A DNA stretch of 44,391 nucleotides, taken from assembly GCA_002763085.1 (NCBI GenBank), contig PFCY01000093.1:17697-62087 (forward strand). The letters are read 5' to 3'. Of this stretch, positions 1-44,391 are shown piece after piece; within the stretch, counting starts at the first letter, position 1, and every line of letters begins with the position of its first letter. The notes beneath the pieces are model-generated. The model was given only the letters and a program-made list of their open reading frames with translations, was not told where the DNA came from and did no database searches. The stretch comes from Candidatus Pacearchaeota archaeon CG10_big_fil_rev_8_21_14_0_10_32_14. GTDB lineage: Archaea; Nanobdellota; Nanobdellia; Pacearchaeales; GW2011-AR1. The translations under genes were made by a program, and so were the position numbers.

Positions 1-630
1 ATCTATAAAAATAAAATCCCTTGAAGAATCTAAATTATTTAATTGTAATTTTTTATTATTTAGAAACTGATTGATAATCATTGGGATTACAAAATCATTT
101 CTTTGACCGGGCCCGTATACATTAAATAATCTGACTATGCAATAATTAATCTCTCTTGATTTGCAAAAACCTAAAACAAAATTTTCTGATGCCAGTTTAC
201 TTGCCGCATATGGTTCAATTGGATAGGTAGTATGGTCTTCATTTACTGGGAAATATTTAGGTTCACCATAAACTCCAAGTGTGCTGATTAAAATAAATTT
301 TGATTTGTTGTTAATATTTGATAAAAGATTTATTGTTCCTAACACATTTTCATTGAAAGCTAACTTTGGATTTTCAGAACATTTTTTCAAATCAGTTAAA
401 GCTGCAAGATGATAAATGATATCATACTTATCCAATTTTAAATTTGGATCATTTATATCACCAATTAATATTTCTATTTTATCTTTTATGAATTTCAGTC
501 TTCTCAAATTATTATTTTTTACTAAAACTGAAACTGAATAATTTTTATCAATTAATGCTTTTGTTAAATAAGATCCTATAAACCCGTCTGCTCCGGTTAT
601 AAGGACTTTTTTATGTTGAATCGTCATCAT
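1..630 (-). CDS. NAD-dependent epimerase/dehydratase (extended SDR), partial; C-terminus runs off the window
   Basis: Manual minus-strand translation from ATG at 630: MMTIQHKKVLITGADGFIGSYL (GxxGxxG Rossmann), later PYAASKLASE (YxxxK) and VYGPGQ. Open to position 1. Its start overlaps the stop of the upstream gene. It is missing from the ORF track because it has no stop. Confidence 0.85.
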   Translation of the reverse strand, partial: MMTIQHKKVLITGADGFIGSYLTKALIDKNYSVSVLVKNNNLRRLKFIKDKIEILIGDINDPNLKLDKYDIIYHLAALTDLKKCSENPKLAFNENVLGTINLLSNINNKSKFILISTLGVYGEPKYFPVNEDHTTYPIEPYAASKLASENFVLGFCKSREINYCIVRLFNVYGPGQRNDFVIPMIINQFLNNKKLQLNNLDSSRDFIFID

Positions 631-1324
631 TTATTATATCAAATTTATCTATATCTTTCTGAGCCTGGCGATAATTATTGATTTGTCCAATATCTAGCCA
701 GTAGTCATCAAATTTATATTTTAAAACTCTTTTATTATTAAGCAATAATTTTTTTATCAAATCAGTCATATTATAAAATCCCTCAGGAATATCATTTATT
801 GTATTTGGACTCATAAAATAAATTCCAGCATTTATCTCGGCACCTAAAGATGGTTTCTCATTTACACCATGAACAAAAATATTGTCATTTGATTCTATTA
901 TTCCATAATGAAAAGGGATCTGCATTAATTTTGTTGCTACAGTTAAGTCTGCATTATGATGATTATGTAAATCCCTTAAAGTGCCAAAATTTAATGTCGT
1001 CAAAATATCTCCGTTTATGACCAAGAACGGTTCTGTAAGTTTTTCAGAAATTAACTTTATAGGTCCGGCAGTTCCTAAAGGGCTTACCTCCTTTGACAAA
1101 GTGATTTTCATTTCATTAAAGTAGCCGTCCTTAAAATAATTTTCAAAAAGATGAGATTTATAATTAGTCAGAATGAACGCTTCATCAAATCCATGACTTT
1201 TGAGACGTGTCAGCATTATTTCTATTATAGATTTCTCTCCGACAGGTAGAAGAGGTTTTGGTAGTATAGATGTCAAAGGTTTTAATCTTGTTCCCAAACC
1301 GCCAGCCAAAATGACTGCTTTCAT
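611..1324 (-). CDS. Sugar-1-phosphate nucleotidyltransferase (RmlA/GlmU-N type NTP_transferase)
   Basis: N-terminus MKAVILAGGLGTRLKPLT...PKPLLPV is the canonical G-x-G-T-R-L nucleotidyltransferase signature. The 237 aa length fits. Confidence 0.9.
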   Translation of the reverse strand: MKAVILAGGLGTRLKPLTSILPKPLLPVGEKSIIEIMLTRLKSHGFDEAFILTNYKSHLFENYFKDGYFNEMKITLSKEVSPLGTAGPIKLISEKLTEPFLVINGDILTTLNFGTLRDLHNHHNADLTVATKLMQIPFHYGIIESNDNIFVHGVNEKPSLGAEINAGIYFMSPNTINDIPEGFYNMTDLIKKLLLNNKRVLKYKFDDYWLDIGQINNYRQAQKDIDKFDIINDDDST

Positions 1325-1460
1325 AATTTAATCTCCTTTGTCTTTCCAAAAATGTAAACTCTTTTCATCTTAATCAAAACTAGGTCAATAAATTCATATA
1401 TAAATTTTGCTAAGATAAAATATCTAGTTCAAAAACAATTCATTTATATAATCCTCTATA

Positions 1461-1472
1461 AATTTAAAAATT
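1461..1472 (+). promoter_or_regulatory. TATA box for the 1492 gene
   Basis: AATTTAAAAATT, centre ~26 nt upstream of the ATG. Confidence 0.45.
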
Positions 1473-1491
1473 AGATAAACATAAGATTTTT

Positions 1492-2817
1492 ATGGGTGTT
1501 GAAAAAATTGAATCTCTAAACAAATCACCATCAAAAAAAGGCGAATATTTATTTTGGACAATTTTTATTATAATTTTATTAATTCTGATTTATTTGCCAA
1601 TCCATTATTCTAAAAACTTCTGGGAAAATCTCCTTTCGGTAAATAAATTAAATCCATCATATTCTAAAGTTGTTCTAATTTTTCAGATTGTTTGTTATAC
1701 ATTAGTAATACTTATAATTATTTTTAGAAAAAATATTTACCGATACAAAAAAGAAATTTTGTTATTATCAATATCAGCTTTATTGTGTTTATTATTAATT
1801 GAATTAGGAAGCAGGTATTATGTTTGCAATATAGCCAGCTCAAATGTTCAATCAAATATTTTATTTTATAGTGAATTTAATGATTGTCATCTAAAATCAA
1901 GATACTCAACACATCCATATCTGAATGATTATGGCACCCCAAATTTCTCAACTTCGGATGATGTTGATATGCATAATTCATTAGGATTTAGAGGACCTGA
2001 AATTGATATCCCCAAACCCGATGAGAGATATAGGATTGTGATATTGGGAGGATCATCTGCATATGAATCTGGTGTTGAATCATGGAAAGATGACTTTGCG
2101 AGACAATTACAAAAATATTTAAGACAATTATACAACAACGAAAATATTGAAGTTATTAACGGAGCTCTCCCAGGTTACACTTCATATGAAGATTTAATAA
2201 ATTTAGAATTCAGAGTTCTAGATTTAGAACCCGATATGATAATTCCATATGAAAGCGTAAATGACGTACACGCTAGATTTGTTGAATCATCTAGTTTTAC
2301 TGGAGATAATACTGGATTTAGGAAGCAGTGGAGTTCTCCCAAAATTCCGATAATTATTCGTCCAATGTTTATCAGATTAATTATAGGAAACCCAATTGGA
2401 ATTGGACATTTTATCAATGCGCCGACCTATAAAATTAAAGATACCGACGAAGAAAATCTTGCAACACTAGAACAAAATCCTCCGATTTATTTTAAAAGAA
2501 ATGTGGAGAATATGATAGCACTTTCAAAATATAGGAATGTGTCCGTCCTTCTTTCAACATGGGCGTACACTAATGACTTCAATGACTCATCATCAAAAAT
2601 TTATTACGAAAAAGGATTTCAAGAAAATAATGAAGTTGTAAAGACTGTTGGAATAGAAAACGATGTTTTGGTTTATGACCATGAATTAGAAATGCCAAAA
2701 GATAAAATCTACTGGGATGATGGAAGACATGTTAATGAAAAAGGCGCAGACATCAAAGGAAGATTATTCGCAGAATATATTTATAAGAATGATTTATTAA
2801 ATATAAACAAATCTTAA
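1492..2817 (+). CDS. Membrane-anchored SGNH/GDSL-type hydrolase (possible glycan O-acyl esterase/acyltransferase partner)
   Basis: About 3 N-terminal TM helices. Block I-like IVILGGSSAYESG, SVND (block III-like) and WDDGRHVNEKG (DxxH block V). Confidence 0.6.
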   Translation: MGVEKIESLNKSPSKKGEYLFWTIFIIILLILIYLPIHYSKNFWENLLSVNKLNPSYSKVVLIFQIVCYTLVILIIIFRKNIYRYKKEILLLSISALLCLLLIELGSRYYVCNIASSNVQSNILFYSEFNDCHLKSRYSTHPYLNDYGTPNFSTSDDVDMHNSLGFRGPEIDIPKPDERYRIVILGGSSAYESGVESWKDDFARQLQKYLRQLYNNENIEVINGALPGYTSYEDLINLEFRVLDLEPDMIIPYESVNDVHARFVESSSFTGDNTGFRKQWSSPKIPIIIRPMFIRLIIGNPIGIGHFINAPTYKIKDTDEENLATLEQNPPIYFKRNVENMIALSKYRNVSVLLSTWAYTNDFNDSSSKIYYEKGFQENNEVVKTVGIENDVLVYDHELEMPKDKIYWDDGRHVNEKGADIKGRLFAEYIYKNDLLNINKS

Positions 2818-2824
2818 TATTAAA

Positions 2825-4036
2825 ATGAAAATCGCTCACGTTTCAATGTTTTATTTGCCAACAGTAGGGGGAGTTGAAAAAGTTATTGAAGAATTGGCTT
2901 TAAGACAAATTAAAGACGGTCACGAAGTCCACGTTTTTTGTTGCGATTCCGATAAATACAAAAGAATAACTCCTCTAGACGAAGAAATTAACAAAGTAAA
3001 AGTTCATAGAATTCCTTACAAATTAAGACTTTCTCTTAATACGCATTTATTCCCTTCATTACCTGCCAGATTTAAGGAAGTTAACAAAGAAATCGGAGGT
3101 TTTGATATCGTTCATACTCACGTCTCTGGGCATCTTTATGTTTATCAAACTGGTAAATTTTGTAAAGAATTAAATATAAAACACATTCACACAACGCACT
3201 GTCCATGGACAGGAATGGAATTTCGCCCCTGGATTTTACGCCCTTTTTTATATATGAATGATTTTTTCTTCAATAAACAATCTTTCAAAAGAATAGACAA
3301 GATAATCCCTATCACTCCATGGGAAGTTGATACATTAAAAAAATTCGTTCCAGAGAGCGAGACCCCCAAAATTAATATCATCCCCAATGGAATGGATAAA
3401 ATTTATTTCAAAAAGGTCTCAAAAAATAATTTCAGAAAAGTTAACGGTGTTAAAGAAAAATATCTCGTTTTATTTTTTGGAAGATTAAATCCAACTAAAG
3501 GCCCTGAAAAACTCGCTCAAGTTGCAGTCAATATTTCTAAAAATAGAAAGGACATCGCATTTATTTTTGCAGGTCCGGATGAGGGAAAAGAGACTGAAGT
3601 TAGAGAAATAGTCAAAGATTATCCGAACATAAAATTAATAGGAGCATTAAGCGGGAAAGACAAAATAGCTTGTATGTATCAGGCCAGTGATATTTACGTA
3701 TTGCCTAGCTTCAGGGAAGGCCTGCCTTTGACTTTATTTGAAGCAATGGCTTCTGGACTGCCTATTATTGCATCGCCAGTCAACGGCATTCCGTATGAGA
3801 TGCAAGAGTACTCTGAACAAAATAAAACCGGAAACGGATTCTTTTCAAATTACGGAGATCTCGATTCGCTCGAGAAAAATATCTTGAATCTAATTGAAAA
3901 TCCCAAAATCAGACAGACAATTTCAAAAAACAACATAAAAAAATCAAAAGCCTATGATTGGGATCTTATTTACAAAAAGTATATGGATGAGTATAAACAA
4001 TTGGTAGATAAAAATGAAAAGAGTTCTAATAATTAA
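2825..4036 (+). CDS. Glycosyltransferase family 4 (GT-B, GT1/GT4 clan)
   Basis: C-terminal E-x7-E region: SFREGLPLTLFEAMASGLPIIASPVNGIPYE. N-terminal HVSMFYLPTVGGVEK. Confidence 0.9.
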   Translation: MKIAHVSMFYLPTVGGVEKVIEELALRQIKDGHEVHVFCCDSDKYKRITPLDEEINKVKVHRIPYKLRLSLNTHLFPSLPARFKEVNKEIGGFDIVHTHVSGHLYVYQTGKFCKELNIKHIHTTHCPWTGMEFRPWILRPFLYMNDFFFNKQSFKRIDKIIPITPWEVDTLKKFVPESETPKINIIPNGMDKIYFKKVSKNNFRKVNGVKEKYLVLFFGRLNPTKGPEKLAQVAVNISKNRKDIAFIFAGPDEGKETEVREIVKDYPNIKLIGALSGKDKIACMYQASDIYVLPSFREGLPLTLFEAMASGLPIIASPVNGIPYEMQEYSEQNKTGNGFFSNYGDLDSLEKNILNLIENPKIRQTISKNNIKKSKAYDWDLIYKKYMDEYKQLVDKNEKSSNN

Positions 4037-4910
4037 ATTGGGTGCTCTAGGCGATGTTGTAAGAAGCACAATATTTATCTCCGAGTTTGAAAAAGACTAT
4101 GAAATACATTGGCTTACAAGCCAAAAATCTAAAGACGTCTTATCTTCACAAAAAATAAAAAGACTTTACTTTTACGAAAATGATAACGACAAATCGCAAC
4201 TAAAAAACACAGAATTCGACCTAGTTCTTTGCCTTGAAGAAGATTTGCAATTACTTGAATATGTTTCTAAAATAAAATCGCAAAAGACAATAGGCCACTT
4301 CCTAAATAACGGTAAAGTAGATTACACGCAAGAATGCAACTACTGGCTCGATATGTCTTTTGTTTCAAAAATTCACGATAAAGAAACAGCCGATAAAATA
4401 AAGTTACAAAATAAAAAATCAGTAAATCAAATATGGATGGAAATGATTTCTGGCAAAGATGGATGGAAATCTCAAGAATACGACATAGGAACAACTCCAA
4501 AAAATATAAATGGTGTAATAGGATTCATAGATATCTCAGAGAGCAAATGGCCCAATAAATTTTGGACAGGTTATCCTGATTTAAAACAAAAACTTGAAGC
4601 GGACGGTTACCAGGTAATCTCTTTAGGAATGAAGCAAACTGTTAAAGAACATATTGAAGACATAAACAATTGCGAACTAGTAGTTTGTGGCGACACTTCT
4701 GGAATGCATATTGCCCTTGCATTAGGCAAAAAAGTTGTAGCCATATTTAATTGCACCCCCCCTAATGAAATTTACGATTACGGCAGAATGAAAAAAATAA
4801 TTTCTCCTCTTTTAGAAAAATATTTTCTTAAACGGACAAATGACTTAGAGGCTCAAAGCAAAGTAAGTATAAATGAAGTATACGGCGTTATAAAAAAACT
4901 AATAAACTAA
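4014..4910 (+). CDS. Glycosyltransferase family 9 (ADP-heptose:acceptor heptosyltransferase-like)
   Basis: MKRVLIIKLGALGDVVRS at the N-terminus and LVVCGDTSGMHIALALGKKVVAIF near the C-terminus are the two GT9 hallmarks. Overlaps the upstream GT4 by 23 nt. Confidence 0.8.
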   Translation: MKRVLIIKLGALGDVVRSTIFISEFEKDYEIHWLTSQKSKDVLSSQKIKRLYFYENDNDKSQLKNTEFDLVLCLEEDLQLLEYVSKIKSQKTIGHFLNNGKVDYTQECNYWLDMSFVSKIHDKETADKIKLQNKKSVNQIWMEMISGKDGWKSQEYDIGTTPKNINGVIGFIDISESKWPNKFWTGYPDLKQKLEADGYQVISLGMKQTVKEHIEDINNCELVVCGDTSGMHIALALGKKVVAIFNCTPPNEIYDYGRMKKIISPLLEKYFLKRTNDLEAQSKVSINEVYGVIKKLIN

Positions 4911-5128
4911 TTACCTCTTTTTTTCCTAAAGTATAAAAAAACCGTCACAAAAAATAAGAAAGTTATTAAGAATCCAAGAAAGCTTGCATTTACCTTGCTA
5001 GCCGTGGAAATAACATAACCTGTTAAGTTTGTAGTAACCGCTAAATAACCTAAATACACAAGTCCAAACACCAAAATTGCAAATAAAAGTATACTTAAGC
5101 TCGTTAAAGAACTATCTTCATCACCCAT
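4907..5128 (-). CDS. Small two-TM membrane protein, hypothetical
   Basis: 73 aa ORF with two hydrophobic helices, NLT and NAS sequons and a basic C-terminus (RKKRGN). No homology recognised. Confidence 0.35.
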   Translation of the reverse strand: MGDEDSSLTSLSILLFAILVFGLVYLGYLAVTTNLTGYVISTASKVNASFLGFLITFLFFVTVFLYFRKKRGN

Positions 5129-5219
5129 TTTTTCACCCTGTGTGTAAAATTAGATTTATATTCTTTTTAAATTTATAGTTAATACTATTTAGTGACTATG
5201 CATTTTTCCTTTGGTTTTA

Positions 5220-5717
5220 TCAATTAGAATAATCTCTGCTATGTCTTGATAATATCTCATTTATTATATTTGTCGTCGAAAATCCTTCCTCAAGTTCAAA
5301 TGTTTTATATATTCCGCTCCATCTTTCAACAAAGATTTTCTCCTCATTTATTCTATCCTTATCCCACGACCCCCCCTTAACATGAATATGACCTTTAATC
5401 CGTTCTAAATAATCAAGCGGTTTATCCTCATCAAATATTACAACGTAATCAACGCACTCGAGTGAAGCAACCATACGTGCTCTCTCAATTTCAGGAATTA
5501 TTGGTCTTGTCAAGCCCTTATATCTTTGAATTGACCCGTCGCTATTCATAAGAACTACTAAAATATCACCTTCATCTTTAGCTCTCTCCAGCAAATTGAC
5601 ATGTGCGCAATGCAAAATATCAAAACTTCCGTTTGTAGTGACTATTATCTTTCCATCGTATTTATGCATCTTGACAAGCTGTTCCACCTCCTCGATTGAT
5701 TTTACCTTATTTCTCAT
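5220..5717 (-). CDS. hldC: D-beta-D-heptose-1-phosphate adenylyltransferase (stand-alone HldE domain II / RfaE2-like cytidylyltransferase fold)
   Basis: TNGSFDILHCAHVNLLERAK..LVVLMNSD.SIQRYKG..RPIIPE..R..MVASLECVDYVVIFDEDKP...HVKGG...GFSTTNIINEI aligns motif for motif with my recollection of E. coli HldE residues ~340-477. TGA stop is followed immediately by TAA. Confidence 0.85.
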   Translation of the reverse strand: MRNKVKSIEEVEQLVKMHKYDGKIIVTTNGSFDILHCAHVNLLERAKDEGDILVVLMNSDGSIQRYKGLTRPIIPEIERARMVASLECVDYVVIFDEDKPLDYLERIKGHIHVKGGSWDKDRINEEKIFVERWSGIYKTFELEEGFSTTNIINEILSRHSRDYSN

Positions 5718-5774
5718 CGATAGGTTTGTTCCGTTAACTATTTAAATATTTTATTTAGGAAATGTATATATCAA

Positions 5775-6707
5775 ATGTCCAAAAATACAATAATTATTAC
5801 TTCATTCAAAGAACCACATACCATTGGAAAAGCGATTCAATCTTTTTTAGATCAAAATATTCTTCAGGAAGATTTAAAGAAAAAAAAGAAAGATTTTGAA
5901 ATAATAGTTTCCGCTCCCGATAAAGAAACATTAGATGTTGCAAGTAAAATTTCAAAAAAAGATAAACGCGTAATACCTTTTCAAGATCCAGGTAAAGGAA
6001 AAATGTTTGCATTGAATATGCTGTTCAAAAAATTAAAAAATAAATCTGAAATTTTAATATTGAGTGATGGAGATGTTTATGTTGGAGAAAATTCTCTTAA
6101 GTTCATCTTAGAACAATTTAAAGATGAAAAAGTTGGTTGTGTAACCGGCAGGCCAGTTTCTTTAGATTCAAGAGATAATATGCTCGGTTACTGGAGTCAT
6201 TTGCTTTGCGACGCTGGCGCGCATAAGGCAAGGCTCAAACGGCACAATTCTGGAAGCATGGTTGAGTGCTCTGGATACTACTGGGCATTTAGAAATAATG
6301 TAGTTGAAGAATTCCCTCTCGATGTTCCTGAAGATGCAATAATCCCATATTATTTTTGGCAAAAAGATTTCAAGGTGACCTACGCGCAGGAAGCAAAAGT
6401 TTATGTTTCATACCCAAAAAATTTACACGATTTTATAGATCAGAAAAAAAGAACTTCTAAAGCCCACGTCCAAATGGGTAAATACGTCGATTTCTCTAAA
6501 TATCCAAAAACAAAAACGTTCAAAAATGAATTCTTTGAATCTTACAGAGCATTTTTTTATCCAAGATCGCTTAAAGAAGTCTATTGGACAATTTTATTAT
6601 TCCCTGCAAAACTATATGTTTGGCTTTTAGTCTATTATCAACTCAGAGTCATGAAAAAAGAACACAAAGACGGTTGGCAAGTGACGAAGAGCACAAAGGT
6701 ATTCTAA
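5775..6707 (+). CDS. Glycosyltransferase family 2
   Basis: IIITSFKEPHTIGKAIQSFLDQ N-terminal GT-A motif, ILSDGDVYV (DxD). C-terminal TM segment. Confidence 0.8.
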   Translation: MSKNTIIITSFKEPHTIGKAIQSFLDQNILQEDLKKKKKDFEIIVSAPDKETLDVASKISKKDKRVIPFQDPGKGKMFALNMLFKKLKNKSEILILSDGDVYVGENSLKFILEQFKDEKVGCVTGRPVSLDSRDNMLGYWSHLLCDAGAHKARLKRHNSGSMVECSGYYWAFRNNVVEEFPLDVPEDAIIPYYFWQKDFKVTYAQEAKVYVSYPKNLHDFIDQKKRTSKAHVQMGKYVDFSKYPKTKTFKNEFFESYRAFFYPRSLKEVYWTILLFPAKLYVWLLVYYQLRVMKKEHKDGWQVTKSTKVF

Positions 6708-6768
6708 ATTGTATATCCTAACTTCATAATCTTTTTAAAGAATTTATTGTCTAACTAAGAATAAAGAG

Positions 6769-8565
6769 ATGGCGAAAAAGAGATTATTACTTGGTGCGGC
6801 TTATTCCGTTATCGAACCATTAGGTTTACTGCATTTGGCAGGTCTAGCAAGAGATTTAGATTGGGATAGAAAAATTCATCTCGTTAAAGATCATAACTTT
6901 GATTCGTTCTTCGATGCAGTAGAAGATTTCAAGCCTGACGTTGTTGGTTTCAATGTTTACACTGGAAATCATCTCCAGCTTTATGACGCATTTGAGCGAT
7001 TAAAAAAAGATCATCCAAACATTCAAACTATTCTTGGTGGTCCTCACGCAACGTATTTTCCAGTTCACGCTAGCGAACACGCAGACTACGTCGTAATGAG
7101 TGAAGGTTTCAATGCGTTAAGAAATATTCTCGATGGTCAAGCCCAAAAAGGAATTATGCCCATGGCAAAATCTGAACCATTTCCATTTCCAGACAGAGAA
7201 ACACTATATGCAGATTATTCCGAACATTCAAAATCTAGAATTAAAAGTTTAATCACTATGACTGGCTGCCCTTACAAATGCACATATTGTTATAATTCTT
7301 CAACTCCTGCCGACATTAATGTAACGCCAGAAATTGCAAAACAAATTGCGGCAACAATGGGTTCTTCTGGAAGACTTTTCCCCCACAACGTCCGTTCAAT
7401 TGACGATGTAATCAAAGAAGGAATCGAAATCGCACATAAATGGCCAACAGAGGTAATCTACTTCCAAGACGACGTCTTCGGTTTTGATATTCATCAATGG
7501 CTCCCTCAATTCAAGGAGCATTGGCCTAAGGAAGTGGGAATTCCTTACCATTCTCAAATGCGTTTTGAAATGATAGTAAACGAATCAGGACAAAAAAGAT
7601 TAGATTTAGTTAGAGAAAGCGGTGGATTTGGAATGACTCTCGCCATTGAAGCAGCAGATTATACCATCAGAGACGAAGTTTTAGATAGAAAAATGAAAGA
7701 AGAAATAATTTTTCAAGGAATGCAAAACGTATCAGACCGAGATTTCAAAATCAGAACTGAACAAATTACCGGCCTGCCTTACGGAGCAACTTCTAAGCAA
7801 ACAGCAATGAATCTCGATGCGGATTTGGGCTTAGTTGAATTAAACCTTAGACTCCGTCATGAAACCGGCCTTCCAACAATGGCTTGGGGTTCAACCTTTG
7901 CCCCTTACGCTGGAACAAAACTGGGAATATATTCAAAAGAATTTGGTCACTATCCAAAACTTGAAGATAACAGCGACGTCCCAGACACATTTTTTGACAG
8001 AAGTGTTCTTCGTTTCCCTAATCAATGGTACGGACCTAATTTAATCAATATTAAAGGTAACCATGACGTTTGGCTTGAAGGGGACGAACTTGAGAGATAC
8101 AGAAATCAAAACGCGGAATTAAGAAGAATTTTCAATTTTGTTACCTTAGTTCCACACGGAGAAAAACTAGCAAAAACTTATCTTGAAAGCAACGAACCTT
8201 ATAGTTTTGAAAGACTTGGTAGGGACACAATGACTCACTTAAAATCAATAGCACCTTCAAACCAGCAAGCCATAGAACTTCTCGAATCAATCCATTCTCT
8301 AAACTCAAAAGTTTTTTCTCTCGATGGAAATTTTAAGCACGTTCAAGACCTCGTTCCTTACTTCGGCATCCTTCCAAAGGGCAAACTAGCTCTTGACAGA
8401 TTCTTAGAATATGGAGCAAGAAAAGGTTTCAGCGCATCAACACTCTCAACCGCAACAAGACATCATTTATACGATAACGTTCTTTATGACACAGGAAAAA
8501 GCAGTTATAACCGAGTCTTCCCTTCTCCCTTTGAAGAGGCAAGACAATCAAATTTGAAGATATAA
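6769..8565 (+). CDS. B12-binding-domain radical SAM enzyme (class B radical SAM, substrate unknown)
   Basis: N-terminal cobalamin-binding-like Rossmann region (LLGAAYSV...DVVGFNVYTGN...ILGGPHATYFP) followed by TGCPYKCTYCYN (CxxxCxxC). Confidence 0.85.
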   Translation: MAKKRLLLGAAYSVIEPLGLLHLAGLARDLDWDRKIHLVKDHNFDSFFDAVEDFKPDVVGFNVYTGNHLQLYDAFERLKKDHPNIQTILGGPHATYFPVHASEHADYVVMSEGFNALRNILDGQAQKGIMPMAKSEPFPFPDRETLYADYSEHSKSRIKSLITMTGCPYKCTYCYNSSTPADINVTPEIAKQIAATMGSSGRLFPHNVRSIDDVIKEGIEIAHKWPTEVIYFQDDVFGFDIHQWLPQFKEHWPKEVGIPYHSQMRFEMIVNESGQKRLDLVRESGGFGMTLAIEAADYTIRDEVLDRKMKEEIIFQGMQNVSDRDFKIRTEQITGLPYGATSKQTAMNLDADLGLVELNLRLRHETGLPTMAWGSTFAPYAGTKLGIYSKEFGHYPKLEDNSDVPDTFFDRSVLRFPNQWYGPNLINIKGNHDVWLEGDELERYRNQNAELRRIFNFVTLVPHGEKLAKTYLESNEPYSFERLGRDTMTHLKSIAPSNQQAIELLESIHSLNSKVFSLDGNFKHVQDLVPYFGILPKGKLALDRFLEYGARKGFSASTLSTATRHHLYDNVLYDTGKSSYNRVFPSPFEEARQSNLKI

Positions 8566-8569
8566 GAAT

Positions 8570-8579
8570 CTTTATATAG
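8570..8579 (+). promoter_or_regulatory. TATA box for the metzincin gene
   Basis: CTTTATATAG, centre ~30 nt upstream of ATG 8604. Confidence 0.45.
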
Positions 8580-8603
8580 TAGTCATCGTAAAGTGATTAC
8601 TAT

Positions 8604-9461
8604 ATGAAGAACACTTTAAACCATAATCTTGTGATTATCTATATTGCAGTTTCCTTATTTGCAATTTTTTTTCTGTTTTATCAAGTAATTCAAGATGATT
8701 ATAATTTATCTATCTCAAAGCGATTAAGCACAAATAAAAATTTTTCATTACCGTCAGTCGTTCAAGAGTTTAATCAAAAGCAATATAAAGTTTATGTTAA
8801 AGACTTGCCATATAAAATTGATCCAGAATATAAAAAATCAGTTGACGAGGCAGTTTCTTATTGGGAACAAAAAGAAAATGTTGATTTCGTTTATACGGAT
8901 GAAGAAGAAAACGCTGATTTGATCATTTATTGGGCTAAAGATTTCAGCGTCGGGCATGTCGGTTATGCTTATGAAAATTTAATAGAAATTGGACTTGGAG
9001 ATAGTTATTGTTACAATGACTGGAGACCTTACTCGTATGAATACGTCACTCAAAATATGAAACACGAATTCGGACATTTTTTAGGCTACGAACATTCACA
9101 GGATGAAAACGACATAATGTACTTTCAATCAAAACAAGAATATGATTATACTCTCAATGAATCCGATGTCTTACCTTCGGGATATTATCAATATTATGGA
9201 GTTTGCACATTATACGAAAACACAAAATTATCCATCATAGTTTCATCAGATAAAAATATCGATGTATTGATTGTTCCTTCATATGAAGACTATGAACTGA
9301 TGATCGACGGAAAAAAATATGATTCATACGAAAAATGTTCTTCATCTGATATAAATAATTATTCTCTAATATGTAATGTAAGTGATGAATCAGGCATAGT
9401 TATAATCAATAAATCTAAAGATAATGTGAATTTTTCTATTGAAGTGAGTGAAGAGTATTGA
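8604..9461 (+). CDS. Membrane-anchored metzincin (matrixin-like) zinc metallopeptidase
   Basis: HEFGHFLGYEHS = HExxHxxGxxH, followed by a Met-turn candidate (DIMYF). N-terminal TM anchor. Confidence 0.75.
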   Translation: MKNTLNHNLVIIYIAVSLFAIFFLFYQVIQDDYNLSISKRLSTNKNFSLPSVVQEFNQKQYKVYVKDLPYKIDPEYKKSVDEAVSYWEQKENVDFVYTDEEENADLIIYWAKDFSVGHVGYAYENLIEIGLGDSYCYNDWRPYSYEYVTQNMKHEFGHFLGYEHSQDENDIMYFQSKQEYDYTLNESDVLPSGYYQYYGVCTLYENTKLSIIVSSDKNIDVLIVPSYEDYELMIDGKKYDSYEKCSSSDINNYSLICNVSDESGIVIINKSKDNVNFSIEVSEEY

Positions 9462-9595
9462 ACATATGAATTATTTTCTTTATTGAATAATTATCACGAT
9501 CTATCTTATAATAAAAGGAAATTTGAAAAAGTTTTAATAATGGTGTATATACTAACACAATAAAATTTATTTACTCGATTGTGTTAAATCAACGA

Positions 9596-9619
9596 CCCAG
9601 TCGCAGCAGAGCTGCGGGG
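9596..9619. other. GC-rich hairpin CCC-agt-CGCAGC-AGA-GCTGCG-GGG in the 379-bp spacer
   Basis: A 6-bp all-G/C-rich stem plus a 3-bp extension stands out in an otherwise ~20% GC spacer. Confidence 0.5.
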
Positions 9620-9840
9620 TATAACGATTAAATCAAATAATATACAACCAATAATAAATAATACATTAAATAAAATCTCATTCGACAAATAATAAAAGCC
9701 GGAAACTCCATTGAAAGACAAGTTTAACCTCCATCCGTTCCCCCACAGAAACTTTTATATATGTATGTACCTATGTATATACATCTGGGTAAGTCCTAGA
9801 GAGGTTTGTGTACCGGAATGGTGCACCTTATATTAAATCT

Positions 9841-10479
9841 CTAGGGTCCGGATAACTTTTGAAAAACCTCCTTCTTCATTACTATCTTAACCTTGATTAT
9901 TTCAATAAATCTTGGATCTTTAAATTCATAATTTCTAAATATTGCCCAAGAAACAAAATCTAAAACTTGTAAACATCCATCATTATAAGAATTTTCATGT
10001 TTGATAATAAACTTATTCAGGTGATTTTTTTCATTCATTGTCTTTTTAATATAATTGTCAAAATCGTCTCTTAATGACCTATTTGATTTAGACTTATCTA
10101 CAACTAAACAAACGGAAGATGTATCAAACGAACATTCGTTTAATATTAAGTTTGAAATATAATTATAGAGTTTATTCTTTTTATCTTTTAAATATTCATA
10201 GACCTTTGATTTTTCTAAAATAATAACAAAAACTTCAGCATTTGTCTTTGTGAATCTCTCTAAAACTTCTATTCTTATTTTGTCGGTGCTATTATTCCCT
10301 TTTATTTCAGGATATTTTTTTAACTCTTTTTTTATTAGCTTCTCTCTTACTTTTTTTATTATTCTTCGTAATGTATAAATCTCGCCTTCATCGCAAGAAA
10401 GAAGAGTTATGATGAAATACTTACTGGATCTCTCTTTAAAACCCAATTCACCACTTTCATCTAAAAAGATATATTTCAT
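9841..10479 (-). CDS. DUF3800-family protein
   Basis: N-terminus MKYIFLDESGELGF matches the DUF3800 (I/V)F(I/L)DESG signature. Isolated gene with long spacers on both sides. Confidence 0.65.
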   Translation of the reverse strand: MKYIFLDESGELGFKERSSKYFIITLLSCDEGEIYTLRRIIKKVREKLIKKELKKYPEIKGNNSTDKIRIEVLERFTKTNAEVFVIILEKSKVYEYLKDKKNKLYNYISNLILNECSFDTSSVCLVVDKSKSNRSLRDDFDNYIKKTMNEKNHLNKFIIKHENSYNDGCLQVLDFVSWAIFRNYEFKDPRFIEIIKVKIVMKKEVFQKLSGP

Positions 10480-10593
10480 ATACTATAACAAAAATCCTTA
10501 ATATAAAAAAGTTTATACCTCTCAACCTTATCATTTATCTCACTTAATGTAAATTATACATATACTCTGGAACAATAATCTTTATATTGTGTT

Positions 10594-10603
10594 TTGTATA
10601 CAA
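10594..10603. promoter_or_regulatory. Perfect 10-bp palindrome TTGTATACAA between the pncB TATA box and the predicted TSS (candidate operator)
   Basis: TATA TTTATATT is at 10581-10588. The palindrome lies 6-15 nt downstream. A further 7-bp-stem hairpin lies at 10608-10628 before ATG 10636. Confidence 0.4.
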
Positions 10604-10635
10604 TTAGTTATTGTAAACGCAACAATAACAATAAA

Positions 10636-11769
10636 ATGAAAACAAAAAAATTCGACTTCCCTAAGGACCACAAACCATATGCGGATAAGTATTTCTTAAG
10701 GACAAATGATATTTTGAGATCTGAAGGTTTAAATCCTTGGGTGAGGGCACAGGTGTTCATACGAAAAGGTCCTGGCGAAGTCTATGGAATTGATGAAGCT
10801 CTTGCAATTCTTGACAAATATTCAAACTTAAAGAAACATGGAGGAAGAGTTTTTGCTTTGAATGAAGGAGCTCATTACGAAAGTAAAGAAACTTTAATGT
10901 TAATAGAAGCTCACGTTCAGGATATTGTTGAACTAGAAACGATGTATCTTGGAGTGCTAAGTGCTCAAACAAAGAAGGCCAATGATCATAGAGGTGTAGA
11001 TCTTGAAGAAGTAACTCGGCGTATGGCTTAGGTAGTCGAAGCAGCTAATGGGAGACCTGTAACTTATTTCGGAGCTAGACACTGGAGATTCGATGAAGAC
11101 GCTGATATTGCTTACGCAACTTTCAAAGGCGGTGCGGTCGGAACCTCAACGGATATAGGCGCAGCAACATTCGGAAAAAAAGGAGAAGGAACAATCCCAC
11201 ATATTCTCGAAAACGTCATGGCTTACAAATATGGTCTTCAAAATGCCGTCGTTGAAGCTACAAAATCATTCGATAGACACATTGATTCAAATGTTCCGAG
11301 AATCGCATTGATAGATTATGCAAATAGAGAAGACACAGATACACTAAAAGTTGCAGACGCTTTAGGAAATAAATTGAATGCTGTAAGAGTCGATACTTGC
11401 GGAGAAAATGTTATGCAAGGCGGCACTCTCGGAAAATTAGAATATTGGGATGGAAACGGAGTTACAATCTTAGGAGTGGACTCATTAAATCGAGTTTTAA
11501 GAGATGTGAATAGAGAAGATGTAAAAGTAATATTAACAAGTGGATTTGGCGACGTTTCAAAAGTCGAGGCATTTGCATACGCAGAAAAATATTTAGGACG
11601 AAAATTATTCGACGGTCTTGGAGTTGGCGGTATCTTTGAATCACGAATGGCAACGATGGATGTAGTTGCGATAGGTGATGAAAGAGATCATATGATTCCT
11701 ATGTCAAAAGTCGGAAGAGTTTACAGACCAAATCCAAACTTGGAATTAAGACTTGGATGTGGAAAATGA
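10636..11769 (+). pseudogene. pncB: Nicotinate phosphoribosyltransferase, archaeal type, interrupted by an in-frame TAG at 11029-11031
   Basis: Homology to archaeal NAPRTase as I recall Thermoplasma Ta1145 (GTIPHIL, ALIDYANRE, VRVDTCG, ILTSGFGD, LGVGG) continues in the same frame right across the TAG. 62 in-frame codons lie between the TAG and the ATG of the second track ORF. Confidence 0.8.
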
Positions 11770-12335
11770 AAACAATATTTTTTGACGTAGACACACAAAA
11801 TGATTTTATGAATAAAGATGGAGCTCTCTATGTTACTGGCGCGGAATTAATCAAACCTAATTTAGAACAATTAACTGATTTTGCTAAATTAAATAATATT
11901 CCTGTTTTAGGAAATGTGGATAGACATTTTGGAACAATAGAGTTTAAAGAACGTGAAGGAGAACTTCAAAAATGGGGTGGACCTTTTCCGAATCATTGTA
12001 TGCATGGGGAAATTGGACAATTAAAAATATACGAAACCACTCTTGAACTTGGAAATTTAAAATTCGAAGATTCATATGATAGTGGATTATATATCCCACA
12101 TATGATTTATCATGGATTTCAAGAAACACCTATTCCAAAAAATGTTATTGAACTTTGGAAAACTCTCAATAAAATTAATCCGGTTGAAATCTTGGAAGAG
12201 TTCTGGGCTGATTGCAGGAGAGGAATTGATGATCTCCGTGTAAATAAGGCATTGGAAGAAATAAACTTAGTATATAACGGAAAGAAAAAACCAAAGAAGA
12301 TACAAAGGATGATTGTTCCACAAAAGAATTATTGA
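11766..12335 (+). CDS. Isochorismatase/nicotinamidase-like protein, with a C-terminal half unlike PncA (possibly degraded)
   Basis: N-terminus IFFDVDTQNDF..GALYV and PFPNHCMHG resemble PncA. The expected K and G-x-A-T-D-x-C-V catalytic Cys region was not found in any frame. ATGA overlap with the pncB stop. Confidence 0.45.
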   Translation: MKTIFFDVDTQNDFMNKDGALYVTGAELIKPNLEQLTDFAKLNNIPVLGNVDRHFGTIEFKEREGELQKWGGPFPNHCMHGEIGQLKIYETTLELGNLKFEDSYDSGLYIPHMIYHGFQETPIPKNVIELWKTLNKINPVEILEEFWADCRRGIDDLRVNKALEEINLVYNGKKKPKKIQRMIVPQKNY

Positions 12336-12390
12336 GAAACATAGCAAATTTCTTCATAGGATAGATTAATATATTCTGATGTGAATTTTA

Positions 12391-13338
12391 TTGCTCGGAG
12401 GAGAACTATTATATTGTCCAAGAATTACTCAAGTTATAAGTGAGTTGAATATTCATCCGATAATCACAACGAATGGTCATAGACTGAGAGACAAATCATT
12501 TAGAGAAAATTTAGATTACCAAAAAATTAAAGCGATGAATATTAGTTTACCTCATTATGATCACGCTAAAAGAATTGAAATCATGCGATGTCAAGGTCTA
12601 TCAAATCCTGATTTAGAAGAAATTGTGAAGAACATTCCATTGCAGGTAAGAATAAATGCATTGCTGATTAATGGTTATATAGATTCATTGGATGAAGTTC
12701 ACAAGATGATTGAATTTGCAAAATATCATGGAGCGCATTCAATTAAATTTGGAGAAATTACAGGCAACAACGAATCATCACACGACTTTGTATCTGATGA
12801 AGTAATGAGATATAATGTTGAGCATTATTGTAAAATCCCAATTTCAGAAATGTATAAAAAATGCCACGAAATTGGAGGAACCCATTATTATGATAATATT
12901 TCTGGTATTGATGTATATTTCAACTCTGCACCTGATTTCGCATTATCTGGAGGTAGAGATAAAAATGGAAAATATTATCACGCAGTTTTATTTAATGATG
13001 GAATGCAAGGAACCAGATATCATCCTAAACTTCCTGTTTGTCATGCGTATATAGTGAGTGAAAACTTAACCACAAGATTCTTTACTAATCCTATCACTTT
13101 TAGTAAATTTGATGAAAACCGAGACAATCTTTTTGAGTTGTTAGGAGAATTGGTGGATAAAGATTGTACCTTTATTCCCCGTCCCCACGATATTGTTTTA
13201 GCAACTGTATATCAACCCCATGAAAGCCAAATTGCTCAAGAAGACATTTCAAGAAGAACCTTTATGAGAGTAGAATATTCTCTAAAAAAATTCGATAGAA
13301 AAGATAATAGTAAAAACCATTTATTAGATACTGGTTAG
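12391..13338 (+). pseudogene. Radical SAM domain protein lacking the N-terminal CxxxCxxC segment (5'-truncated)
   Basis: Begins (TTG in the track) at the GGE SAM-binding motif: LLGGELLYCP...IITTNGHRL. Stops lie just upstream in frame (TGA 12382, TAA 12367). A possible, weaker upstream piece lies in another frame (12278-12361). Confidence 0.5.
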
Positions 13339-13401
13339 AAATATATAAATAGAGATGTCCCTCCTTACTTAATAAAAGAACTGCAGTTGACACTGGGTGG
13401 A

Positions 13402-14307
13402 ATGGAGAGAAGAGAATTTAAAATGAACCCCTCACAAATCCTCATCGTCCCGAAAATATCGAAAGTACAGCATGACATGAGACGGATGAACTTTGATAAA
13501 ATTCAGCTTGTAGAATTTTATAAAAAAGAAAAACTTCATGTTGATCGTATTTTTGAAAGTCATGACAGACAAGTCCACGCACTTGAGACGATAAAAAAAC
13601 ATCTTCCTCATGTTCGTGTTGTAAATAGAAATGAAATAACAAAAGATCTCGTATCAAAGTATAAACTTGTAATCACTTTAGGCGGAGATAATCATTTTCA
13701 GTATGTTTCACATTTTATAAAAGATTCTTTGATTCTTGGAATAAACAACGATCCTGAGCGGAGCGAAGGTGCACTCAATTCAATCACATCAAATGAAATA
13801 GAAAGTGTAATCCCAAAAATACTTGACGATGATTTTAAAATTGAGACTTGGACACGACTGGAAACTTCCGTTGAAGATATAACTATTTCAACTTTAGCAG
13901 TCTCTGAAATTTACATCGGAGAAGAATCGCGTTACACGATGTCAAGGCATCAGTTAATTCATAATAATGACGTTGAAGAACAAAAAGGTTCTGGACTTTT
14001 GATTTCAACTGGTGCAGGCTCGACCGGATGGTTCGATTCAGCGATACGGTATTTACATCCTAATGGAAAAGTCATAAGCCGCGATGCTAAAGAAGTTCAA
14101 TTTCTTCTCACGGAACCTCACAAAGGAAAATTTTCTATATACAAGATGACTCATGGAATAATAAAAGAAAACGATGTCTTTGAAATAATCTCACTCAATG
14201 ATTCTGATGGAGTTTTACTCATAGATTCTCTTGAGAAAATAAAAATAAAAGAAGGATCAAAAATTAAAATAAAGCTCGGAGAAAAACTTAGAGTTGTAAA
14301 TTTTTAA
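13402..14307 (+). CDS. nadK: NAD kinase, NADK2 (C5orf33)-like subtype
   Basis: ITLGGDNHF (GGDG-like), GINNDPERSEGAL, SEIYIGEE and EEQKGSGLLISTGAGSTGW closely resemble my recollection of human NADK2 (GVNTDPERSEGHL, NEVFIGE, EKQKSSGLNLCTGTGSKAW). Start chosen at the first ATG after the TATA at ~13340. Confidence 0.75.
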   Translation: MERREFKMNPSQILIVPKISKVQHDMRRMNFDKIQLVEFYKKEKLHVDRIFESHDRQVHALETIKKHLPHVRVVNRNEITKDLVSKYKLVITLGGDNHFQYVSHFIKDSLILGINNDPERSEGALNSITSNEIESVIPKILDDDFKIETWTRLETSVEDITISTLAVSEIYIGEESRYTMSRHQLIHNNDVEEQKGSGLLISTGAGSTGWFDSAIRYLHPNGKVISRDAKEVQFLLTEPHKGKFSIYKMTHGIIKENDVFEIISLNDSDGVLLIDSLEKIKIKEGSKIKIKLGEKLRVVNF

Positions 14308-14308
14308 A

Positions 14309-14758
14309 ATGAAATACATAGAATGTTCAGAGATTTATGTTCCGCGAAATGGAGAGATGCCACTTTTTTTAACTGGAGGAATATCTGAATGTGAAGTTTG
14401 ACAAGAAGATTTAATTGAAAAACTCAAATATTCTGATTTAACTTTAATAAATCCTAGAAGAAAAGATTACGATTTCAACGATCCAAACATTGAAACTCAG
14501 CAAGTAGAATGGGGGTTTGAGCATCTCCATAAGGCGAGGGGCGTTTCATTTCGGTTTCCGCCTCAAACTCTTTGTCCAATCACTCTTTATGAATTAGGAA
14601 AGATATCTGTTGGAAACAAACCACTTTTTATTAGAGTTCATCCTGATTATAAAAGAAAAAGGGATATTGAAATACAGACTGGACTTATAAGACCGGATGT
14701 TAAAATTGTCCATTCGCTTGATGATTTAGTAGAACAGATAAGGGAGTGGGGTCAATAG
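14309..14758 (+). pseudogene. Nucleoside 2-deoxyribosyltransferase-like protein with an in-frame TGA at 14399-14401
   Basis: MKYIECSEIYVPRNGEMPLFLTGGISECEV[TGA]QEDLIEKL... then 118 more in-frame codons to TAG at 14756. The LFLTGGI..C..(W)Q pattern is the N-terminal motif of this family as I recall it. Starts 1 nt after the nadK stop. Confidence 0.6.
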
Positions 14759-14783
14759 TGAAATCTACTCGGGATAATATAAA

Positions 14784-14794
14784 TCTTTAAATAT
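14784..14794 (+). promoter_or_regulatory. TATA box driving the 17-codon SDR stub
   Basis: TCTTTAAATAT, centre ~26 nt upstream of ATG 14815. Confidence 0.4.
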
Positions 14795-14916
14795 GAAATC
14801 TCCTCGATAAAAACATGGTAAAAAACATTTTAGTAAATGGAGCAAGCGGAAGTTTCATAAGCATATGATGTCTTCCAGGAAATAGAATGCTCACCATCAT
14901 CAAAATAATTTCTAAA

Positions 14917-14927
14917 CCTTTAAATAT
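14917..14927 (+). promoter_or_regulatory. TATA box for the NrtR-like gene
   Basis: CCTTTAAATAT, ~30 nt upstream of ATG 14954. Confidence 0.45.
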
Positions 14928-14953
14928 CTTCTCGTTTTTATTACACTATCAAA

Positions 14954-15631
14954 ATGAAAAAAACAGAATCACTTTCAGACTTTGAGCAACCATCAGTCAC
15001 CGTTGATATAGTTGTTTTTACAATTCGTGATGAAGAATTGAAAATACTCCTTGTTAAAAGAAATCTCGATCCATTCATAGATAAGTGGGCGCTTCCCGGA
15101 GGCTTTGTTCGAATCAATGAGTCGCTTGAAGATGCCGCAAAAAGAGAGCTCGTTGAAGAAACGGGCGTTAAAGATGTTTATTTAGAACAACTTTATACCT
15201 TCGGCGAACCAAAAAGAGACCCGCGAGGGCGTGTAATCACTGTCGCTTATATGGCTTTGATAAATTCTAATGAGATAACACTGAAAGCCTCCACAGATGT
15301 TAAAGAAACGGGTTGGTTTTCAATAAAAAAAATACCCCCTCTCGCCTTTGACCATAAAAAAATTCTATTTTACGCTCTAAAAAGATTACAATGGAAATTC
15401 GAATACACCCCAGTTTCATTTTCCTTGCTTGACGATGAATTCACAATAGGACAAATTCAGAAAATATATGAAATCGTATTTGACAAAGAATTCGACAAAA
15501 GAAATTTTGCAAAAAAAATATTATCCCTCGATATTCTCCAAGAAAAAGGGATAAAAAAAGATGTTTCTCATCGTCCACCCATGCTCTATTCTTTGAAAAA
15601 TAATCTCCCTAAAATAATTGAAATTATCTAA
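14954..15631 (+). CDS. nrtR: NrtR-like Nudix hydrolase fused to a C-terminal winged-helix domain (candidate NAD-metabolism regulator / ADP-ribose pyrophosphatase)
   Basis: Nudix box GGFVRINESLEDAAKRELVEETG, RDPRGRVITVAYMAL, then C-terminal FTIGQIQKIYEIVFDKEFDKRNFAKKILSL, which is typical of the NrtR wHTH domain. Confidence 0.75.
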   Translation: MKKTESLSDFEQPSVTVDIVVFTIRDEELKILLVKRNLDPFIDKWALPGGFVRINESLEDAAKRELVEETGVKDVYLEQLYTFGEPKRDPRGRVITVAYMALINSNEITLKASTDVKETGWFSIKKIPPLAFDHKKILFYALKRLQWKFEYTPVSFSLLDDEFTIGQIQKIYEIVFDKEFDKRNFAKKILSLDILQEKGIKKDVSHRPPMLYSLKNNLPKIIEII

Positions 15632-15692
15632 TATATTCGTTAATTCACACATATACTTAAATATTTCTTGATACAATTTCTTCAGATTTAAT

Positions 15693-15881
15693 ATGACAAA
15701 GGAAGAGGATTGGATTAGAGAGTCGGTGACTTTTTTTGTAGCATGGGTTATATGTATGGTCTTATGGTCAATTTGGTTAGAAGGGATATTTATCCCTATA
15801 ATCGGGATAATGACCACATTAGTTTTTGAATTTATACTCCATATATTTAGATTTCTTGAACATGGTACTTACATGGGATAA
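15693..15881 (+). CDS. Small two-TM membrane protein, hypothetical
   Basis: 62 aa with two hydrophobic helices. A TATA-like ACTTAAATATTT lies ~30 nt upstream. The overlapping antisense ORF 15521-15817 was rejected. Confidence 0.35.
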   Translation: MTKEEDWIRESVTFFVAWVICMVLWSIWLEGIFIPIIGIMTTLVFEFILHIFRFLEHGTYMG

Positions 15882-15974
15882 ACAATTCCACAACATTTAA
15901 ATGTATAATTGTCTATAGATAAATATGAAAAAAAATTTAATGATCTCGTTCATTGACAATATAGGATATATAAA

Positions 15975-16415
15975 ATGAGATATGAAAAATATTCAAAACC
16001 TATTTTAAGAATTTCTATGGCGTTAGTGTTTTTATATTTTGGATTTAGTCAAATGACATCTCCGGATAACTGGACTGGTTTTGTTCCTCAAAAAATCGTC
16101 GACTTAACTCCATTCACCGCAACTAATATAGTTATGATGAACTCAGTACTTGAATTGTGTTTAGGGCTTTTCTTGATTTTAGGGCTTTACACAAGATTTT
16201 CTGCATTAATTTTATCATTACATCTATTTGGAATAACAACCTCATTAGGATTTACCCATTTAGGCGTTAGAGATTTTGGGTTAGCATTTGCAACTTTAGT
16301 TGTTTTCTTAAATGGAAAAGATGATTATTGCATGGATAATAAGTTTTTAAGTAAAAAAGAAGTTTCAATACATATTGAAGTACCTGACCATGATCACAAT
16401 CATGAACATAAATAA
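15975..16415 (+). CDS. DoxX-family membrane protein with a His-rich C-terminal tail
   Basis: LRISMALVFLYFGFSQM and 4 TM helices are typical of DoxX. Tail is EVPDHDHNHEHK. Confidence 0.7.
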   Translation: MRYEKYSKPILRISMALVFLYFGFSQMTSPDNWTGFVPQKIVDLTPFTATNIVMMNSVLELCLGLFLILGLYTRFSALILSLHLFGITTSLGFTHLGVRDFGLAFATLVVFLNGKDDYCMDNKFLSKKEVSIHIEVPDHDHNHEHK

Positions 16416-16451
16416 TATTATTAATTCTTATCCATCAGATTTAATATAAAT

Positions 16452-16461
16452 CCTTATAAAG
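16452..16461 (+). promoter_or_regulatory. TATA box for the 16483 ORF
   Basis: CCTTATAAAG, centre 26 nt upstream of ATG 16483. Confidence 0.4.
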
Positions 16462-16482
16462 TATTAGTCATATTTAACTAAC

Positions 16483-16860
16483 ATGGCGCAAGAAATTAAA
16501 ACTGATTCTGGAGAAATTTTAATAGTTAGAGAAATACCTAAAGAGCATAAAATAAAATTTTTAGCAAAAAGTTTAGAAGGGGATAAATTTTACGTAGTTC
16601 ATGAACCTAATGAAAGTAAATACTCCGCGGATTATTGAATGGGAGTATATATTGGTAAACCTAATGCAATGCAAGAAGCAAGAATAAATGAAGTTGAAGT
16701 ATACCGAAATGGAGGATCAACAAAGATATTATATACCTTAAATAATCAAGAAGGGAAGTTATATTTTTCTCAGAGATTGGATGGTATAGGAAAGTCTTAT
16801 GATGAATATAAAGGTAGATTTGTAGAGTTAGAATTATTAGTAGTTGATGAAAATTTATAA
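16483..16860 (+). CDS. Hypothetical beta-rich protein: either one gene with an in-frame TGA (16636-16638) or two tiny abutting genes (16483-16638 and 16639-16860)
   Basis: ATG at 16483 lies 26 nt from the centre of the TATA CCTTATAAAG. 51 codons, then TGA, then an in-frame ATG and the 73-aa track ORF. Confidence 0.35.
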
Positions 16861-16904
16861 CAAAAAAGAAATAAGTTTAAATTCTATTTATCTTTCTAAT
16901 AATC

Positions 16905-17540
16905 ATGAAACTACCTATTCCATTCATTCCTTCAAGAAAAGATACTGATTGCGGTCTTGTTGCGCCAATGATGGCTTTTCAATATTTCGGAAAAAAATAT
17001 TCTTTCGACAATATTTCAATAGAGACTAAACAACTAGAAAGCGGAATGGTTTGGAGTTTGGGAATTGCTCGAGCATCAGCAAAACTCGGATATAAAACAA
17101 AATACTTTTCTTCAAGCATTACTGATTTACATAGTGATTTAGATTTTTATAAAAAATATGCTAATGATAAGGCGATGTTAGTTCTAAAAGATCTTCAAGA
17201 AGAATCTTCTAAACTTGGCGTTCAAATCGTTGAAAAAAGTTTGTCTTTAGAAGAGTTGCTGTCTTTTGTAACTGAAGATTCTATTCCAATTGTCTTACTC
17301 AACTGGTTCGTTATTTCAGGAAAAGACGGATATTTTGGACATTTTGTTCCTCTTACAGGTTACGATGAAAAATTTATATATATCCATAATCCAGGAATGA
17401 AAAATCCTCAAGAATTCATGCCTATTGAAAAATCTCTTTTTCAAAAAGCGTGGGAATCTAAAGGAACTGATAAAGACACGATTGTGATTTATAGAGAAAA
17501 AGTTCAAATCTCCACAAACATTAAAAACTATATTTCTTAA
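16905..17540 (+). CDS. Stand-alone papain-fold peptidase C39-like (C39_2/BtrH-like) cysteine peptidase
   Basis: Catalytic Cys context RKDTDCGLVAPMMAFQYFG and His context GHFVPLTGYD...IHNPG. Confidence 0.7.
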   Translation: MKLPIPFIPSRKDTDCGLVAPMMAFQYFGKKYSFDNISIETKQLESGMVWSLGIARASAKLGYKTKYFSSSITDLHSDLDFYKKYANDKAMLVLKDLQEESSKLGVQIVEKSLSLEELLSFVTEDSIPIVLLNWFVISGKDGYFGHFVPLTGYDEKFIYIHNPGMKNPQEFMPIEKSLFQKAWESKGTDKDTIVIYREKVQISTNIKNYIS

Positions 17541-17548
17541 GAAATCTT

Positions 17549-19153
17549 ATGACTGAAAACGAAGACAAAAAAGAAGAAACCGCTCCAGTTTCCACTCCCG
17601 TAGAAAATCATCCTCATAAATCAGAATCTAAATCAAAACAAAAAGATTTTATTCAAAAATCAATTTCTTGGCTAAAGAAAGACAGACTAAATTTAGTGCT
17701 TGTTGCAATTCTCATATTTGCATTTGCAGTTCGTGTTCATTACTTTCTTCTTGTCGGAGGCGAACAGCCATTATGGTGGGACGAACTTGCATTCGGAAGT
17801 ATCGCTAAAAACTACGTGATGCATTTATGGAATTCTACTGATTTAATCTCAAAAGAGATTGTAATTCGTCCCCCTCTCCTTCCATTAGTTTGGGCTGCGT
17901 TCTTATTATTAAAAATCCCGGAAACTTATATAAGATTTATTCTTGAAATAATTCCTTCAACATTAACAATTTTATTCATTTACCTCGCAGGAAAAGAAAT
18001 TTTTAATAAAAAAACCGGATTAATCGCTGCATTTATTTTCAGCGTGTCCTACATTCATTTGTTTTATTCTCTTAGATTGATGACAGATATTCCATCTCTG
18101 ACTTTTTTATCAGCAAGCTTATATTTCTTTGTGGCTTCATTAAATAAAGAAAAAATAAATTATCCGCAGTATTCTTTATCTTTATTTCTTTTGACACTTG
18201 GAGCTTTGACAAGATACCAAAATGGAATTATTTTCGTCCTTTATTTTATAATCCTTCTTCTTGGAAAAAATTTAAGATTAAAAGATAAAAAATTCTGGAC
18301 TTATTCTTTTATAGGAATATCTCCCCTATTGATTTTCTTTATTCTTAATATAATTATTTTTCACAATATTTTCCCCGCATTTTTGAGTGATATTTATGTT
18401 GGAGGTGTTGAAAATAAAAGTCCCGTGGCTTGGAATTTGATTAACTTTATCCCACTGTTCTTAAAAACAGCATTAATTTACTTTTTTTTGATAGGAATCT
18501 TTTTTTTAATTTATGAGATAGGGATTAGTTACAATTTTATTACCTCTAAGAAAAATCTTCAATATTATTTATTAACGCTACTTTTCTTTTTATTTATCTT
18601 TTCATTTTTTATCTTCTATATGCGCGCAGCTGAAGATCGATGGCTCATGCCTGCATTGATTCCTTTAGCATTAATCACTGCATTTGGCATCTATAACATT
18701 TACTTTTATATTGAAAAATATAACAAGTATGCTGCGCTAGTATTTATCATTGTAATTCTTTTTTTGGGTGCTCAAGCTCAGTTTAAGCATGCCGATGGAT
18801 TAATCAAACAGAAAAAAGACTCTTATCTTCAAATGAAACAAGGTTTCGAATGGATTAAAGATAATACTCCAAAAGATTCGGTAATCATTGGAAATGCCAT
18901 TCAACCTTATACAGTTTACTATGGCGAAAGACAATATTTACAGTTACCTCAAAACGAATCTAATGTTAATGAGATATATGAAGCGGATTATCTAGTTATC
19001 CACACTTTTGTTGAACAACCAAATTATATCATCCAATATCTTCAATATAATGAGGATAAATGGAAGATGATACAGGCATATTTTTTTGATTCAGATCAAA
19101 AACAACCCGCGTTTATATTATTTGAAAATATAAACAAAACAAATTTTGGATAA
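17549..19153 (+). CDS. GT-C fold membrane glycosyltransferase (ArnT/PMT_2, GT39/GT83-like)
   Basis: More than 10 TM helices, first-loop acidic motif PLWWDELAFG, C-terminal soluble domain. Confidence 0.8.
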   Translation: MTENEDKKEETAPVSTPVENHPHKSESKSKQKDFIQKSISWLKKDRLNLVLVAILIFAFAVRVHYFLLVGGEQPLWWDELAFGSIAKNYVMHLWNSTDLISKEIVIRPPLLPLVWAAFLLLKIPETYIRFILEIIPSTLTILFIYLAGKEIFNKKTGLIAAFIFSVSYIHLFYSLRLMTDIPSLTFLSASLYFFVASLNKEKINYPQYSLSLFLLTLGALTRYQNGIIFVLYFIILLLGKNLRLKDKKFWTYSFIGISPLLIFFILNIIIFHNIFPAFLSDIYVGGVENKSPVAWNLINFIPLFLKTALIYFFLIGIFFLIYEIGISYNFITSKKNLQYYLLTLLFFLFIFSFFIFYMRAAEDRWLMPALIPLALITAFGIYNIYFYIEKYNKYAALVFIIVILFLGAQAQFKHADGLIKQKKDSYLQMKQGFEWIKDNTPKDSVIIGNAIQPYTVYYGERQYLQLPQNESNVNEIYEADYLVIHTFVEQPNYIIQYLQYNEDKWKMIQAYFFDSDQKQPAFILFENINKTNFG

Positions 19154-19199
19154 ATGTCTAAGACAGCAATTCTTAAAATCCCCCAATTTATCCAAATTT

Positions 19200-20132
19200 A
19201 TGAATAAATTGAAAATTTCATTTTTAATTCCAGCCAATAACGAAGAAAAAGTTATTGGTAATGCATTAGATAATCTATCTAAAATGCCCTACGACAATTT
19301 AGAAGTATTGATAGGCCTTGATAGATGCATAGACAATACAAAATATATTGTGGATTCTTACAAAAGTAAAATTAAATCACTCAAATCGTTTGAATTAGAG
19401 TCAAAAAACGGAAAACCGCAAGTAATAGATTATCTCATGGAATATGTTGACGGTGATATTATCATTATTCACGATGCAGATTGGCAATTTAAAGTTACCT
19501 CTAAAGAATCATTTCTAAAATATCTTTCAGTATTTAATGATTATGAAATTGGAGGGATTGCAGAATCATTTCCTGTAGAATATGATATTAAATCCTCAAA
19601 AAGTAATTTTTGGTTTAGAGTTGTATCATTAAGTCATTTCTTCTGGATGAAATACCAAAAAGATTATCTTACTTCATTTAAAAAAGGATATAAAACACTA
19701 AACGATCCAACAATGTTTTTGACAAACATTTTCAGAAAATCACTATATCAAAAAAATTATTCTTTGGCTGATGACTTCGAACGTTCAAAAAATATTATGG
19801 ATCAAGGGTATTCAATAGCAATTTTTGACGATTTAAAAATGCCTAGATTTGTCTCCACGTATCACAAGATAAACTTGCGAGATTTATTTAAACAAAAAAG
19901 ACGCACATCAATAGCAAGAAAACAGCTAAAAAAAATTCACGAAATTGATCTGCCATTGTTGAAATATACTTTTCCAGTCTTATTCTATATGTTAAAAGAA
20001 TCATTTAAAGAAAGTATATTTTCTGGAATTAAGGTTGGTTTATGGATACTGATTAATATTATTGCAAAACTGTCTACAATATTTTCCTCTTTATCTTCTA
20101 AAAAAGGATGGAATATGAGGGCTTCTAGATAA
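19200..20132 (+). CDS. Glycosyltransferase family 2
   Basis: ISFLIPANNEEKVIGNALDNL and IIIHDADWQF (DxD). Start moved to ATG 19200, since the track start at 19146 overlaps the upstream gene. Confidence 0.8.
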   Translation: MNKLKISFLIPANNEEKVIGNALDNLSKMPYDNLEVLIGLDRCIDNTKYIVDSYKSKIKSLKSFELESKNGKPQVIDYLMEYVDGDIIIIHDADWQFKVTSKESFLKYLSVFNDYEIGGIAESFPVEYDIKSSKSNFWFRVVSLSHFFWMKYQKDYLTSFKKGYKTLNDPTMFLTNIFRKSLYQKNYSLADDFERSKNIMDQGYSIAIFDDLKMPRFVSTYHKINLRDLFKQKRRTSIARKQLKKIHEIDLPLLKYTFPVLFYMLKESFKESIFSGIKVGLWILINIIAKLSTIFSSLSSKKGWNMRASR

Positions 20133-21276
20133 TATTATTAATCTCTTTCATGAATTGAAGTTTTATATTATCATAAGAAAATATTTGTGAAGATTTTATT
20201 ATATTTATTTTATTTTTAGTTTTTAGATTTGAATTAAGGATCAAATCTAATTTTAATGCAAAATCTTTTAGTTCATACGGTTTAGCAAGATACCCATTTT
20301 CCCCATCTATAATCTGCTCACATGGTCCGGCACCATCCCCCCACGCCACCACCGGAGTACCACACGACAAACTTTCAGCTGGAACAAGACCAAAATCCTC
20401 TCTAGGAGTCGGAAAAGCAAAAACTTGAGCAGATGCATAGTAATTGATTATCTCATTGGTTTTGAGTCTTCCTAAAAATTTAAGTACGACCTTTTTTTCT
20501 TTTGAATATTTCATTAACTTGATTTTATAGTCTTTATCAACGCTTCCTGCAAGATATATGGGTAATTTATTTTTCATTAAACTGACTGATCCTATTAGCC
20601 ACTCGTATTTTTTATCTGGAATTATTCTGCTTGAAGAAAATATATATTTTTCTTTTATGATAGTCGGTTTAACATTAGAAAAAGCTTTATCGAGTGGTGG
20701 ATAGCTGACAATTGACCTTGTATTATATAGTTTATCAAGTCTCCCTTGAGTAAATTTGCTGTTCATAAATAGCAAATCACACAATTTAATTAATTTTTTG
20801 TCAAGCTTGATAAAATATCTATTGAATATTTTACCTAAAAATGCCGCAAATTCTCTTTTTACGCCCTGAGTTGAATTTTTCCATTCATCAAGTTCTTCAT
20901 TTTTAAGATAAATAAAATGGGGATAATGATTGACATAATTTATTTTTTTTGATTTTTTATTTCTTATGATATAATTTGAGGGAAAACTATAACTGAAAAA
21001 CAGATCGGGATTATATTTATTCATTTTGTTGAATCCGATCATGCAAAACATGAGATTAAATGACTCAAATGGAGTCTTTATTATAGAAATTTCTTCAACT
21101 TTAAGCCCCTCAAACGGAAGTAAATCAAGTATATTTTTATCTAAATGACATGTCAATATCTTTACAGAAAATCCATTATCTTGAAAAAATCTTGCATGAT
21201 TGATTATCTCTCTTTCAAGTCCTCCTTGCTCAGAAAGAAATTCGTATATTAAACAAACGGCCGGTTTTTTATCCAT
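20125..21276 (-). CDS. Glycosyltransferase family 4
   Basis: PTPREDFGLVPAESLSCGTPVVAWGDGAGPCEQI (E-x7-E region). Confidence 0.85.
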   Translation of the reverse strand: MDKKPAVCLIYEFLSEQGGLEREIINHARFFQDNGFSVKILTCHLDKNILDLLPFEGLKVEEISIIKTPFESFNLMFCMIGFNKMNKYNPDLFFSYSFPSNYIIRNKKSKKINYVNHYPHFIYLKNEELDEWKNSTQGVKREFAAFLGKIFNRYFIKLDKKLIKLCDLLFMNSKFTQGRLDKLYNTRSIVSYPPLDKAFSNVKPTIIKEKYIFSSSRIIPDKKYEWLIGSVSLMKNKLPIYLAGSVDKDYKIKLMKYSKEKKVVLKFLGRLKTNEIINYYASAQVFAFPTPREDFGLVPAESLSCGTPVVAWGDGAGPCEQIIDGENGYLAKPYELKDFALKLDLILNSNLKTKNKINIIKSSQIFSYDNIKLQFMKEINNII

Positions 21277-21353
21277 TAAATTCCCAATTTTCCTATTATT
21301 TAAAGAATTATGGTGATAATTGATAACCTTTATAGTATATCAGATTTTAATTT

Positions 21354-22904
21354 TTAGAGTAAAACCGGACGATAATTTATTAAATGAGGCAGATTCTTAT
21401 CCTTTTCAGAGATTATAGGGATCAAATTGAATTCTTCAAGTCTCCATTGAATATTTAAATTAGGATCATTCCAAACAACTCCTCCATCGGCATCTTTATT
21501 GTAATAATTACTGCATTTATATTGGAAGATTGTATCCTCTTCAAGTGTTAAAAATCCATGCAAAAACCCCTCGGGTATATAAAACATTTTTTTATTTTCT
21601 TCGCTTAATATAACACTATGCCACATTCCATAAGTTTCAGAATTCGTTCTGACATCAACGGCGACATCAAGTACCTTGCCTTTTACGACTCTAACGAGTT
21701 TTCCTTGACCATGCGGGTGTTTTTGGATATGAAGACCTCTAAGAACGCCTTTTTTTGACAATGATTGATTTTCTTGGACAAGCAATTGTGGAATCCCCTC
21801 TTTTTCAAATGCAGCTTGATGAAAACTTTCAAGAAAATGTCCTCTATCATCTACAAATATTTTTGGCGCAATTTCAATCAGCCCTTTTATTGATAGATGA
21901 TTAAATTCAAAATTTGAATTATTTGATTTTAATGAATTAAATTTATTATAATATTTTTGATTTACCAAATTATTTATAGAATGTTTAATTATTTCATCTA
22001 AATCGCCATCAAAAGTAAAACCCAAATTTCTTATTTTTTCAGAACTGATTGTATAAACTTGTTGATTAATTGATTTTTCTTTTACAATTTCATATCGATA
22101 TTGTCTTCCAAGATACTTCTCTATTAATTTTATCACCCTATCAAGATTTGTATTAAAAGAAGAAATATTATATATCTGTCCGTGCATTTTATCTATATTA
22201 TCAATTGAATAAAGAATGGCTTTAACATTATCTTTTACATAAAGATAACTTTTATCATTTGATATTGCGCTTTCAAAATAAGTCAAAGGAATGTCATAAA
22301 TGCTTCTTATGCAGGACAAATTTATTATTGTTTCATATCTGAATCCTTCATTATACCCCACAACAGTAGCCGGTCTAAGGATGCAGATCCTAAAATTAGG
22401 TTCATTGAGTTTATTTATATCACTCTCTGCAAGAAGTTTAGCTTTCCCATAATAGGATATCGGATTTTTATCTTCATCTTCTTTCATATCCTGTCCCCGG
22501 CTGTATACACTTACAGAAGACTGGAAAATAAATATTTTAGTGTTATATTTTTTCGCGATTGTTGCTAAATTTATCGAAGCTTCATGATTGACGCTCATAC
22601 ATTCCTCATCTTTACCTCGACGGTTCGTTGCAAAAGCATCAACTATAGCCGCTAAATGAATGACAATTTCTGGAGAATGCTTTCTGAATATATTTTCTAT
22701 TTTATCTGAATCTCGGATATCAACACTTTCTATCATCATATTTTCATGATGTTCTAGTAAATATCCAATATTCTCTATTTTACCTTTTGAAAAATTATCA
22801 AGAACAATTATTTTTGATTGAGGGTAAACATCTAATAATTTCTTCAATACTTCAACACCTACATATCCGGCTCCGCCAGTTAGTAAAATAGATTTTACCT
22901 CCAT
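21354..22904 (-). CDS. Bifunctional fusion: N-terminal extended SDR (epimerase/dehydratase/reductase) plus C-terminal dTDP-4-dehydrorhamnose 3,5-epimerase (RmlC cupin)
   Basis: N-domain: ILLTGGAGYVG, YYGKAKLLAE (YxxxK). C-domain: FVDDRGHFLESF, VLRGLHIQ, GKLVRVVKGKVLDVAVDVR, FYIPEGFLHGF, VWNDPNLNIQW. Start set at MEVKSILLTGG (ATG 22904), which leaves a 91-bp divergent promoter. Confidence 0.85.
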   Translation of the reverse strand: MEVKSILLTGGAGYVGVEVLKKLLDVYPQSKIIVLDNFSKGKIENIGYLLEHHENMMIESVDIRDSDKIENIFRKHSPEIVIHLAAIVDAFATNRRGKDEECMSVNHEASINLATIAKKYNTKIFIFQSSVSVYSRGQDMKEDEDKNPISYYGKAKLLAESDINKLNEPNFRICILRPATVVGYNEGFRYETIINLSCIRSIYDIPLTYFESAISNDKSYLYVKDNVKAILYSIDNIDKMHGQIYNISSFNTNLDRVIKLIEKYLGRQYRYEIVKEKSINQQVYTISSEKIRNLGFTFDGDLDEIIKHSINNLVNQKYYNKFNSLKSNNSNFEFNHLSIKGLIEIAPKIFVDDRGHFLESFHQAAFEKEGIPQLLVQENQSLSKKGVLRGLHIQKHPHGQGKLVRVVKGKVLDVAVDVRTNSETYGMWHSVILSEENKKMFYIPEGFLHGFLTLEEDTIFQYKCSNYYNKDADGGVVWNDPNLNIQWRLEEFNLIPIISEKDKNLPHLINYRPVLL

Positions 22905-22995
22905 TAAATTAACGATTGACTCATATTTTATAAAGATTATGATAAATAGTTCTATAATCCAATAATCTTTATTAACCGAAAAATTATGAAACTCC

Positions 22996-23826
22996 ATGAA
23001 AAAAAGGCCAATAATATCTGTTATCATCCCAAATTACAAATCGAATGATGTCCTTGAAAGTTGCCTGAAATCAATTTCAAATCAAACTTTAGATAAAGAT
23101 GAATTCGAAGTATTCGTTATGGACGATTCAGCCAACACAGAAGACGGTAGTTATGAAACCTCAAAAAAATATGGGGCATTTTGGATAAAGGGGCAAAGAG
23201 AAAGATGTAAAAATAAAAATCTCGGAGCAGAATTAGCCAGAGGAGATTTTGTATACTTTGTTGATCAAGACATGGTCTTCACAAAAAATGTTCTAAAAGA
23301 AGCTATACAAAAAATTAATAAAAATTCTTTAATCACCATTCCAGAAATCTCGTTTGGGAAAGGATTTTGGACTAAATGTAAAATTTTCGAGCGGTCAATG
23401 TATATTGGAAATCATATCTCCCAGTTAGCAAGAATTTACCCTAAAGAAATATTTCTAAAATCAGGGGGATTTGACGACGCTGTTCTAGGGATTGAAGATA
23501 TGGATTTATTTCATAGGGTTTTAGAACAAAATCCAAAGATAAAAGTTATTGAAATAAAAAGTCAAGTTTATCATGATGAGGGTGAGCTTAAATTTACCCA
23601 AATAATTAGAAGAATGCGATTCATTGGTGCGTCTTTTAATGAGTATAAAAAACGCTATCCTCAAGTTGTAAAAAGACAGATGTCATTTTCAAAATATAAA
23701 AATGGGTTACCAAAATTTTTGATGCACCCATTTTTGACCTATGGATTTTTTATAATGAAGATTACCGAGGGACTTTCAGTAATTATAGCCTCAAAAAAAC
23801 CAGAGAATCAAATTACACAATATTGA
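22996..23826 (+). CDS. Glycosyltransferase family 2
   Basis: ISVIIPNYKSNDVLESCLKSISNQ, FVDQDMVF (DxD), GIEDMDLFHR. Confidence 0.8.
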   Translation: MKKRPIISVIIPNYKSNDVLESCLKSISNQTLDKDEFEVFVMDDSANTEDGSYETSKKYGAFWIKGQRERCKNKNLGAELARGDFVYFVDQDMVFTKNVLKEAIQKINKNSLITIPEISFGKGFWTKCKIFERSMYIGNHISQLARIYPKEIFLKSGGFDDAVLGIEDMDLFHRVLEQNPKIKVIEIKSQVYHDEGELKFTQIIRRMRFIGASFNEYKKRYPQVVKRQMSFSKYKNGLPKFLMHPFLTYGFFIMKITEGLSVIIASKKPENQITQY

Positions 23827-23827
23827 T

Positions 23828-24745
23828 TTAGTCTTTCATCAGTTCTTTAATCATTTTTTCAATATGGCCTTCAATAGTATCGTTAGGTGCAAAACCAATA
23901 TTTTTTGCTCTTTCAATATTGAAATAAAACGGTTCGGGTTTTTTATGCTCGGTTATAGGCAACGCTACAAGCTCCACCTTTTCTCCATTAAGATTATAAT
24001 GTTTATCAATGATCATTTGTGCTAAATTCCTAAGCGATATAGTTTCTTCACCTCCAAGATTGTACACCCCGCTTTGATTTCTATTAAATAAAAGTTCAGC
24101 CATTTTTGCCTGTTCGCTATTATGAACAAAATTTCTATATTCGGTCCCATCTGTTGTCAAAGTTACTTTATGATTTTCAATTGCTTCTTTGCACAATTTA
24201 TTTATAACCAAACCCCAACCCGGACTTTTTTCAAACAGTGGTACACCATATCCATTTGACGATCTTATTATCCCGTATTGCCAATTATTTTTTTGGGAAT
24301 AAAATTTTATCATCTGCTCACTGGTTACATGACTCCATGCATAAGGGTGGTGATTATCCGTCGGGGAATTTTCATGTATGTCAAATAATCCTGGCCTATA
24401 TACATGAAATGTCGAAAAATAAATTATCTTTTTGAGTGATGAATTTTCTGCTTCATCTAATAAATTCATAAGTCCATTAACATTTGAATCAAGTGCAATC
24501 TTAACATTCTGACAATGAAAACTTGGAGGAGAGGCAAGATGGATCATTACATCTACGTCCTTAAATAATCCTTTTAGAGACTCCCTATTCGTCAACTCTC
24601 CTATATGAACATCATGTTTTGATAAATATTCTTTCAGATATTCCGGAATGCTTCTGACAAAAAGTCTAAGATCATACCTATCTTTAAGATAATCAGTAAA
24701 ATATGTTCCTAGATATCCAGTCCCCCCAATGATTAATATCCTCAT
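23828..24745 (-). CDS. NAD-dependent epimerase/dehydratase family (extended SDR) with an atypical YxxxH in place of YxxxK
   Basis: MRILIIGGTGYLGTYF Rossmann motif. Putative active-site segment is PYAWSHVTSE (24329-24343). Confidence 0.8.
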   Translation of the reverse strand: MRILIIGGTGYLGTYFTDYLKDRYDLRLFVRSIPEYLKEYLSKHDVHIGELTNRESLKGLFKDVDVMIHLASPPSFHCQNVKIALDSNVNGLMNLLDEAENSSLKKIIYFSTFHVYRPGLFDIHENSPTDNHHPYAWSHVTSEQMIKFYSQKNNWQYGIIRSSNGYGVPLFEKSPGWGLVINKLCKEAIENHKVTLTTDGTEYRNFVHNSEQAKMAELLFNRNQSGVYNLGGEETISLRNLAQMIIDKHYNLNGEKVELVALPITEHKKPEPFYFNIERAKNIGFAPNDTIEGHIEKMIKELMKD

Positions 24746-24795
24746 TTGAATCTAAATTATAGCCATTTAATTATTTATAATAATTTCTATATTAT

Positions 24796-25569
24796 TCAAA
24801 TCAAATGATGGATCTTGACTTTTTCAGGCAATTTATCATATAACCTGACAATTCCCTTTAAAATAGAATTATTCAGTCTAAGTCTTATAATCGAAAAAAA
24901 CATTTGAATAGGGGTTTTTAATAGATTGACAGAACCTCCCGTCTTATCTTCCCAAACTGTAGGAACTTGTTTTATCCTATATCCTTTTCTATATAAGTTA
25001 TAAAGTATTTCTGCATCAAAGGCCCATTGGGCTATCGGAGGATTTCTAAGTATTTCATCAACTGCATGTTTCGTAAACAACTTGGCGCCACATTGCGTAT
25101 CTTTATATGGAATTATTAGGATGCCTCTAGTGATAAAATTAAATCCTAAACTGGTGATTTTTCTTTTTTTTGATGTATTTGATTTAGAATTTTTACAATG
25201 CCTACAAGCGATTGCACCATCATAATTTTTATGATCAAAAATTAAGTCAGAAAATGATTTTGGAGAAGTAGCCATATCAGCGTCGACAAAACCAATTAAA
25301 TCCCCATCTTTAGAAAATTTAAACGCTTCCTTAAATCCCTCTTTTATGGCAAATCCTTTTCCCCCACGTGAAAAATTTAAAATCTTTATATGCCCCAAAA
25401 CCTTTTTTTTATTTTCAACAACACCTAAAGTATTATCTTTGCAGTTATTTAAAACAGTGATTATTTCAAAATTATTATTGGACTTTTTGAAGAATGTGAT
25501 GAATTCTTCAAGAGTTTTACCGATTCTTTTCTCTTCATTATAAGCAGGGATTATGATGTAAAGTTTCAT
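24796..25569 (-). CDS. GT2 dolichyl-phosphate hexose synthase-like glycosyltransferase (Dpm1/AglD/AglJ-like)
   Basis: MKLYIIIPAYNEEKRIGKTLEEF, GFVDADMATSP, TQCGAKLF are typical of polyprenyl-phosphate hexosyltransferases. Confidence 0.8.
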   Translation of the reverse strand: MKLYIIIPAYNEEKRIGKTLEEFITFFKKSNNNFEIITVLNNCKDNTLGVVENKKKVLGHIKILNFSRGGKGFAIKEGFKEAFKFSKDGDLIGFVDADMATSPKSFSDLIFDHKNYDGAIACRHCKNSKSNTSKKRKITSLGFNFITRGILIIPYKDTQCGAKLFTKHAVDEILRNPPIAQWAFDAEILYNLYRKGYRIKQVPTVWEDKTGGSVNLLKTPIQMFFSIIRLRLNNSILKGIVRLYDKLPEKVKIHHLI

Positions 25570-25612
25570 GACAATTCATATCTTCTTGGTTTAAAATCAT
25601 TGTTGCATTCTA

Positions 25613-26842
25613 CTATTTTTTCAATAGGGTAAATATGGAAAATAAGAAAAATATTAAATTGGACAGCATAAATGCAATTATATATTCTTTTACTGAATTA
25701 TGAAAAAAGAGGAGCACACCAATCTCTATTAATAAGAATATAAACAAATAATATGGATATTTTAACTTCTTTGTAGATAGTTTATATAAGATTATGAAAT
25801 TAGTTAATGATAGAAGACTGAATCCTATCGCAGAGTAGATTAAAAATGGTTTCATTTCAATATATTTCTCTCCAAATAAAATTTTAATCACTAATTCAGG
25901 AAACAAACCATAAATTAATACTCCGAGTAAACACAATACAAAAATAACTGCTCCAGATTTGATAAACACATTTTTTGATGATTTTTTATTTTCATGCCTT
26001 TCTGAAGCTATCGGAAACATAACTTTTCCTATAGCCATAGTTCCGAAAAATATCATTTTACCGAGCATAGATAAAACCGCATATTTACCCGTGTCTTCAG
26101 GAGAAAAAAACATTTTAGCGATGATAATATCAATACTGAACATCAACATTATTACTATCATAGAAATGAAATAAGGCACGCTTTCTAGTTTAATGTTCTC
26201 AAATTTTTCTTCTTTTTCTTCAACTGCATTTATTTTTCTATTGAACTCGTAAGTTAAAATAAAACTGATCATTATACCAAACAAAACGCCGTACATTGCC
26301 CCCAAAATATTAAAACCAATCAACACAAAAATTATAGATAAAACTAATTTTGAAATAGCTTCAACAATCATTCCGATACCCAATTGAGTGAACTTTTTCC
26401 TTCCTTGTAAAACTCCTCTAACAACAGGTAAAGACACTGCCGTAAATATTATTAAATTTGTCAAAAGTAAATAAAAGAAATTTATTTTTATGATCACTGA
26501 TATAATATATGAAATTGGGACTAAAACTAAATAAATGATGACCGAAACAGAAAAACTTTTCTTCAAAGACTTTTTCATTAAATATTTTATTTTACCCTCT
26601 TCATTATTCAGATTTAATTTTGACACATAGCTGGAGATCAGGTTTTGAATTGCCTCCGACGGAATTCCATAAATATAAATAAATGACATTAAAACAGCGA
26701 AAACTCCATAATCACTTGGTCCTAAAATCCTGCCCATCGCAAAATGAAACATGAAATTAAAGAAAAAATATATATTCATCATGACAAATAATACGATGGT
26801 TCCTTTGCCTAGTTCGCTTCTCATTATATTACTTATTTTCAT
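25613..26842 (-). CDS. Oligosaccharide flippase (MOP/Wzx, polysaccharide biosynthesis protein family)
   Basis: 409 aa with ~12 TM helices. Its start overlaps the stop of the upstream gene in a TAATG junction. Confidence 0.75.
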   Translation of the reverse strand: MKISNIMRSELGKGTIVLFVMMNIYFFFNFMFHFAMGRILGPSDYGVFAVLMSFIYIYGIPSEAIQNLISSYVSKLNLNNEEGKIKYLMKKSLKKSFSVSVIIYLVLVPISYIISVIIKINFFYLLLTNLIIFTAVSLPVVRGVLQGRKKFTQLGIGMIVEAISKLVLSIIFVLIGFNILGAMYGVLFGIMISFILTYEFNRKINAVEEKEEKFENIKLESVPYFISMIVIMLMFSIDIIIAKMFFSPEDTGKYAVLSMLGKMIFFGTMAIGKVMFPIASERHENKKSSKNVFIKSGAVIFVLCLLGVLIYGLFPELVIKILFGEKYIEMKPFLIYSAIGFSLLSLTNFIILYKLSTKKLKYPYYLFIFLLIEIGVLLFFHNSVKEYIIAFMLSNLIFFLFSIFTLLKK

Positions 26843-27855
26843 TAGTTGTATATAGAATATTTAAATAAAAAATATGAGATGATTATAACTAAAATCTGGA
26901 ATCCATTGATCAAATAGACAATATCTTTTTCATAAACCTTATTTTTGAACTTTTTTAAAATTAAAACTCCAAAATGATTCAAACTATAAATTTTATCGTA
27001 GGGAAGTTCAAGACTCCCATCTTGATTTGGTTTACAAAATGATTGTTTAGCAAGTCCTCCTCTAAGTTTTAGTATTGTTTCAAGTATATAAGGTATAAAT
27101 ACAAAAACTGCAATCTTTTCAAAATTACCCAATATGGACATTATTGCAATTAATGCTCCAACGCTATACGTTAAAATATCTCCAGGGAAAACACTTGCAG
27201 GATATTTATTGTAGATATAAAATCCTACTAGCGACGCAACCATACACATACCCATCATTGCAAGCCATGGATTTCCAGTGAGGTAAGAAATAATTGATAG
27301 ATATGTCAAAATAATTATCCCTTGACTTGCCTCAAGACCGTTGAATCCAGCCAAAAAATTATACGTCGCTGTTGCTCCTGTTATTCCAAGAGGTATGAAA
27401 AATAATACATACCATATTCCAAGCTCAATTTCTCCTACAAGAGGAAACGACATATGACTATAGCCTGCGTTTATAACAATTAAAGGGATTGAGGCGCATA
27501 TTATTAACAGCAATCTAAAATTTTTACTTAATCCACCATTCCTCCAACCAAGAAGATCATCAACAAGTCCAACCACTGCCAAAACAAGTATTGAAGATAA
27601 AAGCGCAAATACAGCTAAACTATTCTCAGTACTTTTAAGTATAAATGTTCTAAATGCCACATAAACTAAAACACCAAGGACAAATGCAGATATTACAACA
27701 ATTCCCCCAGATGATGCAACGTTTTTTGGATGACCATATTTATTCATATCTTCCCACACAAGTCCAGTTTGTCTGCACTTTTTTATCCACATTGGAAGCA
27801 ATACGATAGTCAACACAAAAGATAAAAGAATCGGAAATAGAAGTATATATTCCAT
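26842..27855 (-). CDS. aglH: UDP-GlcNAc:dolichyl-phosphate GlcNAc-1-phosphate transferase-like (MraY/WecA/AglH family)
   Basis: LVDDLLGW, NFLAGFNGLEASQG, VFPGDILTY motifs. ~10 TM helices. Starts 1 nt after the aglB stop. Confidence 0.8.
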   Translation of the reverse strand: MEYILLFPILLSFVLTIVLLPMWIKKCRQTGLVWEDMNKYGHPKNVASSGGIVVISAFVLGVLVYVAFRTFILKSTENSLAVFALLSSILVLAVVGLVDDLLGWRNGGLSKNFRLLLIICASIPLIVINAGYSHMSFPLVGEIELGIWYVLFFIPLGITGATATYNFLAGFNGLEASQGIIILTYLSIISYLTGNPWLAMMGMCMVASLVGFYIYNKYPASVFPGDILTYSVGALIAIMSILGNFEKIAVFVFIPYILETILKLRGGLAKQSFCKPNQDGSLELPYDKIYSLNHFGVLILKKFKNKVYEKDIVYLINGFQILVIIISYFLFKYSIYN

Positions 27856-27856
27856 T

Positions 27857-30769
27857 TTACAATCGCCAAGGGAGATATTTGGAAGAATCCGTGTCTAAAT
27901 ATTTCTGCTGAACGGTTTCATTTCCAGTGTATTTTATTTCCCAAATCTTTATCGGTCCTTGAATTCCTTGATAATAAACAAAGTCAGGTAAATTTGCTCC
28001 TTGAGCATTCAAGTTCCTGTTTATGTATGATGGTTCGGTATGAACTAATTTGAAACCAGGGAAATTATTTAATGGATCATTAAGAATATAAATTTGCGCA
28101 AGCATTCCTCTCATTAATCTTGGAGATATGAACATTGCCGCTCCAACTTGATTTAATTTAATCCCTTGACCATTTGATTCTAAACTTGGGAAAATAAATA
28201 ATGTTGCATTTATTCCATCATGGAAATCAAAAAACTCTCCGTTAATAGAGACATATCTCATTGGAATCCTATACTGCGTTCCATCAGTTTGATCAACAAA
28301 AATAACTGTCGGCTGTCCGACATTTCCAGACCCGCTTTCTTGATTTGTATTCATTGGAATAATAAACGCTCCTACTGCAGTTTGTCCGGCTGGCAATATC
28401 AATTCCTTGCCGTCTTGAATCACTCTTAAATCTTCATCGAGAGGAATTCCTCCCCTATAAAAATAATTTGTTTGGTTTCGAGTCTCCTGCGTTTGACTTG
28501 GATCTAAATTAAATACTCCGATTTGGGATAATCTATCAAAATTTTCATCGCTGCCAATTTGTGAAAATGCTCCATATTTGCCAATATCCGTCGAATCAAT
28601 TAAAAAATGGGTGGTATTATGCGCGTATAAAAAGTCTAAAGCATCCTGCTGATTATCTCCAGTTAAAACTATCCTTCCCATCCAGTAATTCCAGAATACT
28701 TTTGCATTACCTCCATCAAGAACCGTTGCTCTCTCACCTATGCTTTGGACCCAATATCCATAATCCCACCAATGTCCAAATACTGCATCCTCTGGCGTAT
28801 TATTTCTTACCCAGTCCATTGCATATTGCCATTGTTGATTATAAGGTGTAGGAACAAAACTAAAAGCGCTTGATTTAGATTCCTGATAAAATCCGTAATT
28901 TTGATTTGATTTAAGTGGAACACCCATAAAAGCGTAAATTGTCAGTAAAACAACAATGACGGCAAAAAATAGATAGATTAATTTTTTGTTATCATCTTTA
29001 TTTTTTATGAACAAAGTGATCAGTTCTAAATTCAAATAGCCGACAAAAATCGGCGCTATTGGTCCAAGAACCATAATCAATCTTACAGCACCTCTTGCAC
29101 TGAATATAGCTAAAAGAAGTAAAATCAATATGAAAATATACTCATAATCGATGTAATCAAAAGCATTGTCTTTTCGTTTGTAATAGTCTGAATATATCTT
29201 TATAGAAACTCCCAAAAATAATATGACAGCGCCATAATAAACAAATTTACTTATAAAATTTTCACCATTAAATTGACTGCTTGAAGAATATCTTGAAAAA
29301 ATCATTGCAAATATTAAAATTATATAAACAATTGTCAAAATCCAAGCATCTTTTGATTTGAGTTTATTCATCATATTTCTGAATATTAATATTGATCCAA
29401 TGATGAATAACCAGAAAAAAATTGGTATTGAGATTTTTCCAAGAGGAATGAATGGTCCAAAATTGCCTCTCCATTCAGTGAAATATGGTTGTCTATTCTC
29501 CGCAACAGTAGTATTCCATCTTCCCGTAACAGGTCTAAATGTGCTCTGATGAACTGCCTTTAGCTTATCGACTATAAAATTAGGACCAAAAAATAATGTT
29601 GCAATTACAACAACTAATATTATTGCTACAATGATTGATACGATGTGTTTTGGCAGTTTAATTTTATTAAGTTGTTTATTAGAAGAAATTTTTGTATCCC
29701 ATAAAATATAATCTATGACAAGGATAAATAATGTCAAAAAAGCTATGCCAGTATTTAATGATCCAACAATATAATAAATAGCGTCGGATTTTAGAATGAA
29801 TAGAGAAAGAACCGTTGTGGTCAAGATCCAGCTGGCATAAACAAATGACTCTTTCTTATGGATATTATTTAATAAAAAAGCGATTAAAGTTGTGACTCCG
29901 ATTGTGATATAGATGAAGATATCTCCACCCCAAATTGTTCCCATAACAAATGTTGACAATCCAGATAAAATTCCTAAAGCGATTGAAAATTTGAAATTTT
30001 TAGTTTTCATAGCTTTTAAGAAAAAATAAAAAGTTAGAAACATAAAAAAGAAAGCGGCCGATTCTTTTTCTGGAATTCCAGCAATTGATCTTGACAAGAA
30101 TACAGGGATCACAATCATAAAGAACGTCGCTATTATTGCTATAAAATTCGCTTTGATAATGCTTTCTTTATCTTTTCTGATGAACACTTCTCTAACAAAA
30201 AAGAAAAAACTTATGATTGTTAAAACAAAAAATATAACCGGAAATATATCGGCTGCAAATTCTACAGAAACATTACCTAAAAAAAATGAAGATAGATGGT
30301 AAGTCATATCGATCATAGAAGGTAAAACAACTGTTCTTACCTCTGAAGGAAATCCGTCAGGCACATTCCTCATATAATCCACAGCGGGTAATTTTCCTTC
30401 TTTCACATAATATTCCGCAAGTCTTTCAAAAAGCCAAGGATCTAAATCAGGACCAAGTGTCCAAGTATTTGTCGTCACATCCCAAAGTCCTGGGGTCCCG
30501 CCATAAGCTGTCCAAGGCAAGAAAATAAATTTATAGAATGGTATCATTTGTCTCGTATGATCCATCATAGGTGCAGACCGAATATAAACTCCAAGCATTA
30601 TTGAAATTGCTAATAGAATAACTATCCAAAATTTATAATTTAAAACTATTTTTTGAAGACTCTCTTTCCTGATTCTAATCACGTCTTCCTCTTTAACCTG
30701 ATGAGAATGATGTTCATGATCTCCATGGCTATGAGGATGTTCGCTCGTCTCTTTTGCTAAAACTTCCAT
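27857..30769 (-). CDS. aglB: Archaeal oligosaccharyltransferase AglB (STT3 family)
   Basis: GHWWDYGYWVQSIG (WWDYG motif), N-terminal multi-TM domain with a DLDPW acidic loop motif, large C-terminal soluble domain. 970 aa. Confidence 0.92.
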   Translation of the reverse strand: MEVLAKETSEHPHSHGDHEHHSHQVKEEDVIRIRKESLQKIVLNYKFWIVILLAISIMLGVYIRSAPMMDHTRQMIPFYKFIFLPWTAYGGTPGLWDVTTNTWTLGPDLDPWLFERLAEYYVKEGKLPAVDYMRNVPDGFPSEVRTVVLPSMIDMTYHLSSFFLGNVSVEFAADIFPVIFFVLTIISFFFFVREVFIRKDKESIIKANFIAIIATFFMIVIPVFLSRSIAGIPEKESAAFFFMFLTFYFFLKAMKTKNFKFSIALGILSGLSTFVMGTIWGGDIFIYITIGVTTLIAFLLNNIHKKESFVYASWILTTTVLSLFILKSDAIYYIVGSLNTGIAFLTLFILVIDYILWDTKISSNKQLNKIKLPKHIVSIIVAIILVVVIATLFFGPNFIVDKLKAVHQSTFRPVTGRWNTTVAENRQPYFTEWRGNFGPFIPLGKISIPIFFWLFIIGSILIFRNMMNKLKSKDAWILTIVYIILIFAMIFSRYSSSSQFNGENFISKFVYYGAVILFLGVSIKIYSDYYKRKDNAFDYIDYEYIFILILLLLAIFSARGAVRLIMVLGPIAPIFVGYLNLELITLFIKNKDDNKKLIYLFFAVIVVLLTIYAFMGVPLKSNQNYGFYQESKSSAFSFVPTPYNQQWQYAMDWVRNNTPEDAVFGHWWDYGYWVQSIGERATVLDGGNAKVFWNYWMGRIVLTGDNQQDALDFLYAHNTTHFLIDSTDIGKYGAFSQIGSDENFDRLSQIGVFNLDPSQTQETRNQTNYFYRGGIPLDEDLRVIQDGKELILPAGQTAVGAFIIPMNTNQESGSGNVGQPTVIFVDQTDGTQYRIPMRYVSINGEFFDFHDGINATLFIFPSLESNGQGIKLNQVGAAMFISPRLMRGMLAQIYILNDPLNNFPGFKLVHTEPSYINRNLNAQGANLPDFVYYQGIQGPIKIWEIKYTGNETVQQKYLDTDSSKYLPWRL

Positions 30770-30875
30770 TAAATCCTTAAAAAAGAACGATATTTAAATA
30801 TTTCTTAGTTTAAGTCCTATTCGAAACGTTAAAAAACTTATAATACTCATTAATCGTATTAAATAAAAGAGGAAA

Positions 30876-32612
30876 ATGGCAGAACAGATTTTCATTCAAT
30901 TCGCATTGATTCTTGGCGTAGCATTCATCGTGTCTTATATTCTTAGATTATTCAATCAACCCATCATAGTCGGATATATCATTGCGGGTATGATAATAAG
31001 TCCTTTCTTGCTACAATCTGGACAATCCGCCTCAGAAATAATCAGCACATTCTCAGAATTCGGTATAGCCTTCCTTTTATTCATTGTAGGATTACATATG
31101 AACCCTAAGGTCTTAAGAGAAATTGGTATACCTTCATTTTTCATAGGAATTCTTCAGATGATATTGACTTTTATTGTGAGTTATGCTGTTTCATTTTTTG
31201 TTTTAGGATGGGGTCACATTGCATCATTTTATGTCGGCGTGGCTATTATGTTTTCTTCAACGATTATAATAATGAAACTGCTTTCCGATCAATCTGATTT
31301 AGACTCATTCCATGGAAAAATTGTCACAGGAGTTTTAATCCTTCAAGACATTGTTGCCATTTTTATTTTAATGATAATCTCTTCAACGGATTCTATTTCC
31401 GGCAATTCAATTGGAATATTTTTAGTTAAAACTTTTATTTCCGGCGGTGGATTAATTTTACTTTTATTTTTCATCGGTGTTTTCATTCTTCCTTTAATAC
31501 TTAAATTCGTAGCTAAGACGCAGGAACTTTTATTTTTATTTTCGATCGCATGGTGTTTCTTGATTGCCTCACTTTTTAACTTCCTAAATTTTTCGATTGA
31601 AATTGGCGCATTGATTGCTGGAGTTATATTATCTATAAGTCCATACAGCACAGAGATAAGCTCAAAAATAAGGCCGCTAAGAGATTTTTTTATTGTAATA
31701 TTTTTTATTATCCTCGGCACTTATATCAACTTTAATTCTATCCAATCTATTCTATTAAACGCGATTATATTATCCGTCGTTGCTTTAATATTAAAACCGA
31801 TAATTGTAATGATTCTTATGCGTAATTTTGGTTATACAAAAAGAAATAATTTCTTAGTAGGAATCACCCTAGCTCAAATTTCAGAATTTAGTCTTATCAT
31901 ATTACTACTTGGATCAAGCTTATCTTCCACAAATCCCCTTTATATTGGTCAAGAAGTTTTAAACACAATCGTCATGACGCTTATAATCACAATAATAATT
32001 TCTGCTTACATGATAATGTATTCTAACAAACTCTACGTAAAAATTTCATCAATACTTTACATATTCGAGAAAAAAGGCGTTAAAGAAAAAAGAGTCATCA
32101 AAAAAAATTACGATGCTATTCTTTTCGGCTATAACCGGATTGGTTTTGGTATACTTCAAACTCTCCAGAAGATAAAGAAAAGTTATGTTGTTGTAGATTT
32201 TAATCCTGACACCGTTCAAAATTTGACAAAAGTTAGAATCCCTTCAATTTATGGAGACGCATTCGACTCTGATTTCCTCGATGATCTCCCTCTATCAGAA
32301 GTAAAAATTGCAGTATCAACAATACCTGAATTCGAGACAAATTTATTATTGATAGAAAAAATCAGGACAATAAACAAAAATGCAATTGTAATTCTTAGGG
32401 CTCATAGCGTTAAAGAAGCTTTAGAATTATATGAACGGGGTGCTTCTTACGTTTTGACACCTCATTTTTTGGGAGGAGAATATATATCACAATTGATTAA
32501 TAATGCTGGGACAAATGTAAAACAATATTCATCTGAAAAAGAAAAACACATTAAAACACTGAAGAGTATGTTCGAAAGAGGGATAGAACATCCTAAGGTT
32601 GATAAAAATTAA
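30876..32612 (+). CDS. CPA2 cation:proton antiporter (Kef-type) with a C-terminal RCK/TrkA-N domain
   Basis: ~12 TM Na_H_exchanger-like region, then AILFGYNRIGFGILQTL Rossmann (TrkA-N). AAGAGGAAA lies just before the ATG. Confidence 0.85.
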   Translation: MAEQIFIQFALILGVAFIVSYILRLFNQPIIVGYIIAGMIISPFLLQSGQSASEIISTFSEFGIAFLLFIVGLHMNPKVLREIGIPSFFIGILQMILTFIVSYAVSFFVLGWGHIASFYVGVAIMFSSTIIIMKLLSDQSDLDSFHGKIVTGVLILQDIVAIFILMIISSTDSISGNSIGIFLVKTFISGGGLILLLFFIGVFILPLILKFVAKTQELLFLFSIAWCFLIASLFNFLNFSIEIGALIAGVILSISPYSTEISSKIRPLRDFFIVIFFIILGTYINFNSIQSILLNAIILSVVALILKPIIVMILMRNFGYTKRNNFLVGITLAQISEFSLIILLLGSSLSSTNPLYIGQEVLNTIVMTLIITIIISAYMIMYSNKLYVKISSILYIFEKKGVKEKRVIKKNYDAILFGYNRIGFGILQTLQKIKKSYVVVDFNPDTVQNLTKVRIPSIYGDAFDSDFLDDLPLSEVKIAVSTIPEFETNLLLIEKIRTINKNAIVILRAHSVKEALELYERGASYVLTPHFLGGEYISQLINNAGTNVKQYSSEKEKHIKTLKSMFERGIEHPKVDKN

Positions 32613-32656
32613 TCTTTTTAGCAAAGAATATAAATGTAAAAAATATAAATATTAAA

Positions 32657-33799
32657 ATGAGGAATATGCCAAAAACAAATAATAAATCATGGAAAGTTAA
32701 AGTGATAAGTAGATTACTCTTACAACCAAGCGATTTTACTCCATCGTTTGACGGATGGGAAGTTGAAGGAGCGCTCAATCCTGGAGCAGTGAGAATGCCG
32801 GACGGGAAAATTGTTTTATATATTCGAATTGCTGAAACAGCTGGAGCAAATCATAGAGAACTGAAAATGTGTCCAAGAATTATTTCCAAAAAAGATTTCA
32901 CAATAACTTTTGATAAAATTAAAGGAAATATTTTAGAAAAAAAAGGGAGATATATCTTGCTTGACGGAGGTGGTTGTATCCTTACACATATGTCTCATTT
33001 TAGAAAAGTAATTTTAGAAAGAGATGGATTTAACATTGATAAAATTGAACAGGCACCAGCATTTTTAGGCACGAGTGATGATGGTGATTACGGGGTCGAG
33101 GATCCAAGAATTTCAAAAATTGGAAATACATATGTAATGACTTTTGTTGGTGTAAGTGCTGAAGAAGGGATCTCGACGTACATCACAACCTCAAAAGATA
33201 TGAAAACGTGGGGGAAGAGATGGCTTGCATTCCATGAACAGAATAAAGACGTTGTATTATTTCCAGAAAAGATAAAAGGAAGATACGTCGCTCTTCATCG
33301 TCCTGAAGCGATTTTTAGTGTATATCGACCAAGTATCTGGATTTCATATTCTCCGGATTTAGTATACTGGGGAGATTCTAAAGTCCTCATCCGTCCAAGA
33401 GCAAATACTTGGGAAACGCAAAGGATTGGAAGTGGACCGCCACCACTAAAGACAAAAAAAGGTTGGCTTCTGATTTATCATGGAGTTTCATCAATAAGAA
33501 AAAATCCGGAAATAAATGATAGCGACGAGATGATAAGCAAATACTGCGCTGGCGCGCTTTTGCTTGACCTTAAAAATCCAGAAAAAATACTTGCAAGATC
33601 TCCACCGTTAAAACCCCTTCTTGAACCGACTGAAACATACGAAGAAACGGGATTCATGAATCAAGTAGTTTTTCCAACTGGATTGATACTTGACAAAAAT
33701 AAGAAAGACGTTTTAATTTATTCCGGCGGAGCCGATAGCGTGATTAGTGTTAAGAAATTATCTCTTAAAGATATTTTTGATTCTATGGAATGGTATTGA
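32657..33799 (+). CDS. GH130-family glycoside phosphorylase/hydrolase (DUF377, beta-mannoside phosphorylase-like)
   Basis: EGALNPGAV, YGVEDPRISKIGNTYVMTFVG, LFPEKIKGRYVALHRP, GSGPPP, WLLIYHGV, YSGGADS are typical GH130 beta-propeller motifs. Confidence 0.8.
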   Translation: MRNMPKTNNKSWKVKVISRLLLQPSDFTPSFDGWEVEGALNPGAVRMPDGKIVLYIRIAETAGANHRELKMCPRIISKKDFTITFDKIKGNILEKKGRYILLDGGGCILTHMSHFRKVILERDGFNIDKIEQAPAFLGTSDDGDYGVEDPRISKIGNTYVMTFVGVSAEEGISTYITTSKDMKTWGKRWLAFHEQNKDVVLFPEKIKGRYVALHRPEAIFSVYRPSIWISYSPDLVYWGDSKVLIRPRANTWETQRIGSGPPPLKTKKGWLLIYHGVSSIRKNPEINDSDEMISKYCAGALLLDLKNPEKILARSPPLKPLLEPTETYEETGFMNQVVFPTGLILDKNKKDVLIYSGGADSVISVKKLSLKDIFDSMEWY

Positions 33800-33823
33800 G
33801 AAAATTTATTTTACTTGTTTAAT

Positions 33824-34318
33824 CTAACAATCCTCATCATCTTGCTCATTTTCGTTATCATCTATATCTTCATTCAAATTATCTAGATCTTCATTCAAAT
33901 TATCTAGATCATCTTCCATATCTGCTTTGTCATCTGCGTCAGTTTCCGCCGCAATATCATCTTCTAAATCTGAAATTTCATTTTCAAGATCATCTATTTC
34001 ATTTTCAATATCGTCGTGTTCATTATCAAGTTCATCACAGACATCAACTTCAGGAACCACATCAATTTGGCTCTTTAATTCTTCATTCTCTGTTTCAAGA
34101 GATTTTATTTTCAAATTTTGGTCATTATTAAAACTTTTATATGATGAAATATCTTGACTTAATTTTTTGTTTTCATCTTGAAGAGTCTTGAATTCTTCTG
34201 AACTTACCGCATTTCCTGTTAATATGGCCTTTCCAAATATTGTTCCGAAAAAAAAGAATACAAATACTAAAACGATTGCGCCAATAATAACATATTTATT
34301 TTCCATAAAGAGATACAA
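33824..34318 (-). CDS. Membrane-anchored coiled-coil protein with an extremely acidic D/E/N repeat tail
   Basis: N-terminal TM helix, heptad-like region, then DDIENEIDDLENEISDLEDD...DLDNLNEDLDNLNEDIDDNENEQDDEDC. Confidence 0.5.
   Translation of the reverse strand: MYLFMENKYVIIGAIVLVFVFFFFGTIFGKAILTGNAVSSEEFKTLQDENKKLSQDISSYKSFNNDQNLKIKSLETENEELKSQIDVVPEVDVCDELDNEHDDIENEIDDLENEISDLEDDIAAETDADDKADMEDDLDNLNEDLDNLNEDIDDNENEQDDEDC
33866..33907. repeat. Perfect 2 x 21-bp tandem duplication inside the acidic-tail gene
   Basis: ATCTTCATTCAAATTATCTAG occurs at 33866-33886 and again at 33887-33907, encoding DLDNLNE twice on the minus strand. Confidence 0.95.
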
Positions 34319-34420
34319 AAAAATGAGTTTATAAATTTATATATTGTAATGACTATACAGTCACAAATAAATCATAGTATAGACCCCTAATCTTAAATAA
34401 TCAAAAAAAGAATATTATAT

Positions 34421-35131
34421 ATGAACATTCACATTTTAAAATCAAAGAAAGAGGCTTCGCTTTACGCTTCTGCAAAAATTATCCATCAAATACATCATAA
34501 ACCAAATTCTGTTCTCGGTTTATCCACAGGAAACACTATGATCTCAATTTACAACGATCTTGTTCATGCATATAAAAATCATATGACTGCTTTTGTAAAA
34601 GTAAAAACATTCAACGTTGATGAATATGCAGATATATCAAGATATAACAAAAATAGTTTTTTTTACTTTATGAATAAATATTTATTTTCAAAAACAGATA
34701 TTAAATTAAAAAATACTAATTTTCCAATAGAAACTAATTCAAAGTCATACGATAAAATAATTAAAGAAACTGGCGGATTAGACCTTCTCATTCTGGGTAT
34801 TGGAAGAAATGGCCATATTGCATTTAATGAACCGGGAAAAAGTTCAAATTTATCATCAAAAACGAGAAAAATAATACTATCAGACGAGACAATCAAAGTC
34901 AATAAACTCCACAGGAAAAATATAACTCATGCTTATACTGTCGGCATATCTACAATTTTAAAGGCTAAAAAAATTGTGATTGTTGCATTTGGTAAAGAAA
35001 AATCTAATGCGGTTTATAATTTAGTCAATGGGAAAATGGGTTATAACAACCCATCCGCATTTTTGAGAGATCACAACAATTTTATGTTAATTCTTGACCA
35101 AGACGCTGCCAGATTGTTAAGTATCAGATAG
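34421..35131 (+). CDS. nagB: Glucosamine-6-phosphate deaminase/isomerase
   Basis: LGLSTGNTM, FNVDEY, LLILGIGRNGHIAFNEPG are canonical NagB/6-phosphogluconolactonase family motifs. Confidence 0.85.
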   Translation: MNIHILKSKKEASLYASAKIIHQIHHKPNSVLGLSTGNTMISIYNDLVHAYKNHMTAFVKVKTFNVDEYADISRYNKNSFFYFMNKYLFSKTDIKLKNTNFPIETNSKSYDKIIKETGGLDLLILGIGRNGHIAFNEPGKSSNLSSKTRKIILSDETIKVNKLHRKNITHAYTVGISTILKAKKIVIVAFGKEKSNAVYNLVNGKMGYNNPSAFLRDHNNFMLILDQDAARLLSIR

Positions 35132-35146
35132 AATCAAGTTCCATAA

Positions 35147-35157
35147 TCTTTAAATAC
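35147..35157 (+). promoter_or_regulatory. TATA box for the 35178 gene
   Basis: TCTTTAAATAC, centre 26 nt upstream of the ATG. Confidence 0.45.
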
Positions 35158-35177
35158 ACAAAGACGAATCGTTCTTC

Positions 35178-35621
35178 ATGAAATTAAAAAAAACGTCTAT
35201 GTTTTTAGTCACAGGATTAATATTAGGTCTGATAATTGGAATAATTGCCTCAATATCTTATCTAAAATATTATCCTGAATATAAACAAAAATCTGAAATA
35301 AATTCTTATAAGAAAAAATTAATAGGCAGTATAATATGCGAATATAATTGTCCAATAATTGAACAGAATATATCGGGTAAAATTCAATTAATCCCAGATT
35401 CATCATGTGTAGAGTCATGTACAAAAGATTTCAAAGCGCTTCCAAATTTATATTCAAATGAACAGCTTAATGGCGATAATTATATATTAGAAGTACAAAA
35501 TGTTATAACCGAATGCAAAAAACAAAGTACTCAAAATTTTATTTTAAATAACACAGAGTTCTTCCCATGCAATTCTCGTGAACTTTCAAAATTAAGTGAT
35601 AAATTTGATTATCTAAAATAA
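35178..35621 (+). CDS. Membrane-anchored Cys-rich extracellular protein, hypothetical
   Basis: N-terminal TM helix, 8 Cys in the ectodomain. A TATA box is centred 26 nt upstream of the ATG. Confidence 0.45.
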   Translation: MKLKKTSMFLVTGLILGLIIGIIASISYLKYYPEYKQKSEINSYKKKLIGSIICEYNCPIIEQNISGKIQLIPDSSCVESCTKDFKALPNLYSNEQLNGDNYILEVQNVITECKKQSTQNFILNNTEFFPCNSRELSKLSDKFDYLK

Positions 35622-35660
35622 TATACAAAAACTTAAAACATCTATTTTTCTGAAAAGTTA

Positions 35661-36119
35661 ATGTCAAAAGATAAGATTTATTTTGCTGGATCAATTAGAG
35701 GTGGAAGAGAAGATGTTGATTTATATCATGAACTCATTCGAAATTTACAAAATTATGGTGAAGTCCTGACTGAACATATTGGAAACAGAGAAATATCTAT
35801 TCAAGGTGAAGATGGAATATCAGATAGTTTTATTCATAATCGAGATTTAGGATGGTTAACGAAAGCAAACAGGATTGTAGCAGAAGTTACAACGGCAAGT
35901 CTTGGAGTAGGATATGAACTAGGTAGGATTGTTGAAAGAAATTTATGGATTCCTTCTAACGACAAAAAATTAATTTTATGTTTATATCGACCAAATGTAA
36001 ATAAAAGATTATCTGCAATGATAAAATGTTCTGAGGGAATATTAAGCGAAGAATATAAAACTTTAAATGATGCAAAAAATATAATAGATGAATTCATGAA
36101 AAATGGAAAAAGAGATTGA
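35661..36119 (+). CDS. 2'-deoxynucleoside 5'-phosphate N-hydrolase (DNPH1/Rcl-like, nucleoside 2-deoxyribosyltransferase superfamily)
   Basis: IYFAGSIRGGREDVDLYHELI..L..YGEVLTEHI closely matches the DNPH1 N-terminal signature. Later EVTTASLGVGYELG. Confidence 0.8.
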   Translation: MSKDKIYFAGSIRGGREDVDLYHELIRNLQNYGEVLTEHIGNREISIQGEDGISDSFIHNRDLGWLTKANRIVAEVTTASLGVGYELGRIVERNLWIPSNDKKLILCLYRPNVNKRLSAMIKCSEGILSEEYKTLNDAKNIIDEFMKNGKRD

Positions 36120-36732
36120 GAAAATAAACGCACTTGTTATTGTATCACATCCTGACGATGAAACTATTTGGATGGGAGGCACAATTTTAAATCATCCTGA
36201 TTGGAACTGGACGATAATTTCTTTATGCAGAAAAAATGACACTGATCGTGCACCTAAATTTCAGAGAGTATGTAAGGCATTAAATCATTATTCAACTCCG
36301 ATTATTTCAGATTTAGATGATGAAAATCTCCAGCCACTTTCAATTGTAGAAGTAAAAAGAAAGATTTTATATCTTACACCAAAGAAAATTTATGATGTAA
36401 TCTATACTCACGGAAAAAATGGAGAATACGGACACATACGGCATAAAGAGACTCACGATGCGGTAGTTCAATTAGTCGATGAGAAATATATTGATTGTGG
36501 TGAATTGAAATTTTTCTCTTACATAAAGAGTACGCTTCGTCCACCAGTAAATCCAGAGTTATACATTCATGTTGCTAATCCGATAGCGAACGAATATATC
36601 AAGATAAGTTCAGAAATTTTTAAAAGGAAGCAATCTTTGGTTAAAGACATGTACGGATTTGATGAAAGAGGTTTTGAAGTGATGTGTTCTGGTCAGTCTG
36701 AAGCATTTGATATTCACAATTATAAAAAATGA
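36103..36732 (+). CDS. PIG-L/LmbE-family N-acetylglucosaminyl deacetylase
   Basis: ALVIVSHPDDETIWMGGTI (HPDDE zinc motif), HGHIRHKETH. Confidence 0.85.
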   Translation: MEKEIEKINALVIVSHPDDETIWMGGTILNHPDWNWTIISLCRKNDTDRAPKFQRVCKALNHYSTPIISDLDDENLQPLSIVEVKRKILYLTPKKIYDVIYTHGKNGEYGHIRHKETHDAVVQLVDEKYIDCGELKFFSYIKSTLRPPVNPELYIHVANPIANEYIKISSEIFKRKQSLVKDMYGFDERGFEVMCSGQSEAFDIHNYKK

Positions 36733-37874
36733 AAATTTTACTTCTTTATCCTTATCCAGTAGAACTCGACGGTCAAAGTCTGCAGGGTCATTATCTAGCC
36801 AAAGGTCTAAGAGAACTTGGAGTAGAAGTAATGGAATGTGATCGCGCAGATAATTTAGAAAAACTCCACGCATACAAGTCTTTCAAACCTGATTTTGTAA
36901 TTGGAATTGGTTATTGGGGTGACACGCCTGATGTTGTTTTATCACCTCTAAAACATGGCTTGCACGCCGTACCTTGGTTTAATGCAGATGGTTGGGTAGC
37001 AAATTATCATAACACATTTAACGAACTTCCTCTAGTTGTTACAACCTCTCGTTGGGTAAAAGAAACGTACAAACGAGACGGAATGCACGCAAATAATATC
37101 GAACCTTGCTCGATCGGATATGATCCTTCAGTATTTTTCCCTATGGAAAAAAATGATCCACGAGTATTAAAAGTCAGAGAACTTTTAGGAATACAACCCA
37201 ACGAAAAAATGATTTTCACCGCCGGTGGCGACGTAACAAGTAAAGGTGCTCAAGAAATGTTTAGAGCAATTGCAAAAATTCAAGATAAAGTTCCAAATTG
37301 GAAATACGTTCTAAAAGTAAACGAAAGTTTTTCCGCAGATAATCACGGACAAGAAGAGGAGGATTTAATAGAAAGTTTAGGTCTAGATAAAAATCGGATT
37401 ACGTACCTTCGCGGAGGATATTCTCCAGAATTTATGGGAGTTTTACTTAACGCATGTGATGTCTACGCAGCACCTTCAAGACTAGAAGGATTTGGAATGA
37501 TACAGCTCGAAGCGCAAGCCAGCGGCAAACCTGTTATATCCATAAACGTCGGAGGACCTCGAGATGTGATAATTCATGAGAAAACAGGCTTCCTTGCAGA
37601 CGTTTCTTACGAAGTAAAATTAAGTAAAGAGTGGGTTTATCCATGGATGGGCTTTGAAGAAAAACACATGGTCTCATTTCCTGATCCAAAAACATTTGCT
37701 TACAGAGCAGACGTTGATCAACTTGCAGATTTCACTTTACGACTTCTTACCGACGAAGAACTTAATAAAAAAATGAGTTTAGCCGCATCGCAGCATGCAA
37801 AAGAAAACTTTCATTACAAAGTTATAGCGCAAAGGATGCTTGATTTGATAAAGAAGAATTATAATTTAATGTAA
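36729..37874 (+). CDS. Glycosyltransferase family 4
   Basis: APSRLEGFGMIQLEAQASGKPVISINVGGPRDVIIHEKTGFL. ATGA overlap with the LmbE gene. Confidence 0.85.
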   Translation: MKILLLYPYPVELDGQSLQGHYLAKGLRELGVEVMECDRADNLEKLHAYKSFKPDFVIGIGYWGDTPDVVLSPLKHGLHAVPWFNADGWVANYHNTFNELPLVVTTSRWVKETYKRDGMHANNIEPCSIGYDPSVFFPMEKNDPRVLKVRELLGIQPNEKMIFTAGGDVTSKGAQEMFRAIAKIQDKVPNWKYVLKVNESFSADNHGQEEEDLIESLGLDKNRITYLRGGYSPEFMGVLLNACDVYAAPSRLEGFGMIQLEAQASGKPVISINVGGPRDVIIHEKTGFLADVSYEVKLSKEWVYPWMGFEEKHMVSFPDPKTFAYRADVDQLADFTLRLLTDEELNKKMSLAASQHAKENFHYKVIAQRMLDLIKKNYNLM

Positions 37875-38103
37875 ATCATCTCGTGGGGGCATTTAACTTG
37901 AAGTTAAAGAAACCTTGGAAGAATGGCGGATTTGCAGGTTTCTATCTTCAGAGGGGGATAGTTTTTGAAAAACAAAATTTGTTCTTAGAAAACAATAAAT
38001 GCAAAAAAGGTTGGACAAGGGTGACAGCTTGGACATGAGTTAGTATAACAAAGTAATACTAAATTGTCATACTCTTTATTAATCAAGCTGACTAAGAAAT
38101 TCT

Positions 38104-38610
38104 ATGGAATTTGATAAAGAAGGGAAGTTCAAAGAATTCTCAAAAATAAATGACTTATTGCTAAATGGATGTGAATTAATCCCTGAAGATAAAGGAGTTT
38201 ATATTGTAGTTAGAGAATCAAATAATAATCCTCTTTTTAATGAATCTAATCAACACTATATTAAAAAAGGAAAAAAGATTAATTTAAGTTATTCAAAAAC
38301 ACATCTTAAGGAAATTTGGAATAAATTAAACAATCACAATATAATCTATATTGGAAAAGCCAATGGAAAGGGTGGATTGAGGAAAAGGATAAAAGATTAT
38401 ATTAGGTTTGGTATGAGAACACAGGAAAAAATAGAGAAGAATGGTGTTTGTCATAGAGGTGGTAGGGCTATTTGGCAATTAGAGGATTATAGAGAACTAA
38501 AGATATACTGGAAAGAGTCAAATAACCCAAGAACAAAAGAAAAAGAATTAATAACCAACTTCAAAAAACAAAATAATGGAAACTGGCCATTTGCAAATAG
38601 GAGTGATTAA
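38104..38610 (+). CDS. GIY-YIG nuclease-domain protein
   Basis: GVYIVV (GIY), IIYIGKA (YIG), LRKRIKDY (conserved Arg), H-RGGRAIW, EKELI (Glu), PFANR (Asn), all in canonical order. Confidence 0.65.
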   Translation: MEFDKEGKFKEFSKINDLLLNGCELIPEDKGVYIVVRESNNNPLFNESNQHYIKKGKKINLSYSKTHLKEIWNKLNNHNIIYIGKANGKGGLRKRIKDYIRFGMRTQEKIEKNGVCHRGGRAIWQLEDYRELKIYWKESNNPRTKEKELITNFKKQNNGNWPFANRSD

Positions 38611-38612
38611 TA

Positions 38613-38882
38613 ATGAAAATTCATAAAGGAAGAGATTTTAAGAAAGCTGTATCAGATGCTCTGAAAAGTGGGAATTTGACTATAACTAGTTCAGATGGTG
38701 AAACCGACGAACCTGCGGTATGTGAGATTTGTGGCAAGATGATTGGAGATGTCTTGGATTCTTATGCTTATCATTGTATTAATGATGATAATTATGTTGA
38801 TGTTGAGGAAAAGTGTTTTTGTACCAGAAAGTGTTGGAATAAGTATTTGAAGAGAGAAGCAAAAGATATCGAAGCAAACTGA
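38613..38882 (+). CDS. Small zinc-ribbon-like protein, hypothetical
   Basis: 89 aa with CEIC...HC...CFCTRKC cysteine pattern. Starts 2 nt after the GIY-YIG stop. Confidence 0.45.
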   Translation: MKIHKGRDFKKAVSDALKSGNLTITSSDGETDEPAVCEICGKMIGDVLDSYAYHCINDDNYVDVEEKCFCTRKCWNKYLKREAKDIEAN

Positions 38883-38924
38883 ATATCTAATCAGTTTAGT
38901 TTAATTTATCTGAACCAAACGAAA

Positions 38925-38935
38925 CCTTTAAAAAC
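38925..38935 (+). promoter_or_regulatory. TATA box for ParB-like 1, bracketed by the inverted repeat CCAAAC/GTTTGG
   Basis: CCTTTAAAAAC, centre 25 nt upstream of ATG 38956. CCAAAC is at 38915-38920 and GTTTGG at 38939-38944. Confidence 0.45.
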
Positions 38936-38955
38936 TTTGTTTGGGTAGAATTTTG

Positions 38956-39966
38956 ATGAAAAACAACACACTTTATGATGTCGAGAAAATAGCCAATGCT
39001 GAAAGTATTGATGTAAAGCTAGAAGACATTAAATTAGATTCCTATAATGTTAGATTTCTTCATTTACCACAAAAACTTTCAGATAAGGAGATTGAAGAAA
39101 TCTTGTGGGATGAAAAGGATACAACTGAGTTATATAGACAAATCCTTTCTGCAGGGGGAGTATATGAAGAACCCGTATTAAATTCTGAGTTAATTGTAAT
39201 TGAAGGAAATAGAAGGATTGTCTGTTTAAGAAAACTAAAGCAAGAAGCCAATAAAGGGGGACTTCCGGGAATATCAAAAAATCATTTTGATAAGGTGAAG
39301 TGTAAGATACTTCCAAAAAATACTCCCCCACAGATAATTGACATATTCCTGGCCACAATTCATGTAAAAGGGAAGAAGCCCTGGAATGCATTTAATAAAG
39401 CAAAACATATTTTTAATCTGTATGATTCTGGTGGATTTAGCTATGATGATTTGTCTAAAAAATTAGGTATGGGTAAATCAACAGTTATAAGGGCTGTTGA
39501 AGTTTATGGCGCAACACAAAAGTATGGAGATAAATATAAGGCTGACAAGGAGTGGTTCAGAAAATTTACTTATTTTGATGAATTGTATAAAAGAAAAGAT
39601 TTGAAAGAATTCAGAAAGGAAGATAAAAATCTAGAAAGATTTGAAAATTGGGTTTTTCATAAAAAGTTAGATGATGTTAGGGAAGTTCGTCAATTAGCAA
39701 AGATATTGCAAGATGAAGATGCCTTTAAAGAATTTGAAAAAAATGACTTTGATGCAGCTATGAACCTCATAGGACTAAAAGATCCTTCTATAAATAGTGT
39801 AGAATTTAAAAAAATTAAAGACACAATAGATGTTCTAAGAAATTTTTCAAGAAAAGAATTATCAAAAACTGTTAAAGATGATTCAAGATTAAAGTTGCTG
39901 AATTCATTAAAAAAGGAGATTGATAGTTTAGTAAAAGATATTACATCAATGAAAAAAACATCATAG
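38956..39966 (+). CDS. ParB/Srx N-terminal-domain protein with a central HTH (ParB-like 1)
   Basis: LIVIEGNRRIVCLRKL (ParB box II arginine patch), HTH candidate SYDDLSKKLGMGKSTVIRAVEVY, K/E-rich helical tail. Start set at ATG 38956, 25 nt from the TATA centre; the track start at 38941 is TTG. Confidence 0.75.
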   Translation: MKNNTLYDVEKIANAESIDVKLEDIKLDSYNVRFLHLPQKLSDKEIEEILWDEKDTTELYRQILSAGGVYEEPVLNSELIVIEGNRRIVCLRKLKQEANKGGLPGISKNHFDKVKCKILPKNTPPQIIDIFLATIHVKGKKPWNAFNKAKHIFNLYDSGGFSYDDLSKKLGMGKSTVIRAVEVYGATQKYGDKYKADKEWFRKFTYFDELYKRKDLKEFRKEDKNLERFENWVFHKKLDDVREVRQLAKILQDEDAFKEFEKNDFDAAMNLIGLKDPSINSVEFKKIKDTIDVLRNFSRKELSKTVKDDSRLKLLNSLKKEIDSLVKDITSMKKTS

Positions 39967-39977
39967 TCAATATTGAC
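39966..39977. repeat. Perfect 12-bp palindrome GTCAATATTGAC at the stop codon of ParB-like 1
   Basis: Self-complementary by direct reading. Its first base (G, 39966) is the last base of the TAG stop (39964-39966). Confidence 0.9.
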
Positions 39978-39990
39978 ACCAGGAAAAACA

Positions 39991-40032
39991 TTAAGGGATT
40001 GCTTGTTATTACCAAGCAAGTTAGTCCCTTAA
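39991..40032. repeat. Compound inverted repeat TTAAGGGA-TTGCTTG / CAAGCAA-(gttag)-TCCCTTAA
   Basis: 7-bp inner stem and 8-bp outer stem with a 7-nt loop and a 5-nt bulge, read directly. TCCCTTA recurs at 40075. Confidence 0.85.
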
Positions 40033-40042
40033 TGCCTTTATT

Positions 40043-40067
40043 AAAAGTAATAACATTTATTACTTTT
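40043..40067. repeat. 11-bp perfect-stem hairpin AAAAGTAATAA-CAT-TTATTACTTTT (terminator and/or operator)
   Basis: Read directly. Followed by a T-run, and it overlaps the TATA-like CTTTTTAAAGTA upstream of ParB-like 2. Confidence 0.8.
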
Positions 40068-40113
40068 TAAAGTATCCCTTACCAATAGGGAAGAACTAAA
40101 AAATCAACACAAA

Positions 40114-41502
40114 ATGAAAAATGAAAAATTAAGTATAAAAAATATTAAAATAAAAGACTTGAAACTCTGGGATGAAAATCCTAGATTCCCTGAAGAATAT
40201 TTTAAAAAACCGGAGAAAGACTTAATTGGGTATCTATTCAAAAAAGAAAATTCACGAATGATTGATTTAGCAAAATCTATTTCAGAAAATTTTAATTTAA
40301 TTCCTTTGGAAAGATTGGTTGTTTGGAAATCCGGTAATGGGCTAATTGTTTTAGAGGGAAATAGGAGAATAGCCATTTATAAAATACTTAGTAACCTCTT
40401 TCTTCTTCCTGATAAAAAAAATATAAATTTCTTCAATGAAAAATCAAAACAATTAGCAATTAACGAAAACTTTGAAGTGGAATGTATAGTTGTAGATGAT
40501 AGAGAAGAGGGGCTAAAATATGTAGATTTGAAACATTTAGAAAAAGGATATAGTAATTGGCAAGAGTCTGAAAGAATAAATTTTCAGAAAAGAAGAGGGA
40601 TAAGTATGGGGGAAAAAGAACTAGTTAAACACGATATAAATAGGATTGTCAAAGGTTTAGATTTACCAGAAAAAATAATCGATAAAATATTAGGGCAAGG
40701 AAATTTAACAACATTTTACAGAATTATTGCAAGTACTCCAGCAAAAAAGTATTTTGGTTATGAAATAAAAGAAAATAACTTGATTATTGAAGATAAGGAT
40801 TTTGAATCAAAACTAAAGATTATCATCTGGCAAATAATCAACAAAAAAGATTTTAAGAATAATGTGATCAATTCTCGTTCATTGAATACCATCGAAGATA
40901 TTGAAAAGTATCTTAAGAATATAGACCTAAAAAGAGACTATTCTAAATTAAATGAAGATTTAAAAAATTCCGTTAAATCCAAAATTGATGTTTTTGGGAA
41001 AAAGACAGAAGAATTTGTTTTACCTATAGAAGACAATTTCAAAAAGAGTAAAAAGAGCCCCATATTAACAATTGAGGATAAACTCTTTGGTAAAACTCTT
41101 TGCTTAAAAAAGGGGAAGGTCAACAATCTTTATTGCGCAATGGATAAAATTTATGAACAAAATAAATATAACGAAAAAAATCTAGAGTTGGTTTTGCCGA
41201 TTCTAGGAATATCATTACGATTAATCTTAGATGTTGCAGCAAGGGAGTATTACTCTGAAGAAGAATTAAAAAAAGACAATACTCCCTATAGAACATTTTT
41301 AAAAGAAATTAAACAGAAATTCAGAGATGATGCAAAATATAAAAATCTTAGTACACTAACTTTATCTTGGGTTATTTCAGATACAAATTTTGAGAACATA
41401 ATAGATCATTATGCTCATGATAGTATAATCTATACACAGAATGATATATTGAAAATCTCAAAAATTATTGGAGAAATTTTGGAGTGTTTTTTTAAAATAT
41501 GA
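40114..41502 (+). CDS. ParB/Srx N-terminal-domain protein fused to a ~300-aa uncharacterised helical C-terminal region (ParB-like 2)
   Basis: LKLWDENPRF and LIVLEGNRRIAIYKIL are paralogous to the upstream ParB-like N-domain. The C-terminal region has no motif I can name (LRLILDVAAREYY, IIDHYAHDS). Confidence 0.7.
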   Translation: MKNEKLSIKNIKIKDLKLWDENPRFPEEYFKKPEKDLIGYLFKKENSRMIDLAKSISENFNLIPLERLVVWKSGNGLIVLEGNRRIAIYKILSNLFLLPDKKNINFFNEKSKQLAINENFEVECIVVDDREEGLKYVDLKHLEKGYSNWQESERINFQKRRGISMGEKELVKHDINRIVKGLDLPEKIIDKILGQGNLTTFYRIIASTPAKKYFGYEIKENNLIIEDKDFESKLKIIIWQIINKKDFKNNVINSRSLNTIEDIEKYLKNIDLKRDYSKLNEDLKNSVKSKIDVFGKKTEEFVLPIEDNFKKSKKSPILTIEDKLFGKTLCLKKGKVNNLYCAMDKIYEQNKYNEKNLELVLPILGISLRLILDVAAREYYSEEELKKDNTPYRTFLKEIKQKFRDDAKYKNLSTLTLSWVISDTNFENIIDHYAHDSIIYTQNDILKISKIIGEILECFFKI

Positions 41503-42356
41503 CATTTTATTCACCACTTAGGTACCCTGGAGGAAAGGCGAAGTTAGTTGGATACTTTAAAGACTTAATTACACAAAATGGAATTAAGGGTGGAACATAT
41601 GTAGAAATTTATGCTGGAGGAGCTTCTATTGCACTTTCTCTTTTAATAGAGGGATATGTTTCTAAGGTTATAATCAATGATAATGATAAATCTATTTATG
41701 CCTTATGGTATTCCATATTAAATCATCCTAGGAAACTTTGCAATTTAATCAAAAAAACTCCATTAACTATAGAAAATTGGCGAATTCAAAAAGAAATACA
41801 AAAAAATAAGGATAAACATGACTTATTGACATTAGGCTTTTCTACATTTTTTTTAAATAGAACAAATCGTTCCGGTATAATCAATGCAGGAGTTATTGGA
41901 GGATTAAATCAGGATGGAAAATGGAAAATGGATGCAAGGTTTAATAAGGAAAATTTGATCTCTAAAATTAAATTAATTGCTAAATATAAACATAAAATAA
42001 AGCTACACAATCTTGATGCAGTTAGATTAATAAGAAAAATTAAGAACCAATTACCTAAAAAAAGTTTGATATATCTTGACCCACCATATTACTACAAAGG
42101 AAAAGAATTATATATGAATTATTATGATTATGAAAGCCATAAAGAAATTTCAGAAGTTATAAAAAAAGTTACTAAAGTAAAATGGGTTATAACTTATGAT
42201 GATGTTGGAGAAATAAATCATTTGTATAAAGGATTTGATAACTATAGCTATCTTCTAAATTATAGTGCCGCTAATTCTGGAAAAGGAAAAGAAATAATAA
42301 TATTCTCTTCAGGAATGAATCATTCGTCAGAAGGATTGATTTTGACTCACTCCTAA
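41499..42356 (+). CDS. dam: Dam-type (D12 class) N6-adenine DNA methyltransferase
   Basis: SPLRYPGGKAKL N-terminal motif, FFLNRTNRSG, LIYLDPPYYY (DPPY catalytic motif). ATGA overlap with the upstream gene. Confidence 0.9.
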   Translation: MTFYSPLRYPGGKAKLVGYFKDLITQNGIKGGTYVEIYAGGASIALSLLIEGYVSKVIINDNDKSIYALWYSILNHPRKLCNLIKKTPLTIENWRIQKEIQKNKDKHDLLTLGFSTFFLNRTNRSGIINAGVIGGLNQDGKWKMDARFNKENLISKIKLIAKYKHKIKLHNLDAVRLIRKIKNQLPKKSLIYLDPPYYYKGKELYMNYYDYESHKEISEVIKKVTKVKWVITYDDVGEINHLYKGFDNYSYLLNYSAANSGKGKEIIIFSSGMNHSSEGLILTHS

Positions 42357-43000
42357 ACCTTCACACACCATTCACAACCCTTCTTAGGACAATCCCCTTC
42401 TAATAATCTCAAAGCTTTCTTCCAAGCATCCTCAGCCATTTTAATATTAACTTTCATCTTTACTAAACTTGTATCAAAAACAACCTCTCCTGTTTCTGTA
42501 ACTTCTTTAGGAACATAGAAAAGTAAGAAGAAGTAATCCTCTGTTTGATAACCATTTTTTCTTAATAAGAAATTATAAACATTTTGTTGTAATCTGTAAT
42601 GTTCTGCTGTGTCGTCTTTCAAAGCATGACCTCTGGTTTTGTAATCTAACACAACTAACTTTTTTCCATTTACTAAAATATTGTCAACTGCACCATGGAG
42701 TTCATTACCATTTTTATCTTTCCAACTAACACCTTTAAAGTTACTTTGCCAGATTTTCATCTTTTCTTTATCATTAAACAACTTCATACTTTCACAATGA
42801 GAATTATTACAAAGTTCAGGTGGAAGTAAATTTTTATCTCTGAATTTATCAAAATGTGTTTTTAGAATTCTATCCATTCCACTTGGAAGAGATGGAAATA
42901 TACCATTTGGTCTTTTCCAAACATTATGTTTATCTAACCAGAAACATCTTTCACATTCATTCATAAGATTTAGTGATGAGGGGGATAGTTTGAATGTCAT
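42353..43000 (-). CDS. Cas4/RecB-like PD-(D/E)xK nuclease with 4-Cys cluster ligands
   Basis: N-terminal CERCFW, GAVDNILV....LVVLDYKT (D...D-x-K), QQNVYNFLL (QxxxY), C-terminal CPKKGCEWC. Confidence 0.7.
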   Translation of the reverse strand: MTFKLSPSSLNLMNECERCFWLDKHNVWKRPNGIFPSLPSGMDRILKTHFDKFRDKNLLPPELCNNSHCESMKLFNDKEKMKIWQSNFKGVSWKDKNGNELHGAVDNILVNGKKLVVLDYKTRGHALKDDTAEHYRLQQNVYNFLLRKNGYQTEDYFFLLFYVPKEVTETGEVVFDTSLVKMKVNIKMAEDAWKKALRLLEGDCPKKGCEWCVKV

Positions 43001-43019
43001 TTTTTACTATAAGCAGGTA

Positions 43020-43032
43020 ACTTTAAAAATAT
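43020..43032 (+). promoter_or_regulatory. TATA box for the DUF5655-like gene
   Basis: ACTTTAAAAATAT, centre 26 nt upstream of ATG 43051. Confidence 0.45.
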
Positions 43033-43050
43033 TGGCTATATTCTATATTT

Positions 43051-44061
43051 ATGAAATCTGCAATTTACACTGAAGGGAATAAATTTGAAGAAACTATCTT
43101 TGAACTTGAAGAAGATTTAGAACTTAAAATTGTTGAAAATTCAAAATTGTTATTTGGGAAAAAAACGATTTATTTTGATATCAAAAATAAAATAGACACA
43201 AAATCGTTAGGTGCTACAATTCCTGATGGATTCTTATTTGATTTTAGAGATAAAGAAGCCCCAGAATTTTACCTTGTTGAAAATGAGTTAGCTAAACATG
43301 ATTTTTATAAGCACATTTTTCCCCAAATAACAAAATTCTTTGCTTTTTTCAAAAATCCAAAAAGTAGAGATAATCTCATTGAAAAACTTTTTTCCTTTAT
43401 TAAATCAAATGCTAAAATTGAAGAAGAATTTAAAAAATATCTTGGAAATAAAGAGATATATCGAACTCTTAAAGAAATAATTGAAAATAGCCAAAATATT
43501 TTAATAGTAATTGATGAAAATAAACCTGAATTTGATGAGGTTATGGAAACTTACACAGATACTTGGGACAAAATGGTAAGAATTGAAATTTTTAAAGAAT
43601 ACAAAGCAGGTAATAAAAGTATTTTTACCCTGAATCCAGACTTTGAAGATATAGGATTTATAGAACCTTCATATAAAGATGAAGTTGAAGAAAAATACAC
43701 TGAAAGTTTTCATTTAGATGGAACAGAAGAGAAAGTCAAGAGAATATATCAAAAAATAAAAGAAGAAATGTTAAAGATTAACTCTTCATTAATTTTTAAC
43801 CCCCAAAAATATTATATTTCAATTAGAGATAAGAAAAACTTTGCTTATTTTCATATTAAAAGAAAAAAGGTGAAGATTACATTAATGCTTCCTTACGAGA
43901 AAGGGGTAGAAAAAATAAAAAATCATCGTCTAAGAAAATATACTGAAGGTATAGAAAGATTTTATGGTGGCAACTCTTTTGAGATAACTATTGAAGAAGA
44001 AAAGAATTTGAGTGAAGTTATAGATTTAATTCTAGAATCATATCAAAAACAAAAAGATTGA
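43051..44061 (+). CDS. PD-(D/E)xK-like N-terminal domain protein with a DUF5655-like C-terminal domain
   Basis: IPDGFLFDF...EFYLVENELAKH resembles NucS/DUF91-type endonuclease cores. C-terminal KNFAYFHIKRKKVKITLMLP...FEITIEEEKNL resembles DUF5655. Confidence 0.5.
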   Translation: MKSAIYTEGNKFEETIFELEEDLELKIVENSKLLFGKKTIYFDIKNKIDTKSLGATIPDGFLFDFRDKEAPEFYLVENELAKHDFYKHIFPQITKFFAFFKNPKSRDNLIEKLFSFIKSNAKIEEEFKKYLGNKEIYRTLKEIIENSQNILIVIDENKPEFDEVMETYTDTWDKMVRIEIFKEYKAGNKSIFTLNPDFEDIGFIEPSYKDEVEEKYTESFHLDGTEEKVKRIYQKIKEEMLKINSSLIFNPQKYYISIRDKKNFAYFHIKRKKVKITLMLPYEKGVEKIKNHRLRKYTEGIERFYGGNSFEITIEEEKNLSEVIDLILESYQKQKD

Positions 44062-44066
44062 TAAAG

Positions 44067-44342
44067 TTATTTAATTACAGAAATAGTTTCTTTAATTAAT
44101 CCCTCTCTTATTATTTTCATGTTTTTCTTAAATACCCTTAAAACTTCGCCTTTAAGAGGTTTATCCTTAATTTTTATAAGTTCTTTTTTAACTTCTTTTG
44201 GAACTCCTTTTAAGTCATCTATACTTAACAGCCTTACATTTTTTTCATTCCTTAATATTTTCCATTCTTTGTCTTTACTTTTATGTTTGTCTAAATAAGA
44301 GCCTATCCACATAGACAGGCTCTCCAAGTAATAATTCCACAA
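44067..44342 (-). CDS. Small basic hypothetical protein; start uncertain (TTG in the track, first ATG 10 codons in)
   Basis: 91-aa ORF, K-rich. An upstream in-frame TGA bounds it. No homology recognised. Confidence 0.3.
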   Translation of the reverse strand: MWNYYLESLSMWIGSYLDKHKSKDKEWKILRNEKNVRLLSIDDLKGVPKEVKKELIKIKDKPLKGEVLRVFKKNMKIIREGLIKETISVIK

Positions 44343-44391
44343 GCCAAATGAAGCATCGCAAGATAATTTTCAGCCTTTTTGCACCAACGAA

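Follow-up and report, generated by a model that had tools for sequence, protein, structure and literature searches.

Is the group of NAD genes that lies among the glycan genes of a DPANN archaeon a working cassette or the remains of one? The window, by which we mean the whole stretch of 44,391 nucleotides analysed here from Candidatus Pacearchaeota archaeon CG10_big_fil_rev_8_21_14_0_10_32_14, carries such a group between genes of the GT4, GT9, GT2, PMT_2 and NTP transferase types. A preliminary description had recognized an NAD-focused block with an NrtR-type regulator there and had proposed an acquired NAD-homeostasis or counter-depletion module or, alternatively, the salvage route of a host-dependent archaeon. 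All of the genes that it named were found where it had placed them, and profile matches bore out both the regulator and the NAPRTase, nicotinamidase-like, NADK2-type and deoxyribosyltransferase-like identities (Table 1). However, just two of the six NAD ORFs, those of the NADK2-type NAD kinase and the NrtR regulator, are intact; of the others, one has a TAG at 11029-11031, one has a TGA at 14399-14401, one is truncated and one is a chimera. The block is thus a real but largely broken copy of an NAD-recycling cluster that is kept under NrtR in related DPANN archaea.

Table 1. Features of the NAD block and its surroundings in the window
Feature	Positions	Strand	Evidence or remark
Segment absent between relatives' glycan genes	6769-17540	n/a	Comparison with G001:C2 and G018:C4
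Spacer, 379 bp	9462-9840	n/a	Contains a hairpin repeat copy
DUF3800 gene	9841-10479	-	Pfam PF12686, 4.8e-14
Two NrtR operator-like sites	10587-10627	n/a	Weight matrix from relatives' sites
NAPRT-like gene (pncB type) with in-frame TAG	10636-11769	+	QRPTase_N, NCBIfam NAPRT models
Nicotinamidase-like (isochorismatase-fold) ORF, truncated	11757-12335	+	BLASTP
Chimeric ORF including a radical-SAM fragment	12391-13338	+	Exhaustive HMMER search
NADK2-type NAD kinase, intact	13420-14307	+	NCBIfam and PDB matches
PF15891 nucleoside-2-deoxyribosyltransferase-like gene with TGA	14309-14758	+	Pfam, 6.3e-14
Deletion scar	14815-14897	both	tblastn and DNA alignment
NrtR operator-like site before nrtR	14930-14948	n/a	Weight matrix
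NrtR, intact	14954-15631	+	PF00293, PF21906, NF050029
DoxX membrane protein	15975-16415	+	Pfam
C39-like peptidase	16905-17540	+	Pfam; small ORFs between DoxX and peptidase

Intact clusters with a shared gene order were found in relatives, comprising 12 genes in G018 and similar sets in G035, G331, G306, G246, G174, G257 and G332. The order common to these relatives and the window is NAPRT, nicotinamidase, ..., NADK, (PF15891), nrtR. In the closest relatives, genes missing from the window are retained next to the kinase, as NadE-NadD-Nudix-NADK-PF15891 in L082 and as ARH-NADK-PF15891, with an intact PF15891 gene, in L081. The 12-gene supercluster (G018:C2) resembles the window in its operator motif, its tandem 22-bp operator spacing and its gene order, but it adjoins a family B DNA polymerase gene, whereas the window copy lies within the glycan cluster. 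Compared with the intact DPANN superclusters, the window lacks NadE, NadD, NadR, PnuC, the Nudix hydrolase, ARH and the nucleoside hydrolase, and it bears a deletion scar in addition to the four damaged ORFs.

The NAPRT-like protein is a type II phosphoribosyltransferase with a QRPTase_N domain, which matched the NCBIfam NAPRT models at 7e-40 and 3e-37, under their cut-off, and PDB entry 2i14 as its top structural match. It is 60% identical to the G018 protein, and NAPRT occurs in only 4 of the 41 relatives. Its TAG is codon 132 of 377 and aligns with L, E and E in three intact relatives, while homology continues on both sides and the invariant motifs downstream are retained; the gene is probably a young pseudogene. 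Across the genome, there were at most about five other interrupted candidates of this kind, in which a stop separates two halves in one frame, each 100 aa or longer. In the PF15891 gene, the TGA replaces a conserved Trp codon, and G-to-E and W-to-R changes occur at positions invariant in four relatives, the relatives' GGI(S/T)GC..WQ and SFWF reading GGISECEV*Q and SFRF in the window. This gene is just 2-3 identity points more diverged from outgroups than the intact ortholog. Apart from their single stops, the NAPRT and PF15891 genes keep intact frames and conserved motifs. These features, together with the low additional divergence of the PF15891 gene, suggest that inactivation was recent or that some product is still made.

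The remaining damage goes beyond single codons. Homology of the 192-aa nicotinamidase-like protein is confined to residues 7-117 (63% identity to the G331 protein by BLASTP), with nothing beyond, and the catalytic Lys and Cys regions are missing; the nicotinamidases of relatives are 214-244 aa long and carry the motifs FEKQ.YDVF and GVAT..CV. A tblastn search for a remnant in other frames found none. What had been described as a radical-SAM remnant does include such a fragment, but the ORF proved to be a chimera of two unrelated truncated genes. HMMER returned two disjoint sets of matches, one aligning residues 1-210 with positions 53-262 of a 286-aa family and the other aligning residues 200-315 with positions 110-222 of a 236-aa family. 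The N-terminal part belongs to a MoaA/viperin-like radical SAM family but lacks the first ~52-60 residues, CxxxCxxC included, whereas full-length homologs of this part carry CNYNCLFC and a Radical_SAM Pfam match. The second part (~200-315) is the C-terminal portion of an unrelated family of ~240 aa, and the junction is a shared F.DGM.G stretch at about 12988-13020. The full-length radical-SAM homologs lie in non-NAD genomic contexts. Finally, the 195-bp spacer before nrtR retains the first codons of two genes whose bodies have been deleted. Twelve initial codons of a GAPDH-like gene (14815-14850, plus strand) abut 16 initial codons of a methyltransferase-fusion gene of 496 aa (14897-14850, minus strand). 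The corresponding peptides, MVKNILVNGASG and MVSILFPGRHHMLMKL, were matched by tblastn. In L081, ~2.9 kb separates the two points, and DNA alignment placed both L081 flanks on either side of the scar junction. L081, G257 and G332 all have the 496-aa gene in the interval from PF15891 to nrtR.

We searched the assembly, which is 84% complete in 112 contigs, for the rest of the pathway. No NadD, NMNAT, NadE or de novo NAD genes were found in it, a de novo route being among the checks suggested in the preliminary description. NadE, QRPTase_C and classical NADK domains were likewise not found in the genome, all CTP_transf_like matches resemble sugar-nucleotide enzymes (their motifs being judged by eye), and tblastn of the genome with relatives' NadE, NadD, NadR, PnuC, ARH, nucleoside hydrolase and NadA gave no match. 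Because the assembly is just 84% complete, genes for NadD, NMNAT and NadE may exist in parts of the genome that were not assembled. With the stops, the truncated nicotinamidase and no NadD, NMNAT or NadE found, the window copy cannot work as a salvage route; this part of the preliminary description fits the intact clusters of relatives but not the broken copy.

Of the two intact genes, the NAD kinase matched NCBIfam NAD kinase models with values as low as 4e-12 and NADK2 as its top PDB entry, and its family profile favoured human NADK2 (2.5e-30) over bacterial NadK (5e-12). It is 82% identical to the L082 protein and 78% identical to that of L081, and kinases of this type occur in 8 of the 41 relatives. 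PF01513 and PF20143 had no match in the genome, the window's kinase itself included, and tblastn with relatives' NADKs matched this kinase alone; the genome yielded no other NAD kinase candidate. NrtR possesses NUDIX (PF00293, 7e-22) and NrtR_WHD (PF21906, 4e-20) domains and matched NF050029 at 3e-52; the Nudix box, read off the sequence, is complete (G-x5-E-x7-RELVEETGV), and the winged helix is of the NrtR type. The protein is 84% identical to that of L081 and 65% identical to that of G018.

In relatives, operators of the form TAGTGT-N7-ACACTA, with a GT-N7-AC core, lie upstream of the clusters and of nrtR, with tandem sites spaced by 22-23 bp as in the window. Sites matching at least 14 of 16 positions numbered 21 in 430 kb of relatives' loci and 0 in the 1.15-Mb genome. 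A weight matrix built from relatives' sites (training median 21 bits) was scanned over 1.15 million genome positions. The nrtR-side site ranked 4th (11.9 bits) and the NAPRT-side sites 8th and 10th (11.1 and 10.8 bits), so that 3 of the 10 best matches in the genome fall at the two expected promoters; the other top matches examined lie inside ORFs. The NAPRT-side sites (10587-10605 and 10609-10627) are 22 bp apart, the second being a perfect palindrome, TATTGT-N7-ACAATA, and they lie between a TATA-like TTTATAT at 10582-10588, a putative promoter element, and the NAPRT ATG at 10636. The nrtR-side site is 5 bp upstream of the nrtR start, at a place equivalent to that of a site in relatives, and has a perfect right half (ACACTA) and a degenerate left half. 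The window thus appears to keep weakened copies of the relatives' NrtR operators, as predicted from sequence.

Taken together, these findings make it likely that the block is what erosion has left of an NrtR-controlled cluster for NAD salvage and recycling, patchy across this DPANN class, in a cell that probably takes its NAD from a host. In the intact form, known families suggest that NrtR would bind tandem TAGTGT-N7-ACACTA sites at two promoters, its own and that of the first gene, and, by analogy with bacterial NrtR, would let go of them as ADP-ribose accumulates. The genes then switched on would be those for nicotinamidase, NAPRT, NadD, NadE, PnuC and NadR, as well as the Nudix ADP-ribose hydrolase, the ADP-ribosylglycohydrolase and the NADK2-type NAD kinase. 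Operator function, like the ADP-ribose response, is predicted here from bacterial NrtR. The cluster may have entered the glycan cluster through rearrangement or through transfer from a close relative, after which deletions and point mutations would have cut it down: a ~2.9-kb deletion would have left the first codons of two genes, two unrelated gene fragments would have fused into one ORF, and nicotinamidase would have lost its catalytic half. The cell would no longer build NAD but take it, or a late precursor, from its host; the kinase would still be needed for NADP, and most close relatives may have lost even that. In obligate symbionts and parasites, reductive evolution brings clustered nonsense mutations, deletions and gene fusions to pathways whose product the host supplies. 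The window shows the same types of damage, and most close relatives have already lost the pathway; what differs is that an archaeon is caught here partway through the loss, its regulator and its last enzyme, NAD kinase, being still intact. If this reading is true, the block records how a host-dependent cell is giving up NAD synthesis.

The salvage genes might still function if TAG and TGA were read through or suppressed to a useful extent, or if split products assembled, so that the conversion of nicotinate to NaMN persisted. In its favour, the interrupted genes contain just one stop apiece and no frameshift, with their motifs preserved; the population is fixed for these stops over several samples; and the TGA falls exactly at a Trp codon, a position of the sort at which near-cognate read-through has been described for other organisms. 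However, the two stops differ and both are ordinary terminators in this genome, which uses the standard code (long ORFs end in TAA 525, TGA 217 and TAG 111 times). NadD and NadE, which would use the NaMN, were not found, the adjacent nicotinamidase lacks its catalytic regions, the PF15891 gene is further altered at invariant positions, and deletions surround these genes. We therefore regard continued function as improbable.

It could also be supposed that the cluster was recently acquired from a bacterium and is decaying because it fits its archaeal host badly. As far as we found in the literature, NrtR has been described only for bacteria, and relatives' NadD, NadR and PnuC are of bacterial type by their best NCBIfam matches. 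Bacterial NrtR regulators combine an N-terminal Nudix domain with a C-terminal winged helix and act at palindromic operators, roughly 19-21 bp long and built around a GT-N7-AC core, that precede nrtR itself and NAD salvage genes; among their targets are pncA, pncB, nadD, nadE and genes of the pnuC-nadR type (Rodionov et al. 2008, PMC2330246). The archaeal system is alike in regulator architecture, operator form and types of target gene. It differs in its DPANN host, in operators that seem to adjoin TATA-like archaeal promoter elements, and in relatives' clusters that hold the NADK2-type kinase, the PF15891 protein and a radical-SAM and aminotransferase-like pair; in the window, moreover, most targets are dead and the operators have about half the bits of relatives' sites. 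Against a recent transfer, all named near homologs of NrtR come from Nanoarchaeota or Pacearchaeota, and full-length NrtR, found in about 35 of the 301 genomes of the class, extends with its operators over many families. In the NrtR tree, the window's protein groups with its own family, and family labels agree with the tree more closely than expected by chance (19 changes, where 200 shuffles averaged 23 and none gave so low a count). Tetranucleotide distance and GC of the block are ordinary for its own genome. This archaeal spread, the tree and the composition indicate that any bacterial origin would be ancient, at or before the spread in the class, and not an event of this genome; a recent bacterial acquisition is very improbable.

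The position of the block could suggest a working compact cassette for NAD homeostasis or counter-depletion, acquired as a unit and rebuilding NAD(P) after depletion by an effector or virus. The block does sit in the middle of glycan genes. In G001:C2, the orthologs of 5775-6707 and 17549-19153 stand next to each other in that order, 47 bp apart, and in G018:C4 the glycan genes are colinear and the segment 6769-17540 is missing. The glycan cluster being contiguous in these genomes, one of the same genus and one of the same family, this segment is an insertion relative to both. It is wider than the 9841-16860 first assigned to the block: the DoxX and C39-like genes, which are not NAD genes, accompany the block in the same order in the close relative L081 (71% and 69% identity), so 16860 is not a boundary. 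The 379-bp spacer was confirmed; it has no Rfam or tRNA match and holds, at 9585-9638 near the left edge of the block, one copy of a dispersed, mobile GC-rich hairpin repeat of ~54 bp, whose other copies (95-98% identical by blastn) lie on contigs C21 (two), C45, C70, C77, C105 and C112. The neighbouring, lone DUF3800 gene is outside the conserved NAD cluster, with no homolog found beside relatives' NAD clusters and no PADLOC match. Integrase, tRNA and flanking repeats were looked for at the insertion and not found.

Phages do have NAD reconstitution pathways, NARP1, NARP2 and NARP3 (PMC13464706), and the theme of compact gene sets rebuilding NAD is shared. However, this is a cellular locus that lacks the gene pairs of NARP2 and NARP3; NMNAT, PnuC and NadR were not found, nor was any dinucleotide-forming enzyme (NadD, NMNAT) or NadE, and four of the six genes are broken. 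The kinase had no viral homolog in INPHARED or IMG/VR, and NrtR appeared on just two IMG/VR contigs without other cluster genes alongside. PADLOC gave just weak, generic matches and nothing specific, and searches of the genome for SIR2_2 and TIR_2 domains found neither. ARG-centred operons with Nudix-HTH or WYL regulators have been proposed to counter viral ADP-ribosylation (PMC9503650, section 3.8); they share with this system a Nudix-HTH regulator probably sensing ADP-ribose, and some relatives' clusters have an ADP-ribosylglycohydrolase. In those clusters, however, the glycohydrolase is embedded among biosynthetic NAD genes, and the window has no glycohydrolase, coupled phosphatase, chaperone or nuclease. 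We found nothing in favour of a role against viruses or in counter-defence. A compositional break was looked for and not seen; the block is absent from this site in two relatives, and the NAD cluster is conserved in many, which is typical of the lineage. With conserved clusters, native composition and no integrase or defence link found, the acquired module first proposed is exceedingly unlikely.

That the interruptions are artefacts of assembly or binning has a negligible chance of being right: the genome is a fragmented bin, but contigs from five other samples or projects (ENA, Logan, JGI), assembled independently, are 99.96-100% identical to the window, with the TGA in 5 of 5, the TAG in the one covering that site (L093), and both the chimera and the deletion scar reproduced.

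The gene families that the preliminary description had named were all found at the block by Pfam, NCBIfam and structure matches. The block, which has glycan genes on both flanks, is very probably a lineage-typical NrtR NAD-salvage cluster in reductive decay, in which the NAD kinase and the regulator alone are intact. The evidence of decay consists of nonsense codons, a gene fusion apparently joined at microhomology and a deletion scar read at base level, and it documents gene by gene the dismantling of a cofactor pathway in a DPANN archaeon, with intact versions in relatives for comparison. The studied genome, in which the window spans positions 17697-62087 of contig C92, comprises 1.15 Mb in 112 contigs, is 84% complete and has a G+C content of about 32%. 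It was assigned to the archaea because it encodes ribosomal protein L21e, and those near homologs of its proteins that carry an organism name belong to Nanoarchaeota and Pacearchaeota.

Features of the block (window coordinates) and of related genes in relatives (G, genomes; C, contigs; L, fetched loci)
Feature	Position	Strand	Basis or location
DUF3800 gene	9841-10479	-	family confirmed
Candidate NrtR operators	10587-10605, 10609-10627		weight matrix; before NAPRT
Type II phosphoribosyltransferase, nearest archaeal NAPRT models	10636-11769		profile matches
Nicotinamidase-like ORF	11757-12335		homology
Radical-SAM fragment ORF	12391-13338		homology
Divergent NAD kinase	13420-14307		profile matches
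PF15891 deoxyribosyltransferase-like gene	14309-14758		Pfam
Candidate NrtR operator	14930-14948		weight matrix; just before nrtR
NrtR, NUDIX + NrtR_WHD	14954-15631		Pfam, NCBIfam
Methyltransferase-fusion gene, about 500 aa	L081:3332-4822	-
Methyltransferase-fusion gene, about 500 aa	G257:C1:104167-104817; G332:C6:11862-12512
Cluster radical SAM protein	L010:1270-2142	-
Cluster radical SAM protein	L011:14126-16056; L054; L060; L067

Damage was found in four of the six ORFs of the NAD block, namely NAPRT, the nicotinamidase-like ORF, the radical-SAM ORF and the PF15891 gene. The NAPRT frame is broken by a single in-frame TAG (11029-11031, codon 132 of 377), with homology on both sides of it, and the stop column holds L, E and E in three intact relatives. 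In the PF15891 gene, a TGA at 14399-14401 stands at the Trp of GGI(S/T)GC..WQ in four relatives; two further changes each fall at a position that is invariant among relatives, and a relative-rate comparison gave a small excess of divergence. Only residues 7-117 of the nicotinamidase-like ORF are homologous to the 214-244-aa proteins of relatives, and the regions bearing the catalytic Lys and Cys are missing, leaving the Asp-Lys-Cys triad incomplete; no remnant of the missing part was found in other frames. The 315-aa radical-SAM ORF was resolved into two disjoint match sets by an exhaustive HMMER search. Residues 1-210 match approximately positions 53-262 of radical-SAM proteins of 286-294 aa, without the CNYNCLFC at the start of the full-length homologs, and residues 200-315 correspond to the C-terminal portion of proteins of about 240 aa from an unrelated family. 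These two truncated genes are fused in frame at a shared F.DGM.G stretch (12988-13020), which looks like the result of deletion or recombination at microhomology. A single large deletion, from mid-pncA through nadE into the radical-SAM gene of the cluster, was rejected because the ORF is a chimera and its radical-SAM fragment comes from a separate, stand-alone family, the full-length members of which lie in non-NAD neighbourhoods.

Assembly error was rejected on five independent assemblies from other samples or projects, the contigs of which are 99.96-100% identical over the region and reproduce the TGA in all five cases and the TAG in the one case covering the site. An alternative code or recoding was also rejected, because the stops in the block are of two different kinds, all three stop codons terminate long ORFs as in the standard genetic code (TAA 525, TGA 217 and TAG 111 genome-wide), and there are few other candidates for split genes. 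When the genome was searched for genes split into two halves in the same frame, each of 100 aa or more, NAPRT was picked up together with at most about five other candidates, indicating that the lesions are concentrated in the block. The six assemblies differ only at 14050 (T/G, in one assembly) and 16057 (C/T, in three), so that the population is nearly clonal from sample to sample.

A deletion scar was recognized in the 195-bp spacer before nrtR. Of a GAPDH-like gene on the plus strand, this spacer retains the first 12 codons; directly abutting this relic, on the minus strand (14850-14897), are the opening 16 codons of a gene for a 496-aa methyltransferase fusion. In L081, a contig from a close relative (NADK 78% and NrtR 84% identical to those of the window), about 2.9 kb lies between the points that abut at the window junction, and in a DNA alignment both flanks of L081 matched the window on the two sides of this junction. 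In L081 and in two relatives' genomes, G257 and G332, the 496-aa gene is flanked by the PF15891 gene and nrtR. The protein of about 500 aa joins a well conserved N-terminal domain (LFPGRHHMLT.FQ ... TSANHSNTRRNP) to a SAM methyltransferase, and its gene lies beside nrtR in divergent orientation in several genomes. Its identification as an NMNAT was not supported: the sole match in favour was a weak one to the archaeal NMNAT model TIGR01527 (2.4e-4), and a profile-profile comparison with NadD returned a probability of 0.1%. No relics of NadE, NadD or a Nudix hydrolase were found upstream of the kinase.

Additional searches covered the rest of the NAD pathway in the 84%-complete genome. First, NAD synthetase (PF02540), QRPTase_C and classical NADK domains were not found. 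Second, tblastn with the NadE, NadD, NadR, PnuC, ARH (ADP-ribosylglycohydrolase), nucleoside hydrolase and NadA of relatives returned nothing from this genome. Third, no NaMN/NMN adenylyltransferase was found among the available contigs; motif inspection revealed that the four PF01467 cytidylyltransferase-like matches resemble sugar-nucleotide enzymes. One of these, the third cytidylyltransferase-like (HldE domain II-like) gene, on contig C90 at 7123-7394, is itself broken by one TGA, after which the match continues in another frame, and thus represents a further broken gene in the same genome. In the Preiss-Handler route (PncA, PncB, NadD, NadE), the nicotinamidase triad and the NAPRT frame are accordingly interrupted and neither an adenylyltransferase nor an NAD synthetase was found, and, at this completeness, the route to NAD appears to have been lost. 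This dismantling of the pathway supports host dependence for NAD and reveals the order of loss, with the kinase and the regulator the last to go.

Intact clusters in relatives illustrate what has been lost. NAPRT is present in 4 of 41 close relatives, being absent from the same-genus genome, and where present it heads a larger cluster. In the same-family genome G018, this cluster comprises NAPRT, nicotinamidase, nucleoside hydrolase, NadE, Nudix, PnuC, NadR, ADP-ribosylglycohydrolase, NADK, NadD, radical SAM and NrtR. On the contig with the nearest kinase (82% identical), NADK comes directly after NadE-NadD-Nudix and is itself followed by an intact start of the PF15891 gene. Full-length NrtR was found in approximately 35 of the 301 genomes of the class, and in the 20 neighbourhoods fetched it was usually the last gene of a cluster with the same order. 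The NAD clusters of several relatives also contain a conserved MoaA/viperin-like radical SAM protein of 290-294 aa with the motif CNA.CP.C, which belongs to a family different from that of the window's radical-SAM fragment and the gene of which is often overlapped by that of a 358-aa aminotransferase-like protein. Quinolinate synthase NadA occurs in several of these clusters (L011, L054, L057, L059 and L066), and the NadA-bearing stretches that were fetched showed neither NadB nor NadX nor a separate NadC. The missing steps of the quinolinate route might be filled by the NAPRT-like enzyme or by the radical-SAM/aminotransferase pair.

The regulator possesses an N-terminal Nudix domain (PF00293, 7e-22) and a C-terminal winged helix (PF21906, 4e-20), and it matches NF050029 at 3e-52, under the curated cut-off. 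In most relatives, the first cluster gene and nrtR are each preceded by the palindrome TAGTGT-N7-ACACTA, and these operator-like palindromes are often paired, 22-23 bp apart. They share the GT-N7-AC core of the palindromic operators, about 21 bp long, of bacterial NrtR (PMC2330246). With a weight matrix trained on the relatives' sites, we ranked 1.15 million positions of the studied genome; of the three candidate sites of the window, the one before nrtR ranked 4th and the two before NAPRT 8th and 10th, with scores about half those of the relatives' sites, and the other top matches that were checked for further NrtR targets all lay inside ORFs. Both the domain architecture and the location of the predicted operators at the expected promoters are consistent with an NrtR regulon, in which NrtR would, by analogy with bacterial NrtR, act as a repressor that ADP-ribose releases from DNA. 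No description of an NrtR regulon in DPANN archaea was found in the literature searched, and the block of the window adds one degenerate case to this DPANN regulon.

The profile of the kinase family matched human mitochondrial NADK2 at 2.5e-30, compared with 5e-12 for bacterial NadK and 1e-8 for archaeal NadK. Kinases of the C5orf33 type are characterized by GGD(G/N), G-x-N-(S/T)-D-P and a Trp in the S-T-G-W position (PMC3535332), and the corresponding motifs in the window are GGDN, GINNDP (family consensus GINSDP) and STGW. Judged by these motifs and profiles, the window kinase is of the NADK2/C5orf33 type, nearer NADK2 than classical NadK. Only 8 of the 41 relatives have kept the kinase, making complete loss the usual condition of the group. 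No consistent prokaryotic sister of the eukaryotic NADK clades has been reported, and the origin of NADK2/NADK3 has been described as unresolved (PMC6675116). We regard it as rather unlikely that the surviving pair is a working minimal module, with an ADP-ribose-sensing NrtR still governing the NADK2-type kinase in an archaeon that is unable to synthesize NAD and imports it whole from its host, and, as a separate matter, that the DPANN kinase family is a prokaryotic relative of the mitochondrial NADK2/NADK3 clade.

The proposed insertion of the block into the glycan cluster was borne out. The segment 6769-17540 is missing between orthologous glycan genes that are colinear and uninterrupted in the same-genus genome G001 and in G018, indicating that it was inserted in the lineage of the window; the NAD cluster of G018 itself is located elsewhere than its glycan cluster. 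The right side holds DoxX and a C39-like gene, whose synteny with the block is conserved in L081. At 6769-9461, the 10.8-kb segment includes a 598-aa B12-binding radical SAM protein and a 285-aa matrixin-like metalloprotease. However, a compositional break was absent, with tetranucleotide distance at the 26th-49th and GC at the 46th-89th percentile of genome windows. Presence or absence at a conserved site is the one mark of a mobile island that was found: the block proteins contain no integrase domain, there is no tRNA at the segment, and flanking repeats are at chance level only. In addition, NrtR groups phylogenetically with L081 and then with the window's own family. Typical composition, the lack of mobility marks, the NrtR grouping and the lack of viral kinase copies together argue against a foreign origin. 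At the left edge of the block, the 379-bp spacer carries a copy (9585-9638) of a dispersed repeat, a GC-rich hairpin of about 54 bp with 95-98% identical copies on at least six other contigs; the remainder of the spacer includes a GC-richer part without an Rfam match, and an Rfam scan of the block gave no match.

The suggestion that the block is an NAD counter-depletion cassette was not supported, since what is found there is a decaying lineage-typical cluster with no detectable defence link; a tempting wrong reading, that of a counter-defence cassette, is thereby removed. PADLOC gave only weak generic matches for the block proteins (pVip, at 7.6e-6, for the radical-SAM fragment; PDC-S07, at 3.8e-9, for the Nudix domain), and the genome yielded neither a SIR2_2 nor a TIR_2 domain. 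The radical-SAM fragment is not supported as a prokaryotic viperin, its pVip and viperin scores being weak and MoaA models doing no worse than the viperin model on the full-length homologs. Phage NAD reconstitution has been described as NARP1 (ADPR-PP synthetase and NAMAT), NARP2 (NAMPT and NMNAT) and NARP3 (PnuC and NadR) (PMC13464706). Unlike NARP2 and NARP3, the block lacks the respective gene pairs, NMNAT, PnuC and NadR not being found in the genome; for NARP1, no block protein matched the ADPR-PP synthetase or NAMAT families in Pfam or NCBIfam. The parts of ADP-ribosylglycohydrolase-centred (ARG) systems (PMC9503650) are also missing from the block. A viral origin was rejected, as no phage or IMG/VR homolog of the kinase was found and the NrtR-bearing IMG/VR contigs carry no other cluster genes. 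Two contigs labelled viral in IMG/VR, L098 (IMGVR_UViG_3300012582_000005, 288 kb, locus 27% GC) and L099, encode full-length NrtR homologs with 47-51% identity; no further genes of the NAD cluster lie close by, and L098 may come either from a cell or from a very large virus.

Follow-up and report, generated by a model that had tools for sequence, protein, structure and literature searches.

PD-λ-5 is a ParB/HEPN plus D12-methylase system that blocks phages in E. coli (Vassallo 2022). The E. coli system has been termed a compact RM+Abi system and ‘ParB/HEPN, methyltransferase’, and it could be cloned only in a host lacking the mrr region, a requirement that suggests a non-GATC methylation site there. 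The molecular mechanism of PD-λ-5 was not established in the literature searched.

The window analysed here, a stretch of 44,391 nucleotides from a Candidatus Pacearchaeota (DPANN) archaeon, carries at 38104-44342 a block of eight open reading frames (ORFs), g1 to g8. All are present at the coordinates first given, and nearly all domain calls of the initial annotation proved real. The block is probably a small defence island on the chromosome, lying in a variable hotspot beside the conserved PD-(D/E)xK gene g6; its functional core would be a PD-λ-5-type restriction-modification-like system, preceded by g3 as a proposed regulator or loader, with g1, g2, g7 and g8 as independent neighbours. The features are as follows.

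38104..38610, plus strand: g1, GIY-YIG superfamily protein of 168 aa, from family matches and invariant residues
38613..38882, plus strand: g2, small Cys-rich protein of 89 aa with six Cys
38956..39966, plus strand: g3, ParB/KorB/Noc-like protein with a ParB-N NTP-binding fold, HTH and helical C-terminus, from AF2 and Foldseek
39966..39977, no strand: perfect 12-bp palindrome GTCAATATTGAC, overlapping the g3 stop codon
39989..40034, plus strand: conserved 46-nt imperfect palindrome/hairpin, MFE -26.8 kcal/mol, z -4.6
40063..40072, plus strand: TATA-like box CTTTTTAAAG, ~45 bp upstream of g4
40114..41502, plus strand: g4, PD-λ-5 component A (PADLOC PD-Lambda-5_A, 8.8e-32, residues 8-415)
41499..42356, plus strand: g5, PD-λ-5 component B, a D12-class N6-adenine DNA methyltransferase with DPPY (PADLOC PD-Lambda-5_B, 4.9e-121, full length)
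42353..43000, minus strand: g6, Cas4/RecB-like PD-(D/E)xK protein with Cys ligands (PDDEXK_1 at 1e-8, weak Cas4 match)
43051..44061, plus strand: g7, protein with a C-terminal DUF5655 domain (2.5e-10)
44067..44342, minus strand: g8, small basic ORF of 81-91 aa (23 K+R vs 13 D+E)

Since g6 and g8 occupy the minus strand, the block is not a single operon. The 14 kb upstream hold cellular genes (STT3, a Na/H exchanger and glycosylation genes), and no CRISPR array is present. The longest assembly carrying the contig ends ~45 bp beyond the window, right after g8. Among 4-nt palindromes, GATC shows the strongest depletion in the window (96 observed vs 169.5 expected), a possible hint at the methylase motif.

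The g4–g5 core is, judging from its sequence, predicted to be an archaeal copy of PD-λ-5, a two-gene anti-virus system that already has a name, with g4 as component A and g5 as component B. The initial annotation had proposed the module as a candidate undescribed one, a view that the nearly full-length PADLOC matches to both genes overturn for the core. A homologue in a GenBank phage record is annotated PD-Lambda-5_A. The two reading frames overlap by 4 bp. In g4, a ParB-N fold bearing the EGNRR and ENPR motifs, both invariant in the family, is followed by an HTH-like middle and a variable C-terminal domain whose ~130 aa are helical; the g4 AF2 model (pLDDT 84.8) has Foldseek matches to ParB, Noc and Srx. 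The Dam-type call for g5 is borne out by Pfam MethyltransfD12 (8.5e-20), as is the Cas4/RecB-like call for g6 by its PDDEXK_1 match. Among 80 genomes with a g4 relative, B lies directly downstream in 76, with a gap of at most 98 bp in 67 of the 73 loci measured, and is the better conserved of the two in 75 of 76 A-B loci. None of the 80 carries g1, g2, g3, g6 or g8. The proposal of a co-conserved core of two ParB proteins, Dam methylase and Cas4-like nuclease thus fails for g3 and g6, the latter also standing beside unrelated RM systems.

The start of g3 is probably the ATG at 38956 (336 aa; called so in all assemblies) rather than the TTG at 38941. Its AF2 model (pLDDT 91.5) most resembles Noc, ParB-CTP, KorB and Spo0J (Foldseek E 1.8e-5, probability 1.0); KorB, among these structural matches, is a repressor. 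The ParB folds assigned at the outset to both g3 and g4 are therefore confirmed by structure models and Foldseek. In the EGNRR motif of the g3 family, E88, G89, N90 and R92 are invariant and R91 nearly so. The g3 and g4 families align by hhalign with a probability of 94.8%, ParB-N and HTH being common to both, and g3 is without an effector domain.

A PD-Lambda-5_B-type methylase lies downstream of g3 in all six close Pacearchaeota contexts, each with a conserved intergenic block. This upholds the suggested link of the second ParB to the methylase, and the suggested centre, in which a ParB-fold protein is paired with a Dam-family methylase and serves defence or modification, is likewise supported. 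A is present in three of the six contexts and absent from the others (L179, L181 and L201). The three genes are separable: one close relative (L090) has A-B but no g3, and those three contexts have g3-B but no A. DNA homology between the window and locus L174 covers 38956-40078 and 41494-42655, with none across g4. A alleles share only 24-33% identity from locus to locus, although the flanking genes keep 72-85% (g3) and 80-88% (B). The L174 allele, though divergent, is still a strong PD-Lambda-5_A match (1e-116). By these comparisons, A behaves as a hypervariable, fast-evolving, cassette-like component between g3 and g5. g3 is a lineage-specific methylase partner, which may serve as a regulator or loader.

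Three elements lie in the block between g3 and g4. The 12-bp palindrome occurs once in the window; it is shared by L174, L177 and L179; the L201 copy carries a single mismatch, and that of L181 is degenerate. The 46-nt hairpin has a mean column identity of 90% over five loci; pairing holds in 97.9% of cells, 2 of the pairs being compensatory, in an alignment of five sequences for which 40 of 500 shuffles were equally good. Its motif matches only this contig or loci with a close g3 homologue, always just 3' of g3, and no Rfam family matches it; an operator, parS-like site, terminator or RNA element are candidates. The TATA-like box is nearly invariant in the five-locus alignment, whether A or B comes next, and putatively drives the A-B (or B) operon.

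g1 has no direct Pfam match and contains an insert of ~45 aa that separates its GIY strand from its YIG strand. The GIY-YIG call is nevertheless supported by its relatives (892, of which 31 were aligned), among which GIY-YIG is matched by 5, GIY_YIG_2 by 3 and DUF123 by 1, and by family-invariant residues (G31, Y33, Y82, G84 and R95, with E146 and N165 nearly invariant). g2 is plausibly a Zn ribbon, its zf-FCS and DUF7576 matches both being sub-threshold. Unrelated small Cys-rich ORFs are seen upstream of distant g3 relatives. g1 and g2 seem to be neighbours outside the conserved module. g8 has no family match in profile searches and was found only in copies of the same contig. For g7 the DUF5655 domain stood, whereas an N-terminal PD-(D/E)xK domain is the initial annotation's call only; the PDC-S18 model covers only the C-terminal domain. 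g7 is best seen, from its distribution, as a recurrent defence-island neighbour: L190, a locus that lacks g3, A and B, has a 49%-identical homologue at a distance of 4 kb from one of g6. In g6, Cys residues occupy positions 16, 19, 204, 209 and 212.

Several other explanations of the block were weighed. That all eight genes make up one new ParB-centred, modification-dependent system, with up to three nucleases (GIY-YIG, Cas4-like and DUF5655/PD-(D/E)xK-like) as effectors around one methylase, we hold to be very unlikely indeed. In its favour, the eight genes form one contiguous run with DNA-directed functions throughout, five Pacearchaeota loci have a g6 homologue no more than 5 kb from g3, A or B, and in L179 g6 is accompanied by a DUF5655 gene. 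However, besides the missing genes of the 80 A-B genomes, no homologue of g1, g2 or g8 exists in any of ~200 related loci, and DNA homology to these begins only at 38893-39046, past g2. The position and strand of g6 relative to g3 and the methylase differ in every locus. Its conservation is housekeeping-like (the best 120 of 2,576 homologues, a DPANN family, are 75-91% identical), unlike that of fast-evolving A. Homologues of g6 (78-82% identical) adjoin type I RM, type III RM, GmrSD and RadC in loci that lack g3, A and B, and g7 homologues too occur beside other RM systems. Because g6 adjoins whatever RM system is local, it is a hotspot marker, and by this evidence would be a highly conserved DPANN gene flanking a defence hotspot and not a system component. 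The single-system reading thus appears largely refuted by synteny, and the idea of three nucleases and one methylase working as one machine gives way to a defence-island hotspot as the better explanation. An edge of an integrated plasmid or virus, with the ParB-like proteins serving partition or plasmid maintenance and the methylase anti-restriction or addiction, is also quite improbable. The ParB-HTH folds are closest to partition and repressor ParBs, the contig breaks just past g8 in several assemblies, as happens where DNA is variable or mobile, P2-like and Vibrio prophages contain relatives, and 7 of the 80 loci have serine recombinases close to A-B. Yet ParA, integrase, replication and capsid genes are absent from the visible block and the 14 kb upstream, flanking direct repeats were looked for and not found, each palindrome is present once only, the TIGR00180 parB_part score of 13 bits falls short of the cut-off (58), and 2.9 million viral contigs gave just 3 matches for the A family and 7 for the g3 family.

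A further possibility, which we consider unlikely, is that g3 and the Dam-family methylase form a Pacearchaeota housekeeping pair with an epigenetic or chromosome-organising role. The methylase would be an orphan accompanied by a DNA-binding ParB of Noc/KorB type, the two perhaps working with the conserved nuclease g6 as in Dam/MutH-type repair, and A would be a selfish or defence cassette inserted between them. This reading would account for g3-B without A in three contexts, for the far better conservation of g3 (69-85% identical) and B (59-88%) than of A, for the conserved intergenic element, for the likeness of g3 to DNA-binding ParB, Noc and KorB and not to nucleases, and for the core-like g6 nearby. 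But the g3 family is patchy (112 matches vs 2,576 for g6), and the pair is embedded in or beside RM systems, between HsdS and HsdR in L177 and next to HaeII RM in L181, with flanking genes that vary from locus to locus. B without A matches PD-Lambda-5_B undiminished (2e-121), and distant g3 relatives accompany other DNA-modification or defence genes (N6_N4 methylase, DndB-like, SNF2 and MORC-like ATPase).

For the favoured reading, a defence island with a PD-λ-5-type core, we propose the following mechanism. g5 would methylate host DNA at its own motif, and g4 would load on DNA through its NTP-binding ParB-N and HTH and read the modification state. On unmodified, invading DNA, g4 would then activate its C-terminal effector. 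g3 may bind the conserved palindromes that separate its gene from the promoter of A-B, and could be either a controller of methylase and effector expression or a loading factor.

In the E. coli PD-λ-5 prototype the C-terminal effector is called HEPN. For g4 this assignment was not reproduced: the protein has no Rx4-6H motif and no Pfam match, and its Foldseek match to a HEPN-like fold is very weak. In a g4 relative (P0080) that is 39% identical to g4 residues 5-270, the C-terminal effector is replaced by a DpnII/MboI-type endonuclease domain (REase_DpnII-MboI at 1e-41). The R-M C-protein and KorB are expression controllers, and g3 is proposed to act likewise. What looks new is the presence of g3 ahead of the PD-λ-5 methylase in Pacearchaeota, the locus thus appearing as a lineage-specific three-gene variant of a known system.

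The eight open reading frames of the block (g1–g8) are present as the initial annotation described them:

38104-38610, plus strand: g1, a GIY-YIG protein
38613-38882, plus strand: g2, a putative Zn-ribbon protein
38956-39966, plus strand: g3, a ParB-fold protein with an HTH
40114-41502, plus strand: g4, a ParB-fold protein, component A of PD-λ-5
41499-42356, plus strand: g5, a D12 adenine methylase, component B of PD-λ-5
42353-43000, minus strand: g6, a PD-(D/E)xK protein with Cys ligands
43051-44061, plus strand: g7, a protein with a C-terminal DUF5655 domain and a putative N-terminal PD-(D/E)xK fold
44067-44342, minus strand: g8, the last gene of the block

This layout, together with the domain, predicted-structure and residue-conservation results described below, confirms the observation itself. 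The reading of the eight genes as one undescribed 'nuclease / double-ParB / Dam' machine is unsupported. Judged by profile matches, the core pair g4–g5 is a known system, PD-λ-5. g4 matches the PADLOC model PD-Lambda-5_A (PDLC03998), which describes a ParB-fold protein of about 430-500 aa, with an E-value of 8.8e-32 over residues 8-415 (profile positions 4-411 of 466), and 18 further A models also match it. g5 matches PD-Lambda-5_B (PDLC04018; 4.9e-121, residues 1-277 of 285) and Pfam PF02086 (8.5e-20), and its translation contains the DPPY motif, in line with the Dam-type methylase originally proposed. A lies upstream of B on the same strand, the two genes overlapping by 4 bp. The identity was assigned through the PADLOC models, the E. 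coli prototype proteins being RCQ13837.1 and RCQ13838.1, and a GenBank record of a Vibrio prophage carries a g4 relative annotated as PD-Lambda-5_A. Because a named system thus claims both g4 and g5, the supposition that the core was unnamed falls, and the locus is not a new class of system. What is new is a lineage-specific three-gene arrangement with a cassette-like A and a conserved putative regulatory block.

A functional selection in E. coli yielded PD-λ-5, which has an anti-phage phenotype (Vassallo et al. 2022, Nat Microbiol; PMC9519451). Its components are given there as 'ParB/HEPN, methyltransferase' and the whole as a compact RM+Abi system, and its cloning needed a host with the mrr region deleted (PMC9519451); its protection was some of the broadest among the systems of that screen (Vassallo et al. 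2022). Virus resistance has been demonstrated for the E. coli system only, and our literature search found no published mechanism for PD-λ-5.

A synteny scan using one genome per GTDB species gave 80 loci with a g4 relative; most are from CPR bacteria and Bacteroidota, and a few are archaeal. B directly follows A in 76 of the 80 genomes, the gap being at most 98 bp in 67 of the 73 that could be measured, and in 75 of 76 loci B is the better conserved of the two (median identities 51% for B vs 37% for A). None of the 80 genomes has g1, g2, g3, g6 or g8 in this context; the other neighbours of A–B are mixed defence genes (extra methylases, HsdMSR, DUF262-HNH and serine recombinases). All eight proteins were also compared by tblastn and jackhmmer with ~200 fetched loci, among which only A–B is widely kept and g3–B is kept only in close relatives, while g1, g2 and g8 have no counterpart in any. 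A single co-conserved eight-gene system was accordingly rejected. Several A–B loci, archaeal and bacterial, show a three-gene variant of PD-λ-5 in which A and B are separated by an inserted ATPase of ~517-540 aa of the AAA_15/AAA_21 (OLD/ABC-like) kind (L092 9364-10917; also L010, L048, L052 and L089).

Since no ParBc match was obtained for g3 or g4 in Pfam or NCBIfam, structures were predicted for both. The models (g3, pLDDT 91.5 and pTM 0.80; g4, pLDDT 84.8) match ParB-CTP, Noc and Spo0J, and in the case of g3 also KorB, with a Foldseek probability of 1.0, bearing out the ParB fold proposed for the two proteins. The N-terminal two-thirds of g4 (300 aa) is predicted to fold as ParB-N plus HTH. 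Profile-profile comparison links the N-terminal 200 residues of g3 and g4 (probability 94.8%), and both families keep EGNRR and an N-terminal NxR motif in invariant or almost invariant form. The HEPN annotation of the C-terminal domain of A in the E. coli prototype was not reproduced in g4, which has no Rx4-6H motif and no Pfam match, and for which Foldseek gives a HEPN-like chain a probability of just 0.08. Arg 369 and His 435 of g4 are invariant in the family alignment.

Comparison with L174, a related locus carrying g3, A and B, reveals how A behaves as a unit. DNA homology with the window covers 38956-40078 (80.6%) and 41494-42655 (84%), with none exactly across g4; the gap corresponds to 40079-41493 of the window and 9124-10543 of L174, that is, to the borders of the A gene. 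The two A alleles are 28% identical and the flanking genes 85-88%, yet the L174 allele is still a strong PD-Lambda-5_A match (1e-116). Overall, A alleles are 24-33% identical, compared with 72-85% for g3 and 80-88% for B. Furthermore, P0080, a g4 relative, is 39% identical over g4 residues 5-270 and then continues into REase_DpnII-MboI (1e-41), which occupies the place of the helical C terminus of g4. From the gap in DNA homology, the divergent alleles and this swapped REase, we conclude that A is a constant ParB-HTH front end joined to an exchangeable effector, an architecture that fits a restriction-like logic. A member of the g3 family, P0217, carries a C-terminal predicted nuclease domain (NOV_C, 1.8e-15); taken with the REase of P0080, it indicates that the ParB-HTH module is reused with different effectors.

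The g3 family, ~336 aa in length, is spread across DPANN archaea. Close homologues (72-85% identical) were retrieved in six contexts, every one of which has a PD-Lambda-5_B-type methylase downstream of g3. A stands between the two in the window, L174 and L177, whereas in L179, L181 and L201 the methylase follows g3 directly. The flanks of these contexts vary, with thermosome, type I R-M (between HsdS and HsdR), HaeII R-M and toxin-antitoxin genes, and L090 is a close A–B relative without g3. From the constant methylase linkage, the optional A and the absence of g3 from L090, we conclude at the level of gene content that g3 is a lineage-specific, separable methylase partner outside PD-λ-5 as described. 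The mechanically called frame of g3 begins at TTG 38941, but gene callers on both assemblies and all homologues use ATG 38956 (336 aa). Relatives become homologous at the DNA level from 38893-38913 onwards, which would take in a short promoter region.

More distant g3 relatives adjoin a B12/radical-SAM enzyme, an N6_N4 methylase, a DndB-like protein, an SNF2 helicase or a MORC-like ATPase. Upstream of many stand a gene for a B12-binding radical-SAM enzyme and a ~95-aa Cys-rich ORF (range L098-L137; for example, L127 1356-2510 and L124 4394-4675), and others form tandem triplets of g3 paralogues beside SNF2 helicase, HATPase_c_3 MORC-like and DndB-like genes (range L156-L172). These loci may be further uncharacterised ParB-linked DNA-modification systems. 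The PADLOC candidate model PDC-M38A matches g3 over positions 87-234 of 715 only, short of a full-length match.

The DNA just after g3 (39966-40072) contains three elements:

39966-39977: perfect 12-bp palindrome directly after the g3 stop codon
39989-40034: 46-nt imperfect palindrome/hairpin (z -4.6)
40063-40072: TATA-like box, putative promoter, nearly invariant (CTTTTTAAAG)

The block occupies the same place, just after the g3 homologue, in L174, L177, L179, L181 and L201. An alignment of five loci preserves all three elements irrespective of whether the next gene is A or B, with the 12-bp palindrome degenerate in L181; in the sixth context, L201, the palindrome (with one mismatch) and the hairpin recur. 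Mean column identity in the hairpin region is 90%, versus 67-84% in the flanking coding DNA, and the hairpin has two compensatory pairs in an alignment of only five sequences. No Rfam family matches the hairpin, and it was not found outside these positions after g3. The block is a candidate operator and promoter of the methylase operon, and g3 is the protein likely to bind it.

The nuclease-like neighbours tell a different story from the core pair. The initial annotation saw g6 as a Cas4/RecB-like nuclease; a PDDEXK_1 match (1e-8) and cysteines at 16, 19, 204, 209 and 212 uphold the fold and the ligands, but with 24.4 bits against a cut-off of 65 for the cas4 equivalog TIGR00372 the protein falls far short of Cas4, and neither array-like repeats in the window nor cas genes in the neighbourhoods supply a CRISPR context. 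g6 has 2,576 homologues, the best 120 of which are 75-91% identical, and homologues of 78-82% identity occur in genomes without g3, A or B, where their neighbours are type I or III R-M, GmrSD-DUF5655, RadC, or PCNA and primase. No two loci place it alike with respect to the methylase. Its housekeeping-like conservation and its presence next to other RM systems ruled g6 out as the nuclease of the system; by its distribution it behaves as the conserved anchor of a variable hotspot. Across DPANN archaea this family of 215-aa PD-(D/E)xK proteins with Cys ligands shows unusual conservation; it matches phrog_31195 (5e-37), and RadC and variable R-M genes repeatedly adjoin it (L190, L193 and L195). 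In L174 the homologue beside the methylase (11406-11981) shares only the C-terminal half (88% over residues 114-215) and has another, shorter N terminus, suggesting recombination within a conserved gene.

For g7, the proposed DUF5655 similarity was found at the C terminus (2.5e-10), and only this part matches the PADLOC candidate PDC-S18, short of full length; a 49%-identical homologue lies near a g6 homologue without PD-λ-5. The direct Pfam match of g1 is sub-threshold (DUF123, 0.053). The GIY-YIG assignment originally made for it is nevertheless sustained by its 892 relatives, several of which match GIY-YIG models (GIY-YIG, 4.2e-5; GIY_YIG_2, 5.1e-6). In the alignment of relatives Gly 31, Tyr 33, Tyr 82, Gly 84 and Arg 95 are invariant and Glu 146 and Asn 165 nearly so, giving both motif strands and the conserved Arg, Glu and Asn of the superfamily. 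The g1 profile aligns with the GIY-YIG motifs of UvrC at a non-significant E-value. Sequence-only searches of the PDB with g1, g3, g6 and g7 returned nothing significant.

The left flank of the block is cellular: its 14 kb carry genes for STT3, a Na/H exchanger and enzymes of glycosylation. Two neighbouring 21-nt tandem-repeat arrays (2.4 and 3 copies) lie at 33860-34036, inside a minus-strand ORF (33824-34318). No tRNA genes, Rfam families or CRISPR-like arrays were found in the window. An origin as provirus or plasmid was rejected, given very few viral-contig matches and weak phage and plasmid matches, and no flanking att-like repeats were found. On the right, the longest assembly with the block ends ~45 bp past the window, and the contigs that carry g7 and g8 (L004-L009), obtained with several assemblers from independent samples, end within ~130 bp of g8, which suggests repeat or strain-variable DNA directly to its right (~44343-44391).

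Mechanistically, g5 would mark the host DNA, and g4 would use its HTH and its NTP-binding ParB-N domain to load onto DNA, its C-terminal effector firing on unmodified DNA, while g3 may gate expression or loading through the palindromes. No more than a hint to the target of g5 comes from GATC, which shows the strongest depletion of all 4-nt palindromes in the window (96 observed vs 169.5 expected, O/E 0.57). GGATCC is also low in the window (1 observed vs 4.2 expected).

A broader proposal, which we hold to be doubtful, is that in Pacearchaeota g3 (as a KorB/Noc-like NTP-switch ParB), the PD-λ-5-type methylase and the palindrome/hairpin/promoter block form a stable 'docking platform' on which divergent A cassettes are exchanged by recombination at fixed boundaries. 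If true, the locus would be a restriction system that swaps cassettes and is gated by a regulator of the ParB family, and it would give orphan archaeal ParB proteins their first functional context. Such homologues were noted in a 2025 survey (PMC12704722), and the locus offers a concrete candidate role for them. The range of the A–B pair now extends into DPANN archaea, where one lineage has gained a second, effector-less ParB (g3) next to conserved palindromes; A is modular, with a swappable effector (a DpnII/MboI REase in one relative), and is replaced cassette-like between conserved flanks. Binding of the palindromes by g3, the NTP of g3 and g4 and the methylase motif all bear on how a ParB NTP switch would be coupled to self/non-self discrimination.

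DpnII/MboI-type R-M systems combine a D12 methylase, DpnM, with a REase cutting unmethylated DNA. The locus resembles them in its D12-family methylase, in the GATC depletion of the window and in P0080, where REase_DpnII-MboI stands in place of the g4 C-terminal domain. However, g4 has no recognisable REase domain, so the pair does not qualify as type II R-M, and classical type II REases lack the ParB-HTH module that forms the N-terminal 300 aa of g4. Prokaryotic Dam-clade methylases are known both in DpnII-type R-M and in ParB-linked loci (PMC4738411).

The fold of g3, and of g4 over its N-terminal two-thirds, is ParB-N plus HTH with the GxRR P-motif kept, as in KorB, Noc and chromosomal ParB. 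Those proteins are CTP-dependent DNA-binding clamps, KorB being a transcriptional repressor, and ParB/KorB genes stand near parS or OB sites; g3 likewise adjoins conserved palindromes. The differences are that the link is to a methylase, not to segregation genes, that gene calls in the block and in the related loci inspected include no ParA family member, and that the 44 kb hold a single copy of each of the two palindromes, unlike repeated parS-type sites. For the ParB partition family TIGR00180, g4 reaches 13 bits where the cut-off is 58.45 and g3 has no match, placing neither in ParABS. With GNRR for GERR, the position of the ParB catalytic Glu holds Asn in both proteins, a change with a presumed functional effect. 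The ParB/Srx-superfamily N-terminal domain has been found coupled to variable effectors and DNA-modification systems (PMC3632139). The locus shares this feature with DUF262-type defence proteins (DndB, SspE and GmrSD/BrxU), and there are weak structural matches to GmrSD-N and DndB-like phage proteins. As differences, the motif here is EGNRR, not DGQHR, the partner is a D12 methylase and not a Dnd, Ssp or glucosyl-hmC-dependent system, and the Pfam models for DUF262, DGQHR and DndB do not match g3 or g4, nor do those for DUF262 and DndB match 37 g4 relatives. By analogy with the C proteins of R-M systems, g3 is an HTH protein directly upstream of a methylase/effector operon, with conserved palindromic sites ahead of a promoter-like box, and a similar regulatory logic may be proposed for it; at 336 aa with a ParB NTP-binding domain, it differs from the 80-aa Xre-type.

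PD-λ-5 itself offers the match in gene order, a two-gene operon of a ParB-fold A with a variable C-terminal domain followed by a D12-class adenine methylase B. The departures from it are that the host is a DPANN archaeon whereas the prototype comes from an E. coli prophage, that a canonical HEPN motif is undetectable in g4, and that an upstream ParB-HTH protein (g3) and a palindromic intergenic block are added in all six close-g3 contexts. Both additions are missing from the 80 A–B genomes, the archaeal relative L090 and the two-gene description of PD-λ-5, and in three of the six contexts g3 and B stand together without A.

Follow-up and report, generated by a model that had tools for sequence, protein, structure and literature searches.

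PD-λ-5 is an anti-phage system whose activity has been validated in E. coli and whose annotation reads 'ParB/HEPN, methyltransferase' (Vassallo et al., 2022). Its reference pair is RCQ13837.1 and RCQ13838.1 of E. coli ECOR7, and it is listed as PD-Lambda-5 in PADLOC and DefenseFinder. In E. coli the system protected against nearly all of the 10 phages tested, and protection was strongest for T-even phages, whose DNA is hypermodified (Vassallo et al., 2022). Its cloning needed an mrr-deleted host, and it was described as a compacted RM+Abi system (Vassallo et al., 2022). HHpred searches by these authors with the E. coli A protein returned ParBc (96.4%), DUF4145 (35.6%) and HEPN_RiboL-PSP (8%). 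Anti-phage activity and active methylation are known only for the ECOR7 system, and no mechanistic study of PD-λ-5 was found in the literature searched.

Several other described systems share parts of this layout. GmrSD, SspE and BrxU combine a DUF262 ParB-like NTPase with a DUF1524 HNH nuclease. They are modification-dependent (Type IV) or phosphorothioate-sensing, and act without a cognate methylase. Anantharaman et al. (2013) described Saro_3948-type proteins, in which ParB is joined to a Swt1-like HEPN domain, and MAE_28990 HEPN proteins encoded in R-M operons alongside a DNA methylase and a ParB nuclease. In Type II restriction-modification, D12 (alpha-class) methylases are paired with a restriction partner.

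The cassette and its relation to PD-λ-5

We analyzed a window of 44,391 nucleotides from a Candidatus Pacearchaeota MAG, in which two genes on the + strand, A and B, form a compact cassette. Gene A (40114..41502, 462 aa), recorded as hypothetical protein COU57_06130, is of the PD-Lambda-5_A type by its profile matches. Gene B (41499..42356, 285 aa) encodes a PD-Lambda-5_B-type, D12-class N6-adenine DNA methyltransferase. The TGA stop of A and the ATG start of B lie within one ATGA at 41499..41502 on the + strand (junction sequence AAAATATGACATTT), and the gene coordinates and shared tetranucleotide given in the sequence-only reading of this DNA agree with ours. The overlap is 4 nt and both genes have the same orientation, the arrangement that PADLOC looks for. 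The overlap had been taken to imply co-translation and fixed stoichiometry. It indicates operon organization and probable translational coupling, but the overlap alone does not imply fixed stoichiometry.

The intergenic region upstream of A (39967..40113, no strand assigned) contains nested inverted repeats, with arms at 39984-39998/40025-40039, 39999-40008/40010-40019 and 40043-40053/40057-40067. These may be the terminator of the preceding gene, the promoter or operator of the cassette, or both. Enrichment of bacterial-type terminators or promoters was not found in this region by a scan whose scope does not include archaeal promoters.

Profile searches place both genes in the PD-λ-5 family. 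A matched 19 PD-Lambda-5_A models in PADLOC, best PDLC03998 (8.8e-32, residues 8-415), and the match to PDLC04013 (9.4e-25) aligned residues 8-458. It also matched phrog_9592 (3e-28). B matched PDLC04018 (PD-Lambda-5_B) over its full length (4.9e-121), as well as PADLOC MTase_II (9e-99). The earlier reading was right about the defence-system logic. PADLOC calls the pair PD-Lambda-5, already validated in E. coli, and judged by these matches the cassette is a DPANN-archaeal copy of a known anti-phage system, not a new one. The PADLOC models match the enterobacterial protein at 7e-174 and window A at 1e-32, a far weaker fit that counts against a PD-λ-5-type reading.

The archaeal and E. coli systems are both two-gene operons. 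The first gene encodes a ParB-N protein (about 450-500 aa) whose helical C-terminus is hard to assign, and the second a D12-class adenine methylase. The R..E and A-H motifs in the C-terminus are also present in the enterobacterial member. The two systems differ in their setting: the E. coli system lies in a P2-like prophage, whereas the archaeal cassette is chromosomal, beside a glycosylation cluster in a DPANN (Pacearchaeota) host. The A proteins are only ~29% identical, over residues 11-270. The archaeal A has a 'type 1' C-terminal domain, in contrast to the 'type 2' domain of the best-matching PADLOC model and of many bacteria. A DNA-similarity search toward the original E. coli system returned only related methylases, paired with OLD-like ATPases. 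Further archaeal copies are found in Woesearchaeota, Aenigmatarchaeota and Heimdallarchaeota MAGs. The main significance of the locus is that it extends the catalogued system to DPANN archaea.

B matches PF02086 (D12; 8.5e-20) and the structure 7m6b_B (8e-15). Its motif I reads YAGGAS (residues 38-43, nt 41610-41627), and DPPY is found further on (residues 194-197, nt 42078-42089). The 'Dam' label previously given to B is not retained, since its score against the NCBIfam Dam model TIGR00571 (58.9 bits) is below the curated cut-off of 114.85; the assignment is to the D12 class only. B presumably marks the host's own DNA by m6A.

Related loci were collected by searching with peptide patterns of A alone, taken from a 21-sequence alignment. 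A homologue of B is found downstream of A in 69 of 70 assessable loci and is directly adjacent in 63. These loci come from Bacteroidota, Patescibacteria, Gammaproteobacteria, Spirochaetes and DPANN/Asgard archaea, and the linkage is kept in distant members at ~24% identity. Cultured bacteria with such a locus include Flavobacterium cheonhonense JCM 17064 and Petrimonas sulfuriphila DSM 16547. The distance from the A stop to the B start is between -20 and +17 nt in 64 of 70 loci with both genes, with an ATGA overlap in 16 related loci and TAATG in nine (n=70). The question raised earlier, whether homologues of A always neighbor a methylase, is answered by a nearly universal linkage, and the pairing is a conserved functional unit. 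In three-gene variants an AAA_15 ATPase resembling OLD/AbiEii, of a kind typical of defence, is inserted. Sequence conservation is much higher in B than in A, divergent A proteins are found freely re-paired with B, and no co-divergence of the two was detected (r=0.05, Mantel p~0.25). This behavior is unlike that of R and M genes that share a changing specificity.

Neighbors of the pair in the window include a Cas4-like nuclease and a DUF5655 protein, and no ParA is among them. These two genes and a second ParB-like gene in the window (ParB-like 1) were considered as members of the system and rejected, since across 75 loci none of the pair's other neighbors in the window is kept together with A and B.

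A ParB-like N-terminal half in gene A

Foldseek and conservation define a ParB/Srx-fold domain at about residues 1-145 of A (40114..40548, + strand). The best matches of the N-terminal part are 6sdk, 7bnr, 7bnk, 7ol9, 1vz0 and sulfiredoxins, with probability ~1.0 and E=1.5e-3, and the leading matches include CDP/CTP-bound ParB and Noc. The Pfam ParBc model had no significant match on window A. The domain contains DENPRF at residues 20-25 (nt 40171-40188) and EGNRR at residues 81-85 (nt 40354-40368). The latter lies within LIVLEGNRRIAIYKIL (residues 77-92, nt 40342-40389), the segment on which a ParB/Srx-type N-domain had been proposed. N22, R24, N83, R84, R85, H141 and W149 are invariant in 62 A sequences. 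The structural matches and the invariant NRR box support that proposal.

Structural comparison revealed likeness to the ParB/Spo0J/Noc CTPase clamps in the N-domain fold, in the helical, HTH-like region that follows it, in the arginine box (GNRR in A, GERRxRA in the clamps) and in the N-terminal NPR-type motif. There are also clear differences. The Glu of GERR, which is catalytic in canonical ParB, is an invariant Asn in A. Canonical ParB has a ParA partner and a C-terminal dimerization domain; A lacks both and is linked to a methylase instead. The N-domain with its GNRR box probably acts as a switch that binds nucleotide, and it may be a nicking nuclease.

The middle region (about residues 146-316; 40549..41061, + strand), delimited with the AF2 model (pLDDT 89) and Foldseek, consists of helices and two β-hairpins and ends in a disordered linker, residues 309-319. 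Foldseek alignments of A with ParB/Spo0J extend over 206-295 columns, well past the N-domain, and cover the ParB/Spo0J helix-turn-helix region. In the homologue P0118, weak HTH matches are located at the equivalent residues 145-189. The earlier statement that this region contains no HTH is doubtful, given the span of the fold match. We propose that the middle region is a ParB-like helical DNA-binding region. Searches of A against Pfam, NCBIfam and PHROGs gave no curated family, only PHROGs that have no assigned function, all of them on the N-terminal and middle parts.

The C-terminal domain of gene A

The remainder of A, residues 317-462 (41062..41499, + strand), is the all-helical type 1 domain and the presumed effector, defined by the model (pLDDT 87, pTM 0.83) and by conservation. 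Its motifs are GKVNNLY at residues 334-340, LPILGISLRLILDVAAREYY at residues 361-380 (with R369, D373 and R377) and YAHD at residues 433-436 (with H435). YAHD is part of IIDHYAHDS (residues 429-437, nt 41398-41424), which like LIVLEGNRRIAIYKIL had been named from the sequence and is indeed present. A set of polar residues, N337, Y340, R369, D/E373, K400 and H435, is retained in remote members. Enterobacterial A also keeps the C-domain set, as VVCRTFLEN...GANAHAG.

The isolated domain model gave nothing significant in Foldseek (best E=3 in PDB, 0.9 in BFVD), and profile searches of PDB sequences, with the whole family or with the C-domain, found no match. With the C-domain profile, hmmsearch against 1.84 billion representative proteins returned 157 matches, essentially all with the same architecture, and among them no bridge to HEPN or another family. 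A Pfam scan of the remote C-domain matches yielded nothing real, and hhalign of the C-domain profile with the single Kosakonia PD-λ-5A sequence was not significant. The domain does not match ParB structures and contains no recognizable ParB dimerization domain. An ordinary ParB C-terminus, the outcome that would have spoken against the earlier interpretation, is not what these sequence, profile and Foldseek searches found, nor did they find any other recognizable domain.

HEPN and HNH/DUF1524 had been named earlier as effector folds to look for. None of the 115 family members scanned has a Pfam HEPN domain, and HEPN folds were matched only weakly (5yep_C and 1ylm; TM ~0.33, E 5-8). The Rx4-6H motif that canonical HEPN domains have in their last core helix is absent, as no R in the domain is followed by an H 4-6 residues on. 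The pattern around the conserved His is [KH]-[YW]-A-H-[GD], and R369, the conserved Arg, belongs to a different helix 66 residues before it. Compared to the ParB-HEPN and HEPN-containing R-M operons, the cassette is similar in that its R-M-like operon brings ParB and a DNA methylase together with a helical domain that is putatively HEPN. It differs in lacking a Pfam HEPN and Rx4-6H, and in the weakness of its HEPN-fold matches in PDB. PF03235 (DUF262) and DUF1524/HNH had no match in A or in 62 homologues, Foldseek with the C-domain gave nothing HNH-like, and SspE (7drr) aligned to the A model with E=5.2. The resemblance to GmrSD/SspE noted earlier therefore stands as an analogy of logic, a ParB/Srx-superfamily N-domain with a C-terminal effector, and not as shared DUF262 or HNH/DUF1524 domains; A, unlike those proteins, has a methylase.

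Among 184 full-length A members, the C-terminal module is of type 1 in 102, type 2 in 78, type 3 in three and a DpnII/MboI REase in one. The two major types align by hhalign (76%, E=2e-5) with their R/E/H motifs in register, and from this sequence comparison they are probably homologous. The REase-bearing relative, P0080, has a PF18742 DpnII-MboI domain (1e-41), on a contig that ends before the methylase position is assessable. The occurrence of a DpnII/MboI domain at the C-terminal slot in rare relatives suggests that the C-domain is an effector, and it most likely carries a toxic or nuclease activity. As the domain has no significant structural or sequence match and no Rx4-6H, this assignment draws on conservation and on the single REase-swapped homologue.

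Proposed mechanism and alternatives

We consider it likely that A-B is a PD-λ-5-type anti-phage cassette that works in a restriction-modification-like manner, in which B marks self and A is both the sensor and the effector. The gene structure, profile family membership, ParB fold, conserved linkage and modular C-termini are results of this analysis, and anti-phage activity and active methylation are taken from the E. coli literature. The marking of self DNA, the signal to which A responds and the choice of effector domain are inferred. B would methylate the host's DNA (m6A) as a self mark. A would engage DNA without this mark, such as that of an invader, and then damage it. If the C-domain is HEPN-like, A would instead cleave RNA and abort the infection. 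With the start of B coupled to the stop of A, every cell that translates A would also make the protective methylase.

The cassette resembles Type II R-M with D12 methylases in that a methylase is accompanied by a presumed restriction partner, and P0080 has a DpnII/MboI REase. It differs in that A and B do not co-diverge and PD-λ-5 is effective against T-even phages; no restriction-endonuclease fold was recognizable in window A by Pfam or by Foldseek with the whole protein and the C-domain. The unmatched C-domain without Rx4-6H and the absence of co-divergence also weigh against the proposed reading. Protection that is best against T-even phages, with their hypermodified DNA, is unusual for a system that simply cuts DNA lacking methylation.

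A could alternatively be a nucleotide-gated, ParB-like clamp that loads on DNA, reads the m6A of its partner and fires an unclassified, nuclease-like helical domain. We hold this only tentatively and think it unlikely. The replacement of GERR by an invariant GNRR suggests that A binds nucleotides and hydrolyzes them little. If true, the clamp would represent a new effector fold and a new coupling of a ParB switch to restriction, common to bacteria, DPANN and Asgard archaea.

In another unlikely reading the effector activity resides in the ParB/Srx N-domain, which would nick DNA as a nuclease or degrade nucleotides as an NTPase, and the C-domain serves only for sensing, oligomerization or docking of the methylase. 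Nicking and NTPase activities are documented in the literature for conflict proteins of this superfamily, strict invariance within the family is limited to residues of the N-domain, and no nuclease fold is detectable in the C-domain. However, a genuine REase domain can occupy the C-terminal slot, the C-domain retains conserved polar residues, and the weak HEPN-type HHpred matches of the PD-λ-5 authors (DUF4145, 35.6%) fall exactly on the two conserved helices.

It is improbable that A is not an effector at all but a nucleotide-gated, ParB-like DNA clamp or controller protein responsible for loading or targeting the methylase or for regulating its transcription, in an epigenetic or regulated-methylation module. 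The idea corresponds to the CTP-gated targeting of methylation put forward in the sequence-only reading. The resemblance of the N-terminal and middle parts, including the HTH region, to CTP-dependent ParB/Noc clamps agrees with such a role, as do the inverted repeats upstream of A, which could be an operator, and the far more conserved, freely re-paired B. Against it, PD-λ-5 is a validated anti-phage system, a restriction-nuclease domain replaces the C-terminus in one relative, the AAA_15 variants are typical of defence, and the conserved R/E/H residues have the look of a catalytic set more than of a structural one.

The ParB-like fold and the commonness of orphan D12 methylases might suggest that A is simply a ParB for partition or maintenance, functionally unconnected to an orphan Dam-like methylase beside it. 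The linkage data effectively refute this, as the two genes are paired at 69 of 70 loci from different domains of life and overlap or abut. It is further opposed by the lack of ParA and of a recognizable ParB dimerization domain, by GNRR instead of GERR and by the PD-Lambda-5 matches of both proteins. For the PD-λ-5-type reading, the comparison provides testable handles: the GNRR box, the N/Y/R/(E/D)/H set of the C-domain, the exchangeable C-terminal modules, the optional AAA_15 gene and the re-paired methylase.

Identity of the A-B gene pair

Gene A (40114..41502, + strand) encodes a 462-residue protein with a ParB-like N-domain. Gene B (41499..42356, + strand) encodes a 285-residue D12-class N6-adenine DNA methyltransferase (PF02086, 8.5e-20), in which motif I YAGGAS and DPPY are present. 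The TGA stop of A and the ATG start of B share an ATGA at 41499-41502. This overlap and two peptides quoted in the sequence-only reading, LIVLEGNRRIAIYKIL (A residues 77-92) and IIDHYAHDS (residues 429-437), are confirmed in the sequence; the fixed stoichiometry drawn from the overlap is not implied by it. Protein A is identical to a recorded hypothetical protein from a Candidatus Pacearchaeota MAG.

Both genes match the PADLOC profiles of the anti-phage system PD-λ-5. Nineteen PD-Lambda-5_A models match A (best 8.8e-32), one of them spanning residues 8-458, and PD-Lambda-5_B matches full-length B at 4.9e-121. By all criteria tested the locus is a PD-λ-5 member, and the cassette is an archaeal, divergent copy of an already known system. 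The sequence-only reading had recognized the architecture and the defence logic correctly, but the system was already described in E. coli ECOR7. The likeness to GmrSD/SspE is an analogy only. Membership in GmrSD/SspE, canonical ParB or a recognizable Type II restriction endonuclease family was rejected by the criteria tested. The methylase had been called Dam. The D12 adenine methylase class holds, but Dam is too specific, as B scores 58.9 bits against the Dam model, under the cut-off of 114.85. B is not an orthodox Dam.

A functional selection in E. coli ECOR7 uncovered PD-λ-5 (RCQ13837.1 and RCQ13838.1), which acted on 9 of 10 phages tested, with the strongest protection against T-even phages (Vassallo et al., 2022). 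HHpred analysis by its authors gave solid support to ParBc (96.4%) and MethyltransfD12 (99.9%) alone; the HEPN label was drawn from DUF4145 (35.6%) and HEPN_RiboL-PSP (8%). A later survey placed the system under HEPN-containing and also RM-related systems. No mechanistic study was found in the literature searched. Cloning needed an mrr-deleted host, and this is read as a sign that methylation is active in the E. coli system. Dam methylation at GATC, native to E. coli K-12, is tolerated by that strain, so the need for an mrr-deleted host also suggests that the PD-λ-5 methylation pattern is non-native to E. coli.

Domains of protein A

We modeled A with AlphaFold2 from 62 homologues (mean pLDDT 89). 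Foldseek matched the model to CDP/CTP-bound ParB (6sdk, 7bnr, 7bnk), Noc (7ol9), Spo0J (1vz0) and sulfiredoxins in the PDB with probability ~1.0, yet with E of only ~1e-3, in agreement with the ParB-type N-domain proposed earlier. The alignments span 206-295 columns, so the match extends beyond the ParB N-domain into the adjoining helical/HTH region. N22, R24, N83, R84, R85, H141 and W149 are invariant among 62 family sequences, down to ~20% identity. The arginine box is GNRR, in contrast to GERR in partition ParBs. The glutamate of the GERR box is required for CTP hydrolysis, so we can reasonably infer that A would bind nucleotide with little hydrolysis.

The C-domain (residues 317-462) is all-helical (stand-alone model pLDDT 87, pTM 0.83). 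The sequence-only reading had suggested testing this region for effector folds such as HEPN or HNH. The search returned no significant PDB structure match (best E=3), and the HEPN-fold matches 5yep_C and 1ylm are weak (E 5-8, TM ~0.33). Nothing was found in BFVD, PDB sequences, Pfam, NCBIfam or PHROGs. When 1.84 billion representative proteins were searched exhaustively with a profile of the domain, only 157 matched. Nearly all are the C-terminus of 410-500-aa proteins, or fragments, so the domain is essentially limited to the architecture of A; the remote matches carry no Pfam domain. A polar set is kept, comprising N337 and Y340 (K-V-N-x-L-Y), R369 and D/E373 (L-R-L-x-x-E/D), K400, and H435 ([KH]-[YW]-A-H). 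The canonical HEPN Rx4-6H motif is absent from the domain, whose HEPN membership is putative.

The 184 full-length family members fall into four C-terminal classes. Type 1, found in the window, has 102 members, type 2 (‘LFRVFLE...FHxYVH’) has 78 and type 3, with no assigned domain, has three. Types 1 and 2 align by hhalign with 76% probability (E=2e-5, 138 columns), and their N, R/E and H motifs line up; they are probably divergent homologues. A bona fide enterobacterial PD-λ-5A on a Kosakonia plasmid (PADLOC 7e-174) has the same signatures, VVCRTFLEN and GANAHAG. The single member of the fourth class, P0080, carries a DpnII/MboI restriction-endonuclease domain (PF18742, 1e-41). Because this domain sits in the C-terminal slot, P0080, one sequence on a contig that ends before the downstream gene, argues that the slot is the effector position.

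Linkage and re-pairing of A and B

We retrieved 75 loci from GTDB species genomes with peptide patterns drawn from A alone, so the sampling does not favour loci with the methylase. The bacterial loci belong to Bacteroidota, Patescibacteria, Ignavibacteria, Gammaproteobacteria, Spirochaetes and Fibrobacteria, the archaeal ones to Woesearchaeota, Aenigmatarchaeota and Heimdallarchaeota. The sequence-only reading had proposed checking whether homologues always neighbour a D12 methylase, and the linkage is nearly universal. A B homologue lies downstream on the same strand in 69 of the 70 loci with enough 3' sequence (phmmer 1e-60 to 1e-100), immediately adjacent in 63. The distance from A stop to B start is -20 to +17 nt in 64 loci (ATGA, n=16; TAATG, n=9). 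The D12 methylase is also kept by the distant members P0118 and P0077 (type 3) and by the Kosakonia copy. Other window neighbours, including ParB-like 1, the Cas4-like nuclease and DUF5655, are not conserved with A-B in the 75 loci, and the conserved unit is therefore two genes.

In four loci and a distant actinobacterial branch, a gene for an AAA_15/AAA_21 (OLD/AbiEii-like) ATPase of ~515-530 aa lies between A and B. The three-gene variants are L001, L041, L046, L067 and L083; the L083 (Olsenella) trio adjoins a Type III R-M system. Distant ParB-domain proteins also occur in P2-like phage hotspots of Escherichia phage Wphi (L076) and Pseudomonas phage vB_PaeM-D14A (L077). There a second gene and then a convergent cytosine-C5 methylase come after the ParB-domain gene, apparently a parallel pairing of ParB and methylase that uses another methylase class.

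Identities of A (N-terminal and middle part) and B are not correlated over 63 pairs (r=0.05, Mantel p~0.25). L041 and L065 share 82% identity in B and only 22% in A. B lineages do not correspond to the C-terminal type of A, and B is more conserved (median identity 57% vs 46%). In two E. coli chromosomal islands (L081 1930-4579, L082 1924-4636), PD-Lambda-5_B-type methylases (L081 copy 2.6e-122) lie directly 3' of a ~575-aa OLD/AriA/PtuA-like ‘ATP-dependent nuclease’. Both islands lack a ParB-type A, so the methylase module serves a second kind of partner. Given the uncorrelated identities and this second partnership, B behaves as a conserved, interchangeable ‘self-marking’ module and A as quickly evolving or swapped.

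Proposed mechanism and genomic setting

Restriction-modification-like defence is the best-supported reading of the cassette. B would methylate host DNA. A would join a C-terminal effector to a nucleotide switch and DNA-binding unit of ParB type, and would act on DNA without B's mark. Reading-frame coupling would ensure that methylase is produced whenever A is. What was observed here is the gene structure, the family membership by profile, the ParB fold, a conserved linkage and the modularity of the C-termini; the anti-phage activity comes from published work in E. coli. What A senses and which domain does the damage are inferred. The damage may come from the C-domain, as a HEPN-like RNase giving Abi or as a DNase; alternatively, the ParB/Srx domain could be responsible, since nicking and NTPase activities are reported in that superfamily. 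In a weaker reading, A controls or targets the methylase, which fits poorly with the validated defence phenotype and with variants of defence type. The linkage data refute the other rival, an unrelated ParB beside an orphan methylase. The locus is of interest mainly for the PD-λ-5 mechanism and its unclassified C-domain.

The remaining window genes are cellular (STT3/AglB oligosaccharyltransferase, rhamnose synthesis, glycosyltransferases, flippase, Na+/H+ exchanger), which places the cassette on the chromosome of a DPANN archaeon. GC over it is slightly reduced (27-30% vs about 31-33%). The 147-bp spacer 5' of A contains nested inverted repeats (39984-40067), whose arms measure 15 nt (39984/40025), 10 nt (39999/40010) and 11 nt (40043/40057, perfect). 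An operator, or the terminator of the upstream gene, may lie here. Among 12 four-base palindromes counted over the whole window, GATC shows the strongest depletion: 96 sites occur where trinucleotide frequencies predict ~169 (ratio 0.57). The deficit hints that restriction directed at GATC acts or once acted in the lineage, with no link established to the specificity of B.

Three + strand ORFs precede A (38104..38610, 38613..38882 and 38941..39966). ParB-like 1 (341 aa) matches the PADLOC candidate PDC-M38A (6e-20) and phrog_3694, as does gp98 of phage Wphi; it has only a LIVxEGNRRI box in common with A (E=0.011). Its companions are a 168-aa ORF with a weak DUF123/GIY-YIG-like match and an 89-aa zinc-finger ORF. 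The trio also lies 5' of A-B on a second contig (L087), and may be a separate candidate defence module. A Cas4-like PD-(D/E)XK nuclease (42353-43000, - strand; PF12705, 1e-08) runs convergently to B, with a 4-nt overlap at the B stop. Next comes the gene for a DUF5655 protein (43051-44061, + strand) matching the PADLOC candidate PDC-S18 (3e-13). Since neither is conserved beside A-B elsewhere, a small defence island seems to occupy this end of the window. Just 5' of the defence genes, 35661-37874 encodes a nucleoside 2-deoxyribosyltransferase-family protein (PF05014), a PIG-L deacetylase and a glycosyltransferase that also matches ‘GT4-conflict’ (PF20706, 1e-07). These genes could be part of the glycosylation cluster or of a conflict system.
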